From Gammaproteobacteria bacterium (GTDB lineage: Bacteria; Pseudomonadota; Gammaproteobacteria; Steroidobacterales; UBA11654): 39,813 bases of DNA. A program made the position numbers and the translations under genes. This document shows, one piece after another, positions 1 to 39,813 of this stretch. Each line of letters begins with the position of its first letter. Position 1 is the first letter of the stretch. The notes beneath the pieces are model-generated. The model was not told the DNA's origin. It saw only the letters and a program-made list of their open reading frames with translations, and made no database searches. The stretch spans positions 23,883 to 63,695 of the forward strand of contig DTSX01000112.1 in NCBI GenBank assembly GCA_012965065.1, in the 5' to 3' direction.

Positions 1-1736
1 CCAAACTGTTTCATTCTTTTTTTGCCTTTTTTTTGTTTTTCTAGTAATTTTTTTTTGCGAGTGACATCTCCACCATACAGTTTAGCTGTAACGTTCTTGC
101 GAAAGGGTTTCACGTTGCCTCGTGCAATTACTTTTGAGCCGATCACAGCCTGAAGTGCCACCTCAAACATCTGTCTTGGGATCAATTTGGTCAGACGTTC
201 GATGATTTTGCGACCTTGATAGTGTGCCTTATCCCTGTGGAGAATGGTGGAAAAGGCATCCACTTTTTCCCGATTGACTAAAATATCCAAACGGACCAGA
301 TTATTCTGTTGAAATCTAAGAAAACTATAATCAAAAGAGGCATAACCCTTGGAAACTGATTTTAATTGGTCAAAAAAATCAAGCACAACTTCTGCCAGTG
401 GCAGTTCGTAATCAAGGACAACCTGGCGACCTAGATATTGCAATCGTTGCTGGGACCCCCTTCTGCTTTGGCATAATTGTATGACATTGCCAATGTAGGC
501 AGGAGGGACCAAAATGGTTGCTTTGATGATCGGTTCACGAATTTCCTTTACCTGGCTCATCCCTGGCAAGGAGTCGGGATTGTCAATTCTAAGAACCTCG
601 TTACCGGTTGTTAAAACTTCGTAAACTACAGTTGGTGAGGTTGTTATCAATTTAAGACTGTATTCACGTTCCAGCCGTTCTTGAACAATTTCCATGTGCA
701 ACATCCCCAAAAAACCACATCGAAAACCAATACCCAGTGCCGAAGAATTCTCGGGTTCAAAATACAAAGATGCATCGTTCAATTTGAGTTTTTCCAATGC
801 TTCTCTAAATGCCTGAAGATCTTCCGATACAGACGGGTACAAACCAGAAAAAACCCTGGGTTGGATCGTCTTAAAACCTGACAATGCCGAAAAACTAGGG
901 TTGCTTGTGCTGGTAATGGTACCACCAACCGGAGCTCCGTAGATGTCCTTAATTCCAGCAATCACAAAACCTACTTCACCGGCAGATAAACACTCTCTGT
1001 TCTCGCTTTTAGGGGTAAAAACACCCACTGAGTTGACTGTATACTCATTACCCGTTGACATTACCGTTATTCTGTCGCCTCTGCTAAGCACACCATTCTT
1101 AATCCTTAACAACGATACAACGCCAACATACCGATCAAACCACGAATCAATAATCAGAGCTTGAAGACGGTCTTTTACATTACCGCTTGGGGCCGGAATG
1201 AATTCAACAATCTGTTTCATCAATAGTTCTATCCCCTCCCCCGTTTTGGCACTGATGAGTGTTGCATTGTTGGTATCGATACCAATGATCTCATTGATAT
1301 CCTTTATCACTTTTTCAGGATCGGCCGCAGGAAGATCGATTTTGTTGATCACAGGTAAAATCTCTAAGCCTTGTTCAATTGCACTGTAACAATTAGCAAC
1401 AGTTTGCGCTTCAACGCCTTGAGCGGCATCAACTACGAGCAAGGCGCCCTCACAAGCGGCCAATGATCTGGAAACTTCGTATGAAAAATCAACATGCCCA
1501 GGGGTATCAATAAGATTAAAGATATGCGGATCCTGATCTTTTGACGTGTACCTTAGAGCAGCGCTTTGGGCTTTAATGGTAATCCCTCTTTCCCGCTCCA
1601 AATCCATTGTGTCCAGTACTTGATTGCTCATCTCACGCTCATCCAGCCCCCCACAAAGTTGGATCAACCTATCTGCCAGGGTTGATTTGCCATGATCTAT
1701 ATGTGCAACAATTGAAAAATTCCGAATATGGTTCAT
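1..1736 (-). CDS. lepA: Translation elongation factor 4 (LepA), 3' end runs off the window
   Basis: Translated by hand because it is absent from the ORF track (no stop in the window). It starts [24 protein letters not shown] at ATG 1736, contains [22 protein letters not shown] in the same frame, and reads [29 protein letters not shown] at the window edge. Confidence 0.97.
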
Positions 1737-1999
1737 TTCAGTAGAAATCCCTCTTCTGTACCTATGATTTGAACAACGATGCTCCGATGATCTTGGTTGT
1801 CAATCTTCAATGGATTGGCGAACATTTCTATCAACACAGGATCTTGGAGCGAAAGTATTTCCTCAAAACAGGCTCTTTCAGCTTCATTGGCTTTTTGATA
1901 ATAGTTCTCAAAGTATGACAACAACAAATGATCCAACTCTTTTGTGCCTCTTCGACATCTCCATCTAATCTTAGATAATTGGATGGAGCGGGAACTCAT
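1733..1999 (-). CDS. sdhE: FAD assembly factor SdhE (YgfY/Sdh5 family), 88 aa
   Basis: Family motif [14 protein letters not shown]. Start placed at ATG 1999, which overlaps the sdhB stop (TAATG). Its TGA overlaps the lepA ATG (ATGA). Confidence 0.93.
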
Positions 2000-2781
2000 T
2001 ATAAATCTCGGGTCGCAATCATTCTCTTGATCTCTGCGATTGCTTGACCGGGATTCAAATCTTTTGGACAGGCGAACGAGCAGTTCATTATGGTGTGACA
2101 ACGATACAATTTTGCTGAATCATTCAGTTCCTTTAGCCGCTCATCGGTTGCTTCGTCCCGACTGTCTTGCAACCAGCGATAAGCTGCCAACAATGCTGCA
2201 GGTCCCAGAAATTTATCACCATTCCACCAGTAACTTGGGCAACTGGTCGAGCAGCAAGCACAAAGAATGCAGGCAGAGGGTTGGTCAATCTTTTCTTGTT
2301 GTTCTTTGGTTTGATGGCGTTCCTTTCCTTCTGGTTGCGAAGAATTTGTTTTCAGCCATGGCTCCACAGCTGCATATTGATCGTAAAAATCAGACATATC
2401 TACGACCAAATCCTTAACCACTTTCATGTGTGGCAAAGGAAAAACCCGGACATCGCCTTTTAAATCATTGATGCTTTGCGTGCAGGCCAAGCCATTAACC
2501 CCGTTGATATTGAAAGAGCAAGATCCACAAATGCCCTCGCGGCATGAACGACGGAATGACAAAGATGGATCTGTGGTTGACTTGATCTCAATTAACGCAT
2601 CCAACACCATTGGACCACACTCATCGAGATCAATTTCGAAAGTATCAAAAGTGGGATTCTCATCGGTTGCAGGATCGTAACGGTAAACAATGAACTTTTT
2701 TGTATTGCCTGCCTTTTGAGGCAGAGTCACGGTCTTCCCTTTTTTCACTTTTGAATTCTGAGGTAAGATAAATTCTGCCAT
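1999..2781 (-). CDS. sdhB: Succinate dehydrogenase iron-sulfur subunit
   Basis: Cys motifs [27 protein letters not shown] and [12 protein letters not shown]. Confidence 0.98.
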
Positions 2782-2794
2782 CGTTCAGCTCCGA

Positions 2795-4582
2795 TTAATA
2801 CACTCTAGTTTTTAAAGGAATTGACTCAATTTCATCTGTCCTGGTATCCAGTTTCACAGGCTGAGAGTCTATTCTAGTGGTGTTGTCATCATTGAGCCAG
2901 CCGAGACTGTGTTTCAGCCAATTTTCATCGTCTCTTTCAGGAAAATCATCCCGTGCATGGGCACCTCGGGTTTCTTCGCGCTTCAGGGCACATTGCATCG
3001 TAATCATGGCCTGTCCCAGGAGATTTTCTAATTCAAATGTCTCAATCAAATCGGTGTTCCATATAAGCCCTTTATCAGAAACTGAAACAGCGTTGAAGGA
3101 CTCTAAAGTAGTTGCCAGTTTCTCAATGCCCTTCTTCAATGTTTTTTCGGTCCGAAAAACACCCGCATGATTTTGCATTATGAGTTGCATTTCATTCCTT
3201 ATTTCAGCCGTGGGTTTACCGCCATCTGCAAAACGAATTTTGTCAAATTTTGCAATAATTCTCTCAGAGGCTTCGGCAGGTAAATTAGAATGCTTTTGGT
3301 TAGCTGAAATTGTATCCGCACACTGCCTAGCTGCTGCTCTGCCGAAAATCACAAGATCAAGCAATGAATTAGAACCAAGCCGGTTGGCGCCATGAACGGA
3401 CACGGAAGCGCCCTCTCCCACTGCCATCAGCCCGGCAACAACTTCAATGTTTCCCTCTTGGTTTTTGGTAATGGCTTCAGTATCAACATTGGTTGGAATT
3501 CCTCCCATGTTGTAGTGAACGGTTGGAATAATAGGTATTGGTTCTTTGGTAACATCAACCCCTGCAAAGATTCTAGCTGTTTCTGCTATTCCTGGCAGTC
3601 TTTCATCAATCACCTTGGGATCTAAATGTTGCAAATTTAAGTTCATTTTATCTTTATTTTCACCAATCCCTCGACCCTCTAAAATCTCAATCGTGATTGA
3701 CCGACTCACCACATCTCTGGAGGCGAGATCTTTTGTATTTGGTGCGTATTTTTCCATAAAACGCTCGCCATCCGAATTGGTAAGATAACCCCCTTCTCCA
3801 CGAGCGCCTTCTGTAATTAAACACCCCACTCCATATATGCCGGTTGGGTGAAATTGAACAAATTCCATATCCTGCAAAGGGAGACCTGCTCTCAAAGCCA
3901 TTCCAGATCCGTCACCGGTGCAAGTGTGTGCTGCAGTGCAAGAAAAATAGGTTCTGCCATGCCCACCGGTGGCAAGGATCACTTTATGTGTTCTAAAACG
4001 GTGTAATTTACCGGTTGCCATTTCCAGTGCGATAAGACCTCTGCATCTGCCTTGCTCCATAATCAGTTCAAGGGCAAAAAACTCAATGAAAAATTCGGCT
4101 CTGTTTTTGATGGATTGTTGATAGAGCGTGTGCAACATGGCGTGTCCCGTTCTATCTGCAGCTGCACAAGTTCTTTGTGCTATGCCTTCGCCAAAGTGCG
4201 TTGTCATCCCTCCAAAAGCCCGTTGGTAAATTTTCCCATCAGTGGTTCTGGAAAACGGTATGCCATACCTTTCCAACTCCAAAACTGCTGAAGTCGCCTC
4301 TTTGCACATGAATGCAATCGCATCTTGATCCCCCAACCAATCCGAACCTTTTACGGTATCGTACATGTGCCAACGCCAATCATCTTCTCCCATATTACCC
4401 AGTGCTGCACTGATACCACCCTGGGCTGCAACCGTATGACTTCTTGTCGGAAATACTTTGGTAATGCAAGCGGTGGACAGTCCTGCTTCGACCAATCCTA
4501 AAGTTGCCCTCAAACCTGCACCGCCGGCACCAACGACGACAACGTCATAAGTATGATCAACCAATTCGTATTCTTTATTCAT
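2795..4582 (-). CDS. sdhA: Succinate dehydrogenase flavoprotein subunit
   Basis: GAGGAG Rossmann motif, covalent-FAD motif [22 protein letters not shown] and [11 protein letters not shown]. Confidence 0.98.
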
Positions 4583-4606
4583 AAAAGATGCTTATCCAAC
4601 CTGCAC

Positions 4607-5017
4607 TCAAACCGGTGAAGCTCCACCACCTTTAATGATGCAACCGATGGCGACAAAAGAAATAACCACCACCATTACTCTCAGAAACCTTAAGAGATAA
4701 AGGGTGTAGGTTCTCAACCGTTCTGTAGCAACGTAATCCTCAAGCACCGTTTGTACCCCAAGTTCTGCGTGATAAATAGCATAAAGTGACAACAACAACA
4801 AAATAATAGCGTTGAGAGGATCCGAAGCCCAAGCAAAGACCTCGGGATGGTCAAAACTAGTTAAGACAAAAAGCAACTGGTAGACAAACCATAAACCAAG
4901 GATAACTATCGCTATGGATGTGATTCGTTGACTGACCCAATGTTGTCGGGCGTGTTCAAATGGTGCAAGACATAGTAATTTTAAAAACATGTGAAGGATG
5001 TTCATCGCTTTATCCAA
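4607..5017 (-). CDS. sdhD: Succinate dehydrogenase hydrophobic membrane anchor
   Basis: HW..QRITS and YHAELGVQTVLEDYV motifs, three hydrophobic segments, located between sdhC and sdhA. Exact start uncertain. Confidence 0.93.
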   Translation of the reverse strand: MDKAMNILHMFLKLLCLAPFEHARQHWVSQRITSIAIVILGLWFVYQLLFVLTSFDHPEVFAWASDPLNAIILLLLSLYAIYHAELGVQTVLEDYVATERLRTYTLYLLRFLRVMVVVISFVAIGCIIKGGGASPV

Positions 5018-5399
5018 ATCTAGTTAGCAGGCAATACCAAAATAAAGCGGTAAGAATTACCGATAAGAAAACAACCAACAAACCAGTCAACTTGACTTGG
5101 GATTCCTCAAAACCCTTGCCAATGTCCCATAGCAAATGGCGTATTCCATTTAGAAAATGATAAAAGAAAGATAAACTGACTAAAACCCAGATAATGACCA
5201 AAATATTGGTTGAAAAAAAGCTTCTAACCCCTACATACGTATCGCCTCCTAGTGCTATAGATCCTAACCATATTGCAAAATCGAATGCGGCTAAAAAAAG
5301 CACCAAGCCTGAGAGCCTGTGGAGAATTGATAAGGTGCTTGTTATCTGCCATCGATAAATACTTAAATGTGGAGATAAGGGTTGCTTTTTATCGTTCAT
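5010..5399 (-). CDS. sdhC: Succinate dehydrogenase cytochrome b556 subunit
   Basis: PLSPHLSIYRWQITSTLSILHRLSG and YHFLNGIRHLLWD motifs. Confidence 0.96.
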   Translation of the reverse strand: MNDKKQPLSPHLSIYRWQITSTLSILHRLSGLVLFLAAFDFAIWLGSIALGGDTYVGVRSFFSTNILVIIWVLVSLSFFYHFLNGIRHLLWDIGKGFEESQVKLTGLLVVFLSVILTALFWYCLLTRFG

Positions 5400-5406
5400 A
5401 TTTTTG

Positions 5407-5428
5407 TATGTACATATATATGTACATA
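5407..5428. promoter_or_regulatory. Perfect 22-bp palindrome (candidate operator) in the sdhC/ygfZ divergent region
   Basis: TATGTACATATATATGTACATA equals its own reverse complement. It lies between a minus-strand TATAAT (5436-5441) and the sdhC ATG (5399). The palindrome is seen directly; the function is inferred. Confidence 0.5.
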
Positions 5429-5490
5429 TACATGAATTATACTTAATAATATTTTTTCAAACATGTATTTTCATCCATCTAGTAATTGCA

Positions 5491-6357
5491 ATGGGACTTA
5501 TTAAGCAAACCACAAAACTTGACCATTTAGGCATAATCGAATTGCAGGGTAACGATTCAGCAGAATTCCTGCAAGGACAGATGACTCAGGATATTTATTC
5601 AATCGAAGATTCCAAAGCAGCATTAACTTCGATCCTCAACCCTCAGGGAAGAATTATCTCCACAGCCTTCATTTTTAAATGGGGGGAGTCGTTTATTTTA
5701 ATGGTCAGCAATGAGGTAAGAGATAAGCTAATTGCCTGGCTGAGTCGTTTTATTTTAAGATCCGAGGTACAAATAACACAATCGGAAGATTGTGTATTTG
5801 GGCTTAACCAAGAAAATGCCAGAAAACTATGTGTTGCATTGAATATTGACAGCAAAGACGTCAGTTTTGAATCCGATGCATCGTGTCTAAAAATCATTGA
5901 GGCTGATGACGAAAGGGCTTTTTTGGTAAGTAGATCAGAAAATTTTTTAGACAACCTCTCTATTTCTACCCTTGCAACCAAGGATTGGAAAATGGCTGAT
6001 ATAAATGCTGGTATCCCGACAATCTATAGGGAAAATATTGAGAAATTTATTCCTCAAATGGTCAATTTAGATCTAATCAATGGGATTAGTTTTAGTAAGG
6101 GATGTTATACCGGTCAAGAAATAGTTGCTAGAGTCCAACACAAAGGTAAAGTCAAACAAAGAATGTTTCACATTACTGGTAAGGCGAGTAACAAAAAAAT
6201 TGATCCAGGCACTGCCATTCTTTTTGAAGATACCAAGGTCGGTACGGTTATTGAATCTTTAGAAGACAATGGTCAAATGCATGCATTGGGAGTGATTAAA
6301 AATGATGCATCCAAAAAGAGATTGGTTGTAGACGGAACGGAGATAAAATTATATTAG
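5491..6357 (+). CDS. ygfZ: Folate-binding Fe-S cluster repair / tRNA-modifying protein YgfZ
   Basis: Signature KGCYTGQEIVAR and N-terminal GNDSAEFLQGQMTQD. ATG 5491 is preferred over the TTG at 5404, which would run through the promoter region. Confidence 0.93.
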   Translation: MGLIKQTTKLDHLGIIELQGNDSAEFLQGQMTQDIYSIEDSKAALTSILNPQGRIISTAFIFKWGESFILMVSNEVRDKLIAWLSRFILRSEVQITQSEDCVFGLNQENARKLCVALNIDSKDVSFESDASCLKIIEADDERAFLVSRSENFLDNLSISTLATKDWKMADINAGIPTIYRENIEKFIPQMVNLDLINGISFSKGCYTGQEIVARVQHKGKVKQRMFHITGKASNKKIDPGTAILFEDTKVGTVIESLEDNGQMHALGVIKNDASKKRLVVDGTEIKLY

Positions 6358-6369
6358 AAGAATGGGAGG

Positions 6370-7860
6370 TTACTTCTCCCTCATCTGTGGGAAGAACAAC
6401 ACGTCCCTAATTGATGGGCTATCCGTTAAAAACATCACCAATCTGTCAATACCAACACCTAGTCCTGCTGTAGGTGGCAATCCATACTCAAGTGCTTGGA
6501 TGTAGTCCTCATCGTAAACCATAGCTTCTTCATCGCCACTTTCCCTCTGTTGTACCTGTAAGTTAAAACGCTCGGCTTGTTCGTCTGGATCGTTTAATTC
6601 CTGAAAACCATTGGCTAATTCCCGGCCAGCAACAAAGAATTCAAAACGGTCCACAAGCCAAGGATCTTCATCGTTTCCTCGCGACAAGGGAGAAACTTCC
6701 TTCGGATAGTCTGTGATAAATGTTGGTTGGGCAAGATTGCCTTCAACTGTTTTTTCAAAGATTTCCAACAACAATTTCCCCGAGCCCTGACCCTGCTTGA
6801 CCTCAATACCAAGATCGGCACATACTTTGGTTAAATAATCCTTATCTCTCAGTAAATCGACATCTAGATTTGGGTTGTGAGCTAGAACTGAATCCTCCAA
6901 TGTCACCCTTTGGAAAGGTTTTGATACATCGTAGTCGTTGCCTTGATAACGAACGGTATCGCTTCCCTTGATCTCCAAGGCAATTTGAAAAATCATGTCT
7001 TCCAGCAAGTCCATAATATCCTCGGCGGAACAATATGCCATGTACAGTTCAAGCATCGTAAATTCAGGATTGTGTTGGGTTGAAACACCTTCATTTCTAA
7101 AACATCGGTTGATTTCAAAAATTCGGTCAAAACCCCCAACGACGAGTCGTTTCAAATACAATTCCGGTGCAATTCTGAGGTAAAAATCTCTGTCCAGGGC
7201 ATTGTGATGCGTGACAAATGGCCTCGCCACCGCTCCACCAGGAATGGGATGCATCATCGGTGTCTCCACCTCAAGGATTTTTCGATCGCTTAAATAATTT
7301 CTCATTTTGGAAATAATTTTCGATCGGGTCTTAAAAACATCCTGACTATCCTGGGACATAATTAAGTCAAGGTATCGCTGGCGGTACCTTATTTCTGTAT
7401 CGGTTAGACCATGGTATTTCTCAGGCAAGGGTCTCAAGGACTTGGTTAGCAGTTCCAACTCCATCACATTAATGGTCAGTTCGTCGGTTTTTGTTTTAAA
7501 CAAAGGTCCTTTGACCCAGATAATATCTCCGACATCCAGGGTTTTAAATTGATCGTAGGTCTCCGGGGATAATTTCGAAGAACTTAAGAATATCTGGATC
7601 TCGCCTGTACCGTCTTTTATTTTAGAGAAGCTGGATTTTCCCATGACCCTTTTGGCCATCATCCGGCCAGCAACCATGATTTCTTTATTTCTTGATTGCA
7701 GGTCTTCTCCGGTAAGAGAGGCAAATTGTTCCTGCAGATCCTGGGCATAAGCATCGATCTCCAGTCCTCTTGGGTAGTTAAAACCACCTTCCCTCAGGGA
7801 CTCCAGTTTTTTTCTCCTTTCTAGAATTAGTTTGTTTTGATCGTTGGTATTGTCAGTCAT
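6370..7860 (-). CDS. lysS: Lysine--tRNA ligase (class II)
   Basis: RYRQRYLDL, YLRIAPELYLKRLVVGG, FRNEG and GLPPTAGLGVGIDRL. Start set at ATG 7860 (MTDNTN), just downstream of prfB. Confidence 0.97.
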   Translation of the reverse strand: MTDNTNDQNKLILERRKKLESLREGGFNYPRGLEIDAYAQDLQEQFASLTGEDLQSRNKEIMVAGRMMAKRVMGKSSFSKIKDGTGEIQIFLSSSKLSPETYDQFKTLDVGDIIWVKGPLFKTKTDELTINVMELELLTKSLRPLPEKYHGLTDTEIRYRQRYLDLIMSQDSQDVFKTRSKIISKMRNYLSDRKILEVETPMMHPIPGGAVARPFVTHHNALDRDFYLRIAPELYLKRLVVGGFDRIFEINRCFRNEGVSTQHNPEFTMLELYMAYCSAEDIMDLLEDMIFQIALEIKGSDTVRYQGNDYDVSKPFQRVTLEDSVLAHNPNLDVDLLRDKDYLTKVCADLGIEVKQGQGSGKLLLEIFEKTVEGNLAQPTFITDYPKEVSPLSRGNDEDPWLVDRFEFFVAGRELANGFQELNDPDEQAERFNLQVQQRESGDEEAMVYDEDYIQALEYGLPPTAGLGVGIDRLVMFLTDSPSIRDVLFFPQMREK

Positions 7861-7879
7861 GGTGAATCCAAAATATTTT

Positions 7880-8975
7880 CTACAAACCTTGTTTGAGACT
7901 GGCTTCAAGAAATTTATTGATATCTCCGTTCAGTATAGCTTCTGGATTGCTGGATTCAATTTGGGTTCTTAAATCTTTAACCCGAGATTGATCAAGAACG
8001 TAAGACCGTATTTGACTGCCCCAGCCTATGTCTGCTTTGGTTTCCTCTAAGGCTTGAGCTTGTTCTTGTCTCTTTTGTTTTTCCAATTCAAACAACCGGG
8101 CTCGTATTTGTTTCATTGCAGTGGCCTTGTTCTTGTGTTGAGACCGGTCGTTCTGGCATTGAACAACCGTTCCCGTTGGCAAGTGGGTGATTCGAACTGC
8201 AGATTCTGTGGTGTTAACGTGTTGACCACCAGCGCCACTGGCACGATAAACATCAATACGCAGATCTGATGGATCAATCTCAACGTCAAAATCATCTTCA
8301 ATTTCAGGTGAGACAAATACTGCGGCAAATGAAGTATGCCTTCGGTTCCCAGAATCAAATGGTGATTTTCTGACCAATCTATGCACGCCGGTTTCCGTTC
8401 TCAGCCAACCGTAAGCAAATTCTCCCGCTACATGGATGGTTGCACTTTTGATTCCTGCCACTTCCCCAGGAGAGATTTCTATTAATTCAGCTGAGAAATT
8501 ATTGGACTCGCACCATTTCATATACATTCTCAGCAACATATTCGCCCAATCTTGAGCCTCAGTCCCCCCGGAACCGGCTTGGACATCGAGGAAGGAATTC
8601 GAAGTATCCATTTCATGTCTGAACATTCGTTGGATTTCCAATTGGCTGATCTCAGCATCAAATGCTTTGACATCGTTTGTCAAATCATTCAGTGTTTTTT
8701 GATCGTCCTCACTGATTGCGAGTTCCAACAGTATCGAGGCGTCCTCCAAATTACTTGAGAACGTTTCAAGTGTAGAAAGGGTTTTTTCGAGCCTCGCCCG
8801 CTCTTGATTGAGATTGCGTGTCAGTTCCCTGTTCTCCCATATATCAGGGTCGTTAAGGGTCTCCAGTATCTCATTTAGGCGTTCTGACTTTTTGTCAAAG
8901 TCAAAGGTACCCCCTAAGGGCGTTGAAGCGTTCCTTTAATTCATCAATCGCTAATTTAATCTGTGTTTCATCCAC
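7880..8975 (-). CDS. prfB: Peptide chain release factor 2 with programmed +1 frameshift (about 364 aa)
   Basis: GTG at 8975 with AGAGGA RBS (8983-8988). 24 codons end ...ALRGYL, followed by TGA at 8901-8903; the +1 frame continues DFDKKSERL into the 7880..8749 ORF, which carries the SPF and GGQ motifs. Confidence 0.97.
8900..8915 (-). promoter_or_regulatory. RF2 autoregulatory +1 frameshift signal
   Basis: Minus strand reads AGGGGG TAC CTT TGA C: an internal SD-like sequence followed by the CTT-TGA-C slippery site. Confidence 0.95.
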
Positions 8976-8994
8976 CCCAAAATCCTCTGTCTTT

Positions 8995-9666
8995 CTAATC
9001 TATTATGTCAAACTTTGCCCGCAAATCTTTGAACTGCTCAATATAATCCTCTCGCTTTCCATAAAATACCTGAGGCCCATGTTTTTCTACAGCAATTGCG
9101 ATTACAACTTGAGATACAGGCATTTGAGTTCTTTCTTCAAACATGACTGCGTATGCAGCCGACTGCATGAAGTAAGCATCAATCCAATCCACTCTCTTGG
9201 GTTTAGAACTGGTTTTAAAATCAATGACAGATAAAACACCGTCCCACTCCGCTACCAAATCGACGGTTCCACCCACTCTGAGTGCGTTGCTGTACAGAGG
9301 GGCTTCAATGGCTTTGACTGTGCCCACGTGTTTGTCTAATTCTTCTGCCAATTGATTAAACATTTCTCCAATGAGTGGCATTTCTTCCTCGAAGAGGCTG
9401 CTTTGTGAAACCAATTCATTCCGAAGGTACAATTCTGCCAGTTTGTGAACTTTAGTACCTCGGGTGGTAGCCGCCTTGGTTATTTTATTTGCCGCTTCCT
9501 CCCCCACTCTCAGGCGCCAAGCTTGAATGGCTTCCCTAGAGAGAAGTCCAGTAATGGTCGTTACGGAAGGGTAGCGATCGCCTTCAGGTGTTTCATAAAA
9601 CCGTTTGCTATTGCCAGTAACGGTCTTAAGCTGAAAGAGCTCAACTAATTCGTGTTTGAATTTCAT
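8995..9666 (-). CDS. PD-(D/E)XK superfamily exonuclease, phage/MGME1-like
   Basis: Motifs YPSVTTI, RGTKVH..E, E-x-x-L, GTVD...IDFKTS and QSAAY (RecB-like QxxxY). It has no cysteines. Confidence 0.85.
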   Translation of the reverse strand: MKFKHELVELFQLKTVTGNSKRFYETPEGDRYPSVTTITGLLSREAIQAWRLRVGEEAANKITKAATTRGTKVHKLAELYLRNELVSQSSLFEEEMPLIGEMFNQLAEELDKHVGTVKAIEAPLYSNALRVGGTVDLVAEWDGVLSVIDFKTSSKPKRVDWIDAYFMQSAAYAVMFEERTQMPVSQVVIAIAVEKHGPQVFYGKREDYIEQFKDLRAKFDIID

Positions 9667-9736
9667 TACTTACTGATTTGTTTAATCATGAATTATAATC
9701 AATCGGGAGAATACGTAATCATAAATGATTTTTTAA

Positions 9737-10093
9737 ATGAAAGAGACATATAACTCACTTATAGAATCAGTTGGTAGTGGAAAAATTCAATACCAGGGCA
9801 AGTGGTATGAAGAGAGTTTAATCATAGGTATTGATAAGATTATTTACCCATGGAAACACCCTGGTGTTGCAGATTTGGAAGTGAGTGATTTTGAGTCAGC
9901 TTTTGAAGGCAACACCGAAGTTATATTGCTAGGGACAGGAAGGAAACAAGTCTTTCCAGACACACACCTCGTCACCAAGATCCTGAAAAGAGGAGTTGGC
10001 ATTGAAGTGATGGATTCGAAAAGTGCCTGTCGAACATTCAATCTGCTTGTGTCTGAATATCGCCGACCATTGGCTATGTTGATGTTGGAGTAG
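9737..10093 (+). CDS. Mth938-like (DUF498) domain protein
   Basis: EVILLGTG, GIEVMDSKSACRTFNLLVSE motifs and 118-aa size typical of the Mth938/NDUFAF3 family. Confidence 0.9.
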   Translation: MKETYNSLIESVGSGKIQYQGKWYEESLIIGIDKIIYPWKHPGVADLEVSDFESAFEGNTEVILLGTGRKQVFPDTHLVTKILKRGVGIEVMDSKSACRTFNLLVSEYRRPLAMLMLE

Positions 10094-10106
10094 GATTACC
10101 TTTTTC

Positions 10107-10196
10107 TTATTTTTTTCCAGTTAAGCGAGAAATTATAAAATAAATCGCCAACGCAACTGCAAGGATTAACAATATTCTCAGCAGTCCGACAGACAT
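10107..10196 (-). CDS. Putative 29-aa single-transmembrane small protein
   Basis: MSVGLLRILLILAVALAIYFIISRLTGKK*. The ATG overlaps the yqaA stop (TAATG), and the ORF fills almost all of the intergenic gap. Confidence 0.65.
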   Translation of the reverse strand: MSVGLLRILLILAVALAIYFIISRLTGKK

Positions 10197-10780
10197 TACA
10201 ACGACTTATAAACGACAAATAGAACAAACAGTATTAAAAGCAACCAACCCAGCCTATCGATATTTCTTCGAATAGCCGGCATTCCTTTCTCTCCGCCAAA
10301 ATACGCAGCCCAGGCGACCAGATAAAATCTAATTCCCCTCGAAGCCACTGCAGCGGTGACAAAGAAAACAAAATTCAGATCCATTGCACCTGCAGTGATG
10401 GTAAATAGCCAGTAGGGAACAATTGAGATTCCAGCAACGAAAACCACACCAACCCCCCAAGTAGAAAACCAATCCATGGCTTGGATATAAGTCGATTGCA
10501 GTCCCAGGGCCGTAAACAGTTCCAAAGCATAATCGAGAGCAAAAAATCCAATGGCAAAGCCAATACAGCTGCCAAGAACCGAGCCGAGTAAAGTTATGCC
10601 GGCGTAGAACCAGGCCTTCTTGGGCTTTGACAGAGTCATGGGTACCAAAACAACATCGGGGGGTATTGGAATAAAAAACCAAGACTCAAAAAAACTGTGC
10701 AGGAAAAGAAAATAAATTGCTCTGGGTCTGGATGCGACCTCCAGTGCATAATTAAATATCTTGGTAAAAAGACGCTTCAT
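10196..10780 (-). CDS. yqaA: YqaA-like DedA/VTT family membrane protein
   Basis: FFESWFFIPIPPDVVLVPM and SRGIRFYL motifs, in the conserved position after surE. Confidence 0.88.
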   Translation of the reverse strand: MKRLFTKIFNYALEVASRPRAIYFLFLHSFFESWFFIPIPPDVVLVPMTLSKPKKAWFYAGITLLGSVLGSCIGFAIGFFALDYALELFTALGLQSTYIQAMDWFSTWGVGVVFVAGISIVPYWLFTITAGAMDLNFVFFVTAAVASRGIRFYLVAWAAYFGGEKGMPAIRRNIDRLGWLLLILFVLFVVYKSL

Positions 10781-11529
10781 AACAACTGACCATCAATCCA
10801 TTCTTGCAAATCCTTACCCACTGAATGCTCAGTAAAATCTGATATCAACGGTGTTATGGAAACGCAATCATGCTCAACGGCAAAAAAATCTGTGCCTTCT
10901 GAGCCATCTTTGGGTGGTGGGGGTGGTCCAAGCCAATAAACATTTTCACCAAAAAGGTCTTTGTCTGGCTTAAATAGATCGGGGACAGACCGCTTTCCCA
11001 ATCGAGTTATGGCATAACCCTGTACATTCTCAAAGGGGATATCCGGGATATTAACGTTTAAGGTTTTTGCTGGTACATTTGGGTTTTTTATTAAGGATTT
11101 AACTAGGTTATGAGCAACCTCTACTGCGGTATTCAAATGGATTGGTTTTCTATTTACAATCGATATAGCCAAGCACGGAACGTCAATAAAACGCCCTCCC
11201 ATGGCGGCACCAACGGTACCTGAGTACAAGACATCATCGCCTAAATTGGCCCCGAGATTTATCCCACTAATGACCAAATCGGGTCGACGATCGCAAATGG
11301 TTGTTGCTGCAAGATGGATGCAGTCGCATGGGGTTCCATTGACGTAATAACCGTTGTCTTGAAATTTTCTTATTCTTAAAGGATTTTTTATTGTCAATGA
11401 GCTGCTGGCCCCACTGCAATTGGTCTCTGGTGCAACGATGGTTAAATTTGCTAGATCCGATAATGCCGACTCAAGGGCTTTTATCCCCTTGGAATAGTAG
11501 CCATCGTCATTGCACAATAATATTTCCAT
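10777..11529 (-). CDS. surE: 5'/3'-nucleotidase SurE
   Basis: ILLCNDDG, GTPCDC and SGINLGANLGDDVLYSGTV. Confidence 0.97.
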   Translation of the reverse strand: MEILLCNDDGYYSKGIKALESALSDLANLTIVAPETNCSGASSSLTIKNPLRIRKFQDNGYYVNGTPCDCIHLAATTICDRRPDLVISGINLGANLGDDVLYSGTVGAAMGGRFIDVPCLAISIVNRKPIHLNTAVEVAHNLVKSLIKNPNVPAKTLNVNIPDIPFENVQGYAITRLGKRSVPDLFKPDKDLFGENVYWLGPPPPPKDGSEGTDFFAVEHDCVSITPLISDFTEHSVGKDLQEWIDGQLL

Positions 11530-11608
11530 AACGGGATTTTACAAAGATGTAACTAAGGATTCCATCCGTGCCTGATGTTCATCAGAAAACCAATAGTTAG
11601 CTGCCCAG

Positions 11609-11911
11609 TTAGTCATCCGTCTTTGCTTCCAAATCTGGTCTTGGCTTAGTTAGCAAATAAAACTCTTCGCCCTCTTTAATCATTCCAATGTCCTCTCTGG
11701 CTTTTTCTTCAATTGCCGAATAACCGTCTTTTAGATCTTTTATTTCCTCTCTGAGCTGAGAATTTCTAGAAACCATTTCATTGTTCTCTTTCTGCTGATC
11801 TTGAATTAGTTCTTTAATCTCAGCAACACGGGAGTAGCCGTCTTTGGTTAGCCAAATATTAACTTGCATCATCACTAGGAGAAGAACCAACAGTAAAGCT
11901 ATAAATTTCAT
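11609..11911 (-). CDS. ftsB: Cell division protein FtsB
   Basis: N-terminal TM segment, coiled coil and AIEEKAREDIGMIKEGEEFY; follows eno. Confidence 0.93.
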   Translation of the reverse strand: MKFIALLLVLLLVMMQVNIWLTKDGYSRVAEIKELIQDQQKENNEMVSRNSQLREEIKDLKDGYSAIEEKAREDIGMIKEGEEFYLLTKPRPDLEAKTDD

Positions 11912-11926
11912 GCAATCAGTCTGGTG

Positions 11927-13213
11927 CTATAAATCAAAAAGAGAGCTGAATGCGTTCTGGCCTAAATACACTGCGTCCTGGGCTAATATTTCTTCTATCC
12001 TGAGCAACCGATTGTATTTTTCCACCCGATCAGATCGAGACAATGAACCTGTCTTAATTTGTGTAGCTGAACTGCTTACTGCAATATCTGCAATTGTGGT
12101 ATCGGCTGTTTCTCCTGATCGATGCGAAATAATCGCAGTGTAGTTTGAGGATTCTGCCATCTCCAGTGCTGCAAATGTTTCGGTCAAGGTTCCAATCTGA
12201 TTGGGTTTGATTAATATTGAATTGGCTATACCCTTGTTGATTCCTTCTTGGAATATTTTGGTATTGGTTACAAACACATCGTCACCCACCAATTGAACTC
12301 GATCGCCAATTGATTGGGTCAATTTTTCCCAACCAGCCCAATCGTCTTCAGAAAGACCATCTTCAATACTGATGATCGGGTAATCGGTCGATATTTTAGT
12401 TAAATATTCAACAAATTCGTCGGAGTCAAATGTTTGGCCTGTGGATGAAAAATGGTATTTTCCGTCTTCACAGAATTCCGAAGCTGCAACATCAAGACCC
12501 AAATAAATATCCTTTCCAGACTGAAAACCAGCTAATTCTATGGCTTCCTGGATAGTGTCCAATGCTGCGATATTACTCGGAAGATTGGGGGCAAATCCAC
12601 CTTCATCTCCAACAGCCGTGCTGAGTCCTTGATTCTTCAATACTGACTTCAATGAATGAAATACCTCAACACCCAACCGCAGTGCTTCACTGAAACTGTC
12701 AGCACCGATGGGTAAAATCATAAACTCTTGGATGTCGATATTATTGTCTGCATGTTCACCGCCATTGATTATATTCATCTGAGGAACAGGCAAACCACAA
12801 TTGCTCGGGTTGAAGTACTGAAATAATTCTTTTCCTAAAAAAGACGCTGCAGAGTGGGCAGAAGCCAAGGAAACCGCCAATATTGCATTTGCACCCAATC
12901 TCGATTTATTTTCCGTGCCATCCAACTCAATGAGCGTTTTATCTATCTCATTCTGTTCCAATACAGATTTACCTATGAGTGTTTTTTGAATTTCAGTGTT
13001 GATGTTTGTAACTGCCGAATAAACACCTTTGCCGTGAAATTCAGGTCTATCCCTATCTCTTAACTCAACAGCCTCTCGACTACCGGTTGAAGCACCTGAG
13101 GGAACAGATGATTTGCCTCTGCTTCCATTTTCCAAGGTAATTTCAACCTCCACGGTTGGATTGCCTCTTGAATCTAAAATTTGCCTGCCATGTATTGATT
13201 TAATTTCTGACAT
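11927..13213 (-). CDS. eno: Enolase
   Basis: [31 protein letters not shown] and SHRSGET. Confidence 0.98.
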
Positions 13214-13252
13214 TTAAAACCCTATCTGATTGTCTGTGAGTTTTTTCAACAA

Positions 13253-14074
13253 TCAGTTGTCTTGCTTAACGATCGTATCGATCTCTTTTAAAACATGTAA
13301 AAGTGGGGCCAACTGATTGAGTGGCAACGAATTGGGTCCATCGCTGAGTGCCTTGTCAGGATCAGGATGTGTCTCCATGAAAATACCTGCAACACCGGTG
13401 GCAACTGCAGCTCTGGCCAATGCCGGAATGTATTCTTTCTGGCCTCCTGAAGAAGATCCTTGACCACCCGGGAGTTGCAGTGAATGTGTGGAATCAAAGA
13501 TGACAGGGCAACCGGTTTCCCTAAGAATAATTAAAGAACGCATGTCAGCAACCAAGTTGTTGTAGCCAAAGCTATAGCCTCTCTCACAAACTAATACATT
13601 CTCATTGTTCACCGATTTGGCCTTGTCTACGACATTCTGCATTTCCCAAGGCGAGAGGAATTGGCCTTTTTTGATATTCATAGGTTTGTTTTGTTTGGCA
13701 ACATTTAGAATGAAATTGGTTTGCCTGCATAAAAACGCAGGTGTCTGCAGGACATCAACCACCGAGGCAACCTCCTCCAGAGGGGTATCCTCATGAACAT
13801 CAGTCAAAACCGGCACCCCAATGGTTTGCTTAATGCTTTCCAAAATGCGGAGGCCTTCTTCTACACCTGGGCCTCTATAGCTTGACACAGAACTTCTGTT
13901 GGCCTTGTCAAAAGATGATTTGTATATGAATGGTATCTCCAGTTTCTTGGTGATTTCTGCAATACTGCCAGCAACATCGTGAGCAAGACCGGCCGATTCT
14001 ATAACACAAGGTCCTGCTATCAGGAGCATAGGCAGTTTATTACCCACATTAATATTTCCAATTTTAATCGTCAT
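13253..14074 (-). CDS. kdsA: KDO8P synthase (3-deoxy-8-phosphooctulonate synthase)
   Basis: [16 protein letters not shown] and IKKGQF. Confidence 0.97.
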
Positions 14075-14135
14075 TTTTTAACTCTTTATATTTTGATTTT
14101 ACCAAGAATCAGCTTTTTGATTGAACCAGTTTAAC

Positions 14136-15779
<1,644 letters not shown>

Positions 15780-15795
15780 TTATTTTTCTTTTGGG

Positions 15796-15824
15796 ATTTT
15801 ATTATTTATATTGGGGAATCCCAA
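15796..15824 (-). promoter_or_regulatory. Putative sigma70 promoter of pyrG-kdsA-eno
   Basis: Minus strand TTGGGA (15819-15824), 17-nt spacer, TAAAAT (15796-15801), overlapped by inverted repeats. Confidence 0.5.
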
Positions 15825-15876
15825 TACCAATATCCCGGTATTTGAAGTTAACAGATATTGTCAGATTGGACAATCA

Positions 15877-17226
15877 TCAATTGTGTTTTATGGTGATGTT
15901 TCTGATCCAATTCACCATAAAACCATCCTCGTCTGTCGATGCAGTGTAATTCCGGTTAAACCAAAGATCACCCACACTGATTAATTCACTTTTTTGGTAA
16001 ATCAGAGGAATTTTATCTCTAACCCATGGAAGTATGTGATTCTCTTGAAAAAGTTTTTTAAGTTTCTTAGTTATTTTATGCCCCACAGGTTGTATTGATT
16101 CGCCTCCCTTGCGAAACTGTACATCAAGATTTTTATTGCACTTTTTGAGCGATAGACCTTGACCTTTGACCATAATCGCCGTCAAGGTGCTGCCGTTTTC
16201 ATCCAATACTAAAGGTTTATCAATGGACCAATTCATCGATCTATTGCTTTGATTTGGCTGTAATTCTGACAGTTTCAGAAAATAGAGCTTATCAAGATAC
16301 CGTTTAATGCAATAATCGCCCCAAACCATGGATGGGTTGACAGATTTTGGATTCAAAAGTGTATTGGTTCCAGAATTTAAGACTTTCATGGAGGGAACTG
16401 GAATTTCATTTTTCAAGATCATAAAACGGATGATATTAATAACTCGTCCAATTGATTTATTGTTGAACACTTCAATGTCTAAATTTTTAACCGGGTAGTT
16501 GAAACCTAAATCTTGTACGGCCAGCTCCTTCAACAAAGTCGATGTTTGGGTGGAAATATCTGATAGCCTTGAAACGGAACTTGAAAAAGTTGGCCATCTC
16601 TCCTTAAGCGTTGGAATTACCTTCATCCGCAAAAAATTTCGGTCGAAATAGGTTTCCTGATTGCTGGTATCCACCACCCAATCCAATTGTTTTTTCCTGG
16701 CATACGTGAGTATCTCATTTTTGGTAACATCCAAAAGGGGCCGCAAAATGTTTCCTCTTCCAAACTTAAATTGTTTTTGAATCCCTTGAAGACCCTCAAT
16801 TCCAGTACCTCTAGCCATCCGTAATAGTATTGTTTCCAATTGATCATCTTGGTGATGTGCGGTCATTAACCACTCTCCTTCTTGGATTGACTTTTGTAAT
16901 TTGTGATATCTGGCTTTTCGCGCTGCGGCTTCTATGCCAAAACCCTCTGTGGTACTTACCTTGACAGAATGGATATCTATTTGGATTTGGCTTTGATCAC
17001 ATGTTTTTTTACAGAAGTCTGCCCAACTTTGAGAGTCCTTAACTAAATTGTGATTAATATGAATTGCTCTGATGAAAATATCCTTGCCTACAACTTGATT
17101 TAAAGCATTAAGCAGCACGATGGAATCGACTCCCCCGCTTAATGAAACACAAATTTTTTTGATGTTGTGTGCTTGAATGTGGTGCTTTAAGGTCTCTTCA
17201 ATATTCTGGCTTTCGGTTTCAACCAT
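15877..17226 (-). CDS. tilS: tRNA(Ile)-lysidine synthetase
   Basis: SGGVDS PP-loop, AHHQDDQLET, RPLL and RNFLR; follows accA. Confidence 0.96.
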   Translation of the reverse strand: MVETESQNIEETLKHHIQAHNIKKICVSLSGGVDSIVLLNALNQVVGKDIFIRAIHINHNLVKDSQSWADFCKKTCDQSQIQIDIHSVKVSTTEGFGIEAAARKARYHKLQKSIQEGEWLMTAHHQDDQLETILLRMARGTGIEGLQGIQKQFKFGRGNILRPLLDVTKNEILTYARKKQLDWVVDTSNQETYFDRNFLRMKVIPTLKERWPTFSSSVSRLSDISTQTSTLLKELAVQDLGFNYPVKNLDIEVFNNKSIGRVINIIRFMILKNEIPVPSMKVLNSGTNTLLNPKSVNPSMVWGDYCIKRYLDKLYFLKLSELQPNQSNRSMNWSIDKPLVLDENGSTLTAIMVKGQGLSLKKCNKNLDVQFRKGGESIQPVGHKITKKLKKLFQENHILPWVRDKIPLIYQKSELISVGDLWFNRNYTASTDEDGFMVNWIRNITIKHN

Positions 17227-17229
17227 CAG

Positions 17230-18189
17230 CTAGATCTCCTGAAATTCACCAATCGCTCTAAACTTCTTCCGACGACGATCTATAAGATCATCCAATGCCA
17301 GATTTTTCAACAACTGGACTTCATCGACGACGGCACTAGCAATGTCCTTATACATCAATTCTGGATCCCGGTGAAACCCTCCCAAGGGCTCTGGAATTAC
17401 TCGGTCGATAATGTCAAACTTTGATAGCCTTTTGGCTGAAATACCCATCGCATCCGCCGCAGCTTCAACCTCTTTTGGGTTCCTCCAAAGAATTGAAGAG
17501 CATGCTTCAGGCGATATCACTGAATAGATACTGTATTGCAACATCAAAAGCGAATCGCCCATCCCAATTGCCAAGGCACCTCCAGATCCACCTTCACCTA
17601 TTACCAGATTGATAATGGGAGTTCTGAGTGAAGCCAGGGTGAAGAGATTGCTGGCAATTGCCCCACTCTGCCCCCGTTCCTCTGCTCCGATACCTGGATA
17701 AGCGCCTGGAGTGTCTATGATGGTGACAATAGGCATTGAAAATTTTTCAGCAAGTTTCATCAACCTCTGCGCTTTTCGGTAACCCTCAGGTTTCGGCATT
17801 CCATAGTTCCTAAAAATTCTTGATTTCGTATCTTGACCCTTTTCCTGAGCGATGAACATAAGTGATAGATTCTCTATTGTCCCTAATCCAGAAACAATAG
17901 CTGCATCATCTGCATACATCCTATCACCATGCAATTCCTTAAAATCGGGAACTATGGCCTGGATCACATCTAGAGCTTTTGGCCTTTCTGGATGTCTTGC
18001 CAGTTGAGCTATTTGCCATTCGGACAAGTTAGAAAATATTTCCTTGGTTAAGGTTTCATATTTTCTAATTAAATTATCTATTTCATGATCCAGATCAACA
18101 GAAGATTCTGAATCAGCAGCAGTCAATTTAAGCTTTTCAATTCGCTTTTCTAATTCTATAATCGGCTGCTCAAAATCTAAAAAATCCAT
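17230..18189 (-). CDS. accA: Acetyl-CoA carboxylase carboxyltransferase alpha subunit
   Basis: FLDFEQPI, ARHPERP, IDTPGAYPGIGAEERGQ and GEGGSGGALA. Start is ATG 18189 or GTG 18198. Confidence 0.97.
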   Translation of the reverse strand: MDFLDFEQPIIELEKRIEKLKLTAADSESSVDLDHEIDNLIRKYETLTKEIFSNLSEWQIAQLARHPERPKALDVIQAIVPDFKELHGDRMYADDAAIVSGLGTIENLSLMFIAQEKGQDTKSRIFRNYGMPKPEGYRKAQRLMKLAEKFSMPIVTIIDTPGAYPGIGAEERGQSGAIASNLFTLASLRTPIINLVIGEGGSGGALAIGMGDSLLMLQYSIYSVISPEACSSILWRNPKEVEAAADAMGISAKRLSKFDIIDRVIPEPLGGFHRDPELMYKDIASAVVDEVQLLKNLALDDLIDRRRKKFRAIGEFQEI

Positions 18190-18268
18190 GGTGCACACTG
18201 TTTAATTGCAACGTTAATCCTATTCTACAATAGAATCGGTAAAAAAAGATTTAAAGCAAAGTTGGGAT

Positions 18269-21200
18269 TTAGTTGTCGGTTAGAAACTGAAAATTCCCTG
18301 AACCAAACTCAACTGTCAATTGGTCTCGAAGTTCCTTGGTTGCATTTACAGTCCATTCCTCACTCAACTGCAACCTATAAACGTCTATATCTGTCTTGTA
18401 GTGAATATTAACTTTACAGGATCCAGGAATATGGGCTTGGAGTATTGATTTTAGTTTATCAGGATCAAATTTTGTGCCGCACTTAATCAACAAAGTGTTT
18501 GCCTTCTTTTCTATTAACTGGTCTAGCCCATTGATTGCTTCTGCAACAAACTGCCATCTATCAGCATAGGCATCAAATCTAAGATTTCCTTTAAGATGAA
18601 GTACAGCATTTTCAACAAGCAAATCCCTAAAATTGTCTTTACGCTCTCCAAAGACAATTACATCGATTGTTGCGGTACCATCATCGAGTTTAAATATGAG
18701 ATTTTCCCCCCTCCGTTTCAATCCAGTGACCAGACCAGCAAGTTCTATCGTGTTTTTCTGGTTGGATCTAAATGACCCGTTGCTCGCTTCCATGGCAGCT
18801 TTTAATTTATCTAGTGGTGACTTAGTTATGTGGAGGCAATCTTTCCGGTAAGGGTCAAACGGATGGCCACTAAAATAAAAACCTAGACTTTGATATTCAT
18901 TGTGCAGTAAAACATTCAATTTCCATTCCTTTTTTCTCCTGAGTTTAGGAAGTGTTTGGAATTGATCTGTGTCTGAGTAAAACAAACTGTTTTGTCCGGA
19001 TTCCCGATCCATGGCTTTCTTATTTGAATAATTTAACCCGATCTCAATTGAATTGTTCAATGTTGATCTGTTTTCTTCCAAGCAATCTAAAGCACCGCTG
19101 TTAATTAATGCTTCAATCGTACGTTTAGACAATTTCTGCTCAGCGAGCCGTGAACAAAAGTCAAAAAAGTCTAGATAGCTGCCTTTGGTTAATCTTTCGT
19201 TGGTGATTGCTTCAGCAGCGTATTTGCCAATGCCTTTAATTGCCCCCAAACCATATCTGAGTGTTCTAGCGTCTTCGACAACAAAATCATAGCTGGAATG
19301 ATTAACACTAGGGGTCAAAATATCTAATTTAAAATCATAACAGTCCCCTTTTAATTGGATTAGTTTATCGGTGTTGTCAATATCTGCGGTCATTGAAGCG
19401 GCCATAAATTCTGCAAGATAATGAGTTTTCAACCACGCTGTTTGATAGGCAATTAGGGCGTATGAAACAGAGTGAGACTTGTTAAAACCATACCCTGCAA
19501 ATTTTTCTATGAGGTCATATATTCTTCTAGCAGTGCTTTCCTTGACGTTGTTGTCAATTGCACCCTGAATAAAAACACCTCTCTGCTTACTCATCTCTTC
19601 AGGAATTTTTTTACCCATTGCTTTCCGAAGTATGTCGGCACTGCCTTGAGAATAATTAGCTAACTTTTGTGCTATTTGCATAACCTGCTCTTGATAAACA
19701 ATCACTCCATATGTCGTTCTTAGAACTTGTTCCAACATTGGGTGGAAAGTGTTGACAAGGTTCAAATGGCCAGCTGCTTTTCTTTCAATGAAAAGATCTG
19801 CCATTCCCGATTGAAGGGGACCAGGTCGGAAAAGCGCAACCAAAGCCACGAGGTCATCAAATTCTGATGGCTGCATTCGCTTGATCAATTCTCTCATGCC
19901 TATCGATTCCAGCTGGAAGATTCCTACAGTTTTGGTTGAAGATAACAATTTGTATGTTTCAGAATCATTTGTGGGTATGGCTCGAATATCAATGCTTTTC
20001 TCTCCAGCTGCAATTAATTTTTCATTGATGAGTTCGACTGCATTTTGGATTACAGTGAGTGTTTTAAGTCCTAAAAAATCAAACTTAATGAGCCCAATCG
20101 ATTCGACATCATCTTTGTCAAATTGGGTGACAGTACCTGCTTCGCCCTCAACTTTATAAAGGGGCATAAAATCTGACAGATTTGAAGGTGCTATAACAAC
20201 ACCACCAGCATGCTTGCCGGCATTCCTTATCAAACCCTCTAGCTTGAGAGCCAAGTTAATAAGTGCTTGAACATCCTGTTCTTTTTCATACCTTTCACTC
20301 AGTGCGGGTTCTTTCTTTAGCGCCGACTTAATAGTGATTCCAATATCGAAAGGAATTAATTTTGCAATTTGATCAACCATCCCATAGGGGTAACCAAGTA
20401 TCCTGCCAACATCCCTGACAACTGCTTTTGCAGACATTGTTCCGTAGGTTATGATTTGAGAGACCATTTCTGATCCGTATCGATTGGATACATAATCGAT
20501 AACTCGGTCTCTGCCATTCACACAAAAGTCAATGTCGAAGTCTGGCAGTTGCCCCATCGAAACCCTCTCTGGATTCAGAAATCGCTCAAAAAGCAAATCG
20601 TATTTCATGGGATCAACGTCAGTAATGCCTAAACAAAAGGCGACTAAGGAACTGGGTCCTGAGCCTCTTCCCGGACCAACAGGTATGTTTTCTGATCTAG
20701 ACCATTGAATGAAATCAGCAACGATCAAAAAATAGCCTGAAAATCCTGTGGAGTGGATAATCTTGAGTTCATTTTCCAGTCTCTGAGTATAGGCTTCTTT
20801 TACCTCCTTGGTTGCAAGTGGAATTTGTTCTAAACCTTTATTCGCTGCTTTAATTAGAAAATTCTCTATTGTTTGTCCTTTTGGGACAGAGTAAGCAGGC
20901 AGTGCAGTCTGACCGGTAGTAAATTGAAAATTACATTTCTTGGCAAGATTTACCGTGTTGGTGACCGCCTCGGGTATATCTGAAAACAAATCAGCCATTT
21001 CTTTTTTGGTTTTGAAATATTGTTCAGTCGTGTATTCCCTAACCCGATTTGTGTTATCGATTACATCACCACGATCAATGCATACTCTTGCGTCCAAAGA
21101 CAAATAATCGTCCTGATTTAGGAATCTTGGGTTGTTACCTGCCAACAGAGGGACTTCGGCCAAGGAAGCAATTTCAACTGTTTTTTCCAGTAACTCTTCG

Positions 21201-21739
21201 TCCCTATTTCCCCCTAATTTGTGAATTTGGAGAAACAAATCTTCGGGGAAAATAAGTTGTAATCTTTCTACCTGTTTAGAAGCAGTTCTGGATTTTTCGG
21301 ATAAAAGTAGGTTCTGAATAAAGCCGTTGTAACCTCCTGATATTGCAACAAGACCTAAAGTGCTTTTACCATCCAGCCAATCAATATCGACCAAGACCTT
21401 GCCTTTATGGTAACCCTCCAGATACGATCGAGTAATCAAGTTTGATAAATTCTTATACCCAGTGGTGTTTTTACAAAGCAATATTAGTTTTGAAATTCTT
21501 TCTGATGCCCCTGGATGGATTGATACGGTTGCACCAATAATTGGTTTGATACCAATTTCAATTGCTCTTTTGTAGAACTTGAATGCCGCAAATAGATTAT
21601 TATCATCGGCAATTCCCAAGGCTGGCATCTGGTATTCAAGAGATTTTTCCAGCAAACCTTCAATTCGAATAACACTCTGACCTATTGAATATTCTGAATT
21701 AACATCCAGGTGAACAAATATTGGCTCCTCTTTAGCCAT
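18269..21739 (-). CDS. dnaE: DNA polymerase III alpha subunit
   Basis: PHP domain, GPGRGS, PDFDIDF, KFDFLGL, YQEQVMQ, GFNKSH and a C-terminal OB fold. No intein. Confidence 0.98.
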   Translation of the reverse strand: MAKEEPIFVHLDVNSEYSIGQSVIRIEGLLEKSLEYQMPALGIADDNNLFAAFKFYKRAIEIGIKPIIGATVSIHPGASERISKLILLCKNTTGYKNLSNLITRSYLEGYHKGKVLVDIDWLDGKSTLGLVAISGGYNGFIQNLLLSEKSRTASKQVERLQLIFPEDLFLQIHKLGGNRDEELLEKTVEIASLAEVPLLAGNNPRFLNQDDYLSLDARVCIDRGDVIDNTNRVREYTTEQYFKTKKEMADLFSDIPEAVTNTVNLAKKCNFQFTTGQTALPAYSVPKGQTIENFLIKAANKGLEQIPLATKEVKEAYTQRLENELKIIHSTGFSGYFLIVADFIQWSRSENIPVGPGRGSGPSSLVAFCLGITDVDPMKYDLLFERFLNPERVSMGQLPDFDIDFCVNGRDRVIDYVSNRYGSEMVSQIITYGTMSAKAVVRDVGRILGYPYGMVDQIAKLIPFDIGITIKSALKKEPALSERYEKEQDVQALINLALKLEGLIRNAGKHAGGVVIAPSNLSDFMPLYKVEGEAGTVTQFDKDDVESIGLIKFDFLGLKTLTVIQNAVELINEKLIAAGEKSIDIRAIPTNDSETYKLLSSTKTVGIFQLESIGMRELIKRMQPSEFDDLVALVALFRPGPLQSGMADLFIERKAAGHLNLVNTFHPMLEQVLRTTYGVIVYQEQVMQIAQKLANYSQGSADILRKAMGKKIPEEMSKQRGVFIQGAIDNNVKESTARRIYDLIEKFAGYGFNKSHSVSYALIAYQTAWLKTHYLAEFMAASMTADIDNTDKLIQLKGDCYDFKLDILTPSVNHSSYDFVVEDARTLRYGLGAIKGIGKYAAEAITNERLTKGSYLDFFDFCSRLAEQKLSKRTIEALINSGALDCLEENRSTLNNSIEIGLNYSNKKAMDRESGQNSLFYSDTDQFQTLPKLRRKKEWKLNVLLHNEYQSLGFYFSGHPFDPYRKDCLHITKSPLDKLKAAMEASNGSFRSNQKNTIELAGLVTGLKRRGENLIFKLDDGTATIDVIVFGERKDNFRDLLVENAVLHLKGNLRFDAYADRWQFVAEAINGLDQLIEKKANTLLIKCGTKFDPDKLKSILQAHIPGSCKVNIHYKTDIDVYRLQLSEEWTVNATKELRDQLTVEFGSGNFQFLTDN

Positions 21740-21740
21740 A

Positions 21741-22313
21741 TCAATTGCTATACATTTCAGGTTTAAACGTCATTCTATGAATTGGAGTTGGGCCAAATTC
21801 TTGAATGGCAGATAAATGTTCCTTAGTTGGGTAACCTTTGTTTTTATCAAATCGATATTGAGGGTATTTTATATGCATTTGTTCCATCAATTGATCCCTG
21901 GTCACTTTTGCCAGTATGGATGCTGCTGCGACAGAGGCATAAAGACCATCACCACCAATTTTGGGTTCCAATCTAAGACTCAAATTTGAGCGTACCACTG
22001 GACAGTGCGGCCCATCTATCAAGACCTGTATGTCATTTTGGTGCAACTGATCAATTGCTCTCTGCATTGCCAACATCGTTGCCTTAAGAATATTATATTG
22101 ATCCACTTCTAGGTGATTGGCAAGACCAATTGAATACTCTTGTGATTCGGATTTAATGATTTGGAATAATTGCTCTCTTTTTTTAGCTGACAGCCTTTTT
22201 GAGTCCCGCAAACCCTGTATGGTCTGATTTTTAAGGAACACGACAGCTGCTGCAACTACGGGCCCAGCAAGACATCCTCTTCCTGCTTCGTCAACACCTG
22301 CGATTAATTCCAT
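21741..22313 (-). CDS. rnhB: Ribonuclease HII
   Basis: AGVDEAGRGCLAGPV, DSKRL and AASILAKVTRD. Confidence 0.97.
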   Translation of the reverse strand: MELIAGVDEAGRGCLAGPVVAAAVVFLKNQTIQGLRDSKRLSAKKREQLFQIIKSESQEYSIGLANHLEVDQYNILKATMLAMQRAIDQLHQNDIQVLIDGPHCPVVRSNLSLRLEPKIGGDGLYASVAAASILAKVTRDQLMEQMHIKYPQYRFDKNKGYPTKEHLSAIQEFGPTPIHRMTFKPEMYSN

Positions 22314-22333
22314 AAATAGACAAGAAAATTATT

Positions 22334-23476
22334 TTACTTTTGTTGTTCAAGCATTTTTAAAATTGTCGATGCTGCCAAAAAAGAAGCATTTTTTTGTAGC
22401 TGCAAGTGAAGAGAATCAAATTGTTGTTGCAATTCTACAACTTTATGTTGATTGGAAAGCCAGGATAAACTTTCTGCGAAAATTGTTTCAGAAGAAGCAT
22501 TCTCTTGAATCAACTCAGGAACTAATTTTTTACCTAAAAGAATATTTGGCAATGCTATGTAATCCGTATGCACCATCTTAGATATCTTTAAAAACCAATA
22601 ACTTAGTGGTGACATTTTATAAACGACAACCATTGGTTTTTTATGTAAAGCCGCTTCGAGTGTTGAGGTACCTGACTTAGTAATGACCAGATCACAGGCA
22701 GATAAAGCTGAATGTGTACTGTCGGTAATGGTCATCTTGAGATCAGTAAAATACATAGCAAGTATTTTCTTTAATTGCTCTCCTATTTTTGAATCCACAA
22801 CCGGTACTACAAACTCTATGTCTTCAATTCTATTGGTTATCAATTCGGCAGTTTCAAAGAATAATTTTGCATGACGGTTAATTTCAGAGCCACGACTACC
22901 AGGCATCAATGCAATAACAGTTTTTGCACTCAGTTTTAAATTATTTCTTGCAGTTTTAACATCAATTTTTTGTTGCGTTGAATCAGCCAATGGGTGGCCA
23001 ATAAAGACCGCGTTCACATTATGTTCTTTTAAGAGATCTTCCTCGAACGGAAAGAGACACAACAATAGATCTGCAGATTTGTTCAGTAATTTAACTCTGT
23101 TTTTTCGCCATGCCCAAAAACTTGGAGAAACCACTTGGATGGTTTTAATACCTCTGCGCTTTAATTTTTCTTCAAGCTTCAAATTGAAATCGGGGGAATC
23201 AATACCAATAAAAGCGTCCGGGGGATTTTTGAGGATTTTTTTTATCAGTTTTTCTCTAACTTTGAGTATTCTAGGCAAATGTTTCAGCACACCAAAAATA
23301 CCCATAACGGATAATTCGGAAGAATGAAACCACTGTTTGCATCCAGCTTGAATCATCTTTGGACCGGCTATTCCCTCGAAGGTTGCATCGGGACAAAGAT
23401 CTTGTATTGAGGCAATAATTTTAGAGCCTAACAAATCTCCTGAAGGTTCCCCAGCAACGATGACGAACTTAGTCAC
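22334..23476 (-). CDS. lpxB: Lipid-A-disaccharide synthase
   Basis: VAGEPSGDLLG, IDSPDFN, PGSRGSE and SGTSTLE. Confidence 0.97.
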   Translation of the reverse strand: MTKFVIVAGEPSGDLLGSKIIASIQDLCPDATFEGIAGPKMIQAGCKQWFHSSELSVMGIFGVLKHLPRILKVREKLIKKILKNPPDAFIGIDSPDFNLKLEEKLKRRGIKTIQVVSPSFWAWRKNRVKLLNKSADLLLCLFPFEEDLLKEHNVNAVFIGHPLADSTQQKIDVKTARNNLKLSAKTVIALMPGSRGSEINRHAKLFFETAELITNRIEDIEFVVPVVDSKIGEQLKKILAMYFTDLKMTITDSTHSALSACDLVITKSGTSTLEAALHKKPMVVVYKMSPLSYWFLKISKMVHTDYIALPNILLGKKLVPELIQENASSETIFAESLSWLSNQHKVVELQQQFDSLHLQLQKNASFLAASTILKMLEQQK

Positions 23477-23497
23477 GATCGGTTGATTGGTTAGAAG

Positions 23498-24268
23498 TCA
23501 GCGGATGATCCCTCTTGTGGATGCTTGTAAAAAATCAAGCATTACTTGCAATTCATTTGAAACTTCGTCAAGACCAGAGATTTTTTCCAGGGCTTCTTCC
23601 AAACGAAGATCAGAAGTATACAACAGCTTGTAAGCGGTCTTAATATTTCGTATTTGTTCAGCGGTAAAATTTCTTCTTCTTAAACCCTCAATGTTAATTC
23701 CTCTAGGCATAGCAGGTTGTCCCACAACAATTACATAAGGGGGTAGGTCTTTGGCCACACCTGCGTATATTCCCAAAAAACTGTGGCTACCGATTTTGCA
23801 AAATTGATGAGCGCCCGAAAAACCGCCAAATATTGCGTAATCCCCAACCTCTACATGGCCACCCAGGGTTGCATTATTGGCAAATATAGTGTTGTTGCCT
23901 ATTTGACAGTCATGCGCTATGTGAACATAGGCCATGATCCAGTTGTCATTGCCTAGCCGAGTGATCCCTGTATCTTGAATCGTTCCTCTATTTATGGTGC
24001 AGCATTCTCTAATGGTATTGCGATCACCTATCTCTAATTGAGTATCTTCATCGTTGTATTTCATGTCCTGGGGACTATCACCTATTGAAGAGAATGGGTA
24101 GATGTGGTTCTGTTTACCTATTTTCGTTCGACCAGTAATCACCACATGCGATTCAATAATCGTGGCACTATCAATGGAGACATCTGGGCCAATAATTGAG
24201 TAGGGTCCGATGCTTACATCATCAGAAATATCAGCTTGTTCAGAAACAATCGCGGTTTTATGAATCAT
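23498..24268 (-). CDS. lpxA: UDP-N-acetylglucosamine O-acyltransferase
   Basis: Hexapeptide repeats, PQDMKY and HIAHDC. Confidence 0.97.
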
Positions 24269-25310
24269 TGTCTTCGCCCACTTTCTTATTGATTAGCGAC
24301 ACCAGTTTCTGCAGTTTATTTAACTTTTTAAAACTGGCAGCATTCTTTTGCCATTCTGAAGCTTTTTGATGTGAAAACAGATTGCCAGCATAGACACCTG
24401 GATCCTTGATGTCCTTTATGACAGTTGTCCTTGCAGCAATGGTTGTGTCATCGATTATTTTTAGATGGCCAGCAATTCCGACTTGACCGCCTATTCTACA
24501 ACGTTTTCCAATTTCAGTGCTGCCTGCTACGCCTGTTTGTGCAACGATTGCTGTGTGATCACCAACGATCACGTTGTGACCTATTTGTACTAGATTATCA
24601 AGTTTTACACCATTGCCTATGACCGTGTCAGAAAGTGTTCCTCGGTCTATGGTTGTATTTGCTCCCACCTCAACATCATCACCAATAATCACCCGACCCA
24701 TTTGAGGGATCTTGACCCATGCCGAGTCTTTCGCTTCTGAAAAACCAAAACCGTCAGCTCCAATTACCACACCTGGATGAATAATGGCCCTTGAACCTAT
24801 TTCAGTACCCTCATGGATAATGACCCCTGAACTGATCCAACTGGATTCACCTATTTTGGTGTCTTTCTCAACCACAGAGTTGGCCCCAACAAAAACATGT
24901 TCTCCCAACTCAACATTCATAGCTAGAACCACCCCCGCTCCAATCTTACAGGTTGATGGTACGTCGCAGGAGGAGTCAATCACAGCAGCGGAATGGATTC
25001 CTGGCTGAAATTGCTTGCTTATATCAAAGTCACTTGCGATTCTGGCAAACAACAAGTATGGATCAGTTGTTACCAATGAAGCAGTAGGGCAAAACTCCAC
25101 ATCATGTTCCCTGAGGACAACCGCTGCTGCGTTGGTTTCTTTCAACTCAGATTTATACTTACTATTGGCAAAAAATGTTAGCGAATCGTTGGATGCGTTT
25201 GATAGCGTTGCGACATTGGAAACAACAGTAGACGGATCACCTTGGATCTTGCAATCGTATTTTGAAGCTAAATGTTCAAGAGTAAAAGCAGTATCAGACA
25301 AAATTCTCAT
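24258..25310 (-). CDS. lpxD: UDP-3-O-acyl-glucosamine N-acyltransferase
   Basis: Hexapeptide repeats, GADGFGF, KIPQMG and [11 protein letters not shown]. Confidence 0.97.
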
Positions 25311-25340
25311 TCCCCGACATATTTATTGGCTAGCTTCTAT

Positions 25341-25910
25341 TTAGCCTCCGGCTTTATTTTCTTGAAACTTCTTTTCTAACATTTTAGCTATGTCATTCGT
25401 GATATCCACAGAAGCCCCTTTGTATAAAGTTCCGCCATTTAAAATGGTATTCTGACTGATTCTTCCTTCATTGATGATCAGATCATAGCTATTGTCTCTG
25501 CCAAACTTCTGAATCAAATTGATAATTTCAACAAAAATTTTATTTGCCTCAATTTGAGTTCTATTATTACGATCTTCTTGGAAGCTTTCGGCCAAATATT
25601 TCAACTCTCTCTGATCAGCGTTAATTTTTAACAGAGTATTCTGGCGTTCGTCATTGCTGAGGGCAAGATTGTCTTGATTCAGTTGATCTTTACTGGCGTT
25701 CAAAGCCGACTCCTTGGACGTAATGTCTCTTACTCTACCCGCGAATTCTTCCTCTATCACTGAGGTCATATCTAGGTATTGGGGAGATTCTTGAACAAGT
25801 TTATTCATGTCTACCACCCCGATCCTTGCTTGCGTTGCTTCCTGAGCGAAAATGGATTGGGCAACAAAAAGCGTGCATATTATTGTCAATACGAAATTTA
25901 GTTTTTTCAT
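25341..25910 (-). CDS. skp: Periplasmic chaperone Skp/OmpH
   Basis: Signal peptide, RIGVVDM, long helical body, YDLII...DIT; located between bamA and lpxD. Confidence 0.92.
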   Translation of the reverse strand: MKKLNFVLTIICTLFVAQSIFAQEATQARIGVVDMNKLVQESPQYLDMTSVIEEEFAGRVRDITSKESALNASKDQLNQDNLALSNDERQNTLLKINADQRELKYLAESFQEDRNNRTQIEANKIFVEIINLIQKFGRDNSYDLIINEGRISQNTILNGGTLYKGASVDITNDIAKMLEKKFQENKAGG

Positions 25911-25942
25911 AACTGTCCCTTTATCTTAATTAAAACCATTGT

Positions 25943-28336
25943 CTAAAAAGCTCCTCCAATTGTAAATTGGAATCGTTCCGTTTCGTCACCCCAAGAATCA
26001 CCAGTTGTAGGATCGTTATTTAAAGGAAGGGCATAACTGAATCGAAAGAGTCCGAGTGGGGCCAACCATTGTGCAGCCAATCCGACTGATTGTTTCAAAT
26101 TACCCGCATCAAAACCGTAGTCGAGAGGATTGCCAATTTTGTCATAAAAATCCAGTTCGCTGGTCGAAAATACATTGCCAACATCAAAAAATAAACTAAA
26201 CCTTGCCCTTGTTGCCCAATCTTGCGGTAAAGGTAAAATGACTTCCATTTGAGCTGAAATTAGAAGATTTCCTCCGTATGGGTTACCAAAGTTATCTCTT
26301 GGCCCCAAACGATGTTCTTTATAGCCTCTAATGGTATCCGGTCCTCCTGCGAAAAAGTTTTTGTAGGGAGGGACCCCAACAGAATCACCGTAAGCTCCGT
26401 TGTAGGCAATGTCAGCTTTTGCCATAAGTGTTAAATAGTTCACAAATGGAAACGGAACATTAAAATACTGTTTGTAGCTGTAATTAAAACCGTAATATTC
26501 AACCTCACTTCCAGGAATGGCTAGACTCGCCATGAATCTCTGTGTCATTCCTTGATCAGCAAAGATAAAGCGATTTCTCGAATCATAAACCCACCCGACT
26601 ATCGCTTCTGCAACTTTGAACTGTGTTTTACAAAAATTGAAAGCTCCTTCAAAGCAACTGCTGTCTCCATTGCTTCTAACCCACTGAAGGGCTTGACTAG
26701 CGCTATAATCGCCTGCGAGCAATTCAGAACTCATCAAGTTAGAGCCAAAAATAACTCGCTGATACTCGCTCAAGGGATACGAATATTCCAACCCGAGAGA
26801 AAAAGTTTTGGTTGAGAAATCTGAAGAAGATGCAGTGAACTGATTAAAGGATGAATAGGAAAATCTTGCCGTTCTCGCAATTTCATCAAGCCCAGTATAA
26901 GCATTTGTGTGTGAAAAGCTGTAAACGTCTCTGAACTTACTTGAGTTCAGATCCAGTGCAATTCTATTGCCTGTGCCAAAAAAATTAGTATGAACAAAAT
27001 TACCATTTAAAATAAGTTTCTGGTACCCAGAATAGCCTATTCCTCCACCAAATTGGCCCGGCAGTCCCTCTTTGATCGTAAACACCGCATCAACCAGATC
27101 TGTAGTCCCTGCAACTGGAATTGTGTCAAATTCTACGTCCTCAATAAAAGGCAGTCTTTGCAATCTAATTTTTGATCGTTCCAACCTGCTCTTTGACATA
27201 TACCCCCCTTCCATTTGCCTTAACTCACGTCTTAATACTTCGTCATTTATAGAAGTTGTATCAGAAAAGCTCACCCGCCGAACATAGACCCTACTTTTGG
27301 GTTGGATATAAAAAACTATCTTTGCTTCCATGTTTTCATCATCCAGTTCTGGAATCGCCTGTACTTCTGCAAATGAATAACCATCTTCTCCAAGTCTATA
27401 TTTGATTAACTCTGTAGCTTGCGTCAGCAGTCCCTGAGAAAATATTTGTCCCGGTTGTGCCAAAACCAGTCTCTGTATATCTTCTTTGGGTACAACAAAT
27501 TCACCAGTCAGCTTGACGTCTGATAATCGATAAACATCTCCCTCAGAAATATTAACGGTGACAAATATTCCAGTCTTGTCCGGTGAGATAGCTACCTGAG
27601 CGGAGTCTATCGTAAAATTAGCATAACCTCTGTCCAAATAAAAGGACTCAAGGGTTTCCAAATCACCTTGCAAATCTTCCCTTGAATATCGATCATCTTG
27701 TTGAATAAATGACAACCAATTGGGCATTTGTAACTTCAACTGATCTAAAAGATCTTCATCATTGAAAACATTGTTTCCCACAATATTTATCTGCCTAATT
27801 TGAGCACGATCACCTTCTTTAACATCGATTTTTATCCTAACAGTATTCCCAGGTAAATCTTCCACATCGGTTTCAATTTGAGCACTGTATTTACCGAAAC
27901 TAAAATATTGATCTATCAGTGATCTTTCAATTTCATCCAAAACTGAAGGGTCGTACGTTCGACCGATTCTAAAACCTATATTATTTAAGGATTCTTCTAG
28001 ATCTTCGGTTTTAATATCCTTATTTCCATCAATGCTTATATTTCCTATGGACGGCCTTTCCAGTACCGAAATAATAAGAATGTCATCAGAGGGGTCTTTT
28101 CTAAACTCGATATTCCTAAAAAAACCACTGGAATACACCGCTCTTATGGATTCCTTAATTTTAATCTCATCAAGAGTATCTCCAATGTTTATTGGGAGAT
28201 AATTTAATAAAGCGCCTTCAGAAATTTTCTGCAACCCTTCGATTCTTATGTCTTTGACGGCAAAGGGTTCTTCAGCCTGAACTGAAAAAATACAAAGAAC
28301 AGCGAATGCAACTATTGTTAATCTGAATTTCATCAT
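25943..28336 (-). CDS. bamA: Outer membrane protein assembly factor BamA
   Basis: Signal peptide, POTRA repeats (DIRIEGLQ, VLRRELRQMEG), IRGY loop motif and C-terminal FQFTIGGAF. Confidence 0.97.
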   Translation of the reverse strand: MMKFRLTIVAFAVLCIFSVQAEEPFAVKDIRIEGLQKISEGALLNYLPINIGDTLDEIKIKESIRAVYSSGFFRNIEFRKDPSDDILIISVLERPSIGNISIDGNKDIKTEDLEESLNNIGFRIGRTYDPSVLDEIERSLIDQYFSFGKYSAQIETDVEDLPGNTVRIKIDVKEGDRAQIRQINIVGNNVFNDEDLLDQLKLQMPNWLSFIQQDDRYSREDLQGDLETLESFYLDRGYANFTIDSAQVAISPDKTGIFVTVNISEGDVYRLSDVKLTGEFVVPKEDIQRLVLAQPGQIFSQGLLTQATELIKYRLGEDGYSFAEVQAIPELDDENMEAKIVFYIQPKSRVYVRRVSFSDTTSINDEVLRRELRQMEGGYMSKSRLERSKIRLQRLPFIEDVEFDTIPVAGTTDLVDAVFTIKEGLPGQFGGGIGYSGYQKLILNGNFVHTNFFGTGNRIALDLNSSKFRDVYSFSHTNAYTGLDEIARTARFSYSSFNQFTASSSDFSTKTFSLGLEYSYPLSEYQRVIFGSNLMSSELLAGDYSASQALQWVRSNGDSSCFEGAFNFCKTQFKVAEAIVGWVYDSRNRFIFADQGMTQRFMASLAIPGSEVEYYGFNYSYKQYFNVPFPFVNYLTLMAKADIAYNGAYGDSVGVPPYKNFFAGGPDTIRGYKEHRLGPRDNFGNPYGGNLLISAQMEVILPLPQDWATRARFSLFFDVGNVFSTSELDFYDKIGNPLDYGFDAGNLKQSVGLAAQWLAPLGLFRFSYALPLNNDPTTGDSWGDETERFQFTIGGAF

Positions 28337-28348
28337 GTGGTTAAAAAG

Positions 28349-29713
28349 TTACCAACCAAATATTCTGATCAAATCATTGTACAACGCAAATATCATTAAG
28401 AATAATAGTGCGCCTATTCCGAATTGTTGAAAAATAATTTGTACTTTTTCTGGCAAGGGTCTGCCAATCAATTTTTCTATTAGCACAAATACAATTTGTC
28501 CCCCATCAAGAATTGGTAAAGGGAATAGATTGAGTATGCCTAAACTAATACTGATAATCGCCATAAAAGACAAAGTTGCAATAAGTCCTCTTTTTGCAAC
28601 CGTTCCTGCATCTTTAGCTATGCCTACTGGCCCACTTAGATTTTTCCCTGAAATTTGACCACGGACCATCTTGCCAAACATATTTAAGGTTAGGACAATC
28701 ATTTGATTTGTTTCATTGATTGCCATGGTTAAGCTTTTGGGAAAACGGTATTTTTGAATTGTCTGGTACTTCTTTACTTGATCTTCGTCAATTCGTGCTC
28801 TAAGTCCTATAAAACCTTGGTTTTCGTTATCGGCCTGGGCACCAAGAAATACAGTTTTCTGGTATATCCGATCCAGTCTCTTTATCTCCACCTCAACATT
28901 TTGGTTGGGCTTAGCAATAATGACTTCAGTAAACTGGCTCCAGTTTTTTATGTCAACATCATCAACTTTTAGAATCACATCTTCTGGTAAAAGGCCTGCC
29001 TTGTCAGCGGGTCCATCTGGAATTACTGCTTCTATAGTAGGCTTGATTGTTGGAATAAAAGGTTTAAATCCCAAACCAGGCATTAATGCATTTGGTGCAG
29101 TGAGCTCCTTGGTTCTTCCAGTAACATCCAGTGTTGCATGCTTCAGATTGCCAAATTTGTCTGTTGCGGTGATTTTGATTTGTTCGTCGTCTAAAATCTC
29201 GCCAAGAATTGAAATCAAAGAAGCTTGCCAAGTTTGAACCTCTTTTCCACCCACATTAATAATTTGGTCTCCAGATCTGAGGTTGTTCTGCCAAGCAATA
29301 GATCCCGATTCAATTTCCCCTATAATCGGAGCCACACCTGGAACTCCAACAGAAAACATTGTCATATAAGCAATAATTGCAAAGAGAAAATTAGCAAAAG
29401 GGCCAGCTAGTAAGATAAAAATTCTTTTGGTGGCTGATTGATTATTGAAGGCTCGGTGTTTTTCATTTTCGTCGACCTCTTCACTCCTCTCATCCAACAA
29501 TTGGACATAGCCACCTAGGGGGATGGCGGATAAACAATACTCTGTCTGATCTAAACCAGTTCTCTTACTCCAAAGCACCTTGCCAAAACCGATGGAGTAT
29601 CTCAAAACTTTGACATTGCAAAGTTTTGCTATCAGCAAATGTCCATATTCATGGATGGCGACGAGTACGCCAACCAAGATTACGAATGCAACAATTGAAA
29701 ATAAAAAATCCAT
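28349..29713 (-). CDS. rseP: Intramembrane zinc metalloprotease RseP
   Basis: HEYGH, two PDZ-like segments and NLFPLPILDGG. Confidence 0.96.
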   Translation of the reverse strand: MDFLFSIVAFVILVGVLVAIHEYGHLLIAKLCNVKVLRYSIGFGKVLWSKRTGLDQTEYCLSAIPLGGYVQLLDERSEEVDENEKHRAFNNQSATKRIFILLAGPFANFLFAIIAYMTMFSVGVPGVAPIIGEIESGSIAWQNNLRSGDQIINVGGKEVQTWQASLISILGEILDDEQIKITATDKFGNLKHATLDVTGRTKELTAPNALMPGLGFKPFIPTIKPTIEAVIPDGPADKAGLLPEDVILKVDDVDIKNWSQFTEVIIAKPNQNVEVEIKRLDRIYQKTVFLGAQADNENQGFIGLRARIDEDQVKKYQTIQKYRFPKSLTMAINETNQMIVLTLNMFGKMVRGQISGKNLSGPVGIAKDAGTVAKRGLIATLSFMAIISISLGILNLFPLPILDGGQIVFVLIEKLIGRPLPEKVQIIFQQFGIGALLFLMIFALYNDLIRIFGW

Positions 29714-29802
29714 ATAGTAATTATCAGCAAAGATTATGAAGGAATTATAGAGAATCAGTTCAGCAAAGGAAGTAATAAGATGTGAAAATTTACATTTCAG
29801 CC

Positions 29803-30633
29803 CTAAAACCCAATAAGAGCAAGAGTCGAACCCAGTTCATTAATTCTGAAGGATAAAAATGTAAGCAAAGGAAGGGCCGCTATTGTTCCGTCTAATAGAT
29901 CGATGAAACCTCCATGCCCAGGAATTAAATTACTGGAATCCTTAATGCCTTTATTGCGTTTTAACAAGCTGAAAAATACATCTCCTAAAACAGATATGAG
30001 TGCTACCAGGAATCCAAGATATAAAAACTCCAACAGCCTATCCTGTAAACCATAAAATAAAGCGATTAAGCATGAGAATAGGGAGGCTATTAAAACACCT
30101 CCAATAAAACCTTCAATGGTTTTGCCTGGGCTGATGTTAGGTAATAAAGAGGTTTTTCCCATCGTCCTTCCTACAAAAAAAGCTGCTGAATCGGCAATTG
30201 ATACAACAATGACCACGTATAAAAAAATTCCTGGATTCATGACCATAAAAAACAAAGATGCAACAAATGGTAGGAGGATAAAATATCCAAAAATAAAGAT
30301 TAAGAAGTCATTGATATTCTTCTTTTTGTAGGTTAATACTTGGAATAATATGAATAACCATAGTAAACACAAAAACCAAAACAAATAGTTGCTTGTTTTC
30401 TCTAGGTATCCAGTAAAAAAAAGCATTTCTAAAAGACCACCAATAACCAGTATCGGAAAAAAAATCCGGATGAATCTTGATTTGAATAATCTCGAATATT
30501 CCCAAAGGATAATTAGGGAAATAAATCCAATAGCAGTAGCTTTTATGGGAATTGTTGTCGCAGGATGAATTAAGACCACTAGTATTAAAATGAGAACTGC
30601 TGCCGAACAGATTCTCTGAGTAAGGTTATTCAT
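29803..30633 (-). CDS. cdsA: Phosphatidate cytidylyltransferase
   Basis: ISPGKTIEG and KRNKGIKDSSNLIPGHGGFID. Confidence 0.95.
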   Translation of the reverse strand: MNNLTQRICSAAVLILILVVLIHPATTIPIKATAIGFISLIILWEYSRLFKSRFIRIFFPILVIGGLLEMLFFTGYLEKTSNYLFWFLCLLWLFILFQVLTYKKKNINDFLIFIFGYFILLPFVASLFFMVMNPGIFLYVVIVVSIADSAAFFVGRTMGKTSLLPNISPGKTIEGFIGGVLIASLFSCLIALFYGLQDRLLEFLYLGFLVALISVLGDVFFSLLKRNKGIKDSSNLIPGHGGFIDLLDGTIAALPLLTFLSFRINELGSTLALIGF

Positions 30634-30642
30634 TGTAAAGAT

Positions 30643-31407
30643 TTAGGCTTTTTTCAACTCTGTTTCCTTTTCAACAGAACCAAAACGTCTTTCTGATTGT
30701 GAATAACTTTCTAAAATTTCAAAAAATTCCTGATCTTCAAAACTAGGCCAGAGTGTTTCAGTAAAATGGATTTCACTGTACGCCATTTCCCAAAGCATAA
30801 AATTACTCACTCTGGTTTCACCTGATGTTCTAATTATTAAATCGAGATCAGGCAGATCTGAGAAAGAAAGACGGTTGGATAAAGTTAATTCGTCTATTTG
30901 ATTTTTATTAATTCTGCCATCATCTACATCATCAATAATCTTCAATATACCTTTTACAATATCCTGTCTTGAGCCATATGCTAGTGCTAGAGTGAGTTTT
31001 AAACCAGTATTTTCTGAGGTAATTGCCTCCATTTGTTCCAATTTTCTAATTAAACTTTTAGGAAGCATGTCTTTACTGCCTACCTGTTTAAAACGAACAT
31101 TATTCTCAATTAAAAGTCCGGTGTATTTTTTGATGGTTCGCTCAAACAGTCTCATCAGACCATTGATTTCCTTAGCGGGTCTTTTCCAGTTTTCTGAACT
31201 AAAGGCATATAAAGTAAGTGCTTCAATTTCTAACCTAACCGAGTTTTCAACAATCTCTTTGGCCTTCAGAACGCCTGCCTCATGGCCGAAGATTCTTCTT
31301 TTACCTCTTAGCTTAGCCCACCGACCATTGCCATCCATAATAATGCCCAGATGCCTTGGTAAATTAATAATTTGCGGGATTTTTTTGTCTGCGTGAAGTT
31401 TCTTCAT
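30643..31407 (-). CDS. uppS: Undecaprenyl diphosphate synthase
   Basis: IMDGNGRWA, FSSENWKRP and IRTSGETRVSNFMLW. Confidence 0.97.
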   Translation of the reverse strand: MKKLHADKKIPQIINLPRHLGIIMDGNGRWAKLRGKRRIFGHEAGVLKAKEIVENSVRLEIEALTLYAFSSENWKRPAKEINGLMRLFERTIKKYTGLLIENNVRFKQVGSKDMLPKSLIRKLEQMEAITSENTGLKLTLALAYGSRQDIVKGILKIIDDVDDGRINKNQIDELTLSNRLSFSDLPDLDLIIRTSGETRVSNFMLWEMAYSEIHFTETLWPSFEDQEFFEILESYSQSERRFGSVEKETELKKA

Positions 31408-31410
31408 AAC

Positions 31411-31968
31411 TTAGAAGCTCATCAATTCTTTTTGTTTTTCTTCACTTAGTGATTCTACGTTTTTGATCATATCATCAGTTATAGTTTGGATGTCTCCTTG
31501 CCCTTTATGAAAATGATCTTCTGATATCATTTTTTCTTTGAAGAAATCCTTAAGGTCTTGAATAGAGTCCCTTCGAATATTTCGAATGGAAACCTTTGCT
31601 ATTTCCTCTTCATGACTTACCTGTTTGGTTAGTTCAATTCTTCGTTCCTCGGTTAAATGAGGCAGTGGAATTCTAATAATGCTTCCACTTGTTATTGGGT
31701 TTAAGCCAAGATTTGCCTTAACTATGGCCAGTTCGATCTCTGGGATAAATTTTTGTTCCCAAGGTGAAATGGCCAGTGTTTGTGCATCTTCTACAGTGAT
31801 GTTTGCCAATTGCTGTATCGGCGTTGCGTTCCCATAGTACTCAATATGAACACTGTCTAGAATATCCGGAGTTGCTCTACCGGTCCTTATTTTTCTGAGA
31901 TTGGATGAAAAAACGTTGATTGACTTTTGCATCCTCTGGCTTGTCTCTTGGTTGATTTCATCTAACAT
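31411..31968 (-). CDS. frr: Ribosome recycling factor
   Basis: IRTGRA, LTEERR and IRNIRRD. ATG 31968 gives 185 aa and lies downstream of an AAGGGA RBS. Confidence 0.96.
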   Translation of the reverse strand: MLDEINQETSQRMQKSINVFSSNLRKIRTGRATPDILDSVHIEYYGNATPIQQLANITVEDAQTLAISPWEQKFIPEIELAIVKANLGLNPITSGSIIRIPLPHLTEERRIELTKQVSHEEEIAKVSIRNIRRDSIQDLKDFFKEKMISEDHFHKGQGDIQTITDDMIKNVESLSEEKQKELMSF

Positions 31969-31986
31969 TGACTTCAAATCCCTTAT

Positions 31987-32709
31987 TCATGATATTAATG
32001 TCCCAATGTTCTTACCCTTAACAATATCAAATAATGCATTGGGTATATTCATATCATAAACCCTAACAGGAAGATTGTTATCCCTACACATAACAATGGA
32101 AGTAGTGTCCATTACACTGAGTTTTTTGGAAATAAATTCATCGTAGGAAATGGATTCAAAATGCAATGCATCATCATTTTGCAAGGGATCTTGTGAGAAC
32201 ACCCCATTAACCCTGGTTGCTTTAATCAAAAGATCAGCCTCCATTTCAACAGCTCTCAAGGAGGCAGCAGAATCAGTTGTAAAATATGGATTTCCAGTGC
32301 CTGCAGCAAAAATTGTAACTCTGCCTTTTTCCAAATGTCTGATCGCTCTTCTTCGAATGTAGTCTTCACATACCTCATTGACTTTTAAAGCAGACATAAC
32401 TCTGGCCACCAGACCTTGTCGCTCCAAGGCATCTTGAAGGGCAAGAGCATTGATGATTGTGGCTAACATACCCATTTGATCTCCTGTGACTCTATCAATA
32501 CCTGATTGAGCTAGACCTTCGCCTCTAAATATGTTGCCACCGCCAATGACAATGCCTGTTTGAACACCAGCATCAACGATGGATTTAATTTCTTCTGCCA
32601 GATAAATCAGCACATCAGGATCAACACCAAACGGTTTTTTACCTAAAAGCGCTTCTCCACTCAGTTTTAAAAGTATTCTGTTTATCTTTTTACTTACCAC
32701 ATCAAACAC
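31987..32709 (-). CDS. pyrH: UMP kinase
   Basis: [19 protein letters not shown] and GNPYFTTD. Confidence 0.97.
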
Positions 32710-32751
32710 TTAAAGATCCTGCGATTACAGGTCAAGACAGGGAACAGAGTA

Positions 32752-33633
32752 TCATTCACTTGCATCGACTTGTGCCTTGACTTCCTCTGCAAAATTTTTC
32801 TCTTCCTTCTCTATTCCATCACCAACTTCATATCTTACAAAAAGATTTACATTTGCATTCGATTTTTTTAACAATTGAGAAACCTTTAAATCTGAGTCCT
32901 TTATGTATTCTTGGCCAAGTAATGTTATTTCATTCAGTCGTTTATTTAACTTACCTGTGACTATTTTCTCCAGAATCTCCTGAGGTTTTCCTTCTTTTTC
33001 AGCTTGCAGCCTAAGGATCCTTGACTCCGTTTCTATCATTTCATCTGGAATCTCTCCTTGGTCAATATATTCCGGTTTTAAGGCAGCAATTTGCATAGCC
33101 AAATCCTTTGCTAGTCCGGTATTATCTATATCTAAATCAACTAAGGCTGCTATTTTTCTTCCATGTATGTAAGTTCCCAAGGTACCGTCAAAAAAAATTC
33201 TTCTGAACCTCCTGATACTGATGTTCTCACCTAATTTAGCAACAACAAATATCCGGTATTCCTCAACATTATTGAAGCCTTCGATGGCGGCATCCATGAG
33301 TTCTTTGATGGTTTCAATATTTGTGCTCAGCAACAATTTGGAGATTGTATCCGTGAATTCAATGAAATAATCATCTTTGGCAGCGAAATCAGTCTCACAA
33401 TTGACTTCCAAGATAATTGCAAGATGCTTGGGTTCGTTAACTTCTATAGAGACCATCCCTTGGGCGGCAATTCTAGCTGATTTGCTATCTGCTTGGCTTT
33501 TCCCTTTCTCTTTTAACAAGAGCTTTGCCTTTGCAAAATCACCATGAGATTCCAACAAAGCTTTCTTGCAATCCATCATGCCAGCATTTGTGAGGTCCCT
33601 AAGTTCTTTTACATCAGCTGCCGAGATTTTCAT
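32752..33633 (-). CDS. tsf: Elongation factor Ts
   Basis: VKELRDLTNAGMMDCKKAL and EVNCETDFAA. Confidence 0.97.
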   Translation of the reverse strand: MKISAADVKELRDLTNAGMMDCKKALLESHGDFAKAKLLLKEKGKSQADSKSARIAAQGMVSIEVNEPKHLAIILEVNCETDFAAKDDYFIEFTDTISKLLLSTNIETIKELMDAAIEGFNNVEEYRIFVVAKLGENISIRRFRRIFFDGTLGTYIHGRKIAALVDLDIDNTGLAKDLAMQIAALKPEYIDQGEIPDEMIETESRILRLQAEKEGKPQEILEKIVTGKLNKRLNEITLLGQEYIKDSDLKVSQLLKKSNANVNLFVRYEVGDGIEKEEKNFAEEVKAQVDASE

Positions 33634-33650
33634 CTAGAAACCCCTCTCAA

Positions 33651-34694
33651 TTAAGATTTCTCCTGATCACTTTCAACCCCAGATTCTTTAGACTGATCAA
33701 GATCTTGTTCATCTTTGGACTCATCGTCACTTGGTACCTCAACAGCAGTTGATTCTGCAGATGACGGTTGTGATTCTTCCTGTGAAAGTTCTTCTTGCTT
33801 GTCTACAGAAGGTTCCTTCGGTTCACTTGTAAGATTAATTTTTTTATTTTCTTTCGCAGTTGCAAGGTCGCTGTTATCTTCTGGTTTCTGATTTTCAGGT
33901 TCTTTTTGTTCAACCACGGTGATCTTTCTCTTGCGTCTAATTCTTTTGTTGGAAATTTTTCCTTTAGCATCAACTTCAACAAAGTCATCCTCTATGTCAT
34001 CCAAAAGAGGAACGGATTTTTTACCTTTTAAAAATGCTTTTACAATTGTTGTTGTGATCAGCTTAGCAGTACTTCTTGAATCGTCATTGGATGGAATAAT
34101 ATAGTCAATATCCTCCGGCGAAGAGTTGGAATCGACAATGCTTATGATTGGTATCGCCAATGCCTTGGCTTCCTGAACGGCATTTCTCTCATAATTCACA
34201 TCAATGATGAAAATTGCGTCTGGTAATTTCTTCATATTTCTTATACCGCCTAAGCCTCTGTCTAACTTTTCATAGTCTCTCCTCAAGGTAAGTATTTCTT
34301 TTTTACTTAAATTTTCCGTATTTTCAGCCTTCAATGATTGTTCCAGATCTTCAAGTTTCTTTATTGATTTTGATATGGTTTCATTATTAGTCAGCGTACC
34401 CCCTAACCACCTGTTTGAAACGTAGGGCATATTGCAGTCCAAACCTGCATCTTTAATCTCATTCTTAACTGCAGGTTTGGTGCCAACAAATAAGATAGTC
34501 CCTGATTCTGCCCCGATATTTTCAACAAAGGCACAGGCTTCAGAGAACAGAGGCATGGTTTTTTCTAGGTTAATGATGTGAATCCCGTTGCGCTTACCAT
34601 AAATATATGGAGCCATTTTTGGATTCCAATACCTCGTTTTGTGACCGAAGTGGGCGCCAGCTTCAAGCATCTGGCGTAACGTAATATTTTCCAT
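33651..34694 (-). CDS. rpsB: 30S ribosomal protein S2 with a long charged C-terminal extension
   Basis: MLEAGAHFGH, WNPKM, RWLGGTLTN and IPSNDD; 347 aa. Confidence 0.97.
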   Translation of the reverse strand: MENITLRQMLEAGAHFGHKTRYWNPKMAPYIYGKRNGIHIINLEKTMPLFSEACAFVENIGAESGTILFVGTKPAVKNEIKDAGLDCNMPYVSNRWLGGTLTNNETISKSIKKLEDLEQSLKAENTENLSKKEILTLRRDYEKLDRGLGGIRNMKKLPDAIFIIDVNYERNAVQEAKALAIPIISIVDSNSSPEDIDYIIPSNDDSRSTAKLITTTIVKAFLKGKKSVPLLDDIEDDFVEVDAKGKISNKRIRRKRKITVVEQKEPENQKPEDNSDLATAKENKKINLTSEPKEPSVDKQEELSQEESQPSSAESTAVEVPSDDESKDEQDLDQSKESGVESDQEKS

Positions 34695-34707
34695 TTTTTT
34701 CCTTTTT

Positions 34708-34786
34708 GGGTTTAAACTCCCATAAATCCCATATGAAACTTTCCAAAATTACTCGTAAGCACCCATCATATGTGTCGATTTATGTT
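34708..34786 (-). ncRNA. rpsB 5' leader (t44 / S2 autoregulatory RNA)
   Basis: Minus strand ACATAAATC-GAC-ACATATGA-TGGGTG...TCATATG-G-GATTTATG-GGAG-TTTAA-ACCC. It has two stacked stems plus GGGT/ACCC complementarity, matching the layout of the gammaproteobacterial rpsB leader. Confidence 0.8.
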
Positions 34787-34812
34787 CGAATTTTGTGCAA
34801 AATTGCCGAGGT

Positions 34813-34821
34813 TTTATAACA
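34813..34821 (-). promoter_or_regulatory. Extended -10 promoter of rpsB-tsf
   Basis: Minus strand TG-T-TATAAA just upstream of the leader, as in the E. coli rpsB promoter (TGnTATAAA). Confidence 0.6.
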
Positions 34822-34868
34822 TAATAATTCTAAAGCGACAATAAGACTGACAAAAAAACTTATCTCCT

Positions 34869-35639
34869 ATGATGATTGATATTAAAAACGAAGATGATCA
34901 GGAAAAAATGCGAATTGCTGGAAAGTTAGCTTCACAGGTTCTGGATATGATTTCAAATTATGTTGCACCGGGTATAACTACTGGAGAACTGGATCGGATT
35001 TGCCATGATTATATTGTTAATGAACAGAATGCGATTCCTGCAAACCTAAATTACAAAGGTTTTCCTGCCACCATCTGTACTTCAGTAAATCATGTTGTCT
35101 GCCATGGAATTCCAGGTAATAAAAAATTGAAACATGGCGATATCATTAACATAGATGTTACCGTTATCAAAAATGAGTTTCATGGAGATACCAGCAGAAT
35201 GTACCAGGTTGGAAAGCCCACTACCCAGGGTGAACGTATTTCAAAAATAACTTATGAATCATTGTGGCATGGCATAAAAGCAGTGAAACCAGGAAATCAC
35301 TTAGGAGACATTGGGTATGCAATACAAAATCATGCAGAAAAACATGGTTATGCCATCGTAAAAGAATATTGTGGCCATGGAATTGGTAAAATTTATCACG
35401 ACCATCCACAAATTCTCCATTATGGAACTCCCGGTCACGGGATTGAAATAAAAGAAGGAATGACCTTTACCATTGAACCGATGGTCAATGCTGGCGGAGC
35501 ATCAGTGAGGGTATTGCCAGACCAATGGACTGTCGTTACTAGGGATCATTCGCTTTCAGCGCAATGGGAGCATACAATTTTGGTGACCAAAAGTGGCTAC
35601 GAAGTATTGACTCTTGCACCCAGCGAAAACACTTACTGA
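34869..35639 (+). CDS. map: Methionine aminopeptidase type I
   Basis: SVNHVVCHGIP, NIDVTV, GDTSRM, GHGIG, TIEPM and AQWEHT; divergent from rpsB. Confidence 0.98.
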   Translation: MMIDIKNEDDQEKMRIAGKLASQVLDMISNYVAPGITTGELDRICHDYIVNEQNAIPANLNYKGFPATICTSVNHVVCHGIPGNKKLKHGDIINIDVTVIKNEFHGDTSRMYQVGKPTTQGERISKITYESLWHGIKAVKPGNHLGDIGYAIQNHAEKHGYAIVKEYCGHGIGKIYHDHPQILHYGTPGHGIEIKEGMTFTIEPMVNAGGASVRVLPDQWTVVTRDHSLSAQWEHTILVTKSGYEVLTLAPSENTY

Positions 35640-35707
35640 ATCATGTTGTGAAAAATTAGAGCAAAATCTTCACAAAACAATTGATCAACAGTAATAATTA
35701 ACTCTGC

Positions 35708-36208
35708 TCAATTATAGCGCCCTTGATGGATGGTCCAAACTCCATAGCTGCCTAGAAAAATTAACCAAATAATGACCCAAGCCGGCATGCTCAAAAAAGC
35801 GAAAGACCAACTGATTTCAGCGCATTCACCAGAACCACTAAAGACCATTTGGAAAACTTCACTCAATGGAAAATTAGCCATCATAAAATCAAGACCAGGC
35901 CCACACCCTGGAACCTTATCTGGGGGTAGATTTTGAAGCCAGACATGTCTAGCTGCTATCCCTACTCCCGCTGAGCTTATAATCGTCAAAAGTAGTGAAG
36001 CGAAGAATTTTGACTGCTTTGTTTGGGGATGTTTCAAAGCCATTAATAAAAAAGACAGACCTAATGCAATAACTGCCACTCTTTGTAATATACACAAGGG
36101 GCATGGCTCTAAACCCAGCACATATTGTGTGTATAGTGCGTAAGCAATAAGCAAAACAGAGCAAAGGAATCCCGTTAATAATAAATTTCTCCTTGTTATG
36201 CGCATCAT
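35708..36208 (-). CDS. dsbB: Disulfide bond formation protein B
   Basis: LEPCPLCILQR, ARHVWLQ and a second Cys pair (PGCG...GECA). ATG 36208 overlaps the tsaB stop (TGATG). Confidence 0.95.
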   Translation of the reverse strand: MMRITRRNLLLTGFLCSVLLIAYALYTQYVLGLEPCPLCILQRVAVIALGLSFLLMALKHPQTKQSKFFASLLLTIISSAGVGIAARHVWLQNLPPDKVPGCGPGLDFMMANFPLSEVFQMVFSGSGECAEISWSFAFLSMPAWVIIWLIFLGSYGVWTIHQGRYN

Positions 36209-36876
36209 CAATCTGCAACTTGATCCCTAAGGTAATTGGGTAAAGCCTCAAATGATTCTACCCCTTTACCTGATTTAAATTCCCTAATAGCTAGTTTTAT
36301 CATAGTTTTTGCATCAGGCAATATTTCTTGGGCTTGTTCGACAACTTCAACAGAGCATTGTTTCTTCAAATTTGTATATTCTTTCCAACCTTTGCCAACA
36401 CCAAAAAAATTTGTTCCAGAGAAATGAAATGCATCAACGTCAATTAGGCAATCTGAAATCGTTGATGCTACTAAACCATCTTCGGATTTCTGATAACACC
36501 CAAAATAAATCTGTTTTCTTCCTGCGTCCATTACCACGGCTATTTTATCTAAGGAATAGGTTTCCGAAGCAACTTGCGCAATGGTTGCAAGACTGGAAAT
36601 GCTGCAAACAGGTGTTTGCTGCGAATAGGAAATTGCTTGTGTTGCAGCCGCTGCAATTCTTAACCCAGTGAAACGGCCAGGTCCTGAGCCATAAGCTATA
36701 AAATCCAAGTCTTTTAATTCCAACCTTGATTCGGTCAATATGTTATTGATATTCCTGTAAATATCTTGCGCATGATCGATGCAATTCTCTTGGTTAAACT
36801 CAAACAACTCTCCGTCATTCATGGCGGCAAGTGTAAACCTGTCGGTTGAGGTATCAATGGCAATACATTTAGTCAT
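36208..36876 (-). CDS. tsaB: tRNA threonylcarbamoyladenosine biosynthesis protein TsaB
   Basis: IAIDTST, GPGRFTGLRI and C-terminal PNYLR. Confidence 0.95.
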   Translation of the reverse strand: MTKCIAIDTSTDRFTLAAMNDGELFEFNQENCIDHAQDIYRNINNILTESRLELKDLDFIAYGSGPGRFTGLRIAAAATQAISYSQQTPVCSISSLATIAQVASETYSLDKIAVVMDAGRKQIYFGCYQKSEDGLVASTISDCLIDVDAFHFSGTNFFGVGKGWKEYTNLKKQCSVEVVEQAQEILPDAKTMIKLAIREFKSGKGVESFEALPNYLRDQVAD

Positions 36877-36918
36877 ATACAGCTGTGTTGAATGGATTCA
36901 AGAAGAAACAATAAATTA

Positions 36919-36946
36919 ATGACCCAATAATAAACATAGATATAAT
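36919..36946 (+). promoter_or_regulatory. Putative sigma70 promoter of the PEP carboxykinase gene
   Basis: ATGACC (36919-36924), 16-nt spacer, TATAAT (36941-36946), 29 nt before the ATG. Confidence 0.4.
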
Positions 36947-36975
36947 AAACTTCCCCTGCGACTAGAGTAAATTAT

Positions 36976-38724
36976 ATGAATACAACCAATAAAGAGTTGC
37001 AAAATTGGGTTGATCAAGTAGCAAAACTAACCAATCCAACGGCAGTACATTGGTGTGATGGAAGCAACCAAGAGTATCAAAACTTCATCGCTCAAATGCT
37101 TGAGTCTGGGGATTTACTGAAACTCAATCATGAAACTTTCCCAAACTGTTATCTGCATCGATCGGATCAGACAGATGTCGCTAGAGTTGAACACTTGACA
37201 TTTATATGCACTTCCAAGCAGGAGGATGCGGGACCAAACAACAATTGGATGGACCCAGATGAGGCACACAGCAAACTGGATAACTTATTCAAAGATTGCA
37301 TGTCGGGTAGGACGATGTACGTTATTCCATATTGTTTGGGGCCGATAGATTCAGTTTATTCGCGCTGTGGAGTGGAAATTACGGATAGCCCATATGTGGT
37401 GGCAAACATGTTCCTGATGACCCGAATGGGAACAAAAGCCCTGCAAAGAATAGAGACAGAAAATAAGTTTGTTAAAGGAATGCATTCAATCGGAGACCTG
37501 AATCCAGAGAAACGTTTTATCATGCACTTCCCAGAAGAACTAACCATAAGAAGCATCGGTTCAGGTTATGGTGGCAATGCCCTGTTGGGAAAAAAATGTC
37601 ATGCCTTAAGAATAGCCAGTTGGCAAGCCTTAAAGGAGAAATGGCTCGCCGAGCACATGTTAATAGTTGAAATTGAAAATCCAGAAGGAGATAAGTTTTA
37701 CATTGCTGCTGCTTTCCCATCGGCCTGTGGAAAAACAAACCTTGCTATGCTGATACCCCCAGATACTTATCCAGGGTGGAAAGTTAGAACCATTGGTGAT
37801 GACATTGCCTGGCTGCATATGGACAACAGTGGTCGATTCTGGGCAATTAATCCAGAAGCAGGATATTTTGGGGTGGTCCCAGGCACCAACCAAGATACCA
37901 ATCAAAATGCTTATGAGACCCTCAAAAGAGATGCGATTTATACCAACGTCGGCATAACCGACAACAACGAACCCTGGTGGGAAGGAAAATTGGAAGGCAA
38001 CCCAACCAAAGACTGGAAAGGCGATGATTATTCTTCTGACTCCAATCAAGACTGCGCCCACCCCAATTCCAGATTTACCGTTTCTGCCAAAAATAACCCA
38101 GGATACTCAGAGTTAGCAGACTCGCCTTCGGGTGTACCCATTTGTGCCATTATCTTTGGTGGCAGAAGAAGTGAGTTAGCACCTTTGGTTTATGAAGCCA
38201 AAGATTGGAATCATGGTGTTTTGGTCGGAGCCAGCGTGGGTTCGGAAACAACTGCAGCCGCAGCCGGAGATGTGGGTATAGTCAGAAGAGACCCGATGGC
38301 GATGAAGCCTTTCTGTGGTTATAATTTTGCTGACTATTGGCGCCACTGGCTGAGTTTTTCGGAGCAATCACAAAATTTACCTAAAATTTTCCACGTCAAT
38401 TGGTTTAGAAAAAATGATCAAGGCTTTCTCTGGCCTGGTTTTGGAGAAAATCTTCGGGTCTTGGATTGGATTATTCAACGATGCCAGAACAAAATTGACG
38501 CCAAGGAAACACCAATCGGTTATGTGCCTATTAAAGGAGATATTGATACCTCAGGATTGGATATTGCCGATGAGAATTTGGATGCACTGTTCACCATTGA
38601 TCCGGATCAATGGCTGGCTGAAATGAATGAAATTAAAGAATATTTCAATGAATTTGGGGAACGACTCCCGAAGCAACTACTCAATGAGCATGCAAAAGTC
38701 GTGGATGCCCTGAGCAAGAAGTAG
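36976..38724 (+). CDS. pckG: Phosphoenolpyruvate carboxykinase (GTP)
   Basis: DVARVE, GSGYGGNALLGKK, WLAEHM, FPSACGKTNLAM, GDDIAW, HPNSRF and WPGFGENLRVL, all GTP-type motifs. Confidence 0.97.
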   Translation: MNTTNKELQNWVDQVAKLTNPTAVHWCDGSNQEYQNFIAQMLESGDLLKLNHETFPNCYLHRSDQTDVARVEHLTFICTSKQEDAGPNNNWMDPDEAHSKLDNLFKDCMSGRTMYVIPYCLGPIDSVYSRCGVEITDSPYVVANMFLMTRMGTKALQRIETENKFVKGMHSIGDLNPEKRFIMHFPEELTIRSIGSGYGGNALLGKKCHALRIASWQALKEKWLAEHMLIVEIENPEGDKFYIAAAFPSACGKTNLAMLIPPDTYPGWKVRTIGDDIAWLHMDNSGRFWAINPEAGYFGVVPGTNQDTNQNAYETLKRDAIYTNVGITDNNEPWWEGKLEGNPTKDWKGDDYSSDSNQDCAHPNSRFTVSAKNNPGYSELADSPSGVPICAIIFGGRRSELAPLVYEAKDWNHGVLVGASVGSETTAAAAGDVGIVRRDPMAMKPFCGYNFADYWRHWLSFSEQSQNLPKIFHVNWFRKNDQGFLWPGFGENLRVLDWIIQRCQNKIDAKETPIGYVPIKGDIDTSGLDIADENLDALFTIDPDQWLAEMNEIKEYFNEFGERLPKQLLNEHAKVVDALSKK

Positions 38725-38726
38725 AT

Positions 38727-39728
38727 TCAGCACAAACTTTCTTCATAACGCTCAACATAACAAAGCAATTCATCCAAAAATCCAATGGCACTGTTGGATT
38801 TGTGCTGGTTGAGACCGATGAGATTTCGCCACTCTTTGGCGCCTCTCAACCCTCTGAACAGTTGAGCCATATGCCGGGTCATCAAGTGCAGGTTAATGCC
38901 ATCTCCTATTTGGTTTTTGGTGTAGTCAATCATTTCCTTGATTATATGAAATTGCGTGGAATGATTGATTGACTTGCCTTCTGTCATGAAAAAATGCTGC
39001 TGGATCTCTGCAAGAAACAAGGGGTCCTTGTAAGCTTTTCGCCCAATCATTACTCCGTCTAAATGCAGTAAATGTTGTTCAATTTGCTCAATGGAGCTGA
39101 TTTCCCCATTGATTATGATCCTTAGATTATTAAAGTCATTTTTAAGTCGATAAACTTTGTCATAGTCGACCGGTGGAATGGTTCTGTTTTGTTTTGGATT
39201 CAACCCCTGCAAAAATGCTTTTCTGGCATGAATGATAAAGACTTGGCAACCTGCTTCAGACGTTTCAGCTACAAAATCGTACAAGAAATGATAATCGTCT
39301 TTGTCATCAACGCCAATTCTGGTTTTAATGGACAAAGGCAGATCCACCCTATCCCTAACAGCACCGACACAATTAGCAACAAGCAAAGGGTCTCGCATCA
39401 ATGCAGCACCTGCATTGCAGCTTTGTACACGCAGACTAGGGCATCCTATGTTGAGGTTAATTTCATTGTAATTGTATTTGGAAATTATTTTAGCTGCTTC
39501 AGCCATAATGGACGGATCATTGCCTGCAATCTGGATGCCAACAGCTTTTCGGTGATGGTTTTCTTGATGCAAAAATTTCTCAGAAGCGTAGACGATGGCA
39601 TCTGCATGTATCATGGGAGTGTAGAGTTTGAGATCAGGTGCCAACAAATCCACCAGATACCTGAAATGCCGGTCTGTTTGGCCCATCATTGGAGCCACCG
39701 AGATTTGCTTTGTTGTCTCTAAATTCAT
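38727..39728 (-). CDS. dusA: tRNA-dihydrouridine synthase A
   Basis: SVAPMM..TDRHFRY, NLNIGCPS and HARKAFLQGLNPKQNRTIPP. Start set at ATG 39728 because the track's longer start overlaps the tRNA. Confidence 0.93.
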   Translation of the reverse strand: MNLETTKQISVAPMMGQTDRHFRYLVDLLAPDLKLYTPMIHADAIVYASEKFLHQENHHRKAVGIQIAGNDPSIMAEAAKIISKYNYNEINLNIGCPSLRVQSCNAGAALMRDPLLVANCVGAVRDRVDLPLSIKTRIGVDDKDDYHFLYDFVAETSEAGCQVFIIHARKAFLQGLNPKQNRTIPPVDYDKVYRLKNDFNNLRIIINGEISSIEQIEQHLLHLDGVMIGRKAYKDPLFLAEIQQHFFMTEGKSINHSTQFHIIKEMIDYTKNQIGDGINLHLMTRHMAQLFRGLRGAKEWRNLIGLNQHKSNSAIGFLDELLCYVERYEESLC

Positions 39729-39758
39729 GTCCAATAATATAAAAGTACGCTTATATAA

Positions 39759-39813
39759 TGGCGTCCCCAAGGGGATTCGAACCCCTGTTGCCGCCGTGAA
39801 AGGGCGGTGTCCT
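39759..39813 (-). tRNA. tRNA-Glu(TTC), 5' end outside the window
   Basis: Minus strand AGGACACCGCCC-T-TTC-AC-GGCGGCAACAGGGGTTCGAATCCCCTTGGGGACGCCA shows the anticodon stem, TTC anticodon (39798-39800), T-arm GGTTCGAATCC and an encoded CCA. Confidence 0.96.

What the first reader, a model, noticed from the sequence alone, without database searches (positions are those of the whole stretch)
8995..9666. Phage-type MGME1-like PD-(D/E)XK exonuclease in the recJ slot upstream of prfB-lysS
Seen: a 223-aa nuclease with intact motifs (YPSVTT, RGTKVH, GTVD, IDFKTS, QSAAY) and no Cys. It ends 19 bp before the prfB start on the same strand, with no integrase, phage neighbours or obvious att repeats. Known: enterobacteria have recJ-prfB-lysS, where RecJ is a DHH-family 5'-3' ssDNA exonuclease. 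From memory, this motif set and the N-terminus (F.H...L......KRFY.TP.G..YPSVTT) resemble exonucleases of marine T4-like phages and mitochondrial MGME1. Inference: a domesticated phage nuclease heading an essential operon, possibly replacing RecJ non-orthologously. This is the best candidate for undescribed biology in the window.
Basis: partly seen in the sequence, partly recalled or inferred. Interest (0 to 1): 0.7.

Follow-up and report, generated by a model that had tools for sequence, protein, structure and literature searches.

The report
Phage nuclease sitting in RecJ's place
A small DNA-trimming enzyme of phage origin, related to the human mitochondrial nuclease MGME1, has become a permanent gene in a family of small-genome marine bacteria, at the spot where their relatives keep the repair exonuclease RecJ, which this family lacks.

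Summary
Window 8995-9666 (-) encodes an intact 223-aa PD-(D/E)XK nuclease that ends 19 nt before the GTG start of prfB.

- **Family:** it matches PHROG 298 'exonuclease' over its full length (E 6e-72). Its family profile hits human MGME1 (E 1e-19). The AlphaFold model (pLDDT 95) has MGME1 as its nine best PDB matches.
- **Origin:** in a 92-row tree the bacterial copies form one clade (support 100) inside sequences from T4-like marine phages.
- **Distribution:** the gene was found in 20 of 20 genomes of this family, always as DUF498<- ->nuclease-prfB-lysS. recJ was found in 0 of 20.
- **Ancestral locus:** in 15 of 17 recJ loci from other families of the order the layout is DUF498<- ->recJ-prfB-lysS.
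- **Selection:** dN/dS is about 0.05.

So a phage gene physically replaced recJ and is now a constrained host gene. Functional substitution for RecJ is inferred, not shown. SAR86 keeps recO with neither nuclease in most sampled genomes, so substitution is not obligatory.

The parts
8995..9666 (-). 223-aa MGME1-family PD-(D/E)XK nuclease gene of phage origin. Inferred active-site residues: H74, E78, E121, D136, D149, K151, Q168, Y172.
   Evidence: ORF and translation. PHROG 298, E 6.3e-72. Pfam PDDEXK_1, E 2.9e-9. Invariant residues in a 40-sequence alignment. MGME1 profile hit, E 1e-19. Fold match. dN/dS about 0.05.
9667..9736 (.). 70-nt divergent intergenic region between the nuclease gene and the DUF498 gene. 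It holds a TATAAT box on the minus strand at 9697-9692, 25 nt upstream of the ATG.
   Evidence: Sequence. The TATAAT-like box is kept (TATAAT, TATAGT, TATATT) in most of the 14 aligned family loci. The simple promoter scan found no full sigma-70 match on the minus strand, so the promoter is inferred only.
8976..8994 (-). 19-nt spacer between the nuclease stop codon and the prfB GTG start, with ribosome-binding site AGAGGA at 8988-8983. No terminator lies in it.
   Evidence: Sequence. Terminator scan. In 14 family loci the junction is 2-20 nt, or no separate prfB start is visible after the stop. One contig from an RNA library bridges it (8913-9471).
7880..8975 (-). prfB (release factor 2), with GTG start at 8975 and a programmed +1 frameshift site: AGGGGG at 8915-8910, CTT TGA C at 8906-8900.
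   Evidence: Sequence read directly. TIGR00020, E 5.9e-136, for the downstream frame.
6370..7908 (-). lysS (lysine--tRNA ligase). The listed ORF starts at TTG 7908. The family match begins at residue 25, so the true start is probably the internal ATG near 7860.
   Evidence: NF001756, E 3.9e-211. ORF list.
9737..10093 (+). Divergent DUF498 gene (118 aa). It is the conserved upstream marker of the recJ slot in the whole order.
   Evidence: Pfam PF04430, E 3.5e-25. It lies next to the nuclease in family loci and next to recJ in 17 of 17 outgroup loci.

Best explanation
In the common ancestor of this family of small-genome (about 1.1-1.6 Mb) marine Gammaproteobacteria, a nuclease gene from a T4-like marine phage replaced recJ in place. 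The surrounding block surE-dedA-DUF498<- ->[recJ]-prfB-lysS was kept. Record titles of relatives call the family Woeseiaceae, Woeseia sp. or Gammaproteobacteria.

The gene encodes a metal-dependent PD-(D/E)XK nuclease of the MGME1 family, with no Fe-S cluster. It has since been inherited vertically, packed tightly against prfB and under strong purifying selection.

Inferred mechanism: like MGME1, it loads on free single-stranded DNA ends and degrades them. In this family recA, recO, recR, xseA and a full-length polA were found. recJ, recQ, a RecB-type nuclease-helicase and mutS were not. I propose that the enzyme supplies the single-strand 5'-end trimming that RecJ normally gives to RecA loading by RecO and RecR, acting together with a UvrD/Rep-type helicase.

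- **Shown:** the gene, its family, its phage affinity, its place in the recJ slot, the lack of detectable recJ, and the selection on it.
- **Inferred:** substrate, polarity, pathway, and co-transcription with prfB.
For: **Identity**
- PHROG 298 'exonuclease', E 6.3e-72, over residues 7-222. Pfam PDDEXK_1, E 2.9e-9.
- A profile of 40 homologues hits human MGME1 chains 8xa9, 5zyu, 5zyt and 5zyv at E 1e-19 to 8e-18, aligning the PSVT, W..R, G..H...E, E, G.vD, iD.KT and Q..aY motifs.
- The AlphaFold2 model has pLDDT 95 and pTM 0.91. Its nine best Foldseek PDB matches are all human MGME1 (E 7e-12 to 6e-11, TM 0.62-0.68). The next match is at 3e-5.
- H74, E78, E121, D136, D149, K151 and Q168 are invariant in 40 sequences.

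**Phage origin**
- 999 phage records hold a homologue, all under 60% identity. The best is Kyanoviridae phage C48C1 at 47%.
- In the tree of 92 rows the 11 family rows are one clade (SH-aLRT 100). It lies inside a group whose other members are IMG/VR contigs and MAG contigs.
- All seven nearest-neighbour contexts examined (L017, L078, L124, L108, L119, L075, L052) carry phage genes. PhoH lies nearby in five of them; three also have a gp59-like helicase loader and two a gp32-like SSB.

**Replacement**
- The nuclease is present in 19 of 19 family relatives plus the window's genome. recJ (TIGR00644) is in 0 of these 20.
- Outside the family, recJ is in 19 of 21 families, and the nuclease in 1 of 21, at 30% identity. 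The DHH domain is in 0 of 5 family genomes.
- Family loci L002-L012 all have nuclease-prfB. Ten of these 11 also show the divergent DUF498; L003 ends before it.
- In 17 outgroup recJ loci, DUF498 is next to recJ in 17 of 17. recJ-prfB-lysS is found in 15 of 17.

**Constraint and use**
- NG86 dN/dS is 0.034-0.13 (median 0.045) in the 21 unsaturated pairs out of 153. G+C equals that of the neighbours.
- The nuclease-prfB junction is 2-20 nt, or no separate prfB start follows the stop, in 14 loci.
- Contigs from four RNA libraries of four studies cover the gene. One bridges the junction with prfB.

**Repair background**
- recO in 16 of 19 relatives plus the window's genome.
- recR 5 of 5, recA 5 of 5, xseA 5 of 5.
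- polA 5' nuclease domain 5 of 5.
- True recQ 0 of 20; mutS 0 of 5.
- No RecB over the cut-off, only UvrD/Rep-like frames of about 720 aa.

**Phage context.** In Salmonella phage Maynard the homologue lies between a UvsY-like mediator and a helicase.

**A second domestication.** A SAR86 subclade (9 of 41 sampled genomes) has a distant homologue in conserved chromosomal neighbourhoods. recJ was found in 0 of 41 SAR86 genomes.
Against: - No activity, polarity or pathway has been measured for this protein or for any phage member I could find in print. MGME1 itself is reported as bidirectional (abstract seen in the listing), and as mainly 3'-5' in one study (passages of PMC3597694). A RecJ-like 5'-3' polarity is therefore not assured.
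- RecJ is dispensable without this nuclease. In SAR86, 32 of 41 sampled genomes show neither gene, yet recO was found in 39 of 41.
- Two other families of the window's order show neither gene (G028, G040). In G040 the slot holds an HTH/IrrE-like gene and an unknown ORF instead.
- ExoVII (xseA) is present and could cover 5' ssDNA degradation by itself.
- The family genomes are MAGs or SAGs, 59-95% complete, so each single absence is soft. The argument rests on 20 concordant genomes and on the occupied locus.
- The tree is unrooted and was built by the quick method. The direction of transfer rests on breadth: one bacterial family against hundreds of phages.
- RNA-library contigs may contain DNA (tool warning).
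Confidence: 0.6

Rival explanations
1. The gene is a domesticated phage nuclease with a host function unrelated to RecJ. Candidates are flap or primer processing at replication (the MGME1 role in mitochondria), degradation of foreign or damaged DNA for nucleotide or phosphorus recycling, or defence against phages. On this view its position in the recJ slot is a by-product of one insertion-deletion event that happened to destroy recJ.
For: - recJ loss needs no compensation in SAR86 or in G028 and G040.
- In G040 the same slot was overwritten by unrelated genes, so the site seems prone to remodelling.
- In marine T4-like phages the gene usually sits beside phoH, not in an obvious recombination module.
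- MGME1's documented role is in replication-end and 7S DNA processing (PMC3597694 passages; listing).
- ExoVII is retained.
Against: - Pol I with its 5' nuclease domain is intact in 5 of 5 genomes, so a flap or primer nuclease is not obviously missing.
- PADLOC gives only weak superfamily-level Cas4 and DruK similarity (best E 2.6e-9), and no defence partners are adjacent.
- Family-wide fixation at one locus with dN/dS about 0.05 is unlike typical defence genes, which are patchy.
- Every true chromosomal copy found (2 of 2 lineages) is in a lineage where recJ was not found.
Confidence: 0.28
2. The nuclease is an old cellular gene of this bacterial lineage, and the phages acquired it from bacteria. 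It would then not be a domesticated phage gene.
For: The tree is unrooted. Phages do pick up host genes. The gene's composition is indistinguishable from host genes.
Against: - Outside the family it was found in only 1 of 21 other families of the order, at 30% identity. The ancestral occupant of the locus is recJ.
- Homologues occur in 999 phage records, infecting cyanobacteria, alpha-, beta- and gammaproteobacteria and others.
- The 'cellular' hits of genome contigs that I examined were phage contigs or integrated elements, except SAR86.
- The family is a single well-supported clade within that diversity.
Confidence: 0.05
3. The gene is a recent prophage remnant or passenger (moron) with no host function, soon to decay.
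For: It has a full-length match to a phage protein family.
Against: - It is present at the same locus in 20 of 20 genomes spanning two genera, at 58-85% identity.
- dN/dS is about 0.05.
- No phage neighbours, integrase, tRNA or att-like direct repeats are present.
- The one apparently broken copy (G015) lies in an assembly in which sdhA, sdhB, eno, bamA and other essential genes are also split by frameshifts. This indicates assembly errors, not decay.
Confidence: 0.02

Closest known systems
Human MGME1 (Ddk1/C20orf72), mitochondrial genome maintenance exonuclease 1 (PDB 5ZYT, 5ZYU, 5ZYV, 5ZYW, 8XA9)
   Same: Same PD-(D/E)XK subfamily. Profile E is 1e-19 over query residues 30-194. It gives the nine best fold matches, with TM about 0.67 and 22-24% identity. 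The same motif set is present (H/E helix, E, D, D-x-K, Q...Y), with no Fe-S cysteines. The likely mechanism is therefore the same: a metal-dependent nuclease acting on free ssDNA ends. Szczesny et al. 2013 already noted that Ddk1-like proteins group with phage and archaeal exonucleases (PMC3597694, passages read).
   Different: MGME1 is an opisthokont, nucleus-encoded mitochondrial protein with N-terminal extensions. This protein is bacterial and chromosomal, belongs to the phage branch of the family (40-50% identity to phage proteins against 22-24% to MGME1), and sits in a recJ-prfB-lysS locus. Its activity is untested.
PHROG 298 'exonuclease' of T4-like and other large phages (e.g. Kyanoviridae phage C48C1, Prochlorococcus phage P-HM1 'T4-LIKE GC 325', Sinorhizobium phage phiM19 gp197, Methylophilales phage Melnitz, Salmonella phage Maynard gp72)
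   Same: Full-length family match, E 6.3e-72. Identity is 41-47% to marine and rhizobial phage proteins. The size is the same (about 220 aa) and so are the motifs.
   Different: Those genes are in phage genomes, typically beside phoH, gp33, gp59 or gp32 homologues. This one is fixed in a bacterial chromosome between DUF498 and prfB. I found no biochemical study of any phage member in the searches.
RecJ (DHH/DHHA1 5'-3' ssDNA exonuclease; TIGR00644)
   Same: It occupies the same genomic position and orientation as recJ in 15 of 17 outgroup loci. The proposed substrate class is the same (free ssDNA ends).
   Different: Unrelated fold and catalytic chemistry. No DHH match was found. It is 223 aa, against about 570 aa for RecJ. 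Equivalence of function is inferred only.
Cas4 / AddB / RecB-type nuclease domains, RecE and lambda exonuclease
   Same: Same PD-(D/E)XK superfamily. There are weak hits to TIGR00372 Cas4 (35 bits), and fold matches to AdnAB, Dna2, RecE and Cas4 at E 3e-5 to 3e-3.
   Different: The Cas4 score is below the curated cut-off (35.3 against 65). It has no cysteines, so no Fe-S cluster. No CRISPR array or cas1/cas2 is nearby, there is no fused helicase, and no annealase partner is adjacent.
In-situ non-orthologous gene displacement in conserved operons (a concept recalled from the comparative-genomics literature, not retrieved here); also phage-derived mitochondrial replication proteins (POLRMT, POLG, Twinkle)
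   Same: An unrelated gene takes the place of an ancestral one inside a conserved gene string. A phage enzyme of DNA metabolism becomes a housekeeping gene of a cellular genome, as PMC3597694 proposes for MGME1 in mitochondria.
   Different: Here the host is a free-living bacterium and the displaced gene is recJ. I found no paper reporting this: 'recJ'+'Woeseiaceae' gave 0 papers; 'recJ'+'SAR86' gave 0; 'recJ'+'non-orthologous'+'displacement'+'exonuclease' gave 1 paper, on Wolbachia (listing only).

Membership tests
MGME1 / Ddk1-like PD-(D/E)XK nucleases (broad family including the phage branch) | Significant sequence-profile similarity to MGME1 across the nuclease core | tested here: met
   The profile of alignment A1 hits 8xa9, 5zyu, 5zyt and 5zyv at E 1.2e-19 to 8.4e-18, query 30-194. 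The next hit is at E 0.12.
MGME1 / Ddk1-like PD-(D/E)XK nucleases (broad family including the phage branch) | Catalytic signature D...D-x-K, with an upstream E and H/E helix, and a downstream Q-x-x-x-Y | tested here: met
   H74, E78, E121, D136, D149, K151 and Q168 are invariant, and Y172 is kept in at least 90% of 40 sequences. They align to the MGME1 motifs. The D, D, K triad is named as catalytic in PMC3597694.
MGME1 / Ddk1-like PD-(D/E)XK nucleases (broad family including the phage branch) | MGME1-like three-dimensional fold | tested here: met
   AlphaFold2 pLDDT 95. Foldseek ranks 1-9 are all MGME1, E 6.6e-12 to 6.4e-11, TM 0.62-0.68, about 204 aligned columns.
MGME1 / Ddk1-like PD-(D/E)XK nucleases (broad family including the phage branch) | No Fe-S cluster (this distinguishes it from Cas4, AddB and Dna2 nuclease domains) | tested here: met
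   The 223 residues contain no cysteine.
MGME1 / Ddk1-like PD-(D/E)XK nucleases (broad family including the phage branch) | Metal-dependent exonuclease activity on ssDNA that requires free ends | not testable with these tools
   Needs a biochemical assay.
Orthologue of opisthokont mitochondrial MGME1 | Opisthokont lineage, mitochondrial targeting, one-to-one orthology | tested here: not met
   The context is a bacterial chromosome. The nearest relatives are phage proteins at 41-53% identity, against 22-24% to MGME1. It is a member of the wider family, not an MGME1 orthologue.
PHROG 298 phage exonuclease | Full-length match to the family HMM | tested here: met
   E 6.3e-72, 243 bits, protein residues 7-222 on profile positions 41-259 of 293.
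RecJ (TIGR00644; DHH + DHHA1) | DHH and DHHA1 phosphoesterase domains | tested here: not met
   No DHH-family hit for the protein. This tests membership only; it does not bear on whether the protein does RecJ's job.
Cas4 (TIGR00372) | Score above the curated cut-off, four Fe-S cysteines, and association with CRISPR-cas | tested here: not met
   35.3 bits against a cut-off of 65. No cysteines. The neighbours are housekeeping genes.
Prophage or mobile element cargo | Phage or integrase neighbours, att repeats, tRNA target, patchy distribution, deviant composition | tested here: not met
   Neighbours. Repeats. tRNAs. Found in 20 of 20 family genomes at one locus. G+C 0.44, like the neighbours.

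The most novel reading that the evidence does not exclude
Free-living, genome-streamlined marine bacteria have repeated what mitochondria are proposed to have done. They recruited a phage MGME1-type nuclease as a housekeeping ssDNA-end exonuclease. In this family it took over both recJ's locus and its job, in a RecA-loading pathway based on RecO and RecR that lacks RecJ, RecQ and RecBCD. A 223-aa enzyme replaced one of about 570 aa. A SAR86 subclade did the same independently. On this reading, MGME1-type nucleases are general, interchangeable substitutes for RecJ.
Probability: 0.45. Interest if true: 0.72.

Novelty: new variant of a known kind. Interest (0 to 1): 0.62.

Why it matters
RecJ is a standard part of bacterial recombination repair. 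This is a well-documented case in which it was physically overwritten by an unrelated phage enzyme, and that enzyme was then kept under strong selection for the whole history of a bacterial family.

- **A bacterial MGME1 relative.** It offers a tractable bacterial relative of the human mitochondrial disease gene MGME1.
- **Phage-to-cell recruitment.** It supports the idea that cells can recruit phage DNA-metabolism enzymes as core genes. That idea has been argued for mitochondria.
- **Repair in streamlined bacteria.** It shows how abundant small-genome ocean bacteria rebuild a minimal repair toolkit. recA, recO, recR, ExoVII and this nuclease were found. recJ, recQ, a RecB-type enzyme and mutS were not.
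- **Phage biology.** It gives a concrete functional hypothesis for a very common but uncharacterised phage gene: PHROG 298, found in 999 phage records.

Tried and rejected
- **G015 'pseudogene'.** The G015 copy (L126) looked like a pseudogene, with stops reported, and recO and xseA are also split in that genome. I considered co-decay of a repair pathway. I rejected it because the copy has three frameshifts but conserved residues in every segment. In the same 40 kb, 9 of the 28 window genes compared are split between frames, including sdhA, sdhB, ygfZ, eno and bamA. A 12-sequence alignment was used instead.\n- **Other 'cellular' hits.** Hits in MAGs of many phyla were considered as other domestications. 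Those I examined were phage contigs or integrated elements: L099, L100, L108, L119, L124, the Nitrosopumilus loci L130 and L135, and phage-like L144. About 35 other such loci were not examined.\n- **Defence system.** Only weak Cas4 and DruK superfamily hits were found.\n- **RNA evidence.** The runs are kept as assembled contigs, which may include DNA and cannot give strand, ends or levels. Parts without cover mean nothing. The end of the X5 contig at 9693 is not taken as a transcription start.\n- **Earlier findings of this scan.** Nothing relevant was found.\n- **Not run.** A complex prediction, a protein-atlas search and an AU topology test were not run.
Full report
**1. What is in the sequence.**

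Window 8995-9666 on the minus strand is an ATG-initiated ORF of 223 codons.

- Its TAG stop is at 8997-8995.
- After 19 nt, which include an AGAGGA ribosome-binding site (8988-8983), comes the GTG start of prfB at 8975.
- prfB carries the classic programmed +1 frameshift site: AGGGGG at 8915-8910, then CTT TGA C at 8906-8900.
- The downstream frame matches TIGR00020 (E 6e-136), and lysS follows.
- Upstream, 70 nt away and divergent, is a DUF498 gene (9737-10093). Beyond it lie a VTT/DedA-like gene, surE, ftsB, eno, kdsA and pyrG.
- There is no tRNA gene in the window, no flanking direct repeat and no phage neighbour.
- The gene's G+C (0.44) equals that of prfB and lysS.

**2. What the protein is.**

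- Pfam gives PDDEXK_1 (E 2.9e-9).
- PHROGs gives a full-length match to phrog_298 'exonuclease' (E 6.3e-72).
- NCBIfam gives only Cas4, below its cut-off. PADLOC gives only weak Cas4 and DruK hits.
- A profile built from 40 homologues hits human MGME1 chains at E about 1e-19 over residues 30-194. The next PDB sequence is at E 0.12.
- The AlphaFold2 model is confident (pLDDT 95, pTM 0.91). Its nine best Foldseek matches in the PDB are all human MGME1 (E about 1e-11, TM about 0.67). The next matches follow after a gap of six orders of magnitude: AdnAB, a Cas4-family protein, 3L0A, Dna2 and RecE.
- H74, E78, E121, D136, D149, K151 and Q168 are invariant in the 40-sequence alignment.

JGI's pipeline already labels many of these metagenomic proteins 'genome maintenance exonuclease 1'. 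Szczesny et al. 2013 (PMC3597694; passages read) already reported that Ddk1/MGME1-like proteins group with phage and archaeal exonucleases. The family link itself is therefore known.

**3. Where it comes from.**

The family is large.
- 4611 representative proteins match at E <= 1e-3, and 591 at E <= 1e-30.
- tblastn finds it in 999 phage records, all under 60% identity. These include T4-like cyanophages, Sinorhizobium phiM-type phages, Methylophilales phage Melnitz, Ackermannviridae of enterobacteria, jumbo phages and a Pelagibacter phage.
- IMG/VR holds 65 loci, at up to 53% identity over near-full length.

A tree was built from 92 rows. These were drawn from 145 extracted sequences, after dropping the four recJ-only loci, four fragments and the frameshifted G015 copy, and then thinning at 93% identity. 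The method was quick IQ-TREE with SH-aLRT support only.
- The 11 family rows form one clade (support 100). Its internal split follows the two genera.
- That clade lies within a group (support 94) whose other members are IMG/VR contigs and two MAG contigs.
- I checked the gene neighbourhoods of seven of the nearest neighbours (L017, L078, L124, L108, L119, L075, L052). All carry phage genes: PhoH lies nearby in five, endolysin-like genes in four, a gp59-like helicase loader in three and a gp32-like SSB in two, with prohead protease and DNA ligase also seen.
- Other 'cellular' hits I examined were phage contigs binned into MAGs (L099 and L100 cluster with phage C48C1), integrated elements next to a primase (Nitrosopumilus), or phage-like (L144).

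The simplest reading is a single transfer from a T4-like marine phage into the family's ancestor. The tree is unrooted, so the direction rests on breadth: one bacterial family against hundreds of phages of many hosts.

**4. The recJ slot.**

The window's genome is 1.31 Mb in 131 contigs and 88% complete. It has no recJ (TIGR00644).

| Sample of 41 genomes | Nuclease found | recJ found |
|---|---|---|
| Family relatives (19) plus the window's genome | 20 of 20 | 0 of 20 |
| One genome from each of 21 other families of the order | 1 of 21 (30% identity) | 19 of 21 |

- No DHH domain at all was found in 5 of 5 family genomes.
- In the 11 family loci fetched, the nuclease is always followed by prfB, and by lysS wherever the locus reaches that far. 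It is preceded by the divergent DUF498, except in L003, which ends first.
- In 17 recJ loci from 17 other families, DUF498 is next to recJ in 17 of 17. The string recJ-prfB-lysS is present in 15 of 17, often with the DedA-like gene and surE beyond DUF498, as in the window.
- One of these 17 (L016, from G035) comes from a genome flagged unpublished. Without it the counts are 16 of 16 and 14 of 16.
- Many outgroups also have an unknown gene of about 335 aa between DUF498 and recJ. The family lacks it as well.

The ancestral layout was therefore surE-dedA-DUF498<- ->(orf)-recJ-prfB-lysS, and in this family the nuclease stands exactly where recJ stood. The whole nuclease aligns to phage homologues from residue 1-3 to about 220. 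No recJ remnant is visible in the 70-nt and 19-nt spacers.

**5. Is it a working host gene?**

- Among 18 distinct family sequences, 21 of 153 pairs have unsaturated dS. Their dN/dS is 0.034-0.13, median 0.045.
- In 14 loci the junction with prfB is 2-20 nt, or no separate prfB start is visible after the nuclease stop. A TATAAT-like box sits about 25 nt upstream of the start in most of them.
- Contigs from four RNA libraries of four studies cover parts of the gene at 90-100% identity. One (8913-9471) bridges the junction with prfB. These libraries may contain DNA, so this is weak support for expression and co-transcription.
- The one apparently broken copy (G015) is an assembly artefact, because many essential genes nearby are frameshifted too.

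**6. How it most likely works.**

*Shown:* the active-site residues and an MGME1-like fold.

*From established knowledge of MGME1:* it is a metal-dependent nuclease that needs free DNA ends and strongly prefers ssDNA (PMC3597694 passages). It is reported as able to act from either end (abstract of 10.1101/2024.01.15.575787, seen in the listing).

*Repair background in the family:*

| Gene or domain | Found in |
|---|---|
| recA | 5 of 5 |
| recO | 16 of 19 relatives, plus the window's genome |
| recR | 5 of 5 |
| recF | 2 of 5, both in the second genus |
| xseA | 5 of 5 |
| lexA | 4 of 5 |
| Pol I 5' nuclease domain (full-length frames) | 5 of 5 |
| True recQ | 0 of 20 |
| mutS | 0 of 5 |
| RecB over cut-off (only UvrD/Rep-like frames of about 720 aa) | none |

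*Inference:* with no RecBCD-type enzyme found, RecA loading must go through RecO and RecR. That route normally uses RecJ to trim the 5' strand. I propose that this nuclease now does the trimming, together with a UvrD/Rep-type helicase.

The position of a homologue between uvsY-like and helicase genes in Salmonella phage Maynard fits a recombination role in phages. In marine T4-like phages, however, it sits beside phoH, which says nothing about function.

**7. Evidence against a necessary substitution.**

- In SAR86, recJ was found in 0 of 41 sampled genomes and recO in 39 of 41. A distant homologue of this nuclease is present in only 9 of 41.
- Those nine copies, plus L143 from a second SAR86 genome, have conserved chromosomal neighbours in two layouts: BCCT transporter-nuclease-carboxylesterase, or TPR-nuclease-peptidase S51. 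They share 50-76% identity among themselves. In the tree they form a separate clade near Pelagibacter phage HTVC027P. This is an independent domestication, but most sampled SAR86 genomes show neither enzyme.
- Two families of the window's own order also show neither gene. In G040 the slot holds an HTH/IrrE-like gene and an unknown ORF. In G028 the orf333-like gene abuts prfB.
- ExoVII is retained in the family.

So replacement of the locus is shown, but replacement of the function remains a hypothesis. I rate it at about 0.6.

**8. Novelty.**

*Known:* the protein family, its link to MGME1 and its abundance in phages.

*New, as far as my searches reach:* a chromosomal, family-wide, selected bacterial copy that overwrote recJ in place, with a parallel in SAR86.
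- 'recJ'+'Woeseiaceae': 0 papers.
- 'recJ'+'SAR86': 0 papers.
- 'recJ'+'non-orthologous'+'displacement'+'exonuclease': 1 paper, on Wolbachia, listing seen only.
- 'MGME1'+'cyanophage': 2 papers. I read passages of one of them (10.1101/842617), which did not mention this; the other I saw only in the listing.

In-situ displacement as a phenomenon is recalled from the literature and was not retrieved here. Subscription papers and supplements were not searched.

**Verdict:** a real and well-supported case of in-situ gene displacement by a domesticated phage MGME1-family nuclease. It is of solid interest to DNA-repair, phage and marine-microbe specialists. The functional step awaits a simple assay.

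Noticed in passing
L142, L143, L159-L164 (SAR86 genomes G041, G042, G044, G048, G052, G056, G060, G076): A SAR86 subclade (9 of 41 sampled genomes) carries a distant MGME1-family homologue in conserved chromosomal neighbourhoods, either BCCT-nuclease-carboxylesterase or TPR-nuclease-peptidase S51. recJ was found in 0 of 41 and recO in 39 of 41. This looks like a second, independent domestication.
   Followed up: partly
window 8900-8915 (minus strand): prfB has the textbook +1 programmed frameshift site (AGGGGG, 3 nt, CTT TGA C) at codon 25. In SAR86 locus L143, by contrast, the prfB ORF matches model positions 14-353 in one frame, so it seems to have no frameshift.
   Followed up: no
G015 (L126, L157, L158): This genome, assembled in long contigs, has frameshift-split sdhA, sdhB, ygfZ, eno, bamA, xseA, recO and the nuclease gene. 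This points to pervasive indel errors, so apparent pseudogenes in it should not be trusted.
   Followed up: yes
L114 (PBDY01000027.1, 106-kb contig of the same MAG as family locus L098; also G011:C28): One family MAG holds a second, phage-type copy (42-45% identity). In the tree it groups with Kyanoviridae phage C48C1-like sequences. It may be a mis-binned contig, or a T4-like phage of this host.
   Followed up: no
L182 (G040:C1:779500-786700) and L183 (G028): In two other families of the order without detectable recJ, the slot upstream of prfB is remodelled differently. G040 has an HTH plus IrrE/Peptidase_M78-like gene and a 173-aa unknown ORF. In G028 the conserved unknown orf333-like gene abuts prfB.
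   Followed up: partly
L013, L015, L016, L165, L168, L176, L183: A conserved gene of about 335-390 aa, with no Pfam match, lies between DUF498 and recJ in many genomes of the order. It is missing from the window's family together with recJ.
   Followed up: no
Whole genomes G000, G001, G003, G005, G009: The family's repair set is minimal. mutS was found in 0 of 5 genomes, no RecB over cut-off was found, and recF was found in only 2 of the 5 genomes searched (both in the second genus). Loss of mismatch repair may matter for its evolution rate.
   Followed up: partly
L130, L135, L138, L139 (Nitrosopumilaceae chromosomes): Homologues (32-42% identity) lie in archaeal chromosomes. The two loci examined (L130, L135) sit next to primase genes, with a DNA methyltransferase gene near L130, and one chromosome holds two copies. 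They are probably integrated viral elements.
   Followed up: partly
L155 (Salmonella phage Maynard): The phage homologue lies between a UvsY-like recombination mediator gene and a DNA helicase gene. This is the only context seen that hints at a recombination role in phages.
   Followed up: no
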